A DNA stretch of 36,393 bases from a virus. Its lineage: Duplodnaviria; Heunggongvirae; Uroviricota; Caudoviricetes. The position numbers were made by a program, and so were the translations under genes. This document shows, piece after piece, positions 1 through 36,393 of this stretch (the stretch's first letter is position 1; every line of letters starts with the position of its first letter). Location of the stretch: the IMG/VR virus record IMGVR_UViG_2534682108_000013, positions 1 through 36,393 of that record, one strand, 5' to 3'. The notes below the pieces were generated by a model. The model was not told where the DNA came from, did not search any database, and saw only the letters and a list, made by a program, of their open reading frames with translations.

Positions 1-933
1 ATGGACAACGACAAAATTGATCAACACAGCGACGAAATTGAAGTTGAGAGCGAAGAAAAAGAGCGCGGCAAAAAAATAGAAATAGATGAAGACCGACTCC
101 CCTCCCGGGCGATGGCAATTCATGAGCATATCCGCCAGGATGGTGAAAAAGAGCTGGAACGCGACGCAATGGCGCTACTGTGGTCAGCCATTGCGGCGGG
201 TCTGTCGATGGGCGCTTCGTTACTGGCAAAAGGGATATTTCATGTCGAACTGGAAGGTGTGCCGGGCAGCTTCTTGCTGGAGAATCTCGGTTATACCTTT
301 GGTTTTATTATCGTCATTATGGCCCGCCAGCAATTATTTACCGAAAATACCGTGACTGCGGTACTACCCGTCATGCAAAAACCGACAATGAGCAACGTCG
401 GCTTACTTATACGGTTATGGGGCGTCGTGCTGCTGGGTAATATTCTCGGGACAGGTATTGCGGCGTGGGCATTTGAATATATGCCTATCTTCAATGAAGA
501 AACTCGCGATGCATTTGTCAAAATCGGCATGGATGTGATGAAGAACACCCCCAGCGAGATGTTTGCCAACGCGATCATTTCCGGCTGGCTGATCGCCACT
601 ATGGTTTGGATGTTTCCTGCAGCGGGTGCGGCAAAGATTGTGGTGATTATATTGATGACCTGGCTTATTGCCCTGGGTGACACCACCCATATCGTGGTCG
701 GTTCTGTTGAAATCCTCTATCTGGTGTTTAACGGTACGCTGCACTGGAGCGATTTCATCTGGCCCTTCGCACTACCTACTTTAGCGGGGAACATCTGCGG
801 CGGCACCTTTATCTTCGCGTTAATGAGTCATGCACAGATTCGTAACGACATGAGCAATAAGCGTAAAGCAGAAGCACGCCAAAAAGCAGAACGTGCGGAA
901 AACATTAAGAAAAATTATAAAAACCCGGCATAA
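1..933 (+). CDS. yfdC: Formate/nitrite transporter (FNT) family inner-membrane protein, YfdC-like
   Basis: Complete 310-aa ORF with multiple hydrophobic helices; recognised from memory as E. coli YfdC; followed by an argW-like tRNA promoter and 5' fragment as at the E. coli yfdC-argW locus. Confidence 0.8.
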   Translation: MDNDKIDQHSDEIEVESEEKERGKKIEIDEDRLPSRAMAIHEHIRQDGEKELERDAMALLWSAIAAGLSMGASLLAKGIFHVELEGVPGSFLLENLGYTFGFIIVIMARQQLFTENTVTAVLPVMQKPTMSNVGLLIRLWGVVLLGNILGTGIAAWAFEYMPIFNEETRDAFVKIGMDVMKNTPSEMFANAIISGWLIATMVWMFPAAGAAKIVVIILMTWLIALGDTTHIVVGSVEILYLVFNGTLHWSDFIWPFALPTLAGNICGGTFIFALMSHAQIRNDMSNKRKAEARQKAERAENIKKNYKNPA

Positions 934-1008
934 ATGGCGAGGGTTTAAGCAATCGAGCGGCAGCGTACTTACCCCGCACTCCATTAGCGGGTATACTCAT
1001 GCCGCATT

Positions 1009-1031
1009 GTCCTCTTAGTTAAATGGATATA
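1009..1031 (+). other. Truncated tRNA-Arg (argW-like) 5' fragment: acceptor 5' strand and D-arm start only
   Basis: GTCCTCTTAGTTAAATGGATATA matches the first 23 nt of E. coli argW as I recall it; identity stops inside the D-arm; no complementary 3' acceptor strand or T-arm in the next 150 nt, so no cloverleaf can form; TATACT -10-like hexamer just upstream. Confidence 0.4.
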
Positions 1032-1147
1032 GTGATATAAATTTGTAACTAGCTATATAATAAAGATTTATTTGCAATAATTATAATTTTTATGTACTCA
1101 TTTATGTACACACATTTTTGAGGCCATTCCCTAGCTCTTTAAAATCG

Positions 1148-1537
1148 TTACATCACTGGGCAGTCATCAAACTCCGCATTTCTGGCATCATTAATGATGT
1201 ACGTGATCACCCCGAATATAGCTGGTGCAGAACTGTAACCGTCATCATCTACTGGCAGTGCTTCCCTTCTTCCGTTCTCCAGATTAACCAGGTGAGGTTG
1301 AGGATGAGTTCGATATCGCTTTATTCTGAACTCCCCGTCTATTGCACATATCAGCAGCGAGCCATCACAGGGAGAAAGTGAGGCATCAACAACAAGCAGC
1401 GCCCCCTGGATTATCCCTTCCCTGAAATGTGAACGCGATGCCCGCATAAAATAAGTCGCTGCTGGCTGGCTGATTAACTGCTGATCGAGGGAGATTCGTG
1501 TTTCAACATAATCTGCCGCAGGTGAAGGAAAGCCCAT
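1148..1537 (-). CDS. UmuD'-like protein (S24 LexA/UmuD-family C-terminal domain without the N-terminal arm)
   Basis: From internal Met: MGFPSPAADYVETRISLDQQL... aligns with UmuD residues after the Cys24-Gly25 cleavage site; GAGAGGG RBS-like sequence upstream of the ATG at 1537; the longer ORF start at 1609 sits 6 bp from the divergent dinI-like ATG and its first 24 aa do not resemble the UmuD arm. Confidence 0.6.
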   Translation of the reverse strand: MGFPSPAADYVETRISLDQQLISQPAATYFMRASRSHFREGIIQGALLVVDASLSPCDGSLLICAIDGEFRIKRYRTHPQPHLVNLENGRREALPVDDDGYSSAPAIFGVITYIINDARNAEFDDCPVM

Positions 1538-1580
1538 GTTTACGCCCTCTCTTGAATACCGGATAAAAACACAGTATAAA

Positions 1581-1600
1581 TACTGTATATCCATCCAGTA
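1581..1600 (+). promoter_or_regulatory. Candidate LexA (SOS) box TACTGTATATCCATCCAGTA in the umuD'/dinI divergent region
   Basis: CTGT-N8-CCAG resembles the E. coli dinI operator form (CCAG half-site); 16 nt upstream of the dinI-like ATG; overlaps a second palindrome CAGTAT-AA-ATACTG (1572..1585). Confidence 0.45.
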
Positions 1601-1615
1601 AAGAGGCAATGAGCA

Positions 1616-1858
1616 ATGTTCGTGGAACTCGTTTATGACAAAAGGAATTTTGATGGTCTGCCCGGTGCAAAAGATATCATTCTGGGCGAGTTAACTAAGA
1701 GGGTTCACCGGATCTTCCCCGATGCTGATGTTCGGGTTAAACCGATGATGACACTGCCGGCGATCAACACTGACGCCAGCAAGCATGAGAAGGAACAGAT
1801 AAGCCGTACTGTTCAGGAGATGTTTGAAGAGGCTGAATTCTGGTTAGTGAGTGAATAA
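1616..1858 (+). CDS. DinI-family DNA-damage-inducible protein
   Basis: 80 aa; C-terminus ...EMFEEAEFWLVSE parallels E. coli DinI ...ETWESADDWFVSE; AAGAGG RBS 8 nt upstream. Confidence 0.8.
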   Translation: MFVELVYDKRNFDGLPGAKDIILGELTKRVHRIFPDADVRVKPMMTLPAINTDASKHEKEQISRTVQEMFEEAEFWLVSE

Positions 1859-1926
1859 TTTTTTCAATATCCGCCACAGTTACATTTTGATTACGCTGTG
1901 GCAGATATTCGTTTTTGTAGATTTTC

Positions 1927-2259
1927 CTAAGCAGGAACCTTTGGCCAGACTGGTTTTGTGGTATCGACACGCATTAAATTCAACCTGTAGTCCTGCCAGA
2001 TTATCAAGTCGGCGGCTTCTTCATCCGTCGCTTTGCCTCTGTCAACGGCGTACTGTCGCCAGGCTATTTCACTATCCGCCTCTAAACGCAGTCTGGATTT
2101 CTTTGCTTCAGCTGAAGCAATCAATTCCTCAGCCGTTGGAGCAAGAAGCCCCATCGCTTCCGGTTCCGATATTTTAATTAACCCTTCCAGAATAAATTCC
2201 TCATCACAGTCATCTTCATATGCAAACACTGCATTGCTTTTATTTTTGAAATATTGCAT
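1927..2259 (-). CDS. Tail fiber assembly protein (Tfa-like chaperone)
   Basis: C-terminal ...DLIIWQDYRLNLMRVDTTKPVWPKVPA typical of Tfa; ATG overlaps the fiber stop (TAATG); the ORF track's longer start is 2277. Confidence 0.65.
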   Translation of the reverse strand: MQYFKNKSNAVFAYEDDCDEEFILEGLIKISEPEAMGLLAPTAEELIASAEAKKSRLRLEADSEIAWRQYAVDRGKATDEEAADLIIWQDYRLNLMRVDTTKPVWPKVPA

Positions 2260-3158
2260 TACCGTAACTCCGCCCATGAAGAAAATGCGCCCGAAAATAT
2301 GTATTGTGCACCAGGTGGCACAATGGCAAATAATGTTGAATCTGAATCTGCCCCTCGCGCAAACGCCGTTAATACACCTCCAACATAGAGCCCCCTGTCT
2401 CCGTCACCCGTCTCAGGAATAGATACGCAGATTGGTCTGGTTGTGCTGTTGGTGTAAGTCACTCCGGCAGTTCGTGAAGCGGTAACATTCACCCAGGTCT
2501 GTCCCGTTCCCAGTGCCTTAGATGCATCTAACTTACTGTCAAAAAGATATTCAAGCCCGGTCCCGTTCAGAGTTGTATCAGACGGGAGAGCTACTGAACC
2601 TGAAAATGTTTGCTTCTGAGTAAATGTATTTTTAGCATCCGTTTTCGCGGCGCTGGTTAAGCCGAGATATGAAAGTAATCCGGCAACATCCTTTCCTGAT
2701 AACGCTGTTAATGTGTCGTCTTTGTCTTGTTTATAATCAAACCATGCCTGTAAACCAATCCCTTTGTAAGCGGTATTGGCTGGAAGTGAAACACTTAACG
2801 TGAATTTCACTTCTCCAGTAAATGTGTTGTTTGCGCTTGTTTTTGCTAAATCCTCCAAACCAAGGTTTGAAAGGGCCTCGGCAATTGCCGCTGCCCCATC
2901 TGCTTTAATATCTGCAAAAGGATGTGCTCGGCTTAACAGCAGCGCCTTCAGCGCAGTCAGTAACTGGTTATGTTTTGATTTTTCCAGGTTAACGCCGGTT
3001 GCTTCTACCACTCCCGCCAGTTCTTCCTGCAACATATCAAAATAGTCGTCATCCAAATCAGTGGCTGGCGTTCCTGTTTGCGGGTTTCCACGGGTAAAGC
3101 CGTTCTTTCCCGCGCCGAATTTATCTTTCTGCGCAGTAGGTGTGTCAATGCGATGCAT
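2259..3158 (-). CDS. Tail fiber protein
   Basis: Conserved fiber N-terminus (...DYFDMLQEELAGVVEA) then two tandem ~50-aa repeat modules; GGAG RBS before the Met at 3158; the ORF track start is 3209. Confidence 0.7.
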   Translation of the reverse strand: MHRIDTPTAQKDKFGAGKNGFTRGNPQTGTPATDLDDDYFDMLQEELAGVVEATGVNLEKSKHNQLLTALKALLLSRAHPFADIKADGAAAIAEALSNLGLEDLAKTSANNTFTGEVKFTLSVSLPANTAYKGIGLQAWFDYKQDKDDTLTALSGKDVAGLLSYLGLTSAAKTDAKNTFTQKQTFSGSVALPSDTTLNGTGLEYLFDSKLDASKALGTGQTWVNVTASRTAGVTYTNSTTRPICVSIPETGDGDRGLYVGGVLTAFARGADSDSTLFAIVPPGAQYIFSGAFSSWAELR

Positions 3159-3169
3159 AATGTCTCCGG

Positions 3170-3751
3170 TTACGGATATTTGAATATTACGTAGGTATGG
3201 GACGGGCAAAGTTTATTGATAACGCACTCGGCAACAGTGTCACCCCAGTAGCGAATGGGCGTATCGCAATTGTCTGAACAGGTCATCCAGGTGGCATCTG
3301 TTGAAGCAGGCATATTCACCTGCCAGTAATAACGCCATTCAATTGAATAGGTCGCCTCCACACACGGCGACGTACAATTGAAAGGTCCCTTGTTATAGCG
3401 CGTGATACTGGCGTCGGGTTTTCCGAGTGCAGCCAGTTGGCGAAGGTAGAAATCTTCGTTGATTCCTCCAGTAAGATTAACTTTTGCATCCAGTCGCTGC
3501 TGCCGTTGCCGTAACGTCTGTGTTCCTGATGGAATGCATTCATCAGGCAGGCCACAGCACCGCTCCCATCGGTCAATAAGTTCTGTAGTTGTGCGCGGAT
3601 CAAGCTCCTGCATGAGTTCATCACCACGCTGATGCACCCTGCGCAAAGATGGAGCTATGCCACTTATCGCAACATCGTCTACTGACCATGCAGGCCCTGG
3701 TGGAAGCAGCGCACTCAGTAACTGGACATAATCATCATTACTCACACCCAC
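3170..3751 (-). CDS. Mu gp48-like tail/baseplate protein (DUF2313-type)
   Basis: Position and length between baseplate J and fiber as in the Mu gp47-gp48-gp49 order; family assignment from memory. Confidence 0.6.
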
Positions 3752-4806
3752 GTTATTACCCCCAGTACAGCCAGTTCATTTTTTGCAACTGGCGTATCAA
3801 CTGTTGGAGAAAGGAGTTTATGGCTGTGCTCACCGGCAGCTATAGAAATCGCCTCGTTTGTACGGGAAAGTTCAAGCGTCCCCTTCGGATGACCATCCCG
3901 CAGCAGAAATGAACGGAGCTCAGCCTCTACCGCAGCGCGAATTTCAGGTGTATCTGGATTCAGATCAATTGTGTAATTGACCGTTTTTGGCGTTCCCTTA
4001 AATACATAGAGGTCTGAACCCGCTACGGGTGCCAACGGTTCAATATGTGCCTGAGCAGCAGCCACGGTTGCATCATCAAGAATCGGGTTAATCAGGTCGC
4101 TACTGGCAATCAAAACGCCAACCGTTCCCGTCCCCATCCAGTGACGGTAAGTCCACGCACGTGTTACGCCGGGTACTTCTTTTGCCCAGACAACATAATC
4201 TCCGTCAGCGCCACCTTGCGGAGTCCAGTAGTAGCGCTCCATAACCCGGGCACGCCAGACCTCAAGGTCTTCAGTATCAAAACCGCCAGCGATCGTATCG
4301 GCCATGCCACCAGAAGGAAGTCCGTTAACCGGCGTAACCAGTGAAAGCGCCTCGCCATCATCCATATTCCCGGTCATACCTGTCACGCTGCAGGCAACAG
4401 GCACCCGAAGCACACCACCAGCACTCGTTGCATCTGCCTGAGCGGTGTACTGGACGAGGTCGTCACGCTGAATGACCGATCCTGCACTCACCTTGAGTCC
4501 GTTCGTTACGCCATCCCATCGCATAAAACCTGATGCGGCCACGGCATCTTTCCTCGGACAGCGTTTCATCGCCGCATGCCGATAAAGCCATGACTCATCG
4601 CACAGGTCAGGCAGCATATTCATCGCCAGATAATCGATATAGCCATAAACCGTATGCAGCGCCCCCGCATAAACCTTGGCTCTGACATCTTCATCCATGC
4701 GGCGAAGCTCATCATTGATGTCAAGCCGTGCAAAAAGGTCGGTGCGGATCATGCTGATGTTTTCGGCCAGCGTTGGCCGCTGAAATTCACTGTCCGCCAT
4801 TTGCAA
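3742..4806 (-). CDS. Baseplate J-like protein (Mu gp47-like)
   Basis: 354 aa, position in conserved baseplate block. Confidence 0.75.
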
Positions 4807-5215
4807 TCACGCTCCAGAAATCGTTAAAAGAAATTGTTACCGGACCATCCCGGCGCCACAGAACAATGCTGTTTCCCAGTTCATTGATACCGGTTCGCTG
4901 TATATCTATATCTATCCTGGACACAACACCGTCATCGAGCATCCACTGAAGGGATTCCCGGATATACGTTCGCACCGTATTCACCAGCGCGTTTGTGAGC
5001 TTGCTCCGTTGTAAAAGCCATAGCTTTGACCCATAACGATCGTTGGCCACCATCGGCCAGGTATCTCCCCACCACCCCATAGGTACATCAGCATTGTCGT
5101 CAGGGTCTGCGCGCCGGTGAGTGAAGAGCGAAATCACCACTGCGCGCGTTAGTGGGTCAAGCTGAGAACTGGCATTTACCTGGGTTCCGTTGACTGTCAG
5201 CCAGAGTTCCATCAC
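4787..5215 (-). CDS. Mu gp46-like baseplate protein
   Basis: 142 aa; synteny within gp44-gp48 block. Confidence 0.6.
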   Translation of the reverse strand: MMELWLTVNGTQVNASSQLDPLTRAVVISLFTHRRADPDDNADVPMGWWGDTWPMVANDRYGSKLWLLQRSKLTNALVNTVRTYIRESLQWMLDDGVVSRIDIDIQRTGINELGNSIVLWRRDGPVTISFNDFWSVIANGGQ

Positions 5216-5760
5216 ACCTCCATCTTGTTATCGGGCGCATCGGTTTTATTTCCCTGTCCGTTTTCTTTGTGATGGTGTCCGTTATAGGCAACGCGCATGT
5301 CTGACATTGTCAGACCACCAGAATCGCAGAGGTCTTTAATCTGTCCCGTTGACTCAATGTCCATTTCAAAGCGGGCTTTTGGCGCGTTTTTGAACGTAAT
5401 CACCTTGCCACCACCATCAACAACAATCCCGGCGCGTGTCAGCGTGACTGACTGCCCCTGGTCATCGTAGAGAGCGACCTCCCCCGTTTTGAGCCCCTTC
5501 ATGCGATAGCGACGATCAGATACGGTGATCGCAACGGCGTGAGAACGGTCGCCGTCAGGAAACAGAACAACAGCCTCTGCACCCGCTTTTGCACGAGAAG
5601 TGAAGCCATAAGATTCAAGGTGCTCAATGCCCGCCTTTTGCTGCCCGGCCAGTAACTCAACATCTATCATCTGGCACTTTGAAGCCGCGTTGATACTCTT
5701 CACCACAGCGCGGCCAATGAGTCCTAACAGTTGCCTTTGCAGACTTTGCATCACGCTCAT
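5212..5760 (-). CDS. Baseplate assembly protein V-like (Mu gp45-like spike)
   Basis: 182 aa; synteny; translationally coupled overlaps with neighbours. Confidence 0.65.
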   Translation of the reverse strand: MSVMQSLQRQLLGLIGRAVVKSINAASKCQMIDVELLAGQQKAGIEHLESYGFTSRAKAGAEAVVLFPDGDRSHAVAITVSDRRYRMKGLKTGEVALYDDQGQSVTLTRAGIVVDGGGKVITFKNAPKARFEMDIESTGQIKDLCDSGGLTMSDMRVAYNGHHHKENGQGNKTDAPDNKMEV

Positions 5761-6839
5761 CAGAACGGGTCCTCTTTGACTTTCCGTTTTTTGCCGCGCT
5801 TCTTACTGTCATTTTCAGGTTCTGGCAGATAGGCATCCGGCGGCCCGACACGTAATTCGGTTATTGTGCCGTTGTTGTCTTTAGTGAATGACACTTCAGA
5901 AATGAGCAGCTCGCGGTTATTGAAGCCACAAATGGGGTCATAGACGATAACGCGCTGGTTTGGTTGCCACAGTGAACCGTCACCCTGCCGCCAGCCCCAC
6001 ACTGTGTATGTGGTTTCATCGGTACGTGCAGCTCGCTGGCGCGCCTCGAATTCAGCACGCGCAATGCAACTGGCTCCTGTTGACTGCCCCGTCTGCTGTA
6101 CTGCCATGGGACGATAGCGGCCAATTGATGCGTCTGTTGTTTTTGCGCGAAGCGCCGTTGTTGTCGCAGCCCCAAAATCATCATCGTTTCCGGCACGCTG
6201 ACCAGAAACCTGATAAGTGGAAAAACGTTCACGGATGCTTTTCTCGGTATCGCAGGAAATAACGTTTTTACCCAGCACCAGAGCTGTATGAGCGCGCGTG
6301 CTACCAATGCCGCCGATAACAAGCCTGCCCCGAGGGTCGTCGTAGGCCAGCGCCTGCTGTTGTCCAAGCATCTTGTTGAGGACTTCGATAACTGTTTCAC
6401 CGTGATCGGGTTGTACTCCGGGAATAGCGCCACCCGGTGCGCCAGCGTTTACAACCGCAATACCAAAAGGTCTGGCAAGCGCCGAGGCCACCTGAACGAG
6501 TGATTGCCCATTGAATTGAGTCGGCTCGGCAGCACAATCAATCAGATCGGCGGTCAGACTGCGCCCACTAATTCCGACACTAATTGATCGCGCATCATAG
6601 CGAACCGGCGTTGCTTCAACCCAACCGGTAACCACCAGGTCATCACCGATTAGAACCTCAACCTTGTCGCCGTTTTTAACTCTGGGCTGAAGTGACGTAA
6701 CACCATCACCACCGGGCCACTGTCGGGTGATCTCTACACTAAAATCGCGAGCTAATCGCTCAATCCCTGAACCAATGCGAATTGACGTCCACCCCCCCCA
6801 CTCACGGCCGTTAACACGGAGAGTTACGTTATCGTTCAT
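5760..6839 (-). CDS. Mu gp44-like tail protein (baseplate hub, gpD-like)
   Basis: 359 aa; synteny between DNA-circulation and gpV-like genes. Confidence 0.65.
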   Translation of the reverse strand: MNDNVTLRVNGREWGGWTSIRIGSGIERLARDFSVEITRQWPGGDGVTSLQPRVKNGDKVEVLIGDDLVVTGWVEATPVRYDARSISVGISGRSLTADLIDCAAEPTQFNGQSLVQVASALARPFGIAVVNAGAPGGAIPGVQPDHGETVIEVLNKMLGQQQALAYDDPRGRLVIGGIGSTRAHTALVLGKNVISCDTEKSIRERFSTYQVSGQRAGNDDDFGAATTTALRAKTTDASIGRYRPMAVQQTGQSTGASCIARAEFEARQRAARTDETTYTVWGWRQGDGSLWQPNQRVIVYDPICGFNNRELLISEVSFTKDNNGTITELRVGPPDAYLPEPENDSKKRGKKRKVKEDPF

Positions 6840-8137
6840 CGTACAGGAACCCTCAGTGGAGATACCGGCACAAAGCCAGGATGTGCGACCGCATTGCGCC
6901 TGACAATGTCAGACTCCCGCGCAGCGTTATCGAACCAGGTTGCTGCCAGAACCAGTGCCGGAGTTACCTCATCAGGCGTTCTGACAACGGTCTTTTGGGT
7001 CTGTACCAGGCGGTGTTTTATGTCGTTGTTAAGGTCAGATTTCGCCCGGCGCAAAGCCAGAAACAAACGGTCATCTGTCGTACGGGATAGTTCTTTATCA
7101 ATAGCAGTATTCAGTGTGTCGCGGATATCGACCAGATCATCCCATGCAGGCACGTCGACAACGGTCACTTCATCAGGAGCATTGTTCAGCTCAGGATGAG
7201 TAACAGAAGGCCAGCCAGTGGACTGCTGGCTTTGTTCGCTTGTGGTGATAACTGGAGCGGGTAACGTTGTGACAGCATAAGCCGCTTCGCTTATTGCTGT
7301 TGTGCGAATCGCACTGGCAACATAATTACTTTGCTGCTTCTGGTTCTGCGTCGTCCTGCTGTCCGTGTTCCACACGCCACGCGGTGCCAGATCACTCCCC
7401 ATGGAGATACCTGAAAAATTTTTAATCATTGTGAACAGATCGCTGGCATTACCAGAGAGCCGATTCCCCGAACGCCACATTGTCTGCAACTGATCAACAA
7501 AGCCTTTGCCTGAAGATGGCGGCGGGAGCAGAACAGAGATATCACCCTGCATTAGACGTGCGGCGGCGGAAATGCCAGCATCGACCATCGCCATTTTGTC
7601 AGAGACGTAGCCAAGCATGCTGGTCGCATCGTCAATCACACCGTTCTGTACAAAATCAGGCATACCGTCCATGCCAAACTGGTCGAAGTTATCGCTGATG
7701 CAGTCATCAAGAGCAGAGCAAGAAGAAACCAGCGTGTTAGCCGTTGCGGTACCTGATGTCGGATAAGTAAGTTCACCAGCCTCAACGAAACGAAGATCAA
7801 AGCGCACCATGCGCCCTTCACTGCTCGATGCACTCACGTTAATTTCGCCATCGACGCAAACGCTCATCTCGCCATATGCGGGATGGATAAGGGTCCCAGG
7901 CCCCGGCTTATTGAGAGCCTCAATTAGTCTGTCACGTTGCTCATAGCAGTCATCGCCGATGACATACCCAGAAAATTTAGGTCTTGAAGTTGCTTTGCCC
8001 AGGTCTTCCGTATAGGGCTTATCACGGTTCACAAACTCGTGTGTTTCGACACGCCGCCCAGCGGTTAGACTCTCGTCTTCAGTTTTGAACGGAACGCCAC
8101 GAAACGACGCATCCACCAGCCGATCTTTCCACGCCAT
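6836..8137 (-). CDS. DNA circulation protein (Mu gp43/N-like)
   Basis: ~430 aa following the tape measure; GGAG RBS before the Met at 8137 (the ORF track start 8152 abuts a T-tract). Confidence 0.7.
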   Translation of the reverse strand: MAWKDRLVDASFRGVPFKTEDESLTAGRRVETHEFVNRDKPYTEDLGKATSRPKFSGYVIGDDCYEQRDRLIEALNKPGPGTLIHPAYGEMSVCVDGEINVSASSSEGRMVRFDLRFVEAGELTYPTSGTATANTLVSSCSALDDCISDNFDQFGMDGMPDFVQNGVIDDATSMLGYVSDKMAMVDAGISAAARLMQGDISVLLPPPSSGKGFVDQLQTMWRSGNRLSGNASDLFTMIKNFSGISMGSDLAPRGVWNTDSRTTQNQKQQSNYVASAIRTTAISEAAYAVTTLPAPVITTSEQSQQSTGWPSVTHPELNNAPDEVTVVDVPAWDDLVDIRDTLNTAIDKELSRTTDDRLFLALRRAKSDLNNDIKHRLVQTQKTVVRTPDEVTPALVLAATWFDNAARESDIVRRNAVAHPGFVPVSPLRVPVR

Positions 8138-8152
8138 ATAAACTCCGAGCAT

Positions 8153-8176
8153 AAAAAAACCCGCCGAAGCGGGTTG
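8153..8176 (-). terminator. Rho-independent terminator after the tail-module moron
   Basis: Minus-strand stem CCCGC-TTCG-GCGGG followed by a 7-T run, directly after the moron stop. Confidence 0.55.
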
Positions 8177-8191
8177 AAGAGATAGAATGAA

Positions 8192-8686
8192 TTATCGCAG
8201 AAAAACATCTATTGAATAAATATCTCCAATCTTTAAAAATTTCGAGTCACTTTTACTGTCAATCGACTCAAAGCTATTAACGCCTGAAAACTTCTTCATC
8301 TTATTTTCAAATATAACTTCATCGACACCGGAAAGATATTTAAAAGCCCTGCTAGCCAAAACAACATTACTAAGTTTTTGAGTGTTGCCGTTATCCTTAT
8401 AGAACCATATTTTAACTCTTTCAGTACATGGAGACTGGTATAGCGTCAGATAGAACTGAGGTTCATACTTACTTTCTGCATCATCACTAAGTGCTTCTTC
8501 AGTGGATAATTCTTTTCTGAATTCGTATTGTTTTTTGATAATACCATTTTCTTTAATAGAATTTACGCGAACAGGCTCTTTCCCAAGCGAATCAATGAAT
8601 TCGGATTCGTTGAAGTCGAGCCTGCATTCTTCAGCATTTACTCCAAAAGAAATTAATACCATTAAAAATAATATCATTGAGCGCAT
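8192..8686 (-). CDS. Secreted/periplasmic protein of unknown function (AT-rich moron inside tail module)
   Basis: Signal peptide MRSMILFLMVLISFGVNA|EE; AGGAG RBS 5 nt upstream; visibly AT-rich; own terminator; inserted between tape measure and DNA-circulation genes. Confidence 0.55.
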   Translation of the reverse strand: MRSMILFLMVLISFGVNAEECRLDFNESEFIDSLGKEPVRVNSIKENGIIKKQYEFRKELSTEEALSDDAESKYEPQFYLTLYQSPCTERVKIWFYKDNGNTQKLSNVVLASRAFKYLSGVDEVIFENKMKKFSGVNSFESIDSKSDSKFLKIGDIYSIDVFLR

Positions 8687-8770
8687 GACCACTCCTAAAA
8701 TGTAAACATCCAAGAATGGTAATGTTATATCACCTTTTAAGCATAAGCTACGAAATGATTTGAGTGTTGG

Positions 8771-10561
8771 CTACCCGCCCATGCCAGTTCTACCAATTCT
8801 GGTATAACCAACATCGGTACTCACGTTGATGCCTCTGGATTTCGACTCTGTCACTGTTGTTCCAGGTTGAGCGCCTTTTAGCTCAACAACAACTCTGGCC
8901 TCTGGCTGTGAAGGTGTCCCCTGATTAATCTGATAAGGGTTATAGCCACTGCTAGCAACACCAGTACCATAAGCACCGTAACCACCAGCGCCCCACTGCG
9001 CAGCGTTAGCAGCAGCAACAGTGTCACTGGCTCCATCAGAGAACCATTCAATAATAGGTTTGAGCTTATTCCACATATCCTGGAACCACTTAACAACTGG
9101 TCCCCAGTTATTGATGATCAATCCTAGTGGTGTCCAACCAAAGACTGTTTTCATCAACTCCCATCCGACTTGGAAATATGGCCCAATCTTATCCCACATT
9201 TCTTTAAACCACGGGCCTACCGTACTCCAGTTGGCAATAATATAACCTGCGGCTATTGCAATAAGTCTGAACAATATTCCCCACGGGGACATTGATATAG
9301 TCTTACTTACCAAACCTAAAGCAAAGTTAACTCCCATAAACCCAAGTTTTAAAGCAGCAAGACCAGCAACAAGGCCGACTACTCCCCTGATTACATCAGG
9401 ATTTTTCTCGGCAAAGTTAGAAAATTTTTCCCCGAGATCACCAAGCCAAATAACAATCTGTTTAGTGTCCGATGAAAAAGCACCACCTATAGCTGCGAGT
9501 CCATTTGTAGCTGTCCCTGTCATTGCTTCCCAGAGATTTGCCAAGGTTCCAAGCTGTGCCTCAACACGTTTGTTTAGGCTGGCTTGCTTATTCATTTTTT
9601 GTTGAACCTGGTCATAGCCGTCTTTACCCTTATCTATAAGGGCGTTAACTACCTGGAGTGTTTCCGCATCATCACCAAACAGGGCTTTTAACACTCCCGT
9701 TCGTTTCACATCAGTTAATTTTCTGAGTTTCGATAACTGCGTAAACATTTTATCAATACCGCCGAAACTGCCTTTGCCATCGGTGAAATCAAGATTCACG
9801 CCGAGCTTTTGACGTTGCAGTACTTTATTGACGCCATTGACTTTCTTGATGTCTAAACCGGACTGGATAACTTTGCGAAGGGCGTTTCCGGCTGACTCAC
9901 CCTGCATACCCATCTGGTCCATCATGACGCTGATCGGAGCAAGTCCCTGAGCGGCTTTCAATCCGTCCTTATTAACCATCTTCAGAACTGAGCTGGTTTT
10001 GGTGAAAAACGACAACATGTTGGTGTCATCGACACCAAGGTAAAACGCTTTCTGGATGGTATCAAACAGCCCCATCATGTCATCTGATGCGGTCCCAGTT
10101 GCGTCCTGCATTTTTGCGGCGAATTCTGCCGCTGCTTCAGGTGTTTTTTTAAGCTGTACAGCAAGGTATGCAGTCGCTTTGCCTACCCCACCCAGAATGT
10201 TTTCTGCCGGAATACCCTGGCGAACAAGCATCTGCATCATGTTCTGAAAATCAGCAGTCGTGCCAGGTAACTGATTCCCAAGCCCAACAGCCAGTTTGTT
10301 TATTTTTTCAAAACTATTGCCGACTTCTCCGTTCGCCTGCATCATCGCGACCTTCAGCCCAGTAGCCGCATTCTCCTGATCCGCATAGGCTTTAAGCGAT
10401 ACAGTCAATCCAGCAGCCAAACCACCCGCCAGCGCTAATCCACCTTTTGAAGCTTCCTCTGCCTGGCGCTTGAAACCACGGATATTTTTCTGCATCCGTG
10501 AAAGCGCAGGAGATAGCTTATCTACGCCAGTAATCAGAGCCTTAAGCTCAAATTCAGCCAT
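8771..10561 (-). CDS. Tail tape measure protein
   Basis: 596 aa, Ala/Gly-rich helical repeats, follows the chaperone frameshift region. Confidence 0.85.
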   Translation of the reverse strand: MAEFELKALITGVDKLSPALSRMQKNIRGFKRQAEEASKGGLALAGGLAAGLTVSLKAYADQENAATGLKVAMMQANGEVGNSFEKINKLAVGLGNQLPGTTADFQNMMQMLVRQGIPAENILGGVGKATAYLAVQLKKTPEAAAEFAAKMQDATGTASDDMMGLFDTIQKAFYLGVDDTNMLSFFTKTSSVLKMVNKDGLKAAQGLAPISVMMDQMGMQGESAGNALRKVIQSGLDIKKVNGVNKVLQRQKLGVNLDFTDGKGSFGGIDKMFTQLSKLRKLTDVKRTGVLKALFGDDAETLQVVNALIDKGKDGYDQVQQKMNKQASLNKRVEAQLGTLANLWEAMTGTATNGLAAIGGAFSSDTKQIVIWLGDLGEKFSNFAEKNPDVIRGVVGLVAGLAALKLGFMGVNFALGLVSKTISMSPWGILFRLIAIAAGYIIANWSTVGPWFKEMWDKIGPYFQVGWELMKTVFGWTPLGLIINNWGPVVKWFQDMWNKLKPIIEWFSDGASDTVAAANAAQWGAGGYGAYGTGVASSGYNPYQINQGTPSQPEARVVVELKGAQPGTTVTESKSRGINVSTDVGYTRIGRTGMGG

Positions 10562-10702
10562 TGCCTTTCTTCTCCTGCTCTATCCTGTTTGCCTGACTGA
10601 CCAGCAGCGGAATCTCACTGATTGGCATTTTCAGCAGTTCAAATGGGTTAATGCGCCAGTAGCTGGCGCAGTCAAAAAAACGATCAGTGAGATAATTGGC
10701 AG

Positions 10703-10972
10703 TCAGGCCTGGAGGAAAAAACCAGCAACCAGCCAGCCTGCGCTATTCAGGTCGCCGGGTTTCATCTGATCTACCGTACTCAGCGGCACATTAGCCAGCC
10801 GAACAATGTACTTCGCGATAATATGCGCCTGCAGTTTGATGGATTCGTCCTGATTCATCTGGTACGGATAACCAAGTTCGCGAACGTCTTTACCAGTCGG
10901 TTCATTAAACTCCAGGACGCTGATCGTTTCACCATGCGCGGTTACTGGATGTTTCAGCTCAAGTTCTTTCAT
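10703..10972 (-). CDS. Tail assembly chaperone (short form; frameshift-extended form would end at 10554)
   Basis: 89-aa ORF between tube and tape measure; slippery heptamer 5 codons before its stop; the -1 frame stays open to the tape measure start. Confidence 0.65.
   Translation of the reverse strand: MKELELKHPVTAHGETISVLEFNEPTGKDVRELGYPYQMNQDESIKLQAHIIAKYIVRLANVPLSTVDQMKPGDLNSAGWLVAGFFLQA
10715..10721 (-). other. Candidate -1 programmed frameshift slippery site T_TTT_TTC
   Basis: Read on the minus strand as GGT TTT TTC; X_XXY_YYZ pattern; the -1 frame adds ~47 codons ending in a TGA that overlaps the tape measure ATG. Confidence 0.45.
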
Positions 10973-11328
10973 TACTGGTAATCCCCTTCTTCACCGTGGA
11001 ATTCAAGATCTGCCGTACCTTCTTCGGCATTGTGGTTTGCCTCACCGTGTAGCCAGGCAGACGACAAGACATAAACCTGACCATTTGCCAGTTCGGCGGT
11101 AATAGTCATCTGGTCCGAGGTTGTGACCTTGTTGACCGGAAAATCTTTCGGCACTTTGAAGGTGCCTTTGATATACGGCGCGCGGTGTGTTTCTTTACGA
11201 TCCACCGAGCCATCAAGGCCAATAACATCATCATTGACCTTAGTATTCATCGGCACCTCAATACCGCCGGTCATGGATAATTGCTGACCATCAATTTTGA
11301 AATAACAAGTACCTGCAATGCGCGGCAT
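10972..11328 (-). CDS. Tail tube protein
   Basis: 118 aa immediately downstream of the sheath gene, overlapping start/stop. Confidence 0.75.
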   Translation of the reverse strand: MPRIAGTCYFKIDGQQLSMTGGIEVPMNTKVNDDVIGLDGSVDRKETHRAPYIKGTFKVPKDFPVNKVTTSDQMTITAELANGQVYVLSSAWLHGEANHNAEEGTADLEFHGEEGDYQ

Positions 11329-12827
11329 TATGCGGACTCCTCTTGATACTGAAGGCGGAACTGGTTAACGACAGCAAACACTCGCAGCTGGTTAACATAG
11401 TCAGGCGGGAACAGGGTGTTGATACGGTTCGGATCGGTCGCGTCACGCTCAACTTTCAGGTATTGCTTGAACAGGTCGTAATTTTCTACGATCCCGGCGC
11501 GCTCCATCTGTCGGTAAGTCGCCAGCAGCTCCCCTTTGATAACCGCCGGGGTAACAATCGCCTGACCAGGACCGAAGCGGGTACCATCGTTCGCCAGTTT
11601 ATGGCGGCCGTATTTGCTGGTAATGACAGACTTCAACTTGCGCAACACATATACGCTGGTATGAAGTGTTTCACTATCGAGATAACTGTTGTCTGCAACA
11701 CCGTAGGCGTTTTTCTTGTACGTTGTAACGTCTCGCTGAATGCGAAGCGTACCGCTTTCTACGTATGACGTTGCAATCCCATGTGACAGCAGAGACTGCT
11801 GCTCGGTCATCGTGAAGCGCTTCCCTTTTGGTGCTGGCAGCATGTCCACCAGTTCGCCGGTTTGTGTCGGACGGGCCGGATCATTGCGGATAAATACCGC
11901 GTTGCGCGCGGTACGACTGGCTACCAGTTCATCTGCCGGGGTCTGAGTTTCTTTCTCATACCCCGCCAGGGTGATGTGCTGTTGGTTAAGCTGATCGCCA
12001 GCGGCAACCAGATCAGAAAGCGTTCCGAGTTTTGCTGTATAAACGTGGCCATAAAGCTGGCGCGCGTAGCTCCAGCGACCGCTGGTATCGTTCATTTCGC
12101 TGACAAATGCATTAACCGAGGCCAAATCGCTGAACGGATGACCAATATAATCAAACGGCTCATCGGCCATGGCAGCAATAGCACCGTTGAGTACCGGGGC
12201 ACCAGTTCCGGCAGTACCAGCGGCAACGGCTACAGCTACGCCTGCGGGCAAAACTTCCCCGCCACCGTAACCGTAATAATTCAGAACCACGGGGATTTCA
12301 TTCCCGCTCAGACCTTTGTGACGCGCTGTCAGAGTGACCACGCCAGCGGCAGACGAAGCGATAACCGGCAATGTCGGATCAGCATTGATTGCATCTTTAA
12401 TGCTCGATGCCACGGCCTCAACATCATCACCGCTTACAACTGCTGCCTGAATACGAGTACGCCCGACATAAACATTCACTGTGCCGCTCTCAGTTGCTGC
12501 GCCAGTTACGGTCAGGGTATACGTGGCCGCCACTCCCGCCACTGGCTCAGGGACAGCAATGATGTAAAGCTCACCAAAAGGATCGGTTTTGCGATACGCA
12601 GCAACCATGCGAGCAAGCTGACTACCGGGACCACAAATCTGCTTTGCGTAATCAGCGGACGGCATCAGCACCAGTGAATCAGGCTGAATTGACGCACCTG
12701 TATTAGCATGGCCAAGCAGCAATGATGGCGCTGACTCCTGACTTGTATTCGCCGCCGAATTATCCATCTCAGCATAAAACAGTGGCACCAGCGTATTTGC
12801 CGGGATAGTGCTGAAACTAACGGTCAT
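11328..12827 (-). CDS. Contractile tail sheath protein
   Basis: 499 aa; position upstream of tube; sheath-like composition. Confidence 0.85.
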   Translation of the reverse strand: MTVSFSTIPANTLVPLFYAEMDNSAANTSQESAPSLLLGHANTGASIQPDSLVLMPSADYAKQICGPGSQLARMVAAYRKTDPFGELYIIAVPEPVAGVAATYTLTVTGAATESGTVNVYVGRTRIQAAVVSGDDVEAVASSIKDAINADPTLPVIASSAAGVVTLTARHKGLSGNEIPVVLNYYGYGGGEVLPAGVAVAVAAGTAGTGAPVLNGAIAAMADEPFDYIGHPFSDLASVNAFVSEMNDTSGRWSYARQLYGHVYTAKLGTLSDLVAAGDQLNQQHITLAGYEKETQTPADELVASRTARNAVFIRNDPARPTQTGELVDMLPAPKGKRFTMTEQQSLLSHGIATSYVESGTLRIQRDVTTYKKNAYGVADNSYLDSETLHTSVYVLRKLKSVITSKYGRHKLANDGTRFGPGQAIVTPAVIKGELLATYRQMERAGIVENYDLFKQYLKVERDATDPNRINTLFPPDYVNQLRVFAVVNQFRLQYQEESA

Positions 12828-13001
12828 TGGTTTCCACCTTTTTTTGTTTAACTTTGTTCACGCGCCTGATATCACCAGCGGCTTCCCGGCGCAGCCAGTA
12901 GCTGCTTTCTTCAACATTTCGCCCTTCAACAGGCAAAAGGTCGCCTCGGGCAGGGTCATGTACTGACCGCCCTTTTTGGGGTTTTACAAACATGTTTTTC
13001 C

Positions 13002-13562
13002 TCAGGAGGGGAGAGTTATCTCTGTGTGATGCTCGGGCTTCCCGTCGGGGCCATGTCCCGGATCGATAAAATCAACATCAATCGCCAGCGTTTTAAAATC
13101 ATCCAGATCGTTCAGCTCGTCCTGCTGACGAGTGTCATCTTCTGAAAGCTCTTTCAACACAGAGAAGTCGAACTGGTAGCTCAGTTCATGCCGGTTCACA
13201 TCAAGCAGCGTGCCGCCTGCATAGGTGATCGGGTTTCCGCGCTCTTCAGGATTCCAGCCCAGGAGCGCTTTAAACAGTGACTGTCGTACATCGTGAACAA
13301 CATCATATGAGGCAAACTGACCGCGCTCATCCCGGCCATTGCTGACAAACACAATGACGGAAAACCCTTCGGTTAAATCCTGCCAGTAGTCAGTCTGGCT
13401 CTTCTGCTCCCCTGGCGAATCATCTCCAGGAACAACATAAGCCGCAGGCAGTTTCATCTTCCCGACTTCCGGCAAGTCCTTAAACTGCGCAGCGCCTGCT
13501 ACACGACTCTGGAATTCCGGGCAACGCGCCCGAAGTGTTGCAATAATCGGGGCCAGTTTCAT
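13002..13562 (-). CDS. Tail-completion/virion protein (Mu gp37-like)
   Basis: 186 aa, acidic C-terminus; synteny between head-completion genes and sheath. Confidence 0.5.
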   Translation of the reverse strand: MKLAPIIATLRARCPEFQSRVAGAAQFKDLPEVGKMKLPAAYVVPGDDSPGEQKSQTDYWQDLTEGFSVIVFVSNGRDERGQFASYDVVHDVRQSLFKALLGWNPEERGNPITYAGGTLLDVNRHELSYQFDFSVLKELSEDDTRQQDELNDLDDFKTLAIDVDFIDPGHGPDGKPEHHTEITLPS

Positions 13563-14116
13563 CAGCGTCGCCTCTCCGGTTTGAGTGATAACCGCAGTTC
13601 ACGCGCCAGGTAGTAACGCGTCCACGGGTTGTTTTTGTTGAGTGTCTCAACCATAAAATTATTACGCGGGGCCAGACGCCAGCCGCTACCACCAGAAGCG
13701 CCACGGTGATGGCTGCGCCGACGTTTTGCGCCACCGCGCACACCGTAGAACAGAAATGCCGGGTAAAAATCGCCGGTGATAAGCCGGTTCCCCTGCCCGT
13801 TCTTCTGGTTCGGTGCAATACGTGCCATAAACCCCGGTCGCCGTCCGCTTGCTTTTGGCACCATGTAACCGATGGATTTAGCCAGGCGGCCTGTCTGGTA
13901 ACCGGGGTTTTCACCTGGTTCAGAACGACCACGGCGCATCACCAGACGGCGTGCGTCGCGCATATGGCGCTGGCCGATGGTGACAAAGGCACGCCGAACG
14001 CGCGCGCGGTTGAAGCGCATTTCGTTCGGCTGCTGAAAATCAACGTGTAAAAAGGGTTCCGCCACTGGAATTCCCTCCGGTATTTTCTGTAAATAAACCC
14101 AGTTCGGTGCACTCAA
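13562..14116 (-). CDS. Virion morphogenesis / tail completion protein (gp10 or gpG-like)
   Basis: 184 aa basic protein; synteny. Confidence 0.5.
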   Translation of the reverse strand: MSAPNWVYLQKIPEGIPVAEPFLHVDFQQPNEMRFNRARVRRAFVTIGQRHMRDARRLVMRRGRSEPGENPGYQTGRLAKSIGYMVPKASGRRPGFMARIAPNQKNGQGNRLITGDFYPAFLFYGVRGGAKRRRSHHRGASGGSGWRLAPRNNFMVETLNKNNPWTRYYLARELRLSLKPERRR

Positions 14117-14453
14117 GAAGCAGAAACCGTCGTTTACTGTTTAGATCGCGAACACGTTTCACGCGGTACACCTCGTCCCCCTTCGCCACCTCAAAATCAG
14201 TGGTAATCCCACGACGCCAGCGAATGGTGATGTAATGTGTGATGGCATTGTCCGTCTGCGCCGTTTCCTGGTATGTGGTGGCGCTGGTTTGCAGCACCTT
14301 TGCCCATGCTTTGAATAAAACCGGGTATTCAGGCTCGGTACCGAAATCATCAGCAGGAACATCCACTCTTTCCCTGAGAACCACTCGCTGATCGAGTTCA
14401 CCGGGGTCAGGCATGGTGTACAGAGCACTGGTGTTAGTTGACCGTCTCTTCAT
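14040..14453 (-). CDS. Head-tail adaptor / head closure protein
   Basis: Internal Met at 14453 sits 1 nt after the upstream gene stop; the ORF track extension to 14555 overlaps the upstream gene. Confidence 0.55.
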   Translation of the reverse strand: MKRRSTNTSALYTMPDPGELDQRVVLRERVDVPADDFGTEPEYPVLFKAWAKVLQTSATTYQETAQTDNAITHYITIRWRRGITTDFEVAKGDEVYRVKRVRDLNSKRRFLLLECTELGLFTENTGGNSSGGTLFTR

Positions 14454-14454
14454 A

Positions 14455-14784
14455 CTAATATCCCGATACAGGTAATCGCCGTGGATATAACAGAAATTCA
14501 AAAGCCTGAGGAGTCTCTGACATTTCCAGTTCTGATACTGAACTTCGATTCTCATACCAGTGGCTGATCAGCATCAGCATCCCCAGTTTGATATCATTGG
14601 TGAGCACGATTCCGTCAGAGTCCAGCGCCGGAATATCCGCTTTCGTGGCGTAAAGATTACGGTTAAGGTAGGTTGTAGCCTTTGCCTCTGCCGCTTCACC
14701 AAGCAAGGTCAGCAGAGAATCCTCGTCCTTAAAATCCACTTCAAGACGGCACTGTGCTTTTATTTCTGGAAGCGTCAATAACAT
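14455..14784 (-). CDS. Head-tail connector protein (gp6-like)
   Basis: 109 aa following the capsid gene region. Confidence 0.55.
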   Translation of the reverse strand: MLLTLPEIKAQCRLEVDFKDEDSLLTLLGEAAEAKATTYLNRNLYATKADIPALDSDGIVLTNDIKLGMLMLISHWYENRSSVSELEMSETPQAFEFLLYPRRLPVSGY

Positions 14785-14793
14785 CCTGCCTCC

Positions 14794-15039
14794 TTATTTT
14801 TTACCCGTTCGTTTTTTTGCCTGCTCTGCCTGCTCTGCCTGCTCTGCCTGCTCTGCCTGCTCTGCCTGCTCTGCCTGCTCTGCCTGCTCTGCCTGCTCTG
14901 CAGGAGTATCCTCACTCACACATTCCGCATAACCTTTTCTGATCAGCTCTCTACCATGCTGCTCCAGCGTTTCAAACTCACTGCCTTCAGTCTGTACAGT
15001 ACCGTTGAAATAAACCGGTTTAAGGGATCGCATTTTCAT
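14794..15039 (-). CDS. Small protein with C-terminal (Ala-Glu-Gln)x8 repeat
   Basis: 81-aa ORF with AGGAAG RBS; C-terminus encoded by a perfect 9-bp tandem repeat. Confidence 0.45.
   Translation of the reverse strand: MKMRSLKPVYFNGTVQTEGSEFETLEQHGRELIRKGYAECVSEDTPAEQAEQAEQAEQAEQAEQAEQAEQAEQAKKRTGKK
14821..14892. repeat. Perfect 9-bp tandem repeat (CTGCTCTGC)x8
   Basis: Read directly; in-frame (9 bp = 3 codons) within ORF 14794..15039. Confidence 0.95.
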
Positions 15040-15085
15040 TTCGGCTTCCTCAGGGTGAAAGCGGCCAGAAGGCCGCTGTTATGGA

Positions 15086-16303
15086 TTACTCGCCGACAGG
15101 AGCAGGTGCTGTAAAGGAGCCATAGACAAACGCCTCCGGGCGTTTTACCGACAGCGCCAGACGTTCTTCACAGCGGATAGAAATCATGTTTTTCTCGAAG
15201 TCATCGGCGTTTTCGGTGGAAATAACCACATTGGCATCTTCACGATCGAAGATTTGTGCACCGGCATTGAATGCACCGGTCAGGAATTTTCCGAGGAATG
15301 CTGCTGCTTCAGTCGCCACAACCGGCAGGCCCCACAGGGTAGGACCGGCCAGTGCTGACGGATTTGCAAGAATGTAACGACCCAGCGTGTCTTTGCTGAG
15401 TTCAATTTTCGCCCAGTCGGTGAAATGCAGAACATGACCAGATGCCGGGAAGCGAGCCAGTTGCGCCTGCAACATTGCCAGACGCAGATCGTCAATACCA
15501 TTTTGATGAGCAACAGCAAACGCCGCAGCAAATGCAGATGCCTGAGGGACAATCCCCTCCAGGTGGGCACCAGTACCATCACCAAAGAGAATTTCCTGTT
15601 CTTCGACATACTTCAGCCCATAGCGAAGCTCGGCATCAATAGTTGACTGAAGCTGTGGCATATCGTCAAGGATCTGTTTAGCCGCTTTGAACAGATGAGC
15701 GATAGTACGAACCGGCGTAATTTTTTCAGCAAATGCGATATCGCTGTACGGCTTGGTGGTATTTTCTGCCACCGCTTTAGCATTATTGGTAAATCCGGTC
15801 TGCTGAACCCAGTAAATGGTATTGGACTCAGTGCGCCCAGGCGCGATCAGATCACGAATAAAAAGGCGCTGCTTCGGCTGTGTATCAATGCCAGGAAGAC
15901 GGTCCGGCGCAACAATCTGACCTGGGACATTCACTGACAACAGAGCGGCACTAACAGGAATGCTCAGGCGCTTGTTGCCTTCAACACTGGCAGCAAAAGT
16001 TTTCAGCGCTTCAGCAGAGATAACCTGCTGGCCAACAGTCTCGACAACCTGTTTTGCATTTGCAAGTGGCATCTGCGCGACATGTTGTTCAAGGTCACCA
16101 ACGGTTGCTTTTAGTGTTTTTTCAGCTTCACGAAGGGCGTTAAATTCAGACGCCATTTTGTCGACAGCCGCCTTCGTTTCTTCTGAAAGCTGGCCTGATT
16201 TTTGCGCTTCTTTGAGTGCGTCTTCTGCTTTCGCGTTGAACTTACTGGTTGCCTCTTCAATGCTGGCAGTGACTTTTTTCAGAATATCGTTTACTTCAGA
16301 CAT
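15086..16303 (-). CDS. Major capsid protein (HK97 fold with N-terminal delta/scaffold-like domain)
   Basis: 405 aa; coiled-coil N-terminal ~100 aa then capsid body; follows the prohead protease. Confidence 0.85.
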   Translation of the reverse strand: MSEVNDILKKVTASIEEATSKFNAKAEDALKEAQKSGQLSEETKAAVDKMASEFNALREAEKTLKATVGDLEQHVAQMPLANAKQVVETVGQQVISAEALKTFAASVEGNKRLSIPVSAALLSVNVPGQIVAPDRLPGIDTQPKQRLFIRDLIAPGRTESNTIYWVQQTGFTNNAKAVAENTTKPYSDIAFAEKITPVRTIAHLFKAAKQILDDMPQLQSTIDAELRYGLKYVEEQEILFGDGTGAHLEGIVPQASAFAAAFAVAHQNGIDDLRLAMLQAQLARFPASGHVLHFTDWAKIELSKDTLGRYILANPSALAGPTLWGLPVVATEAAAFLGKFLTGAFNAGAQIFDREDANVVISTENADDFEKNMISIRCEERLALSVKRPEAFVYGSFTAPAPVGE

Positions 16304-16312
16304 AAAGGGTCC

Positions 16313-17161
16313 TTATTTGACTAACGCCGCCAGAGCGCTTTCAAGTGAGTTGATGGTTTCAGGTTTGATATCTTCGGCAGCGCCCGGCGTACCGTCGTTA
16401 TGGGTGACAGCGCCAGGCATGCCACCGGATAAGGCTTTAATGAGTTTTCTACGCTCAGAACGGGGAGTATTGGTTTTAGCCAGTAGCGCATCGAGTTTGC
16501 GCAGTGCGGCGGCGGGCGATTCATCGCCATCGCTGACTGCATCAGCAGAAAGCAGGCTGTCTGCCAGTCCTTTCGCCACGGCGTCGCTTCCACCGATATA
16601 GCTTTCAGCATCCATCAACTTCTGCACGGCTGTCATATCAAGGCCGGAGCGTGCCGCGTAGATATCAGCCATCGCGGTATCGAATGGTTCCAGTGACTGT
16701 GCCAGTTCAGCAAAGTCATGGCGGTTTCCCATCGCGTATACCCAGCAGTTGTGGATCATCAGGAAGGCACCACGACCGATCTGAATAATATCGCCAGCCA
16801 TCGCAATGATCGATGCGGCACTGGCGGCAATACCCAGAACCTTGACCGTTACACGGCCTTCGTATTCGCGGAGAAGGTTATAAATCGCCAGTCCTTCGAA
16901 CATATCACCGCCCGGTGAGTTGATATTCACCGTAACGTCGGCACCATTCATCGCCCGAAGTGCTCCGGCAATACGCTTGGCTGTCACCCCTTCGCCCCAG
17001 TAGTCCTGTCCGATAACATCAAAAACAGAAATGCTGTTATCGTCGGTGGCCGCAGCTTTAATCCCGCCGTCCCAGCGATCCAGTGCAGACGGTAAGGTTT
17101 CACAGGTAACGCGCGCGCAGGGACGACCCGCCGGTGCTACCGGAAGTTGTTTTTTGCTCAT
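16313..17161 (-). CDS. Prohead maturation protease (ClpP-like S14 family)
   Basis: ...NINSPGGDMFEGLAIYNLL...IAASAASIIAMAG ClpP-like motifs; between portal and capsid. Confidence 0.85.
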   Translation of the reverse strand: MSKKQLPVAPAGRPCARVTCETLPSALDRWDGGIKAAATDDNSISVFDVIGQDYWGEGVTAKRIAGALRAMNGADVTVNINSPGGDMFEGLAIYNLLREYEGRVTVKVLGIAASAASIIAMAGDIIQIGRGAFLMIHNCWVYAMGNRHDFAELAQSLEPFDTAMADIYAARSGLDMTAVQKLMDAESYIGGSDAVAKGLADSLLSADAVSDGDESPAAALRKLDALLAKTNTPRSERRKLIKALSGGMPGAVTHNDGTPGAAEDIKPETINSLESALAALVK

Positions 17162-17174
17162 CAGGAAATTGCTC

Positions 17175-18479
17175 CTAGGCGGCCTGTTTCAGTGGAGATT
17201 GTTCGAAAGGAATATCAGGGAAAACCGCATTATGGACTTCGCGAAGCAGTTTAGCTTTTTCGGCTGTACTGTTTTTACGCAAGTCTTCAAGCGGGGTGAG
17301 ATTCAGTTGAACTGTGTAGATATCCCCACCCTCAATCGGTGGAAGGTTTTCAAGGCGTCGCACATCATTACGCGACATCCATCCGTTTTGCAGTGCGGTG
17401 GTGTAGTACGCCGCACGCCCTGCGCTGTCGGCACGGAGCAGGCCTTCTACTGAGAACTCCGCAAATAAATCCTCATCTCCGTTAAGCAGACAGCGTGAAA
17501 TCTCCTGCTCAATATTGACCAGCATTGGGCGTAGTGTATTAGTCAGGAACAGGAGGTTCATCCCTTCAACACTCGATGCCCAACTGCTCTGCTTCGTCGT
17601 GTGTCCTACCATAAAGGGAGGCACCCGGAACCAGCGGCAGATTTCCTCGATGCTGAATGAGCGTGATTCCAGCATCTGCGCATCTTCAGGATTCAGGGTT
17701 ATGCCCTGATAGGACATATCCCCCTCCAGCACCATCACTTTTCCGGCATTTTTAGAGCCGACGAAGCGGTTAAGGTTTTCACGGTTTTTCTGGCGCTGCT
17801 CTTTGGTCAGAAGATTCTTTGACAGGAAAAATCCGGATGTCTGAATACCGTTTTCGAAAATTTTCGCTGCGGACTCTTCAACCGCCATCGCCGCACCAAA
17901 CACGTCACGCCCGGTACGCATCGGCATCATCCCGCAGACACCATCAAGGCCAAAGCCCCGGATGTGCATCATGTTTTTAACCGGAATGATGCGCGCTATC
18001 CCCTTCTCAGTGTAGGTATAACGCAGTTCGCCGCTGTCCAGCCGCTCAACCTTCATGCACTGAGGCAGCAAAGGCACCAGTGAAACCAGTTTGGTACCAA
18101 TCAACTTTTTTTCTACGTAGGCATTACCCCGAAGGCAGATACTGGCAACCACCATCAGCATAAAGCGCGACGGCGTCATTTCACTGTTGGGGCGGCGACA
18201 TAACACCTGATAAGCAGGGTGATTAAGCGCCAGCTTGCGGGAACCATCAGCCGCCCGTTCGTATACCTTCATCGGCAGGGTTGAAACGGATTCACTCAGC
18301 AGACGTACACAGGCCCAGACAGAAGCCAGTGCCAGCGCTTTTTCTGCTGTAACGACTTTTCCGCTGCTACTGGTGCCATACCACTCCTGCCAAAAGGCTG
18401 CGTCATTCAGCCCAATTGTTTCGCCAAGCCAGTTAACAATCGCGGTTTTGATGCGGCCCGGCCGTTTTTTTTCCTTCAT
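17175..18479 (-). CDS. Portal protein (HK97 family)
   Basis: 434 aa; immediately downstream of terminase large subunit. Confidence 0.85.
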   Translation of the reverse strand: MKEKKRPGRIKTAIVNWLGETIGLNDAAFWQEWYGTSSSGKVVTAEKALALASVWACVRLLSESVSTLPMKVYERAADGSRKLALNHPAYQVLCRRPNSEMTPSRFMLMVVASICLRGNAYVEKKLIGTKLVSLVPLLPQCMKVERLDSGELRYTYTEKGIARIIPVKNMMHIRGFGLDGVCGMMPMRTGRDVFGAAMAVEESAAKIFENGIQTSGFFLSKNLLTKEQRQKNRENLNRFVGSKNAGKVMVLEGDMSYQGITLNPEDAQMLESRSFSIEEICRWFRVPPFMVGHTTKQSSWASSVEGMNLLFLTNTLRPMLVNIEQEISRCLLNGDEDLFAEFSVEGLLRADSAGRAAYYTTALQNGWMSRNDVRRLENLPPIEGGDIYTVQLNLTPLEDLRKNSTAEKAKLLREVHNAVFPDIPFEQSPLKQAA

Positions 18480-26799: not shown

Positions 26800-28325
26800 G
26801 CGGCTTCCCCTTGTTTCTCTTTACGTTTCGCGAAGGCGATCAGTTTTGATTTGATGAAATTCGTCACTTCAGGTGTGATTTGCTGCGGGGTGTGATGTAA
26901 CCCTCTCGGCCATACACCGAATTTTTGGCGATAGGTATGCGCACACCATCCGTCACTGACAGGGCGTCCCTGTGCTGCGCGGGTGCGCTGATAGAAAAGA
27001 ATCTGAGACCACCAGGATTGTTTCTGCTCTGGGGTGTATTTAACTTCCGCTTTGCTGACCTTGGTCAGTCCACGGGATTTGTCTGTTTCAACGTCTTCCC
27101 CGGCCAGCGGTTTAAAACCACATTTCGGGCAGATATAAATTCCGGCAGGTTTCACGTATTGGCACTGGCTGCACTCTTTCGGCAACTTCTCCGGCTCGTC
27201 GGTCTTGGTAACGCGCTGCGGGGCTTCTTCCATGCCGTCAGACGACGAAGGGAGATAGTCATATTCAATGTCGTCGGGATAACCCAGCTTATTGACCGTG
27301 CCGCTGTGGTCGAAGATGAGACAGTGATCTTTGCCAGGGGCCGCGCGTAATCCTCGCCCAAGCGTCTGAATCCAGCGAATTTCACTTTTAGTCGGTCGGG
27401 CAAAGATGATGCAGCGAACATCACTGTCGAACCCGGCTACCAGTACACCAACGTTGATGATGATTTTGGTAATACCCTGCTCGAAGCGACGGATCGTTAA
27501 CTGACGTTCTTCATGGGGTGTGCTTGCCGTCATGACTTCAACGGTCACCCCGGCGCGGGAAAACTCCATCGTGACGTAGTTCGCATGGGCCACATCAACG
27601 CAGAAACAGATTGTTGGGCGATCCTGCCCGTTCTCCAGCCAGTTTTTTACAATATCGCCAACCAGTTTGGCTTCACTCATAACCTTACTGAGCTGGCCTT
27701 CCTTGTAGTCGCTGCCATACCCAGCAACGTAAGACGTTTCCACCTCAGAGAGATCGGGATGTGACGGCGCGTAAAATTCGTATTTGCTCAGTGCGCCAAT
27801 CGCGATCAGCTCCTTCATCGTTGTTGGCTTAATCAGGCGCTGATAGTAATTGCCCAGGAACTTGGCGAAAGGCGTACCGGAAAGACCGACCACCTTCGTT
27901 TTTGTGTTGCGGGTCAGGTTGTCGATAACCTCCAGCAGCTTTTTGCGCTTCAGGTGGGCTTCGTCAACAATCAGCAGGTCGATGTTGTCCGGGAATTCAC
28001 GGCGAATGAGTGTATCGGCGCTGGCGATCTGAATAAGCGCTGTCGGGTTATATGACGGATGATCACGCCAGACATAACTGATCTCTTCGCCAGGAAGACC
28101 ATATTCCATGAATCGGGTGGCAGTCTGGTCAAGCAGTACCGTATACGGGGCCACAAACATTACGCGCATTTCACGGCTGACAAAGCCATCAGTGATCAGC
28201 GCGGCAATAGCCGTTTTACCAAAACCAACCGGGGCATAGAGCATAAACGAATTATTCTGCTTCCATGCGCCGCGCAGCATGTTGAGTGCGACGATCTGTT
28301 TCTCACGAGGCTGGATGTTAAGCAT
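26796..28325 (-). CDS. Superfamily-2 DEAD/DEAH-box helicase (replication)
   Basis: Walker A APVGFGKT, DEAH box LIVDEAH, C-terminal Cys-rich zinc ribbon. Confidence 0.85.
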   Translation of the reverse strand: MLNIQPREKQIVALNMLRGAWKQNNSFMLYAPVGFGKTAIAALITDGFVSREMRVMFVAPYTVLLDQTATRFMEYGLPGEEISYVWRDHPSYNPTALIQIASADTLIRREFPDNIDLLIVDEAHLKRKKLLEVIDNLTRNTKTKVVGLSGTPFAKFLGNYYQRLIKPTTMKELIAIGALSKYEFYAPSHPDLSEVETSYVAGYGSDYKEGQLSKVMSEAKLVGDIVKNWLENGQDRPTICFCVDVAHANYVTMEFSRAGVTVEVMTASTPHEERQLTIRRFEQGITKIIINVGVLVAGFDSDVRCIIFARPTKSEIRWIQTLGRGLRAAPGKDHCLIFDHSGTVNKLGYPDDIEYDYLPSSSDGMEEAPQRVTKTDEPEKLPKECSQCQYVKPAGIYICPKCGFKPLAGEDVETDKSRGLTKVSKAEVKYTPEQKQSWWSQILFYQRTRAAQGRPVSDGWCAHTYRQKFGVWPRGLHHTPQQITPEVTNFIKSKLIAFAKRKEKQGEAA

Positions 28326-28593
28326 TGACTAGTACCTCCCCGAATGCTTTAGCAACCAGATCGGCAATGACAAACTTCTCGCGCTGACGCTGAACGGACA
28401 ACGTAACCGTTTTGGTGCCGTCTTTACGCATGCGGCCTTTGAGAAAACCGCCGTGAATGTGACGAATAAAATATTCAGAGTTAGCCAGGCGCGGAATGCT
28501 GCGAACACGGCCAAGATTGCTGACTTCATAAGCTTTTGAATAAAGCTCAACTGGAACAGGGGCCCATTTTTCGTTAGCGTCTGAATAAATCAT
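28318..28593 (-). CDS. NUMOD4 motif protein (HNH-associated DNA-binding module)
   Basis: EKWAPVPVELYSKAYEVSNLGRVRS NUMOD4-like motif; AAGGAG RBS before the Met at 28593. Confidence 0.55.
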   Translation of the reverse strand: MIYSDANEKWAPVPVELYSKAYEVSNLGRVRSIPRLANSEYFIRHIHGGFLKGRMRKDGTKTVTLSVQRQREKFVIADLVAKAFGEVLVNA

Positions 28594-28753
28594 TTTATCT
28601 CCTTTTGGATGGCTAAACGTCTGGATTCCCATTCAACGTTTTAACCCCATACAGTGATCTATCTGTTAGATCGATCTCTTCTGGTAAAGCTGTTCCAGCC
28701 CTTCGGGCTAAAACCCAACACCGCCCCCTTTCCCCCAACCCGGTTTCAAAAAT

Positions 28754-29032
28754 TCATACCCTGGGTGGGAGCGAGGTATATCCCATGACCGCTGGGGTAT
28801 ATCTCGTGCAAAACTCTCGCAATCGGCGGTTTGCCGTTCGTCGTGCTGCGTTCTGCTGCCGGAAAGACACCGGTTCTGCATCGAACGCCTCCTGGTACGC
28901 CTGCGCATACGCCATCGCGATTTTTTCCCGCATACCTGCCGGGAGTGTTGCTAACTGCTGTTTAATCCACGGGGCGTCCTCACGAAAAAAAACCGTGGGC
29001 ATAGTCACGTGAAAATATTCGTCCTGATACAT
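28754..29032 (-). CDS. Hypothetical early protein
   Basis: 92-aa ORF with AGGAGG RBS. Confidence 0.45.
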   Translation of the reverse strand: MYQDEYFHVTMPTVFFREDAPWIKQQLATLPAGMREKIAMAYAQAYQEAFDAEPVSFRQQNAARRTANRRLREFCTRYTPAVMGYTSLPPRV

Positions 29033-29073
29033 AAGCCCTCCTGCGTCACGTCTGTGAGCCGGGCGTAGACTGA

Positions 29074-29604
29074 TTAGTCTGGAGGTCTGGAAACCTCATC
29101 AGGGGCACAGAAGACCCGGAATAACAGCGTCAGGTGTTCCTGCCATTTGGTCATAACCTGATAGCTATTCTCTTCAATCTGAGCGCGTTCAGCGGCGTCG
29201 ATAACTCCGTCTGCGGTAGCTTTACGGATATACTGAGAGTGCCTGCCAATCCACTCGATGGATTCCATAAGGCGCTGATTGATGTCGGCGTTATCAACAT
29301 CATCAACATCTGCCAACGGCACAAACAGACCGTTCGAGTTCCGGGCAACAGCATTTGCGATATGGTTTGAACCACCAGCAGCCTGTAAGACCATCGCCCA
29401 TCCCAACGGGAAGATTTGATCACCGGTAGTACGAAGTCGGTTATGTAGTGGATCGGTTGCCGGGGTTACGTCATCAGATTTATATACCCCAAGGATTTCA
29501 GCAGCTTCTTCATAGCCACCAGGTAAATCAGCGATAGTTCTTCTGATAGCAGCCACCAGCCACGCAGGCTGTTTTTCAACTTTCCACTCTGGTTGATTAC
29601 CCAC
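29074..29604 (-). CDS. CII-like regulatory protein (tentative, 186 CII / CP76-like size and position)
   Basis: 176 aa directly downstream of cro in the early operon; family assignment is from memory and weak. Confidence 0.35.
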   Translation of the reverse strand: MGNQPEWKVEKQPAWLVAAIRRTIADLPGGYEEAAEILGVYKSDDVTPATDPLHNRLRTTGDQIFPLGWAMVLQAAGGSNHIANAVARNSNGLFVPLADVDDVDNADINQRLMESIEWIGRHSQYIRKATADGVIDAAERAQIEENSYQVMTKWQEHLTLLFRVFCAPDEVSRPPD

Positions 29605-29677
29605 GACTCACCTCTTAATGCTGTGGTTACTTTCATGCTGCTGTTTTTTTATGATCAAGTTCTGGCCAAATCTTTTC

Positions 29678-29878
29678 CTAATCATCTGGGTGGAGGTTTT
29701 TCCTGCTAACTGAGCCGCCAGAATGCGTTTCGATAGAAACAGATAGGGCAGCTCCCAACTTTTGTTTTTTGCTTATGGCTTTACGCAAGTACTCAAGAGA
29801 GGTTTCGCATCGTGATGCAAACTCTCTCTGTTTTTCGAGCGACAAAGCGTTTAGATAATTTCTTAACGTTTCCATCAC
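29678..29878 (-). CDS. Cro-like HTH repressor
   Basis: 66 aa, divergent from cI across an operator-rich 96-bp region; GGAGG RBS. Confidence 0.6.
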   Translation of the reverse strand: MMETLRNYLNALSLEKQREFASRCETSLEYLRKAISKKQKLGAALSVSIETHSGGSVSRKNLHPDD

Positions 29879-29897
29879 GCCTCCTGTGCCTGGAAAG

Positions 29898-29965
29898 AAA
29901 ATATACCTTTAAGTAAATACAAGTCAATACCCAGGAGTCATTTACCTCAAAGTAAATTTAAGTAA
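29898..29965. promoter_or_regulatory. OR-like operator/promoter region (PR toward cro, PRM-like toward cI)
   Basis: Minus-strand TTGACT-N16-TATATT facing cro; repeated GTAAAT/ATTTAC half-sites including ATTTAC-N6-GTAAAT; 23-bp block nearly identical to 31063..31085. Confidence 0.5.
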
Positions 29966-29974
29966 GATGAAATA

Positions 29975-30685
29975 ATGAAAACTGAAACGCCTGACATCTT
30001 CGAGTTACGACGCCTCAAACTTCAGGAGTTGGTAACTCGCTTTAAGACCCAAAGAGAGTTTGCTGAAAAGGCAGGGCTTGATCCGACTGTTGTTTCTCGG
30101 ATGCTTTACCCTGTTGGTAAACCTAATAAGCGGAATATTGGGGAGCAGGCAGCTCGCCAGATTGAAGATGCTATGAAAATCAGCCGTGGATGGATGGATG
30201 GTCTTGGACCTACCACAAAAATGGATGTTGATGTACCCACTCACAAAGTCGACAATTATCGTGTAGAAGTTCTCGACCTTACTGTGAGTGCTGGTCCTGG
30301 ATGTTTTATGATCTCTGAGTTTGTTGAGGTTCTACACGCCATTGAGTTCACCACCGAGCACGCTCGTTCACTTTTCGGAAATCGTTCTCAGGAAGATGTA
30401 AAAGTGATGACTGTCGATGGTGACAGCATGTGCCCAACTATACAGTCTGGAGACAGGTTGTTTTTTGATGTTTCGGTAAGAAACTTCAAGGTAGATGGTG
30501 TTTATGCGTTCGTATTCGGACAGCACTTCCATGTAAAGCGCTTACAGATGCAGGGTTTGCAGCTTGCAGTTTTATCAGATAACCCTGTGTACAAAGACTG
30601 GTACGTAACTGAAGAAAACCAAGATCAATTGTACATAATGGGGAAAGCATTGCTACATGAATCAATAGCTTACAATAAACTGTAA
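29975..30685 (+). CDS. CI-type repressor (N-terminal HTH, C-terminal S24 LexA-like autopeptidase)
   Basis: C-terminal domain with DGDSM Ser motif and Lys (VKR); divergent from cro. Confidence 0.85.
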   Translation: MKTETPDIFELRRLKLQELVTRFKTQREFAEKAGLDPTVVSRMLYPVGKPNKRNIGEQAARQIEDAMKISRGWMDGLGPTTKMDVDVPTHKVDNYRVEVLDLTVSAGPGCFMISEFVEVLHAIEFTTEHARSLFGNRSQEDVKVMTVDGDSMCPTIQSGDRLFFDVSVRNFKVDGVYAFVFGQHFHVKRLQMQGLQLAVLSDNPVYKDWYVTEENQDQLYIMGKALLHESIAYNKL

Positions 30686-30740
30686 TTTTAGATGTCGGAA
30701 GTTGAAACAGACTGAGCAATTTCTAAAAAACAACATTTAA

Positions 30741-30765
30741 CCCGGCCCCAGCGCCGGGTTTTTAT
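30741..30765 (+). terminator. Rho-independent terminator after cI
   Basis: CCCGGC-CCCAGC-GCCGGG hairpin followed by TTTTTAT. Confidence 0.6.
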
Positions 30766-30968
30766 TGTCCTTTTCTCACCATAGCAGCGGCATCCCGTAA
30801 AACACCTTTGTGGATCACATTACCCACCGCGCGACGCTTAACCTCTAGGCTATCTACAATCGCATCTCGACTTATCACCACACCGTTGATTATCAACTCG
30901 ACAACTGCACCGCCTATTTCGCCAGCGATGAATGCCGCACGGTCTTCTTCCAGCTCATCACGTTCCAT
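30762..30968 (-). CDS. Hypothetical small protein convergent with cI
   Basis: 68 aa from the Met with GAGGG RBS (the ORF track start is 31040); no recognisable family. Confidence 0.3.
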   Translation of the reverse strand: MERDELEEDRAAFIAGEIGGAVVELIINGVVISRDAIVDSLEVKRRAVGNVIHKGVLRDAAAMVRKGQ

Positions 30969-31062
30969 ATCAGGCCCTCTCTGTTGCTTTTCTGAGCATA
31001 TCACGCATCTCCGAAATAAATAAATTCCAATTAAAAGCAATCAATTGCCATGTAAGTAAATA

Positions 31063-31109
31063 AAAATATACCTTTAGGTATTTACACAAAAATTACTCAC
31101 GGGTATATT
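31063..31109 (+). promoter_or_regulatory. OL/PL-like operator and rightward promoter
   Basis: Operator block AAAATATACCTTTAGGTATTTAC (3 mismatches to the OR block) overlapping -35 TTTACA, 17-bp spacer, -10 TATATT. Confidence 0.45.
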
Positions 31110-31175
31110 CAAATCATCATCAGCGAACAAACCGAAACCAATCACCATTGCAAACGGCGTTAGCTGAAGTAATAC

Positions 31176-31189
31176 CGCTCTTTAACAAT
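31176..31189 (+). promoter_or_regulatory. boxA-like antitermination element (CGCTCTTTAACAAT)
   Basis: 13-nt match to the rrn-type boxA consensus GCTCTTTAACAAT as recalled, about 60 nt downstream of the predicted PL-like start. Confidence 0.5.
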
Positions 31190-31787
31190 ATGAACACTTA
31201 CAGCGTCAATGACCTGTTTAGACCCCTACACGTAAACGTGGCGTAGCACCAGGCGCGATCCGGTTGGTGTGAGGTTATCCCCGCGCGAGAGCGAGAACGG
31301 CGTGAGAATGGGCAACACTGGCAGGGAAATGACGCTGATTACTGCTTAGAAGAGTTAGGTTCCCCCCGGTTACCCAGGGGGATGTGTGAGAAATTATGAA
31401 CAGTATTTCTTCACGATTAACATGGTGATGAAAATCAGTGTCGCTGTAACTGGTTCACAATGACTCAGCAGCAATGACATGATTAAGTAATCATATTTAG
31501 TCATCTACGTTTCCACGCCTACCCTTGCGAGTAGTCTGCTGAATGAATTCTCAGCATCCATATGTTCTCATATTCAGAGATATCAAAAAAGCCTTAGGAC
31601 CCTTGGGAGTGCTTTGGGGTGTGATGAATTGTAGCCATTAAAGGTAAGCCGAAGATCAGCACCGGCCACCGCACCACCAAAACATTTCCATAATTTCGAT
31701 GTCCAAAGCATTGGTGAACACTTAGAAATCAGACGAAACACACACATTCATACGGTTACTTTGTGTCAATCATTTCAGGAGGTTATA

Positions 31788-32903
31788 GTGCCATTATCCA
31801 AGCGTTCAGTTGAAGGCAGTCAAATGGCAAATGCACAGTACGAGAAAGGGAAAATCATACTTGAGCACACTAAAACTCAAGTCAAGAAGGCTGGAGAGTG
31901 CATACGAAAAGGAAATGGTGATATCGAAAAATCAATCGAGATTATCCAGCAGTATAGAGCGGCCCATCTGTACCCTTTGATGATTATTAAAAATCTCGTG
32001 TGGAAACATGCGCAAAAAATAAACAAAAACGCTATCATTGCACGTAGATTAAAACGTCTTCCGACCATTATTGATAAGTTACGACGTAAAACACTTGATG
32101 GTAAAACGCCGAATTCTATTGCTGTAACCCGAATGAGCGATATTGGTGGTTGCCGTGTAATTGTCGAGGACAGACAAGAGTTACTTTTATTAGATTCTTC
32201 GTTAGACAAAAGTCGCACCACCCATAAATCTAAGGTCAAGGATTATATAAGAACTCCGAAACCTACCGGCTACCGTGGTATCCATAGAGTTTATAGTTGT
32301 TATGACAAGGATGAATCTCATCAGTGGAAAGGGTTTGATATAGAAGTACAGTTAAGAACTAAACTCCAACATTTATGGGCCACTACAGTTGAAGTGGTGG
32401 ATTTGTGCGAAGGCAGGGCCCTGAAAACTAACCCATTCGAATCAAACCCTTCATGGATTGAGTTTTTCCAGCTAATGAGTGAATTCATTGCTGATGAAGA
32501 AGGATTCATTTTCCTACCTCCTCATAATAAAAACATCATAAAATCAAGACTTTTAAGTCTTAATGATAAACTTAATGCCATCGAAAAGCTCAGGTCATTT
32601 AACCGGTTATTCTCTGATAAAGAGTTAGACCTTTCCAAGAATAAGGGCGGATATGTAATAATCGCATTAAAATCAAATAAAATATTTTACAAGACCTTTA
32701 CAACATCTCAAAAGCACTTAGCTGTAACTGCATATTCCATTGTTGAAAAAGACGATGATGCAAATGGTTTATTTGTTGAGATGGACGACCTGCGAAAATT
32801 ATCTTCTGCCTACCCTAACTATCTAATCGATACGAGATTTTTTATAGATAAGTTTGAGTTGTATACCAATTCAAGTTATTGGGCAAAACCCCGACAGATT
32901 TAA
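31788..32903 (+). CDS. RelA/SpoT-domain nucleotidyltransferase with C-terminal extension (candidate fused toxSAS-type defence protein)
   Basis: Motifs TRMSDIGGCRVIVEDRQELL, KPTGYRGIHRVY, DIEVQLRTKLQHLWA; AGGAGG-5 nt-GTG start (the ORF track uses TTG at 31761); AT-rich; own terminator. Confidence 0.75.
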   Translation: MPLSKRSVEGSQMANAQYEKGKIILEHTKTQVKKAGECIRKGNGDIEKSIEIIQQYRAAHLYPLMIIKNLVWKHAQKINKNAIIARRLKRLPTIIDKLRRKTLDGKTPNSIAVTRMSDIGGCRVIVEDRQELLLLDSSLDKSRTTHKSKVKDYIRTPKPTGYRGIHRVYSCYDKDESHQWKGFDIEVQLRTKLQHLWATTVEVVDLCEGRALKTNPFESNPSWIEFFQLMSEFIADEEGFIFLPPHNKNIIKSRLLSLNDKLNAIEKLRSFNRLFSDKELDLSKNKGGYVIIALKSNKIFYKTFTTSQKHLAVTAYSIVEKDDDANGLFVEMDDLRKLSSAYPNYLIDTRFFIDKFELYTNSSYWAKPRQI

Positions 32904-32916
32904 TCTTTGTATAACT

Positions 32917-32941
32917 GAGGTCGCAATTGCGGCCTTTTTTA
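32917..32941 (+). terminator. Rho-independent terminator after the RelA/SpoT-domain gene
   Basis: GGTCGCAA/TTGCGGCC stem followed by TTTTTTA. Confidence 0.6.
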
Positions 32942-33282
32942 TTAGCCTTATCCTTTGGCGGTTATCTGGTCTTCAACCAACTCACAGGAGGATGAAGATA
33001 ATGTTCTGACATATAACCGCCCTTTTTATTCAATGTGTCCGCTTCCGGTGTCGGCTGGGACTCCCTACCCAGCGCGGGTTCAACTCCTGCCGGATACCTA
33101 ATCATATGGTGACTTATATGACCTTCCGTAACGTTAATTTTTACTACGGCGACCTGATGCGCGTCACTCGTGGTGTGCAGGCTGTTCGTAATCCAAAAAC
33201 AATCGCTAATTTCTGGCGGCGTAGCTGGTTATGCAGGTTACTCACTCAGAAAGGCGATCCTCGTTTATAACTGGAGATAACT

Positions 33283-33642
33283 ATGTCAGAAACAAAGAAC
33301 ACCACACCATTCAGCCAGCAACTGGCTTATATCAATAAAGGCACACTGGATGCTGAACTGACCGAAGCGCTGGCCGAAGTGATTAAAGCAGTCCGCGAAA
33401 CTGGCAAGAAAGGTGCGGTTACGCTGACTCTCAATTGCGCCATGCTGAATACCCGTGACGAAAACACCATGAAGGTCACGCCAAAAGTAACCCGAACCAT
33501 CCCTGAACTGGACCGCGCCGATACCATCATGTTTGCAACCGCCGATGGCGATCTACTGCGTGACGATCCTGCGCAGACACAGCTTGATTTAAAGGTTATC
33601 GAACCTGCACCACAAACAGCACCTATCAAGCTGGCCCAGTAA
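33283..33642 (+). CDS. YfdP-like hypothetical protein
   Basis: 119-aa ORF with GGAG RBS immediately upstream of the YfdQ-like gene; naming from memory of the K-12 CPS-53 gene order. Confidence 0.5.
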   Translation: MSETKNTTPFSQQLAYINKGTLDAELTEALAEVIKAVRETGKKGAVTLTLNCAMLNTRDENTMKVTPKVTRTIPELDRADTIMFATADGDLLRDDPAQTQLDLKVIEPAPQTAPIKLAQ

Positions 33643-33685
33643 TACCCACCAAACAAACCATTCCAATCTGATAAGGAAATATTCA

Positions 33686-34498
33686 ATGTCTCAAATTGAA
33701 GGCTCTGCCGTGCTCGACATTCGTGATCTGGTCTCTGCAACTCTGAAGACTGAGACGGACATTCCGTCAGTTGTTGTACCCGATGGCTTTGAAGTCAAAT
33801 CCCTCGAAAGTCTGCAACTGGCTCCGTCGCGCATTCGTCAGAGCGCCAACCTGATTTCTCCGGGTTCGCTGATCGCTTACATCCAGCGATTCCGTGATGA
33901 ACGTACTGTAGTTTTCGCGGATAAAACTAAAACGCGCATTGTCGCCGTGCTGGATTTCCACCAGAACGCAGACAATCCGAGCTGGGCTGCACATGAAGCT
34001 GTTTATGACTGCCCGTTCTCCGACGAATGGAAATCATGGACTGCCAACGATGGCAGCAAAATGGACCAGATCAACTTCGCTGAATTCTTGGAAAACAATA
34101 TTCAGAATGTTGCGCCGGTTAGTGATTCATACCATGGCCCGTCAGGTACCGAACTGCTCGAAATGGTCCTGGCATTCCAGGAAACTCGCAAATCTGAGTT
34201 TAAGTCTGTTAAACGCCTTTCTGATGGTACCTGCCAGTTCCAGTTCAGCGATGAAAAATCAGGTTCTGGTAATACCAAAATGCCGGAAAAAATCAGCCTG
34301 GCAATTTCTCCATTCCACAACGGCTCTCCTTACCAGGTCGATGCACGTATCCGCTACCGCCTGCGTGATGGTCAGTTGGTCCTCTGGTATGAGCTGATCG
34401 AACCGAAGAAAGTTGTTGAGCACGCATTCCAGGAGATCGTCACCGATATGGAAAGCCAGCTTGGCGAAGACCTGCCTATCTACGAAGGCTCTGTTTAA
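33686..34498 (+). CDS. YfdQ-like protein (DUF2303-type)
   Basis: 270 aa; size and neighbourhood as recalled for E. coli CPS-53 yfdQ. Confidence 0.55.
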   Translation: MSQIEGSAVLDIRDLVSATLKTETDIPSVVVPDGFEVKSLESLQLAPSRIRQSANLISPGSLIAYIQRFRDERTVVFADKTKTRIVAVLDFHQNADNPSWAAHEAVYDCPFSDEWKSWTANDGSKMDQINFAEFLENNIQNVAPVSDSYHGPSGTELLEMVLAFQETRKSEFKSVKRLSDGTCQFQFSDEKSGSGNTKMPEKISLAISPFHNGSPYQVDARIRYRLRDGQLVLWYELIEPKKVVEHAFQEIVTDMESQLGEDLPIYEGSV

Positions 34499-34575
34499 TC
34501 CCACCGTGTGTTGTTTTATGCGCCTGCCCTGCGGGCGCATAGCAAAGCACTCTCCCACTACATGAAGGAGTAACC

Positions 34576-35373
34576 ATGCCCAGTTTAGGCCAGCTCTATA
34601 ATGATAAAGACGCCGGGTTAACTACCCGCAAAACCTACAATGTTCCGCTGGATAAAATTTACGCCGAAGAAGGCTACAACGTTCGTGAACTCAATCGGGC
34701 GCATGTTGAAGAATTCCGCGATGCGTTTATTGCCGGTGAATATATCCCGCCGCTGGCCGTAGAAGTTACCGAGCGTGGTGTGAAGGTTATCGACGGCCAT
34801 CACCGCTATCATGGTGCGCTGGCTGCTATCGAAATGGGCCACGACATTGTGCGCCTTGAATGCAAAGATTTCGTCGGTAGTGAAGCCGACAAGATCGCCT
34901 TCATGGTAACCAGCTCGCAAGGATTAGCGCTTACTCCTCTTGAACGTGGCGCGGCATATCATCGCCTTCAGAATCAGGGCTGGAGTCCTTCAGAAATAGC
35001 GGCAAAAGTTAAACGTTCTGAGTCCGATATTCTGCAACACCTTCAACTTCACGAATGTACTCCATATATCAAAAAACTCGTTCGTGATGGTTCCATGAAT
35101 TATGCCATCGCCATCGGTATCTCCCGCGAGCATGGTGTGTATGCCGATCGCGAAGCTTCACGTCTGATGAAGAAAGCTGAAGCCGCAGGTAAGAAAAAAA
35201 TAACCAAGAGCATCGCCAATCCTCAGTTTAATGCCGGAAAAGCAAGAAAGTTTCTTGAGCTTATTTCTTCATGTGCTGAGGACTCTGGTGAAGTGCTGAC
35301 CATTGAAGTGCCACCAGCAATGCAGGCTGAAATTATCTCTATTCTTCGGGAATTTCGTCATGAAGCAGTCTGA
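34576..35373 (+). CDS. ParB-like nuclease domain protein
   Basis: VIDGHHRYHGALAA ParB/Srx-fold signature. Confidence 0.7.
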   Translation: MPSLGQLYNDKDAGLTTRKTYNVPLDKIYAEEGYNVRELNRAHVEEFRDAFIAGEYIPPLAVEVTERGVKVIDGHHRYHGALAAIEMGHDIVRLECKDFVGSEADKIAFMVTSSQGLALTPLERGAAYHRLQNQGWSPSEIAAKVKRSESDILQHLQLHECTPYIKKLVRDGSMNYAIAIGISREHGVYADREASRLMKKAEAAGKKKITKSIANPQFNAGKARKFLELISSCAEDSGEVLTIEVPPAMQAEIISILREFRHEAV

Positions 35374-35569
35374 TTTACCAAGATGCCCAACGTGCGGAAA
35401 TATGCCCGAATACTCGCTGAAACCCAATCATCTTGGCTGGGTTTGGGGTGGTATCAGATGCCCGTATGACCATTACAGCGTGAAGCCCAACGGACCGGCC
35501 AGTAACCGTGCAAAGGCAGAAGAAACTCTGGCTCCGCAGTGGATTGCGTTGGTAGAAAAAGCAAGATAA
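35360..35569 (+). CDS. Small zinc-ribbon protein (possibly Lar-family restriction alleviation)
   Basis: MKQSDLPRCPTCG... with a second RCPYDH Cys/His pair; overlaps the ParB-like stop; Lar assignment is weak. Confidence 0.35.
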   Translation: MKQSDLPRCPTCGNMPEYSLKPNHLGWVWGGIRCPYDHYSVKPNGPASNRAKAEETLAPQWIALVEKAR

Positions 35570-35577
35570 GAGGTTTT

Positions 35578-36393
35578 ATGATGAGCAAATCAAGCATGGA
35601 ATATTACTTCGAATTCCCCGCCTCTCGCGGGTTACAGGGGAATACGCTTATTCTTCTGATGAACGTTCCAGGGCGAACCTTATCCCGTGTACTGGCATCC
35701 GATAATTACGGACACACCCTCGATCGCTCTCAGCGCGAAATAAACAAGTCACGCGTCAAAAAGTTTTACGATTATCTGGTTACAGCAGCAGAAAATAAAG
35801 AGCCATTCATCATCCCACCACTGGTTGGAAACTGCGCTTCACATGTGGAATTCGAAGAATTCGGCAACACAAATGTCGGTGTTGTTAGGTTTCCTATGGA
35901 TGCCGAAATTAAACTTTTCGACGGTCAGCACCGCGCTGCGGGTATATCTCAGTTCTGCAGAGATAATGATGCAATCCTGCATGTACCGTTGATGATGACT
36001 CTGCTACTTCCACTGAAGACACGTCAGCAATTCTTCTCCGATATTAATAACAACGTCTCCAAGCCATCAGCCGCAATCAATATGGCTTATAACGGCAGGG
36101 ATAAAATTGCACAAGAAATGGTGTCATTCCTGTCTACTCACCCTGTGTTTTCGGAAATCACAGACTTCGAACACAACGTAGTTCCGGCCAAAAGTGATCT
36201 GTGGGTCAGCTTTAAGGCCATGAGCGATGCAACCTCAAAATTCTCCGGAAATGGGGATGACGCCATTGCAACAGGTGATATTTACGATATCTGGGAAGCA
36301 TGGCTCAAGTTTACCGCTATAGATGGCATCCGGCATGGTGTTACCCCATCCGAATACAAACGGGATTACATTCAGTTTGTAGTGGCACACTGA
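35578..36393 (+). CDS. DGQHR-domain protein (DndB-like, ParB/Srx superfamily)
   Basis: KLFDGQHRAAGI motif; AAGAGG RBS before ATGATG at 35578. Confidence 0.7.
   Translation: MMSKSSMEYYFEFPASRGLQGNTLILLMNVPGRTLSRVLASDNYGHTLDRSQREINKSRVKKFYDYLVTAAENKEPFIIPPLVGNCASHVEFEEFGNTNVGVVRFPMDAEIKLFDGQHRAAGISQFCRDNDAILHVPLMMTLLLPLKTRQQFFSDINNNVSKPSAAINMAYNGRDKIAQEMVSFLSTHPVFSEITDFEHNVVPAKSDLWVSFKAMSDATSKFSGNGDDAIATGDIYDIWEAWLKFTAIDGIRHGVTPSEYKRDYIQFVVAH

Follow-up and report, generated by a model that had tools for sequence, protein, structure and literature searches.

A HumD-family, UmuD′-like gene and a divergent dinI-like gene with predicted LexA operators at the attachment end of an SfI-like prophage

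What is the small UmuD-like protein that is encoded, back to back with a DinI-like protein, at the very edge of a tailed-phage genome, and does the pair represent a new SOS function, a relic or something already known? The question arose from a first, sequence-only reading of the IMG/VR virus record IMGVR_UViG_2534682108_000013, in which the two genes were proposed to be prophage-borne SOS cargo, supplying a pre-truncated UmuD′ with a changed active site together with DinI. The whole stretch analyzed, here called the window, comprises 36,393 nucleotides; the region shows 100% identity to the chromosome of Escherichia coli O157:H16 strain Res13-Lact-PEA12-26. The features needed to place the two genes in their prophage are as follows:

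1–933: yfdC
934–1031, plus strand: chromosomal DNA 3′ of yfdC that reaches into tRNA-Arg (argW) and stops within its 5′ part
1148–1537, minus strand: humD homologue, 129 codons from the ATG at 1537, with the stop codon at 1148–1150, assigned by NCBIfam NF051876 and UmuD′ structures
1151–1186: C-terminal tail of HumD, ...ARNAEFDDCPVM, residues 118–129
1616–1858, plus strand: dinI-like gene, 80 aa and stop codon (Pfam PF06183; RefSeq WP_000497431.1, “DinI-like family protein”)
29074–29604, minus strand: CII/CP76-like regulator, divergent from the CI-like repressor
29975–30685, plus strand: lambda-like CI-like repressor of 236 aa with a Peptidase_S24 domain

All 5426 complete E. coli genomes match positions 934–1031 of the window, a stretch that ends inside an annotated tRNA-Arg; only nine of them remain similar beyond 1031 and run on into the prophage. 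As a search of the window with ARAGORN moreover yielded no intact tRNA, the junction (att) between chromosome and prophage lies at about 1031/1032, inside tRNA-Arg. The yfdC-side junction (1010–1032) keeps just the 5′ part of argW; since phages that integrate into tRNA genes more commonly do so at the 3′ end, an intact argW copy is presumably rebuilt at the opposite prophage end, beyond the window. The baseplate and tail genes of the prophage are of the Mu type, the tail region sharing ~74% of its DNA sequence with that of Shigella phage SfI, and the humD homologue and the dinI-like gene are its outermost two genes, the former lying 116 bp from the junction. A scan of positions 1000–2000 for terminators gave none. 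Elsewhere in the window, a 380-aa ORF (31761–32903, plus strand) with a RelA_SpoT nucleotidyltransferase domain (PF04607, 4.6e-17) may be a prophage-borne anti-phage defence gene of the CapRel-like fused toxin-antitoxin (toxSAS) kind, and a run of cargo-like genes occupies 33686–36393 (plus strand). Their products are a DUF2303 protein of 270 aa (5.7e-71), a 265-aa protein with a ParB-HTH and, from an ORF that extends past the window end, a member of the DndB family (2.4e-39); the run may represent an island for DNA modification or defence within the prophage.

The minus-strand ORF, taken over its full open length (1148–1609), matched the Peptidase_S24 family of Pfam (PF00717, 34.1 bits, cut-off 23.3). 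When it was compared to the NCBIfam equivalog NF051876, “HumD family translesion DNA polymerase” (cut-off 120 bits), a score of 225.6 bits was obtained, with residues 1–129 falling on positions 1–129 of the 129 in the profile; HumD from phage P1 scores 221.5 bits with the same model. The protein shares 73% identity with HumD of P1, P7 and SJ46 and 67–70% with the homologues of HK639, HK140, phiKO2 and N15 (gp26) (tblastn), and many homologues already carry the name HumD in the databases. Compared to structurally characterized proteins, it was matched to the UmuD′ chain 1umu_A (HMMER, E=1.5e-22), and its N-terminus, M-GFPSPAADYVE, aligned with residues 25–35 of UmuD, i.e. starting at Gly25, with which UmuD′ begins. 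That the ORF begins directly after the UmuD cleavage site, as had been read from the letters, is thus borne out. The Cys/Ala-Gly of the UmuD cleavage site reads Met-Gly in the humD frame, so that no cleavable bond with an N-terminal segment is left. UmuD (PDB 1UMU, 1I4V, 8GMT) belongs to the same S24 fold family, is LexA-regulated and can be aligned from Gly25 to its end at 40% identity, but it has a 24-residue arm with a cleavage site and an operon partner in umuC, both of which the protein encoded here does without. No umuC is found near humD, in agreement with the earlier reading, the gene being flanked by the att junction downstream and the divergent dinI-like gene upstream, and no Y-family polymerase was detected among the large ORFs of the window that were compared with Pfam (tail, replication and cargo genes). 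A family alignment of 54 sequences was used for an AlphaFold2 model of the protein (129 aa), which was discarded (mean pLDDT 44, pTM 0.31); the alignment was too shallow, every sequence in it being ≥71% identical. Judged by profile and alignment, the ORF is an ordinary member of the HumD family, a known phage family of ready-made UmuD′.

The family member characterized first is HumD of P1 (AAQ14073), which McLenigan and co-workers reportedly described in 1999 as a pre-processed, LexA-regulated UmuD′ able to complement UmuD′ together with host UmuC. In the GenBank record of P1, HumD is stated to be a protein that “functionally complements E. coli UmuD'”, with a LexA site for lxr/humD 19 nt upstream, and the complementation is likewise stated in two papers (PMC7092418, PMC9603915). 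P1 HumD resembles the protein of the window in its length (129 aa), its M-GFPSP start, the position of its LexA box relative to the ATG, its ...GEFDDCPV[IM] tail, the Ser and Lys that multiple alignment places in the dyad columns and the lack of an adjacent umuC. The surroundings differ, however: in P1 the divergent neighbor is lxr, a single box forms the operator and phd-doc follows humD, whereas in the window the neighbor is dinI-like, there are two boxes and humD sits beside the att junction of an integrated SfI-like prophage, and the active-site motif reads SRSH rather than ADSH. As Lxr gave no Pfam hit when searched for a DinI domain, the P1 layout is not homologous on the lxr side.

The divergent neighbor in the window was correctly recognized as DinI-like: its product matches Pfam PF06183 with 67.7 bits (1.1e-18, cut-off 24.2) and the structure of E. 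coli DinI (1ghh) with E=3e-7 over residues 15–80, the acidic C-terminal helix being aligned, including ...QEMFEEAEFWLVSE. The NCBIfam equivalog model for DinI (NF007893) gave only 39.9 bits with a cut-off of 111, and the protein is on this score a prophage-type paralogue, for which a function orthologous to that of chromosomal DinI is unassured because the score lies so far below the cut-off. With E. coli DinI and the homologues of Gifsy-1, -2 and -3 it shares the length of 80 aa, the DinI fold, an acidic C-terminal helix ending in W-x-VSE and a LexA box 15–19 nt before the ATG. A Gifsy dinI homologue is said, following work by Lemire and co-workers in 2011, to be followed by an antirepressor gene, whereas the gene studied here is monocistronic and has no such gene after it. 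The Salmonella Gifsy prophage homologues are LexA-regulated and damage-induced, with a LexA box 19 nt before the ATG (PMC8072944).

Control by LexA was examined in the 78-bp gap that separates the two genes, where the following elements were located:

1545–1552, minus strand: Shine-Dalgarno sequence of humD, AGAGAGGG, separated by 7 nt from the ATG at 1537 and read from the sequence
1552–1580, plus strand: candidate dinI promoter, TTGAAT, 17-nt spacer, TATAAA, proposed by eye
1557–1576: LexA box 2, TACCGGATAAAAACACAGTA on the plus strand and TACTGTGTTTTTATCCGGTA on the humD strand, with one mismatch (CGG for CAG)
1573–1602, minus strand: promoter-like elements of humD, TTTACT, 18-nt spacer, TATACT, from a consensus scan only
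1581–1600: LexA box 1, TACTGTATATCCATCCAGTA, a perfect TACTG-N10-CAGTA that ends 15 nt before the dinI ATG
1602–1606: Shine-Dalgarno sequence AGAGG of the dinI-like gene

Both boxes lie within the gap, 4 bp apart. Box 1 is the sole exact TACTG-N10-CAGTA in the 36-kb window, with ~0.036 expected from base composition, and the 19 nt between the end of box 2 and the humD ATG match the distance annotated for the LexA site in P1. A LexA-box-like palindrome had been noticed in this region before; it was presumably ACAGTA-TAAA-TACTGT (1572–1587), which is where the two boxes join. The CTG and ACAGT of box 1 are invariant in 34 distinct operator sequences from relatives, the variation being limited to the spacer, and the deviant G of box 2 is an A in several relatives, which gives the canonical CAG (e.g. 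TACTGTTTTTTTATCCAGTA). P1, N15 and HK639 also carry a LexA-type box 14–19 nt before humD, and in HK140 one precedes the two-gene operon; where a locus lacks dinI, the box is single and reads TACTGTATATAAAAACAGT[GA]. In the window, the spacer of the putative humD promoter is taken up by box 1, and box 2 covers its -10 element and predicted start site, although the promoter scan on its own is weak evidence, with 3 sites in a 1-kb region against 2.4 expected from shuffled sequences. The candidate dinI promoter was missed by the scan because the final base of its -10 element is not T; box 1 would cover its predicted start site. Each box would hence cover the start site of one promoter and the spacer of the other, and two LexA dimers would shut both. 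On the strength of the operator sequences and their conservation, we predict that humD and the dinI-like gene are both controlled by LexA.

The arrangement is not peculiar to this prophage. In a set of 80 IMG/VR loci encoding proteins 93–100% identical to the one studied here, a divergent dinI lies beside humD in 77, making the two genes under a shared operator the dominant layout in enterobacterial prophages. About 38 of the 80 loci have the layout of the window, with a gap of ~78 bp, while in about 35 a gap of ~320 bp holds an extra ORF of 79 aa between operator and humD, as in genes 026–028 of HK140. For this conserved ORF (MPRRSDIEIAWYASIQQEPNGRK...FQLFNPNGGL; e.g. positions 2262–2501 of locus L006, where it corresponds to HK140_027, and loci L008 and L010) Pfam gave no significant match, WVELL with the HK140 version (E=0.008) being under the cut-off, and it is presumably a third SOS-regulated gene. 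It is precisely absent from the window, where operator and Shine-Dalgarno sequence are fused straight to humD. In three loci (L071, L072 and L074) a deletion has taken out the LexA operator, so that the beginning of dinI runs directly into the middle part of the 79-aa ORF, while humD is intact; these copies may have lost LexA control. Among the complete E. coli genomes, 95 of the 5426 contain the humD-dinI module. In E. coli Nissle 1917 it sits, with 94% DNA identity and an identical DinI-like protein, in a lambdoid prophage that is unrelated to this one, and both there and in HK140 the order of divergent dinI, LexA box and humD is found next to the attachment site, the HK140 module differing by the extra ORF. 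A literature search combining “HumD” and “DinI” found no paper describing the pairing, PMC7092418 being the sole return that was not noise.

Taken together, we consider it very likely that the last two genes of this SfI-like prophage, which has a Mu-type tail and is integrated in argW, form an SOS moron in which humD and a dinI-like gene are divergently oriented under LexA control, and that HumD is made directly as UmuD′. In the undamaged cell, host LexA would keep both genes off through the two boxes lying over the overlapping promoters, and DNA damage would derepress both. HumD would then be produced straight in the UmuD′ form, without an arm and without a cleavage step, and by analogy with P1 HumD it would dimerize and join host UmuC and RecA* in a Pol V-like translesion polymerase, the assembly of which need not await RecA*-mediated processing of UmuD. 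The DinI-like protein, in turn, would bind RecA filaments and modulate their co-protease activity. Partnership with UmuC and an effect of DinI are predicted for this element, and the pair could conceivably tune host mutagenesis or CI cleavage, as the sequence-only reading had put forward. The core of that reading, SOS cargo under LexA control made up of a pre-truncated, non-cleavable UmuD′-like protein and a DinI-like protein, is supported; it is not new, though, and the change in the active site was overstated (see below). The P1 protein is said, in the same 1999 work, to be poorly expressed and to complement well only from high-copy plasmids, which tempers any physiological role proposed for a HumD.

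In an alternative reading, the pair would act mainly on RecA* itself rather than in translesion synthesis, HumD in the groove or at the tip of the filament and DinI alongside it, damping or timing the co-protease and thereby tuning cleavage of the S24-type CI of the prophage and prophage induction. A CI-like repressor carrying a Peptidase_S24 domain is indeed among the prophage proteins, and the prophage's own induction therefore probably goes through RecA*; UmuD′2C and DinI both bind RecA filaments, humD and dinI are paired in nearly all of the relatives, and the catalytic dyad is dispensable in arm-less relatives. HumD is, however, also found without dinI in P1, N15 and HK639, the repressors of P1 and N15 are to our knowledge not cleaved through RecA, and the only activity tested for the family is complementation of UmuD′. 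We accordingly regard a primary action on RecA* as having little support and as unlikely, though the best placed of the alternatives to a HumD that serves as UmuD′.

A second elaboration is suggested by the C-terminus. HumD-family proteins run ~12 residues past the end of UmuD and finish in E-F-D-D-C-P-V-M, and in the 54-sequence alignment this acidic EFDDCPVM tail is nearly invariant. Related forms (EFDDTPF, EFDEIPCI, EFDAEPFLI and others) occur in arm-less representatives down to ~40% identity, and a tail of this kind was found in 8 of 23 arm-less representatives vs none of 51 armed ones. It resembles the C-terminal tip of SSB, DFDDDIPF, and may be a detail of the HumD family that is new. 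One could picture HumD as a phage lineage of its own that abandoned S24 catalysis and acquired this tail (E-F-D-D-x-P-hydrophobic-COOH) as a dock for the repair and replication proteins that bind the SSB tip. With DinI, co-expressed from one LexA operator, blocking the processing of host UmuD, the prophage would replace host UmuD′ in Pol V and so control translesion synthesis at induction. We hold this fuller scenario to be distinctly improbable as a whole.

The active site bears on both the claim of an altered enzyme and the possibility that HumD is still a protease. The G-D-S-M of UmuD is replaced by S-R-S-H in the protein of the window, with one residue deleted, so that the observation of an altered motif (ASRSHF for ASGDSM) was sound; a loss of the nucleophile does not follow from it. 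Pairwise HMMER sets His37 on Ser60 of UmuD, whereas three MAFFT alignments (7, 126 and 51 sequences) set Ser36 there, and the latter placement is preferred since it brings the Gly of relatives that read G-A-T-H onto Gly58 of UmuD. The same three alignments place Lys73 on Lys97 of UmuD, in line with the retained Lys region reported earlier. The motif is thus altered in this HumD, while the Ser-Lys pair is probably retained. Among 125 close members, the nucleophile column contains Ser in 91, Thr in 30, Leu in 2 and Ala in 1, the next residue is His in 115, where S24 enzymes have Met, and the Lys column is Lys in 122. In 23 arm-less cluster representatives (≤50% identity), on the other hand, S, T, P, A, H, D, Y, R, L or C is found at the Ser position and K, R, C, V, L or F at that of Lys, as opposed to 25 armed representatives, in which G-x-S-M and K are mostly kept. 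Across the arm-less lineage the alignments clearly indicate that the pair is dispensable, distant relatives having largely lost it. An engineered UmuD′ needs no cleavage chemistry, and the decay of the dyad fits with this.

The near-constant columns of the close members (Ser or Thr in 121 of 125 for the nucleophile, besides the Lys) are what would be expected if HumD, with Ser36 and Lys73 kept and no arm of its own, worked in trans as a protease, with host UmuD or a different S24 protein as its substrate, in the way UmuD′ can cleave UmuD intermolecularly; such cleavage by UmuD-like proteins was reportedly established by McDonald and co-workers in 1998/1999. The substitution of Thr for Ser in about a quarter of these members, the missing G-D-S-M context and the free replacement of both residues in distant arm-less relatives argue against conserved catalysis, and a protease acting in trans finds little support and is very improbable.

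A self-cleaving enzyme fares worse still. The frame is open back to a TTG at 1609, RefSeq WP_231504641.1 gives the humD homologue, through PGAP, a length of 148 aa from the ATG at 1594 and the name “S24 family peptidase”, and several database entries are 148–167 aa long, from which a longer S24 peptidase of 148–153 aa with a novel N-terminal arm might be proposed. The 24 in-frame codons upstream of 1537 show no likeness to the UmuD arm, however, and overlap the operator; both longer starts sit within the LexA boxes and promoter, the ATG at 1594 in box 1, and neither has a Shine-Dalgarno sequence. The only credible ribosome-binding site is the one before 1537, as had been claimed, and its AAGAGAGGG element is conserved in the intergenic regions of relatives. 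MGFP is the exact start in 102 of 120 homologues, and in the ~35 relatives with the extra ORF an unrelated small reading frame fills the upstream sequence while HumD still starts at the same Met. The longer starts were accordingly rejected, and a self-cleaving form is contradicted by the data to the point of being highly improbable. Since the 129-aa reading fits the HumD profile end to end, the start called by PGAP is likely a mis-annotation, as it is for the Nissle 1917 copy.

Least probable of all, and likewise rejected, is a decaying, unexpressed remnant of a umuDC operon, which the missing umuC partner, the non-canonical active-site motif and the position at the prophage edge might suggest but which is contradicted by purifying selection (mean dN 0.016 and mean dS 0.40 between the humD of the window and 79 relatives, dN/dS ~0.04), by the gene being intact with 129 codons in 79 of 80 viral-contig relatives, by the conserved Shine-Dalgarno sequence, promoter-like elements and operators, and by the sharing of the module between unrelated prophages (the Nissle 1917 lambdoid prophage and HK140).

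The UmuD-like gene at this prophage end is hence a rediscovered HumD with a typical prophage DinI partner, belonging to a family that was named and tested 25 years ago and for which an NCBI model exists. Given how regularly the two genes occur together, studies of HumD physiology should probably consider DinI alongside. For the family as a whole, the loss of the Ser-Lys pair in the arm-less lineage supports the view that the dyad serves self-processing only and not the accessory role in Pol V.

Follow-up and report, generated by a model that had tools for sequence, protein, structure and literature searches.

T5 Llp, Cor of phi80 and N15, SieA of P22, and Ltp of the Streptococcus phage TP-J34 are phage- or prophage-encoded envelope proteins that prevent the use of a receptor or the entry of DNA. 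Several envelope exclusion proteins are encoded next to the tail genes that they counter. T5 Llp masks receptors on lysing cells and cell debris, which spares the progeny phages.

The moron concept is established, for example in HK97 (PMC3594210). Gene 15 of HK97 was the first moron to be described. Located next to the tape-measure gene, it codes for an envelope protein whose block of DNA entry depends on the tail, as found in the work of Juhala 2000 and Cumby 2012 (reviewed in PMC3594210). Cargo hotspots are established as well, for example the P2/P4 hotspots (PMC13586616).

Here, we analysed an AT-rich ORF in the tail module of an SfV-like prophage from E. coli. The SfV-like lineage includes Shigella serotype-converting phages and many prophages of the Enterobacterales. 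All positions refer to the window, which is the whole stretch of DNA that was analysed (36,393 nucleotides; IMG/VR record IMGVR_UViG_2534682108_000013). A preliminary description had proposed that the ORF is a secreted-protein moron inserted in the tail module. The present analysis largely supports this reading: with a probability of about 95%, the ORF is an optional and exchangeable moron that encodes an exported protein, and not a component of the tail.

Results

The placement of the ORF between a tape-measure (TMP) gene and a DNA-circulation gene was borne out, since both flanking genes matched the corresponding Pfam families, PF10145 and PF07157 (Table 1). The downstream gene is Mu N-like and will be called the N gene. 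Across the loci compared, the TMP's C-terminus is conserved and ends in DVGYTRIGRTGMGG at the stop codon. Positions 7400-9600 of the window are 100% identical to a prophage in E. coli O157:H16 Res13-Lact-PEA12-26 (NZ_CP062876), at a site that adjoins yfdC. The stretch was found in just two of 5,426 complete E. coli genomes.

Table 1. Positions of the ORF, its flanking genes, and the signals between them.
Feature	Position	Strand	Remarks
Tape-measure (TMP) gene; upstream (left) slot boundary	8771..10561	-	596 aa; PF10145 5.5e-25; phrog_28/17727
Candidate extended -10 TGATATAAC, hexamer 8729-8724	8724..8732	-	Own scan; ~37 nt upstream of ATG
Shine-Dalgarno AGGAG	8692..8696	-	5 nt ahead of ATG; sequence read
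ORF, 164-aa precursor	8686..8192	-	ATG at 8686-8684
Codons of predicted Sec-type signal peptide MRSMILFLMVLISFGVNA	8633..8686	-	Predicted cleavage VNA/EE; n-h-c pattern, -3/-1 rule
Mature protein of 146 aa and stop codon	8192..8632	-	17 kDa, pI 5.1; PHROG 8976
Intrinsic-terminator-like hairpin AACCCGC-TTCG-GCGGGTT (8175-8158) and T7 run (8159-8153)	8153..8175	-	Slot feature
GGAG RBS of DNA-circularisation gene; right boundary of exchangeable segment	8143..8146	-	Sequence read
Mu N-like DNA-circularisation/baseplate gene (N gene)	6836..8137	-	PF07157 (DNA_circ_N) 2.8e-30; phrog_184

The T-tract of the terminator had been described as abutting the next gene. It does touch an in-frame ATG at 8152, which is the start of the longest ORF (MLGVYMAWKD). 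This upstream ATG is retained in some IMG/VR relatives and missing in others. The N gene most likely starts at the ATG at 8137 (MAWKD), because this start is preceded by the GGAG and agrees with the RefSeq annotation and with the homologues, which begin with M-[ATS]-W-K-D. Thus, the T-tract abuts the longest reading frame and not the likely true start.

The ORF has a GC content of 0.335 (GC3 0.31), compared to 0.47 for the TMP gene, 0.52 for the downstream gene, 0.47-0.54 for the flanks, and 0.49 for the window. Both the AT-richness of the gene and its AGGAG ribosome-binding site are as first described. A TTG start at 8713 (173 aa) was considered and dropped in favour of the ATG on the basis of the Shine-Dalgarno sequence, the RefSeq call, and the homologue starts.

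The predicted signal peptide has a charged n-region (MR), a hydrophobic core of 12-13 residues, and V-N-A at positions -3 to -1. This call is a heuristic reading of the n-h-c pattern and the -3/-1 residues. The cleavable signal peptide of the preliminary description (GVNA/EE) stands on the same reading, and the n-h-c pattern with small residues at -1 and -3 is kept in all 15 aligned homologues. The N-terminal segment is the only hydrophobic segment in the protein. A search with the lipobox expression L-[AS]-[GA]-C was negative; in ...GVNAEEC, the cysteine is preceded by two glutamates. Every homologue has Cys87, and a single diverged member lacks Cys21, which suggests a Cys21-Cys87 disulfide in the periplasm. 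Given the Sec signal peptide in the 164-aa precursor, the product should be a soluble periplasmic protein of ~17 kDa, probably with a disulfide.

The protein belongs to PHROG 8976, with a full-length match of residues 1-164 to profile positions 1-164 (E 1.9e-91). PHROG 8976 has no functional annotation, so membership gives no mechanism. Among close relatives, dN/dS is 0.08-0.15. Together with the full-length PHROG match, this establishes that the ORF is a real gene under purifying selection. The family is small. A word-indexed search of 5.8 billion proteins gave 12 clusters, and 12 matches (50% identity clusters), all from this same small family, were also obtained when 1.84 billion representatives were searched exhaustively with an HMM. 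In a scan with one genome per species (185,579 species genomes), the only locus was in Kluyvera. The relatives that have a name are from Kosakonia, Cronobacter, and Salmonella and from the phages SKA5 of Escherichia (62% identity) and AH07 of Pantoea (42%). The region was unmatched when phage genomes were searched with megablast, and two phage homologues were recovered by tblastn alone.

The mature protein of ~145 aa (146 aa by our count) had been described as lacking a recognisable motif, and searches of Pfam, NCBIfam, and PADLOC agree: none gave a match, with zero PADLOC families at E <= 0.01. AlphaFold2 predicts a compact alpha/beta domain (pLDDT 86, pTM 0.78), with a pLDDT of 50-55 at residues 1-20 and ~90 beyond. 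In a profile search of the PDB, the only matches (best E 0.006) were to unrelated proteins and were marginal, at the level of chance. The structure-based homology search that had been suggested as a check found no significant structural relative of the AlphaFold model. One uncharacterised virome protein of similar size in BFVD matches the model with a TM of 0.62. Searches of the superinfection exclusion (Sie) PHROGs, Pfam, PADLOC, NCBIfam, the PDB, and structures gave no match between the PHROG 8976 family and characterised exclusion proteins.

Whether the gap between the TMP and N genes (the slot) always holds a gene was examined in related tail modules. These were gathered from IMG/VR with three N proteins as seeds, plus named phages. 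Modules were counted if both slot boundaries could be located automatically, which gave 197, and a slot of <150 nt was scored as empty. The slot is empty in 70 of the 197 SfV-like modules. The remaining 127 hold cargo from 15 unrelated ORF clusters, the commonest being the PHROG 8976 family (53 loci). All the contexts examined for PHROG 8976 homologues lie between the TMP and N genes. The empty group includes SfV (45 nt), and according to their annotations phiP27 (15 nt) and ST64B (33 nt) are also without a gene in the slot; all three are isolated phages.

Closely related modules with different slot contents show how cleanly the cargo is exchanged. SfV, which is empty, and locus L092, which carries a PHROG 8976 family gene, are 98% identical over the TMP C-terminus and 99.3% identical over the N gene. 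The identity stops within the last TMP codons and restarts at the RBS of the N gene (CGGAGTTTATATG). Likewise, the flanks of an empty slot (L033) and a slot with a different cargo (L030) are 100% and 99% identical. Among the modules found with the N protein of SfV as the seed, in which N is 99-100% identical, 44 slots are empty, 16 hold one other family, and 14 hold the PHROG 8976 family. In five genera, the family gene has a foreign composition, with 31-40% GC compared to 47-63% for the flanks. Kosakonia, Cronobacter, Pantoea, and phage SKA5 each show this low-GC contrast.

These data bear on the idea that the ORF encodes a non-essential but conserved tail or assembly component, such as an ejection helper that acts in the periplasm, with AT-richness being incidental. 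The gene does have a fixed place beside the TMP gene in all family members, and it diverges in step with the tail genes (42-62% identity compared to 52-80%). A structural tail gene should be conserved in all related viable phages. This gene is absent from SfV, phiP27, ST64B, and 70 of the 197 modules, it is replaced by unrelated proteins elsewhere, and it has a foreign composition in all hosts. The near-identical pair of SfV and L092, only one of which has the gene, argues that it is not structural. In addition, a Sec signal exports a protein from the cytoplasm of the producing cell, which is where tails are assembled. A role in the tail is therefore highly improbable. The features seen instead are three that belong to the Juhala/Hendrix definition of a moron: a junction that lacks the gene in close relatives, a deviating GC content, and a downstream terminator. 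The pattern that had been named as grounds for refuting the proposal, a structural tail gene that is conserved and has a phage-like composition, was looked for, and the opposite was found. Thus, the ORF is a moron in the original sense of the term.

Most of the cargo appears to be aimed at the envelope: 11 of the 15 clusters are signal-peptide, lipoprotein, or transmembrane proteins. One alternative cargo, at locus L044, has a match to phrog_8545 (3e-41), which is annotated as 'superinfection exclusion Sie-like'. A further cargo matches phrog_3707, a moron-category family with a membrane-flanked bPH_2 domain. PADLOC gave no credible match in the eight cargo proteins tested. In three cargo families (F6, F10, and F15), the gene is on the opposite strand. 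We also considered that the cargo families are one diverged superfamily. This was rejected on the basis of hhalign comparisons, in which the PHROG 8976 family was set against three other cargo families and two of these against each other; the probabilities were 1-3.5%.

In a few slots, the cargo has a normal GC content and is not envelope-targeted (L200, L202, and related loci; L145 and L149), and so the hotspot is not exclusive to exported proteins. One such gene lies on the opposite strand and encodes 183 aa; another encodes a 187-aa protein that is sometimes found beside a PHROG 8976 family gene in a slot of 1.25 kb.

Prophages in the same host can have different slot contents. In IMG genome 2695420335, the SfV-like prophage locus L028 holds the PHROG 8976 family and L029 holds another signal-peptide family. 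The two are ~100% identical in N and just 73% identical in the TMP C-terminus. Contents also differ between L026 and L032 (IMG genome 2938147185). Such a pattern would be expected if the cargo and TMP type matter for co-residence, and it is anecdotal.

Co-evolution of the cargo with the tape measure was considered and rejected. When all cargo is compared, slot state agrees more often for loci with similar TMP C-termini than for loci with similar N. Within the PHROG 8976 family, identity correlates equally with the TMP C-terminus and with N (rho 0.76 and 0.75), and so there is no sign of specific co-evolution with the TMP. The asymmetry is explained by linkage and the higher conservation of N.

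The hairpin downstream of the ORF had been taken for the moron's own terminator. The hairpin and its run of seven Ts are present as described, but they belong to the slot. A hairpin with a T-run lies directly upstream of the N RBS in 69 of 70 empty slots and in 102 of 127 occupied ones, and cargo is always inserted upstream of it. At its minimum, the slot contains an intrinsic terminator. For this reason, a terminator of the gene's own was rejected, while the slot terminator does serve the ORF. Three stem types with compensatory changes were found: CCCGC/GCGGG, CCCAC/GTGGG, and GCCACCT/AGGTGGC. The equivalent terminator position at L009-L219 and L055 is conserved by structure and not by sequence. 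The conservation of the structure and its presence in empty slots imply that the late tail operon contains a standing terminator or attenuator, which would divide the sheath, tube, and TMP genes from the baseplate genes. A gene for a Q-family antiterminator is annotated in the prophage. A standing terminator amid a Q-antiterminated late operon may be the reason that this junction tolerates inserts bearing promoters. The slot may also be a hotspot simply because it is a rare non-overlapping operon junction that already bears a terminator.

A candidate promoter lies upstream of the ORF. The extended -10 pattern (Table 1) has just two matches in the 36-kb window on both strands, and most family members have a -10-like hexamer at 37-43 nt upstream of the ATG. 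No convincing -35 accompanies the candidate, and a standard consensus scan found no sigma-70 site on the ORF's strand. The ORF of the Cronobacter and Pantoea relatives begins 16-18 nt past the TMP stop, which leaves no space for an intergenic promoter. Expression in the lysogen is plausible. H-NS, which in E. coli typically silences DNA of 33% GC, is a realistic complication. The promoter scan also gave a sigma-70-like site (TTGATA-16-TAGAAT, 10-of-12 match) that is antisense within the ORF (8535..8562, + strand). The AT-rich composition probably produced it by chance; two sites were found by the scan, compared to 3.0 expected in shuffles.

The sequence has no terminator between the TMP gene and the ORF, and late transcripts must therefore include the ORF. 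This raises the possibility that the gene is a lytic-cycle accessory, expressed from the late operon only and exported late, with a role in receptor masking, like that of T5 Llp, or in modulating lysis or the envelope. The operon-like spacing of 16-18 nt in Cronobacter and Pantoea and the late-gene orientation of the family in 53 of 53 loci fit this explanation as well. However, the opposite-strand cargo of F6, F10, and F15 is beyond the reach of the late promoter, and so this class of slot gene is not tied to late expression. The ORF also has its own strong Shine-Dalgarno sequence and a candidate -10, and it is dispensable in SfV-type phages. Overall, we consider a purely late role unlikely.

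Two other AT-rich genes were observed in the window. At 31824..32903 (+), a 359-aa RelA/SpoT-domain protein is encoded on the strand opposite to most phage genes (GC 0.35-0.42). It matches PF04607 (4e-17) and the PADLOC candidate PDC-S33 (1e-92). We take it to resemble the CapRel-type fused toxin-antitoxin alarmone-synthetase defence genes of temperate phages, and the gene is probably a second moron with a role in cytoplasmic defence. At 21186..21749 (-), a sharp island of 0.325 GC contains an ORF of 187 aa whose N-terminal segment is hydrophobic and which matched nothing in Pfam or PADLOC. The lysis region lies on one side of it and the HNH/terminase genes on the other, and it is a candidate for another moron.

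Discussion

The ORF is accessory cargo and not tail machinery. It is a real gene under selection whose product is predicted to be exported and has no characterised relative. The slot that it occupies comes with clean empty alleles and with a dozen or more unrelated cargo families, mostly envelope-targeted. Full-text literature searches found no description of a hotspot between the TMP and N genes of SfV-like phages. Since the moron and hotspot concepts are already established, the advance is incremental and not conceptual. The family itself is an unstudied one. Its practical value is that the cargo of the hotspot provides compact, testable candidates for prophage entry blocks or envelope modifiers.

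For the function of the protein, we tentatively favour a periplasmic block to phage entry, at odds that are short of even. It is favoured because of the 11 envelope-type clusters among the 15, the Sie-like cargo, the bPH_2 cargo of the moron category, and the precedent of HK97 gp15. In this mechanism, the lysogen would make the protein from a weak promoter of the gene's own, the candidate extended -10, and the slot terminator would keep this transcription out of the baseplate genes. The periplasmic protein would then hinder incoming phages as they cross the envelope, whether at receptor access, tail-tip penetration, or DNA transit, and the outcome would be superinfection exclusion that protects the lysogen. 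During lytic growth, the Q-antiterminated late transcript would read through both the ORF and the terminator, and the protein would also be made late.

Another possible explanation is that the protein is a lysogenic-conversion factor that serves host fitness or virulence and has nothing to do with phages. In line with the broader idea of the preliminary description, there would be a Bor- or Lom-like change in the envelope, which could affect stress tolerance, serum or antimicrobial resistance, or adhesion. The ORF protein is exported, AT-rich in its coding sequence, optional, and under purifying selection, and the bor and lom morons do act in this way (PMC3594210). The hosts are animal-, plant-, and environment-associated Enterobacterales, namely E. 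coli from pig and dog, Cronobacter, Kosakonia, and Pantoea. Ecologies this broad also speak against a niche-specific virulence role. Moreover, the PHROG 8976 family is limited to one phage lineage and one slot and is never a chromosomal gene. It is also tiny (12 clusters among 1.84 billion representatives, and one of 185,579 species genomes), and the searches found no similarity to a known virulence or envelope-stress family. A conversion factor is thus rather unlikely. The types of neighbouring cargo seem to point towards phage exclusion, and not towards serum resistance, adhesion, or virulence, although slot neighbours are a weak guide to function.

A stronger form of the entry block would be that the gap between TMP and N is a dedicated entry-immunity locus and that the PHROG 8976 family is a new, soluble periplasmic type of exclusion protein. 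We regard this as improbable. If it were true, each of the interchangeable periplasmic, lipoprotein, or membrane cargo proteins would stop one class of incoming tail from crossing the envelope, and the PHROG 8976 protein, with a fold not seen before, would act on ejected tape-measure or N proteins or on their host partners.

Among described systems, HK97 gene 15 is like the ORF in being an optional insert of deviating GC content in the tail operon, by the TMP gene, with a small envelope-targeted product. Both have a downstream terminator and are patchily distributed among closely related phages. The two proteins are not homologous. HK97 gp15, a short protein of the inner membrane, belongs to the YebO family and is encoded between the tail chaperone and TMP genes, whereas the ORF lies after the TMP gene and its product is predicted to be a soluble periplasmic domain of 146 aa. 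Prophage expression and exclusion activity have been demonstrated for HK97 gp15, while for the ORF both are proposed.

The likeness to bor and lom of lambda is that all are accessory genes of prophages, in or near the late region, and encode exported envelope proteins. Bor is a lipoprotein and Lom is an outer-membrane beta-barrel, unlike the ORF protein, which has no lipobox and a mixed alpha/beta fold, and there is no sequence or structural similarity. Llp, Cor, SieA, and Ltp are lipoproteins or membrane proteins of unrelated families without homology to the ORF protein, and what they share with it is the proposed mode of action. Finally, the slot differs from the P2/P4 hotspots in its SfV-like lineage, its position in the tail operon, and its cargo, which consists of single small envelope proteins and not of recognised cytoplasmic defence systems. 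It resembles those hotspots in being a fixed slot with empty alleles and unrelated, rapidly exchanged cargo, between conserved flanks that may serve as anchors for recombination.

Follow-up and report, generated by a model that had tools for sequence, protein, structure and literature searches.

The window, that is, the whole 36,393-nt stretch of viral DNA analysed here, includes a lambdoid immunity region with cro on the minus strand (29678-29878), a cI-type repressor of the LexA/S24 family on the plus strand (29975-30685), a bidirectional terminator (30739-30760) and a flanking minus-strand ORF (30762-31040). Together, cI, cro and the bidirectional terminator fix the orientation of PL. The analysis supports the proposal of the initial annotation that the ORF-free stretch at 31041-31787 is the PL side of such a region. 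As that annotation had stated, no ORF of 60 aa or more is present on either strand of this stretch, the longest being 54 aa (31583-31747, minus strand). Its treatment of the 750 bp as one leader does not hold, however: about 430 nt at the 3′ end come with a RelA/SpoT gene inserted downstream. The stretch is instead a mosaic, composed of three plus-strand modules: (a) the OL operators and PL promoter (31044-31109); (b) a phi80-type ‘nutL’ made up of a variable hairpin, a boxA and a six-helix RNA of about 140 nt (31197-31340); and (c) the 5′ flank, of about 430 nt, of the inserted gene (31358-31787).

The sigma70-like PL promoter, TTTACA-N17-TATATT, is confirmed on the plus strand at 31081-31109 (10 of 12 positions matched), with its −35 hexamer at 31081-31086 and its −10 hexamer at 31104-31109. 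Promoter-like sites as such are not enriched in the region (8 against 7.3 expected from shuffles), and the site owes its credibility to genomic context rather than to its promoter score. The operator block reported earlier is also present: between cro and cI, 29898-29921 shares 88% identity with 31063-31086 across 24 nt. Three plus-strand OL operator copies (31044-31067, 31066-31089 and, inverted, 31091-31109) match OR copies at 29901-29924 and 29940-29963, and they overlap both PL hexamers; the second contains the palindrome ATACCTTTAGGTAT (31068-31081). The PL transcript would start near 31116. Across the family of related loci described below, a promoter-like site lies within 150 nt 5′ of boxA in 68 of 109 distinct loci, compared with 13 and 5 in control windows, at a median distance of 65 nt from boxA.

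The initial annotation had recognized an rrn-type boxA, and this is genuine: GCTCTTTAACA at 31177-31187 (plus strand) fits the consensus GYTCTTTAANA (PMC5725501) without mismatch. Matches to this consensus number two in the window, against 0.2 expected. The slightly longer segment CGCTCTTTAACAA (31176-31188) agrees with the rrn boxA, UGCUCUUUAACAA, at 12 of 13 positions, and in Xenorhabdus and APSE members the match to rrn extends further, up to GCUCUUUAACAAUUUA. The linkage of boxA to the RNA that follows is strict: with a scan pattern that leaves boxA out, boxA was found 5′ of helix P1 in all 24 true genomic matches, with a gap of 11-14 nt in the genomic members where it was read. Upstream of boxA, a minimum-free-energy fold predicts a plus-strand hairpin at 31120-31167, ending 9 nt before it. 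The sequence at this place varies across the family, but folding usually yields a hairpin: of 59 distinct upstream segments, 38 have a predicted one that stops 0-3 nt short of boxA (mean z −1.1), which gives weak to moderate support for the hairpin as a family feature. Downstream, GGTGTGAGG at 31266-31274 resembles the rrn boxC, a UGUGUGGG-like sequence 3′ of boxA, but it overlaps the 3′ strand of helix P5, and most members carry GGUGAGAG there.

Similarity searches show that, within the ORF-free stretch, wide conservation is limited to 31177-31338. The ‘several hairpins’ noted earlier do occur, although this description understates the structure, as 31197-31340 is a single conserved six-helix RNA. 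Helices P1 (31203-31208/31330-31335), P2 (31213-31218/31320-31325) and P3 (31224-31226/31310-31312) enclose P4 (31229-31232/31237-31240), P5 (31246-31255/31261-31270) and P6 (31278-31286/31291-31305), the last capped by a GAGA tetraloop, and nucleotides at the junctions vary little or not at all. A sequence-plus-structure covariance model, R1, was built from 34 diverse homologues, the window sequence among them; it matches 31197-31340 over its full length with 150.3 bits (E 5.5e-44) and finds one copy in the window.

Covariance analysis across homologues bears out the earlier suggestion that the leader encodes a structured RNA, with strong covariation. In a MAFFT alignment of the 34 sequences, which was not fitted to the structure, 91.9% of cells are paired, whereas controls with slid partners reach 30-42%, and both sides change in 24 of the 37 pairs. 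The covariation score is 0.342, compared with 0.03-0.08 in the slid controls, and was reached by none of 500 shuffles. When 56 distinct sequences are aligned to R1, 95% of cells are paired, and double changes are seen at 25 of the 37 pairs. G.U pairs make up 13% of cells, and pairing falls from 91.9% on the plus strand to 80.4% for the reverse complement; the G.U pairs thus assign the RNA to the PL strand. Folded as a single sequence, the element is unremarkable in stability (z-score −0.47), so the structure rests on covariation and not on predicted stability. No Rfam 15 family reached its gathering threshold anywhere in the window, and over 31000-31850 a permissive scan (E up to 10) returned chance-level matches, none of them over the element; sibling loci likewise gave no family match, and ARAGORN found no tRNA- or tmRNA-like feature. 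In the open-access literature, the element sequence is not printed in any paper found.

The element is found in about 150 loci, once per prophage, and is present in 223 of 5426 complete E. coli genomes (about 4%) and in 123 phage records, including that of the O104:H4 Stx2a phage P13374; phi191 also carries it. In the phage records examined, its place is directly beyond cI or PL, and its reading direction is away from cI. Each locus has a single copy, and no second copy of nutR type on the PR side was detected in the window (both strands, filters off), in the phi80 genome, which has a single copy in all, or in 154 loci. The window element likewise lies no more than ~250 nt into the transcript of a repressor-controlled promoter beside cI. 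This is the nutL of phi80 (88% blastn identity over 31177-31338; 150.6 bits with R1; same position after PL), which GenBank records give as the ‘nutL regulatory signal’ at 661-938 of M11919 and as ‘nutL boxA’ and ‘nutL core’ in JX871397. Of the earlier interpretation, the PL side, boxA, the structured RNA and the lack of an N-like gene hold, whereas the single 750-bp leader does not; nor is the conserved part new as a locus, being already annotated as phi80 nutL. That annotation, however, labels no more than a boxA of 9 nt and a ‘core’ of 12 nt, which is P4, and shows no six-helix fold; its features therefore cover 21 nt of a module of about 160 nt, and phi80-type ‘nutL’ annotations are to be corrected accordingly.

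Many lambdoid phages lack an N gene, and the window prophage appears to be one of them. In agreement with the initial annotation, tblastn with phi80 N, lambda N and a classical N from sibling loci gave chance matches only in the window, a search that covers homologues similar enough to be detected, and the annotation of the source prophage shows no N gene from PL to int. In phi80, a gene called N (98 aa) is annotated in GenBank about 190 nt downstream of the element, where the window has none. Inspected by eye, its protein shows no arginine-rich motif; Pfam assigns it no family, and its PHROG is one without known function. The initial annotation had considered that homologous prophages might encode a conventional N in the interval: this is partly so, phi80 N being present in 11 of 148 loci that carry the element but not in the other 137. 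A Xenorhabdus locus, L148, has an N-like gene after the element with 65% amino-acid identity to phi80 N, and small basic ORFs with arginine/lysine-rich N-termini, without Pfam or PHROG assignment, follow it in Providencia (beginning MKSNMNSKQRWNLKRREAWIAERRNK), HK225 and Xenorhabdus lineages; Edno5 shows a weak, partial match to the C-terminus of classical N. Overall, the first ORFs after the element form 61 clusters in 133 loci, near-identical RNAs precede unrelated first genes, and clustering, based on crude ORF calling, of first ORFs or of ORFs within 2.2 kb revealed no common downstream partner protein.

Comparison of sibling prophages shows what else can occupy this position. Six siblings carry the element, three carry putL, and none has both or neither. 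The latter three loci are L175, L178 and L179; they agree in the first PL gene but lack both boxA and the RNA element, in place of which stands a putL of HK022 type (84-87% identity). L175, the subject of the detailed comparison, has the cI and PL type of the window prophage as well. In other loci that share the PL-adjacent 68-aa ORF, classical N is encoded in the same slot. That the slot is taken by putL or N in siblings points to elongation control rather than ligand sensing, and the replacement by putL fits well with the earlier idea that early transcription may rely on RNA-based antitermination.

The element nevertheless differs from each system to which it can be compared. It shares with lambda nut the slot at the start of the PL transcript, a boxA and, presumably, readthrough of terminators with host Nus factors. 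However, the lambda boxA, CGCUCUUA, is shorter, whereas that of the window has the full rrn-type consensus, and the 15-nt boxB hairpin found a few nucleotides past the lambda boxA is replaced by a multi-helix RNA of about 140 nt. No hairpin with a GNRA-like pentaloop, as expected of boxB, is found: the nearest is P4 (CACG-UAAA-CGUG, 31229-31240), starting 41 nt past boxA, with four base pairs in its stem and four nucleotides in its loop; it forms one of the arms of the multi-helix junction. In contrast to lambda-type systems, there is also a single copy, no nutR and no arginine-rich N gene. To our knowledge, HK022 put is the only alternative to N; its factor-independent antitermination works via the zinc-binding domain of the polymerase β′ subunit, where certain rpoC mutations block put. 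Like the window element, it lies just after PL in a phage without N, and putL occupies the slot in siblings that corresponds to boxA and the RNA element here; however, put is present at both PL and PR, the window element at PL only. Homology between the two was rejected, as blastn in both directions (putL, putR and the early region) and R1 against the HK022 genome were negative. With a length of about 70 nt and two stems, put acts itself on polymerase without dedicated protein factors (PMC9378689), and a survey from 2025 still guesses ‘put-like’ for an N-less phage (PMC12315714). The likeness to rrn signals lies in boxA itself, in the long untranslated RNA headed by the signal and, possibly, in the predicted hairpin that usually lies just 5′ of boxA. 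The rrn antitermination signal consists of boxB-boxA-boxC and works with NusA, NusB, NusE, NusG, SuhB and S4. The window element differs in its phage context and in having no clearly conserved boxC, and while rrn, CRISPR and suhB leaders have no large conserved structured RNA fused to boxA, it does.

Taken together, these features make it somewhat probable that the element is a cis-acting antitermination RNA at PL, linked to boxA and Nus factors. Once the repressor is inactivated and PL fires, boxA would emerge about 60 nt into the transcript and bind host NusB-NusE(S10), with which NusA, NusG and SuhB would form a complex on RNA polymerase; the adjacent folded RNA might then stabilize or complete the Nus complex by contacting a Nus factor or polymerase. 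So modified, polymerase could resist Rho along an untranslated leader of about 670 nt and, further on, read through an intrinsic terminator within the PL operon. This plus-strand terminator (32917-32936; an 8-bp stem with five G-C pairs, followed by TTTTATTAGC) separates the inserted gene from the remaining early-left genes, from 33118 onward, and a promoter scan found no plus-strand promoter-like site between 32806 and 33100. In P13374, about 170 nt separate the element from a terminator that precedes the first gene. Terminator enrichment downstream of the element was considered as support and rejected, because co-directional sites (49 of 70 family loci) and sites on the opposite strand (42 of 70) do not discriminate. 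From position and by analogy, we infer Nus recruitment and antitermination, which in the window prophage may proceed without an N protein or any other phage protein. As a precedent, boxA alone with Nus factors shields untranslated CRISPR arrays from Rho (PMC7665894). Counting against the proposal are the weak signal of the upstream hairpin and the ability of Nus-boxA complexes to promote Rho termination or to repress translation as well (PMC5725501).

The main competing explanation is a conventional, protein-dependent nut site, in which a hairpin such as P4 or P5 is bound by an N-type protein whose gene was lost or displaced by the RelA/SpoT insertion, or whose unrecognized analogue is encoded elsewhere. 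The antitermination reading is weakened by the annotation of phi80 with both nutL and N, by the Xenorhabdus N-like gene, which places phi80-N-like genes directly after the element in two distant lineages, by the arginine/lysine-rich small ORFs and by the Edno5 match; dependence on a phage protein may hold in at least some phages. With IS3 and IS66 insertions in the source prophage, the signal may also have been orphaned. On the other hand, compensatory changes are kept across lineages without phi80 N, which most loci lack, no protein family is common to the genes downstream, unrelated first genes stand after near-identical RNAs, and the phi80 N protein itself is without Pfam family or known PHROG function. 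Neither phi80 nor the window has a second copy of nutR type, and both P13374 and phi191 are reported to be without N (PMC4122784). We regard a conventional nut site as rather unlikely overall. Three further readings are far less probable. The multi-helix junction, about 35 of whose unpaired nucleotides show no or almost no variation, and the ribosome-binding site ~15-30 nt past the 3′ strand of P1 in many loci would suit a sensor or cis-regulator (a riboswitch-like aptamer, thermosensor or translational operator) that gates the next gene by metabolite or host state, boxA merely protecting from Rho or aiding folding; Nus complexes are indeed known to aid RNA folding and to repress translation (PMC5725501). 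However, such a device is improbable: a conserved expression platform is missing, with variable sequence beyond P1 and the next gene in the window 450 nt away, the downstream genes are mutually unrelated, no riboswitch or other Rfam family matches, and putL or N fills the slot in siblings.

Slightly less plausible still is that termination or processing frees the 5′ end of the PL transcript as a stable early RNA that acts in trans, for instance by sequestering a host factor or a defence system as a decoy or sponge. The element is the first thing transcribed from PL, its compact fold has a GNRA tetraloop, and the P13374 terminator would yield a short RNA. However, no conserved 3′ end or terminator right after the element is seen across the family, the obligatory boxA is the mark of a co-transcriptional, cis-acting signal, and nothing points to a target. 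Action of the leader through peptides shorter than 60 aa is very improbable: small ORFs exist at 31148-31246 (32 aa), 31269-31349 (26 aa), 31386-31463 (25 aa) and 31543-31641 (32 aa), but none is arginine-rich by eye, the indels in P6 are not multiples of three, and the substitutions are compensatory base-pair changes.

Under the preferred reading, that of a Nus/boxA-linked antitermination RNA, the element may be a candidate for an undescribed route past terminators. More tentatively, boxA and the six-helix RNA could constitute a third class of phage early antitermination device, protein-free and, unlike put, acting through the host rrn-type Nus/SuhB machinery. If so, it would be a phage-borne, RNA-completed rrn antitermination signal that drives the PL operon in lambdoid phages without N throughout Enterobacterales, the Stx2a phage of the O104:H4 outbreak among them. 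Sufficiency of host Nus factors would link rrn-type and phage-type antitermination and offer a compact signal for studying how RNA completes a Nus complex, while a need for a protein would make the element an unusually large nut RNA. In either case, it is a defined, covariation-supported RNA family with a consensus boxA in the nutL/putL slot, also in medically important Stx2a phages.

The third module travels with its gene. The first gene of the PL operon (31788-32903, plus strand) encodes a 371-aa RelA/SpoT-domain protein, recognized with Pfam, PADLOC and PGAP (Pfam RelA_SpoT, 4.4e-17; PADLOC PDC-S33, 1.2e-92), and is a candidate anti-phage defence gene. Flank (31358-31787) and gene are shared, at 90-93% identity, by the loci L180 and L181, which shows that the flank is not part of the conserved PL module; L181 has an extra insertion between the RNA element and the flank. 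Among the 5426 complete E. coli genomes, the flank occurs in the source strain only. It opens with a G+C-rich hairpin (31362-31381) that shows a compensatory C-G to U-A change in L181, and it contains a weak promoter-like site (31454-31483) and two stretches in which C exceeds G (31492-31595 and 31622-31777).

The ORF-free interval (31041–31787, 747 nt) is 100% identical to part of an E. coli O157:H16 prophage that is integrated beside tRNA-Arg. In its immunity region, cro (29678–29878) lies on the minus strand and cI (29975–30685) on the plus strand, with a bidirectional terminator (30739–30760) 3′ of cI, from which it follows that the early-left promoter, PL, reads rightward. Consistent with the initial annotation, a PL-like promoter (TTTACA-N17-TATATT) is present at 31081–31109, overlapped by three copies of the operator repeat that is also found between cro and cI, and no ORF of 60 aa or more occurs from 31041 to the GTG at 31788. 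A 68-aa ORF (30762–30968, minus strand; PHROG 3975, annotated as of unknown function) separates PL from the cI terminator and is directed towards cI; of 179 related IMG/VR stretches, the best 80 conserve it at 84–99%, irrespective of the leader module that follows PL.

Described initially as one 750-bp leader, the stretch is indeed ORF-free throughout but is a composite of three modules. In similarity searches, only 31177–31338 is widely matched: at 88% to phi80, at 87% to about 100 Stx2a-converting phages (P13374, TL-2011c, phi191, PA2 and others), HK225 and Klebsiella KO-TP1 and, for the core of the element, at 72–78% to Hamiltonella APSE phages and to Providencia, Klebsiella and Edwardsiella phages. 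The element occurs in 223 of 5426 complete E. coli genomes, among which the 3′ part (31358–31787) is found in the source strain only. Two viral contigs carry this 3′ part at 90–93% identity, in both cases accompanied by the RelA/SpoT gene that follows it; in one of them, a further insertion separates it from the conserved element. The 3′ part therefore belongs to the inserted gene. The latter, the first gene of the PL operon, encodes a 371-aa RelA/SpoT-domain protein (31788–32903, GTG start; PADLOC candidate system PDC-S33, PHROG 4773) and, with a conserved 430-nt 5′ region of its own and an intrinsic terminator at its end (32917–32936), has the layout of an inserted accessory gene (‘moron'). 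The protein may be a defence gene product of the toxic small alarmone synthetase type.

The conserved element (31197–31340, plus strand) is a structured RNA composed of six helices, P1–P6. An IMG/VR pattern scan yielded at least 120 loci, and a second scan of one genome per species, using a pattern without boxA, gave 41 matches: 24 Enterobacterales prophage loci and 17 chance matches, the number expected by our own estimate. RNAalifold predicted a multi-helix junction from 21 sequences, with compensatory change in 22 of 31 pairs. The covariance analysis across related prophages bears out the structured-RNA option raised for the leader: on a MAFFT alignment of 34 diverse sequences, made independently of structure, both sides have changed in 24 of 37 pairs, the covariation score is 0.342 (reached by 0 of 500 shuffles) versus 0.03–0.08 in the slid controls, and 91.9% of cells are paired versus 30–42% when partners are slid by 1–3 columns. 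G.U pairs make up 13% of these cells. For the complement, the paired fraction is 80.4%, and this better pairing on the plus strand indicates an RNA made in the PL direction. When 56 distinct sequences are placed on the covariance model alignment, 95% of cells are paired and 25 of 37 pairs show a double change. P6 is capped by a GAGA tetraloop, and some 35 nucleotides of the junction show little or no variation. The single-sequence fold alone is unremarkable (z = −0.47), and no Rfam 15 family matches the element.

The rrn-type boxA noticed upstream, GCTCTTTAACA (31177–31187), matches the consensus GYTCTTTAANA perfectly and belongs to the element: it precedes P1 in 24 of 24 genomic members from the scan that did not require it, with a gap of 11–14 nt in sequences where this was read off. 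Of 109 distinct loci, 68 have a promoter-like site in the 150 nt preceding boxA, whereas control windows gave 13 and 5; the −10 hexamer and boxA are a median of 65 nt apart. As in rrn leaders, a hairpin is often present just 5′ of boxA (ending 0–3 nt before it in 38 of 59 distinct segments), although its sequence is not conserved and the statistical signal is weak. There is one copy of the element per locus, one in the entire phi80 genome and one in the window; unlike lambda nut and HK022 put, it has no PR-side copy. A second perfect boxA match, GCTCTTTAAAA (1134–1144, plus strand), lies in an A+T-rich stretch with no accompanying structured element and is probably due to chance (0.2 expected per window).

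Nine loci, the window included, share their first gene, that of the RelA/SpoT protein; six of them carry boxA and the RNA element and three a putL match, none having both or neither. The three putL homologues (L175, 2053–2110; L178, 1839–1900; L179, 2305–2362) are 84–87% identical to HK022 putL, correspond to the sequence annotated ‘antiterminator RNA' in phage O276 and occupy the same leader position. In L175, the one compared in detail, cI and PL type are also those of the window, and homology covers cI and PL as far as 31141, is then lost and starts again at 31761. Conversely, putL is present in 0 of 154 element-bearing loci. Among the viral loci sharing the PL-adjacent 68-aa ORF (best 80 of 179), 8 carry the element, 7 a classical N, which is lambda-type in two and of a single GRRRERRAAL-containing type in the other five, and at least 40, summed over the leader clusters inspected, a third conserved unannotated module. 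The slot of the element is an antiterminator slot; that it interchanges with putL and N at a single site is the best evidence in this analysis for its role. The three putL-bearing loci are CPS-53-like prophages whose analysed stretches contain neither putR nor Nun; in these stretches, put is used at PL only.

We consider a cis-acting antitermination role somewhat probable. On derepression, boxA would bind NusB–NusE and nucleate a Nus/SuhB complex on the polymerase, as is established for rrn leaders; at untranslated CRISPR arrays, such a boxA-nucleated complex prevents Rho termination (PMC7665894, PMC5725501). The adjoining folded RNA would then complete or lock the complex, allowing processive readthrough with no N. 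The fold, its strand, the boxA linkage, the position and the exchange with putL are shown, the last fitting well the earlier idea of RNA-based antitermination; Nus binding and antitermination themselves are inferred. The operon would call for such readthrough: the PL transcript has about 670 untranslated nt with C-over-G stretches, the terminator at 32917–32936 stands before the remaining early-left genes, and a promoter scan found no promoter-like site between 32806 and 33100. In P13374, a terminator-like site lies ~170 nt past the element, ahead of the first gene; such sites do not discriminate, however, since their rate is similar in the co-directional (49 of 70 dereplicated loci) and opposite (42 of 70) orientations.

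That the element acts independently of protein is a more tentative proposal, rather less likely than not. The phi80 records annotate the element as nutL and a 98-aa downstream ORF as N, and a protein-dependent nut site, orphaned in the window prophage or served by an unrecognised N analogue, is the likeliest of the alternatives, although itself unlikely. The phi80 N matches no Pfam family, its PHROG is annotated as of unknown function, and of 148 loci only 11 encode it at 3 kb or less from the element, including one from Xenorhabdus (65% identity). Clustering of the first ORF that follows the element gave 61 groups from 133 loci; a few of these ORFs are small with a basic N terminus (Providencia, HK225, Xenorhabdus), and one Edwardsiella phage shows a weak match to the C terminus of a classical N. 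In line with the lack of an N-like gene first noted for the leader, searches with phi80 N, lambda N and a further classical N found no similarity in the window, and no N is annotated from PL to int in the source prophage. P13374 and phi191 have been reported without N (PMC4122784), and both carry the element. The GenBank product ‘antitermination' of P13374 ORF26 (L004, 4407–5081) looks wrong, judging by its match to anti-repressor (Ant/Bro-type) PHROGs (E 3.5e-120). The element is a member of what the phi80 annotation calls nutL, yet it has none of the boxB, N and nutR that define lambda nut, differs from HK022 put in sequence, size and the lack of two copies, and fits the rrn signal only in part. 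The remaining alternatives are improbable: a ligand or state sensor, then, slightly less likely, a trans-acting early RNA and, least likely, small peptides encoded in the leader. In the searchable literature, we found no description of the six-helix fold, of the obligatory consensus boxA, of the breadth of the family, of its presence in phages reported without N or of allelic exchange with putL.

A 70-aa ORF located ~65 nt past the element in L036 and relatives (Providencia phage PSTCR7lys type) starts MKSNMNSKQRWNLKRREAWIAERRNK; by eye, its N terminus is similar to the arginine-rich motif in the N protein of phage 21, and it matches no Pfam or PHROG family. The source prophage shows at least partial decay. 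In the source genome, the DGQHR-domain gene with which the window ends (35539–36393 and beyond; source record 4456014–4458051) is a pseudogene and is directly followed by an annotated IS3-family element; farther down the PL operon there is also an IS66-family element.

The third PL-leader module, CCAUAGCAACAACGAACCACCCAGGCAGGACGCCCACGAAUGUAGCCGUCCGGGGCAUACGAAGACCGGAAUGAGGUGGAAAAGUUAACGCGCAGAAGG, is found at about 1730–1860 (minus strand) of L191 and in L194, L198, L199, L212, L243, L255 and, more distantly, L206, being common to prophages of differing operators and first genes; it is also present in Salmonella SEN34, SPN3UB and ST64B, Shigella SfV, SfII and SfIV, and mEp237. Without a boxA and matching no family in Rfam, the module may be another alternative early-left RNA signal. 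A conserved hairpin with no U-tract, GAUUUAUUCCAGCCCCUUC(N5-7)GAGGGGGUUGGGCUGAAUC, occurs in 18 distinct contexts (among them L173, 2427–2470; L175, 2379–2425; L006, 2632–2680) and shows compensatory changes, HK225 having CCAGUCCAUUC/GAGUGGGCUGG. It directly follows the RNA element in one subtype and is also present in putL-type leaders; the window lacks it and has a different G+C hairpin at 31362–31381. Downstream of putL, L175 contains ~210 nt of conserved non-coding sequence (2154–2371), 80–88% similar to vB_EcoS-733R5, an Stx2c phage, Hafnia phage yong1, Klebsiella RothC and mEp213; this stretch has GCGGAUAGACCG in common with the MB07152 and L185 spacers.

Follow-up and report, generated by a model that had tools for sequence, protein, structure and literature searches.

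An uninterrupted open reading frame (ORF) on the plus strand, at positions 31761-32903, encodes a RelA/SpoT-domain protein downstream of the repressor gene of a lambdoid prophage of Escherichia coli O157:H16 (NZ_CP062876.1). Positions refer to the window, the whole 36,393-nucleotide stretch of prophage DNA that was analysed. The gene sits in a cassette flanked by conserved blocks, behind a promoter resembling pL and a sequence resembling nutL, and is followed by its own intrinsic terminator (Table 1).

Table 1. Features of the CapRel locus and its surroundings, in window coordinates.
Feature	Position	Strand	Remarks
cI-like LexA-family repressor	29975..30685	+	Peptidase_S24 E=5e-17; PGAP: LexA family transcriptional regulator
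Bidirectional intrinsic terminator after cI	30739..30760	both	8-bp stem, 6 GC pairs
pL-like promoter with overlapping operator-like repeat	31063..31109	+	TTTACA-17-TATATT at 31081-31109; promoter scan 10/12
phi80-type nutL-like block	31173..31355	+	begins with rrn-type boxA CGCTCTTTAACAA (31176-31188, exact match)
Variable cassette between two conserved blocks	31356..32953	+	GC 0.388
Lineage-specific non-coding leader	31356..31740	+	no ORF >36 aa
Candidate gene-proximal promoter	31761..31789	+	TTGTGT-17-TATAGT; weak consensus, 8/12; overlaps AGGAGG/GTG block
Alternative GTG start and 12 in-frame codons	31788..31823	+	N-terminal extension or untranslated leader
Putative CapRel-family fused toxSAS gene	31824..32903	+	359 aa and stop, from favoured ATG
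Predicted toxSYNTH (RelA/SpoT nucleotidyltransferase) domain	31824..32423	+	residues 1 to ~200
Predicted helical linker/anchor region	32424..32651	+	residues ~201-276; aligns to CapRel^SJ46 alpha7-alpha9
Predicted pseudo-ZFD sensor/antitoxin core	32652..32780	+	residues 277-319; beta-beta-alpha-beta
YXXY autoinhibition motif	32808..32822	+	A329-Y330-P331-N332-Y333; CapRel^SJ46 A351, Y352, Y355
Intrinsic terminator 3ʹ of gene	32917..32946	+	8-bp stem (32917-32936), 5 GC pairs, then T-run TTTTTATT

The ORF offers two possible starts. RefSeq and PGAP begin the protein at GTG 31788 (WP_106379026.1, 371 aa), five nucleotides downstream of AGGAGG (31777-82), and a GAAGG sequence (31812-16) precedes the ATG at 31824. 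The ATG is favoured, since its methionine is conserved, many homologues begin there, and the stretch between the two codons diverges quickly and for the most part non-synonymously. This methionine is invariant in a 17-sequence alignment (A1, column M22), is kept as M1 in at least 90% of 64 sequences (alignment A3), and aligns with Met1 of CapRel^SJ46. The TCAGGAGGTTATAGTGCCA block is invariant in six relatives, and the 33 nucleotides that follow it, up to the ATG, have diverged without indels; 12 of the 33 differ from a Citrobacter relative.

As the initial annotation had it, the ORF is AT-rich relative to its flanks (GC 0.371 and GC3 0.353, where the window has 0.491 and the genes on either side 0.49-0.50) and has a ribosome-binding site and a terminator of its own. 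Selection on the gene is purifying, with dN of 0.07-0.10 and saturated synonymous sites; only dN is given because this saturation leaves dN/dS uncomputable for most pairs. The reading as a pseudogene or remnant was rejected, as no catalytic residue is lost and the ORF has the full length of all its homologues.

The three RelA/SpoT synthetase signatures by which the gene was first recognised are present in the translation, and the profile search concurs at a level far above chance (Pfam RelA_SpoT, PF04607; E=4.1e-17, with 62.9 bits where the cut-off is 27). Two collections hold profiles matching the protein over its full length: phrog_4773 (E=8e-124) and PADLOC PDC-S33 (E=1.1e-92; residues 13-348 on profile positions 6-342 of 349), a name with no mention in the literature searched. 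With phmmer, residues 3-340 of the 359 align to chain positions 3-362 of the CapRel^SJ46 structures 7ZTB and 9ERV (E=2e-65). Could the protein instead be a non-toxic RelQ/RelP-like small alarmone synthetase (SAS) that makes (p)ppGpp and alters host physiology by lysogenic conversion, with no part in defence? Annotations do say only "RelA/SpoT domain-containing protein," some homologues are labelled "GTP pyrophosphokinase YwaC" in their source annotations, and RelP and RelQ sequences align with the synthetase core (E=4e-11 to 1e-5). However, the NCBIfam SAS and RelA models score far under their cut-offs (NF053588, 37.7 versus 320 bits; TIGR00691, 25 versus 499; NF008124, 15.2 versus 728). Ordinary SAS structures likewise match just the N-terminal half (TMq 0.34-0.40, 15-25% identity), and the C-terminal antitoxin region with its YXXY motif is specific to fused CapRel proteins, which makes an alarmone-producing SAS extremely improbable.

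No separate antitoxin gene accompanies the ORF. Upstream, nothing longer than 36 aa is encoded on the plus strand between 31040 and 31760. Downstream, a small ORF (33118-33270) lies mostly inside 32954-33161, a stretch also found in a relative that lacks the gene; together these observations leave no candidate antitoxin ORF linked to the gene, and no neighbouring ORF was found to covary with it. By homology, the gene is an intact copy of the already characterised single-protein CapRel defence, not a new architecture or kind of system. Profile matches, phmmer, Foldseek and identity to CapRel^Kp all bear out the original proposal of a single-chain, CapRel-type toxSAS without a separate antitoxin, carried on an AT-rich cassette in a lambdoid prophage.

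Alignment shows the N-terminal ~200 residues to be a RelA/SpoT-type nucleotidyltransferase with the predicted catalytic residues intact. Comparison with CapRel, the check that the initial annotation had suggested, places R75 (32046-48), R111 (32154-56) and Y150 (32271-73) at R79, R116 and Y155 of CapRel^SJ46; in that protein, R79 and R116 coordinate adenine/ATP and Y155 is the G-loop tyrosine (PMC9712102). Four further CapRel^SJ46 residues, A77, A351, Y352 and Y355, are matched by identical residues (A73, A329, Y330 and Y333). Across 64 homologues of 36-88% identity, R75, R111, Y150, A329, Y330, P331 and N332 are invariant, and Y333, the second tyrosine of the YXXY motif, is kept in at least 90%.

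The C-terminal ~170 residues had been thought to lack any recognisable motif and to form, possibly, a new sensor. Neither idea holds, for this part of the protein aligns and folds like the CapRel antitoxin region. In the predicted structure, the C-terminal ~160 residues are shown as the CapRel anchor helices, the pseudo-zinc-finger domain (pseudo-ZFD), and two terminal helices linked by the YXXY hinge. The AlphaFold model has a mean pLDDT of 82, with values mostly of 88-96 for residues 11-190 (82 for 71-80) and below 50 at the YXXY motif, as expected of a hinge. It places helices at 209-226, 233-250 and 252-264 in the anchor region; its pseudo-ZFD, with strands at 277-283 and 286-292, a helix at 294-308 and a strand at 313-319, agrees with the published topology (PMC9712102). 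The best PDB matches by Foldseek are 7ZTB_A (TM 0.81/0.85, rmsd 3.0 Å over 356 columns) and 9ERV_A, and the model that was kept looks like the open crystal state.

Autoinhibition, capsid sensing and tRNA pyrophosphorylation are established for CapRel^SJ46, as is the function of its YXXY sequence, a neutralisation motif in the C-terminal hinge (PMC9712102). The gene described here is very likely a CapRel-family fused toxin-antitoxin, a toxic small alarmone synthetase (toxSAS), that provides abortive-infection defence for the prophage and its host. By homology, the C-terminal pseudo-ZFD would keep the active site blocked as long as it has no phage protein bound. When a sensitive phage infects, its newly made protein would bind the surface formed by the pseudo-ZFD and anchor and keep the enzyme open; the open enzyme would then use ATP to pyrophosphorylate tRNAs at their 3ʹ CCA ends. 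Translation and phage production would stop as a result, and the infection would be aborted.

The same fused protein might in principle carry out a different chemistry, toxic (pp)pApp synthesis with ATP depletion in the manner of FaRel or Tas1, in place of tRNA modification. Toxic SAS enzymes include both chemistries (PMC11782079), and the sequence data obtained do not reveal the substrate. Yet the full-length homology and fold match are to "Salmonella tRNA pyrophosphokinase CapRel," identity to CapRel^Kp reaches at least 83%, and no FaRel or Tas1 structure is among the PDB sequence or fold matches. A (pp)pApp-making toxin is very unlikely on these grounds, and tRNA pyrophosphorylation is the preferred reading.

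The known triggers of CapRel^SJ46 are the major capsid protein or Gp54, and the trigger of the E. coli copy probably differs, as the C-terminal region is just 26% identical to that of CapRel^SJ46. The pseudo-ZFD is the fastest-evolving part of the protein, with dN of 0.10-0.27 versus 0.04-0.05 in toxSYNTH, a rate two to five times higher. Position A341 of CapRel^SJ46, where A341K causes constitutive activity, aligns with E319, and E or Q is typical of the clade at this site; L316 and F317 are conservative replacements of V338 and L339. Two other scaffold residues of the autoinhibitory interface, A77 and A351, are kept as A73 and A329. Given these substitutions at residues 316, 317 and 319, the docking interface appears to differ from that of CapRel^SJ46.

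The surroundings of the gene resemble the early-left region of phi80. A terminator separates cI transcription from the downstream region, and the interval between cI and the pL-like promoter holds a different ORF, of 68 aa on the minus strand. The operator-like repeat at this promoter (24 nt, 31063-86) is 88% identical to 29898-921, between cro and cI, and is the longest direct repeat in 28000-33400; the promoter itself corresponds in position to phi80 pL/OL. The nutL-like block is 88% identical to a stretch of phi80, just past pL, in which the nutL boxA and core are annotated, and is 74-93% identical in the relatives L003, L004, L005, L009 and L010. Its predicted RNA folding is not distinctive (z=-1.26), and a put-like structured RNA is not claimed. 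By its position, the gene is the first predicted ORF of the early-left operon, ~0.7 kb 3ʹ of the pL-like promoter and past boxA/nutL.

The initial annotation had described this promoter and boxA correctly, 0.7 kb upstream, but had assigned the gene to a slot equivalent to that of rex and had called its placement unusual. Both of the latter points need revision. In phi80, the gene in the rex slot (40A) precedes pL and N follows nutL; the CapRel gene, with a terminator after cI and pL and boxA before it, occupies the position of phi80 N. Prophages of E. coli, Klebsiella and Citrobacter carry close relatives in the same slot, every close relative examined lies within a prophage, and a Klebsiella aerogenes homologue (61% identical) is found in a pL operon after N and kilR. 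In a search for an N antiterminator, the plus strand between nutL and the gene was found to encode no ORF of at least 40 aa; tblastn of phi80 N and a Klebsiella N_peptide protein against the window gave a best E of 0.5, a weak test, and N is a fast-diverging protein. The source prophage is in decay: farther down, its pL operon carries insertions of IS3 and IS66.

The cassette is delimited by comparison with E. coli 100416 (L004), which shares 31173-31355 and 32954-33161 and has ~700 bp with a 117-aa ORF between them. The phage collection contains nothing similar to the leader at the start of the cassette; of 5,426 complete E. coli genomes, the source alone matches most of it, and two others match 70 nt at 81%. 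Rfam searches of the whole window at the gathering threshold and of 30900-33400 at E<=1 returned only mir-2558 and sroH, far below their thresholds. A tRNA-like appearance at ~33075-33100 is unsupported, since ARAGORN found no tRNA or tmRNA.

Expression of the gene may draw on two promoters. The candidate close to the gene was read directly from the sequence and falls under the threshold of the promoter scan, which found none passing consensus within 300 bp upstream; its TTGT and TATAGT are nevertheless kept in six relatives, including the native upstream region driving CapRel^Kp. This weak promoter, conserved with CapRel^Kp, would keep the gene expressed at a basal level in the lysogen. The gene also comes first among the ORFs of a cI-repressed, boxA-bearing pL transcript and would therefore be strongly cotranscribed when the prophage is induced or a new host is infected.

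Silence in the lysogen, with transcription from pL alone after loss of the repressor, would confine the protein to the lytic or establishment phase of the phage, where it would exclude co-infecting phages or act as a selfish addiction module instead of protecting the lysogen. The gene's place as first ORF past an operator-flanked pL-like promoter and boxA/nutL is compatible with such control, with no predicted plus-strand terminator in between, and so are the failure to find a strong independent promoter and a leader unlike that of the tested CapRel^Kp construct. Against it, the gene has its own terminator, and its proximal 63-83 bp, with the conserved TTGTGN-17-TATAGT, are shared with CapRel^Kp, which was active on a promoter-less vector. 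Furthermore, expression from the prophage is seen for other abortive-infection genes, such as P22 sieB, which stops macromolecular synthesis midway through the lytic cycle of a superinfecting phage. Control by pL alone is accordingly judged highly improbable, and some expression in the lysogen is preferred.

A broader proposal is tentative and rather unlikely to hold in full. In this family of lambdoid prophages, apparently N-less and found in Escherichia, Klebsiella and Citrobacter, the site just past pL and the highly conserved boxA/nutL-like block could be a slot into which cargo is swapped, its occupant expressed in two modes, and the diverged pseudo-ZFD could sense a new trigger. A weak promoter of the gene's own would then give basal expression in the lysogen and antiterminated pL a burst on induction or fresh infection, so that defence would extend to the lytic or establishment phase of the phage itself. 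The trigger would in that case be something other than the known capsid protein and Gp54.

The value of the gene lies in annotation and comparison; it reveals no new mechanism and opens no long-standing question. What RefSeq lists as a RelA/SpoT domain-containing protein, PHROGs as of unknown function and PADLOC as the unnamed PDC-S33 can all be named CapRel. The gene adds to the CapRel^Kp clade a natural allele from E. coli with a sensor domain ~29% different, which may help in mapping how pseudo-ZFD variation translates into trigger specificity. Moreover, the first-ORF slot behind pL/nutL, which holds other cargo in sister prophages, is a cassette site where a search for defence genes would be worthwhile.

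The closest characterised relative is CapRel^Kp, from Klebsiella pneumoniae, with at least 83% identity over the full length (297/359) and the same length class (357-359 aa); being this similar to a laboratory-tested protein, the gene stands as a sound annotation and not as a novel type of system. The CapRel^Kp sequence used is the protein of the synthetic gene in Supplementary Table 4 of Zhang et al. (Nature 2022, PMC9712102), neither the text nor the supplements of which give accession numbers for CapRel^Kp or CapRel^Ebc. The supplementary sequence was machine-read and contains six frameshift artefacts, so that 83% from a frameshift-aware alignment is a lower bound; plain tblastn gave a misleading 61-66% in misframed HSPs. 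Identity is 87% in residues 1-265 versus 71% in residues 266-359, and with the lower C-terminal figure trigger specificity may differ between the two. The genes also have in common the invariant TCAGGAGGTTATAGTGCCA block ahead of the ATG, within the shared proximal region, while DNA beyond about -83 is unrelated. The DNA upstream of CapRel^Kp matches that of L003, a relative in which the gene occupies this slot in a prophage of the same family. CapRel^Kp, tested on a promoter-less plasmid that included 100-200 bp of its native upstream DNA, protects E. coli weakly against SECphi18, one of 12 phages, and phage protection was shown for CapRel^Ebc as well (PMC9712102).

CapRel^SJ46, from Salmonella phage SJ46, has the same two-part architecture and fold and is likewise prophage-borne without a separate antitoxin. 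Identity to it is 41% overall and 26% over the C-terminal 100 residues, and it is 14 residues longer, mostly through an insertion in the pseudo-ZFD. The settings differ, as SJ46 is a P1-like phage-plasmid (Punavirus) in which CapRel lies beside lxc and a maturation-control gene, whereas the E. coli gene is part of a lambdoid pL operon. Toxicity of the N-terminal fragment and rescue by the C-terminal part have been shown only for CapRel^SJ46, which also protects against phage by abortive infection in a way that depends on catalysis (PMC9712102). [quoted passage not shown]

Lambda rexAB and the sieB genes of lambda and P22 are also prophage abortive-infection genes located beside the immunity region, but they have no sequence or mechanistic relationship to the CapRel gene. 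While rex lies between cI and pL and is cotranscribed with cI, the CapRel gene lies 3ʹ of pL/nutL and is separated from cI by a terminator. In lambda and P22, sieB is found within the pL operon just past N, with a promoter of its own, and is thus a better positional analogue of the CapRel gene than rex.

The CapRel-family gene lies in an open frame (31761-32903) that contains all three RelA/SpoT motifs quoted in the initial annotation, whose gene coordinates, 31788-32903, are also those given by PGAP to 'RelA/SpoT domain-containing protein' WP_106379026.1 in the chromosome of E. coli O157:H16 Res13-Lact-PEA12-26 (NZ_CP062876.1). That chromosome is 100% identical to the window across the 5 kb compared (29600-34600). 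The AT-richness and terminator reported earlier are likewise borne out, with a gene GC of 0.371 and GC3 of 0.353 against 0.491 for the window, and a good intrinsic terminator 3ʹ of the gene. There are two candidate start sites. GTG 31788 follows a perfect AGGAGG, within a 19-nt block invariant in six relatives. The Met of ATG 31824 is invariant in a 17-sequence homologue alignment and recurs in 90% or more of the sequences of a 64-sequence alignment; it aligns with Met1 of crystallised CapRelSJ46, the fused toxin-antitoxin of Salmonella phage SJ46, and is used as the start by many homologues. The 33 nt separating the two candidates show fast, non-synonymous divergence. These comparisons favour ATG 31824, from which residues are numbered here; a 12-residue N-terminal extension from the GTG is possible. 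The AGGAGG-N5-GTG block is unchanged in the six relatives despite the conserved Met start 36 nt further downstream, and could represent either an additional start of translation or the -10 region (TATAGT) of a promoter that belongs to the gene itself.

The encoded protein matches Pfam RelA_SpoT (E=4.1e-17), and homology extends beyond the synthetase half, because the phmmer alignment to CapRelSJ46 (7ZTB, 9ERV; E=2e-65 among PDB sequences) covers query residues 3-340 and chain residues 3-362. Ordinary small alarmone synthetases reach at best E=4e-11, over residues 60-188 alone. An AlphaFold model built with 64 homologues (mean pLDDT 82, pTM 0.74) begins with a synthetase domain predicted with confidence; three long helices come next, then a beta-beta-alpha-beta unit (277-319), and at the end a pair of helices connected by a low-confidence hinge (325-334). 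Its top Foldseek match is 7ZTB_A (TM 0.81/0.85, rmsd 3.0 A, 356 columns, 37% identity). The C-terminal extension, which had been proposed as a possible new domain, thus has a fold already published for CapRel, and the predicted architecture is that described for CapRelSJ46 by Zhang et al.: toxSYNTH, anchors, pseudo-ZFD and a C-terminal helical extension with a YXXY hinge (PMC9712102). Full-length matches are also found to the PADLOC candidate family PDC-S33 (E=1e-92) and to phrog_4773 ('unknown function'; E=8e-124).

In a pairwise alignment with CapRelSJ46, taken from the phage SJ46 record, 41% of residues are identical over the whole protein; the figure is 46% for the toxin part and 26% for the last 100 residues. 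Identical positions (SJ46 to window) include A77 to A73, R79 to R75, R116 to R111 and Y155 to Y150, so that the catalytic residues R75, R111 and Y150 are kept, together with A351 to A329, Y352 to Y330 and Y355 to Y333 in the autoinhibitory region. V338 to L316 and L339 to F317 are conservative replacements, and A341 to E319 differs. R75, R111, Y150 and A329-Y330-P331-N332 are invariant in 64 homologues of 36-88% identity. The proposal of a single-chain CapRel-type toxSAS is correct on the evidence of phmmer, Foldseek and these residues, and a partner antitoxin gene is absent, as had been stated. A benign (p)ppGpp synthetase, the alternative reading of a RelA/SpoT domain, conflicts with the CapRel-specific C-terminus and with scores far under the cut-offs of the NCBIfam SAS and RelA models. 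By analogy with CapRelSJ46 and CapRelKp, a laboratory-tested Klebsiella pneumoniae homologue, the enzyme would be autoinhibited when the YXXY turn inserts itself between residues R75 and R111. A phage protein would activate the enzyme by binding the pseudo-ZFD/anchor surface directly, and the resulting tRNA 3ʹ-pyrophosphorylation would lead to abortive infection.

CapRelKp, which gave E. coli weak protection against phage SECphi18, is also the closest characterized relative by sequence. Its synthetic DNA is listed in Supplementary Table 4 of PMC9712102; the machine-read text carried six indel artefacts, so a frameshift-aware alignment was used. At least 297 of 359 residues (83%) are identical, with 87% identity over residues 1-265 and 71% over 266-359. 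This clade membership argues against a toxSAS making (pp)pApp. Database homologues with 83-88% identity occur in Klebsiella, Citrobacter, Enterobacter and E. coli. Among four close relatives, in which synonymous sites are saturated, non-synonymous divergence is 0.04-0.05 in toxSYNTH and 0.10-0.27 in the pseudo-ZFD, which indicates strong purifying selection overall with a faster-changing sensor, the pattern given for the CapRel family in PMC9712102.

Features of the cI-CapRel region and downstream genes
Feature	Coordinates	Strand
cro-like gene	29678-29878	-
cI-like S24 repressor gene	29975-30685	+
Bidirectional terminator	30739-30760	
68-aa ORF, unknown function (phrog_3975)	30762-30968	-
Promoter, TTTACA-17-TATATT	31081-31109	
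Conserved non-coding block, ~180 nt	31173-31355	
Perfect rrn-type boxA, CGCTCTTTAACAA	31176-31188	
Leader, ~385 nt	31356-31740	
G/C hairpin opening the leader	about 31362-31383	
AGGAGG-N5-GTG block	31777-31790	
CapRel gene (from ATG or GTG)	31824 (or 31788)-32903	+
Intrinsic terminator	32917-32936	
yfdP-like (119 aa), DUF2303/YfdQ (270 aa) and ParB-like HTH (265 aa) genes	33283-35373	
DndB-like DGQHR-domain gene	35539-36393 and beyond	

The gene had been placed in a rex-equivalent slot. It sits instead past a pL-like promoter, boxA and a nutL-like block, not between cI and pL. A 24-nt sequence overlapping the promoter recurs, with 88% identity, in the cro/cI intergenic region, forms the longest direct repeat found within 28000-33400 and is read as a putative shared operator. 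The conserved block, which opens with the boxA, is 88% identical to phi80 sequence annotated as nutL boxA and nutL core, right after pL/OL and before N. The early-left operon therefore has the CapRel gene as its first ORF, with ~715 nt between the gene and the -10 element of pL. N holds that position in phi80, whereas no N-like ORF was found in the window prophage, and none follows the block in its prophage family. Much better conserved than its flanking genes, the block shows 87-93% identity in phi80, more than 100 Stx-converting phages, Klebsiella phages and most of the sister prophages, the Citrobacter one being lower at 74%; it has no Rfam match, and as RNA its folding does not stand out (z=-1.26). 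The leader that follows is unique to the window's lineage. It contains no ORF above 36 aa, and the phage collection has nothing homologous to it; a 70-nt stretch is all that matches in other complete E. coli genomes.

Expression from pL only is possible; the sole conserved promoter-like element near the gene is weak (8/12). The native upstream DNA of the CapRelKp construct contains the same TTGTNN-17-TATAGT / AGGAGG-GTG block and GAAGG-ATG as the window, and in that study the CapRel ORFs were placed in a promoter-less pBR322 backbone, with 100-200 bp of their native upstream DNA to express them (PMC9712102).

The true rex-equivalent interval, from cI to pL, holds the 68-aa ORF, convergent with cI. 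In the Citrobacter freundii relative, a 293-aa ORF with weak BRCT-domain Pfam hits directly follows cI (L005:3072-3953, -). This suggests that the interval is a second variable cargo site.

Comparison with relatives defines the CapRel region as a cassette. E. coli 100416 shares the conserved block and 32954-33161, between which lie ~700 bp with an unrelated ORF (L004:4522-4875) for a 117-aa acidic protein; this has no Pfam or PHROG match and could have a role of its own in defence or counter-defence. The placement, previously called unusual, is recurrent, since CapRel occupies the same slot in E. coli MB07152, the C. freundii locus and the loci of K. pneumoniae protein P0002, each with yfdP-DUF2303-parB-like genes after it as in the window; the three genes come after the slot in every sister prophage. 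The window's own arrangement is present in two sequencing-run assemblies. Elsewhere, homologues lie in a pL operon after N and kilR (Klebsiella aerogenes, 61% identity), upstream of recT/yqaJ (Serratia ficaria) and in a non-phage island (Enterobacter cloacae). The prophage in the source strain is decaying, because its DndB-like gene in the pL operon is truncated by IS3, with an IS66 element further along (the region beyond the window is L002:11982-14019). Two assemblies that match in other respects (L015 and L016) have this gene in full (358 aa).

Earlier publications already describe the family and its mechanism, how the 'unknown' C-terminal domain folds, and the CapRelKp subclade as well. 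Modest interest remains in the divergence of the sensor domain and in the cassette slot next to pL/nutL in a lambdoid prophage family that apparently lacks N. For a gene in this position, sieB is a better analogue than rexAB. The sieB gene is part of the pL operon but has a promoter of its own, and that of P22 is a prophage-expressed abortive-infection gene.

Follow-up and report, generated by a model that had tools for sequence, protein, structure and literature searches.

The 3' end of the DNA analysed here (a stretch of 36,393 nucleotides, referred to as the window) carries three closely packed plus-strand genes coding for a ParB-like protein, a small zinc-ribbon protein, and a protein with a DGQHR motif. 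They are probably three independent accessory genes, and not one system, in the distal part of the early-left operon in a lambdoid prophage that E. coli O157:H16 carries at argW/dsdC. The three genes are separable in related loci and do not form an obligate module, and the DGQHR gene of this prophage is inactivated by an insertion sequence (IS) of the IS3 family while its neighbors are intact. Across the window, identity to NZ_CP062876.1 is 100%; the matching region there belongs to an argW-integrated prophage of E. coli O157:H16. In the annotated prophage, the trio has a LexA-type repressor to one side and the integrase/tRNA-Arg to the other, a place in the lambdoid early-left region that bears out the early operon proposed in an earlier reading of the letters alone (the sequence-only reading). 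That reading had also looked for partner genes beyond the window edge. Past the edge, the annotation of NZ_CP062876.1 lists the IS and what is left of the DGQHR gene, along with a small ORF, a 3'-5' exonuclease, an IS66 element, and the integrase; no dnd, dpd, parA, or DNA-modification genes are present there in the annotated prophage. The features of the region, in window coordinates, are listed below.

33283-33642, plus strand: yfdP-like small protein (119 aa; phrog_204 at 2.8e-35), first gene of a conserved block
33686-34498, plus strand: YfdQ-family/DUF2303 protein (270 aa; Pfam DUF2303 at 5.7e-71; phrog_210)
34506-34550, plus strand: conserved RNA hairpin in the spacer between the YfdQ and ParB-like genes (fold energy -30.1 kcal/mol, z=-3.97)
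34576-35373, plus strand: orphan ParB/KorB/Noc-like protein (265 aa), assigned by HTH_ParB, phrog_1033, a PDB profile, and Foldseek
34792-34806, plus strand: DGHHR motif, read from the sequence, aligning to ParB box II (GERRYR in Spo0J 1vz0)
35360-35569, plus strand: zinc-ribbon protein (69 aa; CPxCG ... CPxxH ... A..L..W), annotated in RefSeq, with a family of 20 representatives
35581-36377, plus strand: 5' 266 of 358 codons of a DGQHR-domain gene (DndB Pfam family), an IS-truncated pseudogene
35920-35934, plus strand: DGQHR motif, read from the sequence and invariant in the family
36375-36377, no strand: left copy of the GTT target-site duplication, the second copy lying right after the right end of the IS (L001 19428-19430)
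36378-36393, plus strand: first 16 nt of the left inverted repeat of the IS3-family element, giving the apparent codons VVAH and a TGA stop

The three plus-strand ORFs were confirmed (34576-35373, 265 aa; 35360-35569, 69 aa; 35578/35581-36393), and the tight packing, the 14-nt overlap of the first two at 35360-35373, and both motifs are in the sequence as first described. The 8-nt gap given before the third gene holds only for the ORF, which does open at 35578; the likely start is the ATG at 35581 (MSK..., shared by all homologues and PGAP), so that the gap behind the zinc-ribbon gene is 11 nt. Searches found 587 relatives of the ParB-like protein, 20 of the zinc ribbon, and 221 of the DGQHR protein. 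Because all three are conserved proteins across many genomes, they are genes and not chance ORFs. The overlapping start and stop codons and the lack of spacers indicate that the trio is expressed within an operon. A promoter and terminator scan gave no trio-specific promoter, with site counts close to shuffle expectation.

An IS3-family element of 1249 bp begins at window position 36378 and leaves 92 of the 358 DGQHR codons on its far side; PGAP annotates the gene in NZ_CP062876.1 as a C-terminally truncated pseudogene. The insertion shows terminal inverted repeats (TGTAGTGGCAC.../TGTAGTGGTCA... in NZ_CP062876.1; TGTAGTGG... for the element), a 3-bp target duplication, and a transposase encoded in two ORFs with a programmed frameshift (PGAP, NZ_CP062876.1), all of which identify an IS3-family insertion. 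Removal of the IS in silico restored a 358-aa ORF with 96% identity to intact homologues. With the DGQHR gene out of action, a function that needs all three parts is excluded in this genome.

The ParB-like protein consists of a ParB/Srx N-terminal domain with non-canonical motifs, a ParB helix-turn-helix (HTH), and a small C-terminal domain. The family call of the sequence-only reading was upheld by a match to the Pfam family HTH_ParB (31.3 bits, cutoff 22.6), by the PHROG family phrog_1033, 'ParB-like partition protein' (8.5e-77), and by a search of the family profile against the PDB, which retrieved Spo0J (1vz0 at 2e-10). Further evidence of a ParB/Srx-type fold comes from an AF2 model (pLDDT 89.7), for which Foldseek returned ParB, KorB, Noc, and Spo0J at probability 1.0, with E values of 2e-9 to 1e-7 for ParB, KorB, and Noc. 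Pfam ParBc did not match the protein, and TIGR00180 scored 25.2 bits, under its cutoff of 58.45; the support for the ParB N-domain comes from the profile-versus-PDB search and the fold comparison. In the alignment to 1vz0, GHHRYH replaces GERRxR at box II and TSSQG replaces ENLQR at box III. The DGHHR motif is invariant across the family, as are both pocket variants. These replacements make CTP binding and hydrolysis by the protein doubtful. PGAP names the gene 'ParB/RepB/Spo0J family partition protein'.

What kind of ParB relative is this? Like KorB (RK2), BisD (ICEclc), HerB/YfjB (F leading region), and Noc, it combines an N-terminal ParB fold and a ParB HTH with no ParA partner, and its gene sits on a mobile element in an early-expressed region. 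Early-expressed orphan ParB-like regulators on mobile elements have precedents in HerB and BisD (PMC13370423), and prophages are enriched in orphan proteins of the ParB fold (PMC12704722). The model reaches TM-scores of up to 0.67 against KorB and Noc. However, the protein is much shorter than HerB and differs from all four in having GHHRYH and TSSQG at boxes II and III.

The 69-aa protein, a zinc ribbon of the C-C-C-H type, is usually found in the company of ParB-like genes. At default thresholds, it had no match in Pfam, NCBIfam, or PHROG. Its best Pfam family is Lar_restr_allev (PF14354), which it matches below threshold (12.3 bits vs 28.6; E=0.21) over profile positions 2-54 of 58. The same family was matched by 6 of 14 relatives (best E=5e-4), and hhalign with K-12 RalR/Lar gave E=0.002 at a probability of only 13%. 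Lar/RalR of the Rac prophage (PF14354) functions in restriction alleviation. The zinc ribbon is similar to it in size and early-left location, and the two have in common a CPxCG knuckle at the N-terminus, another metal knuckle, and the motif ...A..W at the C-terminus; the two-knuckle pattern and the C-terminal A..W are kept across the family. At the second knuckle, CPxxH or CxxCH takes the place of CxxC in Lar. The 69-aa zinc ribbon may be a distant relative of Lar. The parallel with lar drawn at the outset stands as a weak likeness, but all scores are under the gathering threshold.

The DGQHR protein is DndB-like, as had been proposed, with its motif in a ParB/Srx-type fold. It matches Pfam DndB (PF14072) at 2e-39 (136 bits for the truncated product, cutoff 29.1), the DGQHR family TIGR03187 at 176.6 bits (cutoff 58.85), and PADLOC DndB at 1e-33. 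PADLOC gave no match to the ParB-like and zinc-ribbon proteins. The C-terminal part is a helical domain, and no nuclease or other effector domain is present. DndB is a DNA-binding repressor with a DGQHR motif (PMC4507180), and a DndB-like protein binds ATP/GTP (PMC12704722). The likeness to DndB of the DndBCDE system (PF14072, TIGR03233) extends to the motif, the Pfam domain over ~260 residues, and the ParB/Srx-type fold. Unlike DndB, the protein is far under the NCBIfam equivalog cutoff (TIGR03233, 92.7 bits vs 328) and, in the loci surveyed, unlinked to dndCDE. It also belongs to a separate phage group, phrog_7901 (PHROG), with members in lambdoid early operons as well as in Uetakevirus phages; Vibrio phages of 82-84 kb carry distant homologues. 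No dnd genes, dndCDE included, were found in two annotated prophage loci or in the frequent neighbor families of 98 DGQHR loci, a survey that covered the more frequent families, 19 of which were run against Pfam. A DNA methyltransferase gene lies up to 3 genes downstream in ~12% of DGQHR loci and, in Salmonella phage SPN1S, overlaps the DGQHR gene by 4 nt. Such loci recall the phage fusions of a ParB domain to a DNA methyltransferase (PMC12704722) in that a ParB/Srx-fold module adjoins a methyltransferase. However, the two genes are separate, and this window has no adjacent methyltransferase. A literature search found no functional study of phage DGQHR proteins.

How tightly are the three genes linked? 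A DGQHR gene was found behind this ParB-like gene in 19 of 76 sampled loci (about 25%) and behind a second, BLAST-unrelated ParB-like family in 24 of 77, leaving 69-75% of sampled loci with a ParB-like gene and no DGQHR gene. In the other direction, a ParB-like gene is present up to 5 genes upstream in 39 of 91 distinct DGQHR architectures (43%, uncorrected for prophage relatedness). No ParB-like gene is nearby in 57% of the architectures, and family HMMs detected no other ParB-like ORFs in the ParB-free loci. The gene families immediately upstream of DGQHR number 35 in the 91 architectures, and three divergent ParB-like types are found directly upstream of it. Alleles of DGQHR that share at least 98% identity were found behind both ParB-like families and also in ParB-free contexts, so the DGQHR and ParB-like genes do not co-evolve. 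The sequence-only reading had suggested that the trio could be one module in anti-defence or DNA-modification sensing. In such a module, a pair of ParB/Srx-fold NTPases would act jointly with a Lar-like zinc ribbon, early in infection, against restriction or phosphorothioate-based immunity. Several observations point this way. DGQHR genes come immediately after ParB-like genes that belong to at least two unrelated families, and stop and start codons often overlap there. Zinc ribbons of this family are found with both ParB-like types, the best Pfam family of the ribbon is Lar_restr_allev, though sub-threshold, and the early-operon position is typical of anti-restriction genes. The 43% association and the three divergent ParB-like types directly upstream seem more than chance, and a functional link could lie behind them. 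Nevertheless, such a module is unlikely, because the genes separate in both directions, near-identical DGQHR alleles sit in unrelated contexts, PADLOC and anti-defence families match nothing except DndB, and the DGQHR gene is disrupted here with its neighbors intact.

Readings centered on one gene fare less well still. A defense or superinfection-exclusion gene benefiting the lysogen would suit the variable, cassette-like DGQHR gene of an accessory region, and a PDC-S33 defense candidate lies in the same prophage arm. But the gene has no promoter or terminator of its own, is translationally coupled to its neighbors inside an early operon, encodes a helical C-terminal part in place of any effector domain, and has its distant homologues in Vibrio phages, which makes this role quite improbable. 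The Pfam and PADLOC scores and the shared motif of a known DNA-binding repressor favor a true DndB, i.e., a repressor of the dndBCDE operon carried or targeted by the phage. The equivalog shortfall, the lack of dndCDE in the loci surveyed, and the separate phage group make it highly improbable; a true DndB, or a dnd/dpd cluster past the edge, was rejected on the equivalog score and the content of the annotated prophage. The likelihood is close to nil that the ParB-like gene belongs to a plasmid-style partition cassette, as its PGAP name and its ParB fold with HTH would have it. The prophage is integrated, with its integrase at tRNA-Arg; no ParA is annotated in it; and the ParA-interaction motif [LFI]G[KR]G[LFI] is absent from the ParB-like sequence. 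No recurrent parS-like palindrome of 14-16 bp is present in the window, with sites outside the window possible, and the sole palindrome conserved upstream of the ParB-like gene has the behavior of an RNA hairpin. The sequence-only reading had named a parA/parS cassette as one of the outcomes that would overturn it, and no such cassette was found. With TIGR00180 under its cutoff and boxes II and III non-canonical, the partition cassette was rejected.

Under the preferred reading of three independent accessory genes, fold and context suggest that the likely mechanism is one of independent NTP-gated ParB/Srx-fold DNA-binding proteins acting early. The ParB-like protein would bind DNA as a nucleotide-gated switch that is produced early after induction or infection; like KorB, BisD, and HerB, it would regulate transcription or DNA transactions and not partition DNA. 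The DGQHR gene moves as a single-gene cassette among many positions of lambdoid early operons. A ParB-like gene often, but not always, comes right before it, and its product may be an ATP/GTP-dependent DNA-binding protein serving the phage in early development. A bolder proposal, and a long shot, is that phage DGQHR proteins (phrog_7901) are unrecognized DndB-fold ATP/GTP switches that, early in infection, blunt DNA-modification-based host immunity alongside orphan ParB-like clamps, Lar-like ribbons, or methyltransferases. If so, their targets would be restriction-modification and Dnd/Ssp phosphorothioation. They might mimic DndB on host dnd promoters, or load onto phage DNA and shield it, and the repeated adjacency of DGQHR and ParB-like genes would reflect a real functional partnership.

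The locus itself is of little weight: RefSeq already annotates it with identical family names, one of its genes is defunct, and the three genes are probably not a system. DGQHR/DndB-like genes are a recurrent, mobile, uncharacterized cargo of lambdoid early operons, and they offer a cheap lead for anti-restriction or anti-phosphorothioate screens of phage early genes. Orphan ParB-fold proteins with conserved non-canonical pockets (GHHR/TSSQG) are candidates for newly recognized diversity among ParB-type NTP switches.

A conserved unit does exist upstream of the trio's last two genes. It consists of the yfdP-like, YfdQ (DUF2303), and ParB-like genes and is invariant in 80 sampled loci: the YfdQ/DUF2303 gene is always directly 5' of this ParB-like type, and the yfdP-like gene is present in all but one locus, which begins 45 bases before the ParB-like gene. 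Lambdoid early-left regions are known to carry ParB-like and yfdP/Q/R genes of unknown function (PMC12315714). The arrangement resembles CPS-53 of K-12 (yfdPQRST) in its argW/dsdC integration site, its operon position, and a yfdP-like gene preceding the DUF2303 gene. It differs in that the ParB-like gene occupies the place of YfdR and the DUF2303 protein has diverged from K-12 YfdQ beyond BLAST detection. BLAST of K-12 YfdP/Q/R/S/T against the window proteins gave only a weak YfdP match (27% over 92 aa, E=0.005). The hairpin in the YfdQ/ParB-like spacer was found in all sampled loci; a search of Rfam gave no match to it. In the alignment, 93.8% of cells are paired and 5 pairs show compensatory changes, and slid and shuffled controls score far lower. 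The invariant G.U pairs of the hairpin are compatible only with plus-strand RNA.

The end of the window carries three plus-strand ORFs, and reading the sequence confirmed the 14-nt overlap between the first two and the motifs DGHHR and DGQHR. Each ORF has many conserved relatives; the three are genes and not chance ORFs. They are co-oriented, closely packed and often translationally coupled inside the early-left operon, and a promoter scan found no obvious promoter of its own for any of them. The tight packing described in the sequence-only reading holds, but its 8-nt gap before the third ORF does not: in homologues and in the PGAP annotation this gene starts at 35581 (MSK), which leaves an 11-nt spacer behind the zinc-ribbon gene. 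The features are as follows.

34506-34550, plus strand: conserved RNA hairpin with a 19-bp stem, in the spacer between the YfdQ gene and the ParB-like gene
34576-35373, plus strand: ParB-like ORF, 265 aa, with DGHHR at 34792-34806
35360-35569, plus strand: zinc-ribbon ORF, 69 aa, overlapping the ParB-like ORF by 14 nt
35578 or 35581 to the window end, plus strand: DGQHR ORF, with DGQHR at 35920-35934

Between 33200 and 36393 the window matches the chromosome of E. coli O157:H16 strain Res13-Lact-PEA12-26 at 100% identity, and the annotation there shows a lambdoid prophage inserted at tRNA-Arg(argW)/dsdC. Prophage CPS-53 occupies the same site in K-12. Along the trio strand, the order is a LexA-type repressor, a RelA/SpoT-domain gene, small ORFs, a YfdQ-family gene, the ParB-like gene, the 69-aa ORF, a DGQHR pseudogene, an IS3-family element, the 3' remainder of DGQHR (which the annotation calls a 'hypothetical protein'), a 57-aa ORF, a 3'-5' exonuclease, an IS66 element, three hypothetical genes, and an integrase. 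The elements from the IS onward, with no dnd gene among them, stand where the sequence-only reading would place any partner genes, past the window edge. The locus is already in RefSeq under the same family names, pseudogene flag included, and the families have entries in PHROG, NCBIfam, and Pfam; function has been demonstrated in phages for none of them. Elsewhere in the prophage, away from the trio, an MT-A70-family DNA methyltransferase gene (24575-25219, minus strand, as annotated in the identical RefSeq record) adjoins the NinG and antiterminator Q genes.

The IS3-family element (1249 bp; 18179-19427 of the annotated O157:H16 region) starts at window position 36378; it is bounded by terminal repeats (TGTAGTGGCAC...) and by a 3-bp duplication of the target, GTT. 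The final 16 bases of the window (36378-36393), including the TGA that closes the DGQHR ORF, are IS sequence. In silico excision of the element and one GTT copy gave a 358-aa ORF (359 aa from an upstream ATG) that is 96% identical to intact homologues over its full length. The truncated product, on record in several O157:H16 assemblies (P0032), keeps 266 native residues; the 92 that it loses make up a helical domain, modelled with confidence and invariant at many positions. The DGQHR gene is inactive in this genome. The arrangement first described is real but was partly misread: an insertion sequence cuts its third gene short and spans the window edge. A second element, the IS66-family ISCro1 (20462-23077 of the same region), shares 80 nt with the 3' end of the exonuclease gene as annotated. 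The presence of two insertion sequences in the early-left arm suggests that this prophage arm is decaying.

Do the three genes form a coherent module, as had been proposed? The 98 DGQHR loci sampled (18 genomic and 80 viral, from 183 viral matches in total) showed 91 distinct architectures, with 35 gene families directly upstream. Among the five genes upstream, 39 architectures (43%) had a ParB-like gene, 15 the zinc ribbon and 21 a DUF2303 gene. These ParB-like genes belong to two families that BLAST does not connect: the window type, including a 32%-identical variant directly upstream of DGQHR at one locus, and a 262-aa 'VVDGRQRVRH' type, also with HTH_ParB. HMMs of both families found no more ParB-like ORFs in the remaining DGQHR loci. 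From the other side, the yfdP-like/YfdQ/ParB-like block was invariant among 80 sampled loci (of 414) of the window type, but DGQHR followed the ParB-like gene in only 19 of the 76 with enough flank. The zinc ribbon was detectable in 55 of these 76, where DGQHR was mostly absent. Behind the second ParB-like family DGQHR occurred in 24 of 77 loci, frequently with a 4-nt overlap at the ParB-like stop codon. Alleles of DGQHR that share at least 98% identity turned up behind both families and in ParB-free contexts. The trio genes are separable both ways and show no allele-specific pairing, and these counts and shared alleles argue against the module. The adjacency of DGQHR and ParB-like genes looks commoner than chance on counts that ignore prophage kinship. 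It would fit a favoured insertion point within a mosaic region, or a functional affinity of a loose kind.

The second orphan ParB-like family (L184-L263; motif DGRQR, HTH_ParB 7e-11) is about as frequent in IMG/VR as the window type (411 vs 414 matches). It can sit downstream of replication-type genes, a placement that the literature records for early-right ParB-like genes.

The assignment of the first gene as ParB-like is borne out by HTH_ParB (above threshold), PHROG 1033 ('ParB-like partition protein', 8.5e-77), a PDB profile and the fold, but not by Pfam ParBc (no match) or TIGR00180 (under cutoff). A profile of 22 family members matched Spo0J (1vz0, 2e-10), B. subtilis ParB, Myxococcus ParB, Noc, and KorB across the N-domain and HTH. 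The AF2 model (pLDDT 89.7) matched the same proteins with a probability of 1.0 and target-normalised TM-scores of up to 0.67 (KorB, Spo0J). In alignment with Spo0J, GHHRYH replaces the canonical box II GERRYR and TSSQG replaces box III ENLQR. Because both replacements are nevertheless invariant across the window-type family, the nucleotide pocket is under selection yet differs from the canonical CTPase pocket. A plasmid-style partition cassette was rejected: the protein lacks a ParA-interaction motif, no ParA is annotated in the prophage, and the window holds no recurring parS-like palindrome.

Profile searches agree on the DGQHR family (Pfam DndB, 2e-39; NCBIfam TIGR03187, 176.6 bits against a cutoff of 58.85), and the ORF also matches PHROG 7901 (5e-165), a family of unknown function. 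Neither sequence search nor Foldseek found PDB relatives, and no paper on phage DGQHR proteins was found. A true DndB was rejected: the equivalog model gave 92.7 bits against a cutoff of 328, and dnd genes are absent from the annotated prophages and from the commoner neighbour families at the 98 loci. A methyltransferase gene (Dam-like or MT-A70-like) lies within three genes downstream of DGQHR in ~12% of loci, roughly a dozen, a proximity reminiscent of the phage proteins in which a ParB domain is fused to a methyltransferase. Salmonella phage SPN1S (Uetakevirus; L266 5073-6658) has its DGQHR gene translationally coupled to a DNA methyltransferase gene, with a 4-nt overlap, and the integrase adjoins. 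Vibrio crassostreae phages of 82-84 kb and one Pseudoalteromonas phage encode distant homologues (31-35% identity); in Vibrio phage 264E42.1 (L267 4995-6461) the match lies inside a 488-aa protein, with DNA ligase, RdgC-like, and methylase genes near.

The zinc-ribbon ORF matched no family at default thresholds (Pfam, NCBIfam, PHROG). Its family is small (20 representatives) and conserves CPxCG, then CPxxH or CPxxCH, then a C-terminal A..L..W. Lar_restr_allev was the best Pfam family each time and never above threshold: E=0.21 across almost the whole profile for the window protein, and 4/14 and 6/14 matching relatives in two sets (best E=1e-4). In hhalign, every landmark aligned with K-12 RalR/Lar (E=0.002) at low probability. 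'Lar-like' is a lead from these comparisons, not family membership. One 189-aa relative (P0255) is fused to a C-terminal region with a match to the Ead/Ea22-like family (6e-5); Ea22 proteins, too, are a lambdoid early-left type.

What might these proteins do? Both larger ones have nucleotide-binding ParB/Srx-type folds, the ParB-like protein with a DNA-binding HTH as well. Lambdoid early-left operons are known to carry ParB-like genes and the yfdP/yfdQ/yfdR cluster, all of unknown function (PMC12315714), and orphan ParB-fold proteins are frequent on prophages (PMC12704722). HerB/YfjB, BisD, and KorB are orphan ParB-like proteins of mobile elements, early-expressed DNA clamps that reprogram transcription (PMC13370423). 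The ParB-like protein would bind DNA under nucleotide control, as a regulator or clamp, soon after induction or infection. DndB is a repressor that binds DNA (PMC4507180), and both ATP and GTP are bound by a DndB-like protein (PMC12704722). The DGQHR protein would serve the phage independently, as an accessory factor of DndB type whose DNA binding depends on an NTP. The zinc ribbon could act as a modulator of the Lar type. The anti-defence role first suggested for the trio is possible, if speculative.

The hairpin ahead of the ParB-like gene was found in 80/80 sampled loci. It has covariation support, with compensatory changes such as UAUGUGCC/GGCACAUA, and its invariant G.U pairs are compatible only with a plus-strand transcript. 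No T-run follows it and no Rfam family matched. Its role may lie in RNase III processing or mRNA stability, or in translational control of the ParB-like gene.

Further upstream, the RelA/SpoT-domain protein (31788-32903, plus strand, 371 aa) has matches to PDC-S33, a defence candidate in PADLOC (1e-92), and to phrog_4773. Its gene lies directly downstream of the LexA-type repressor, with terminator-like hairpins on either side (30739-30760 and 32917-32936), in a rex-like, moron-like position, and only some related prophages carry it.
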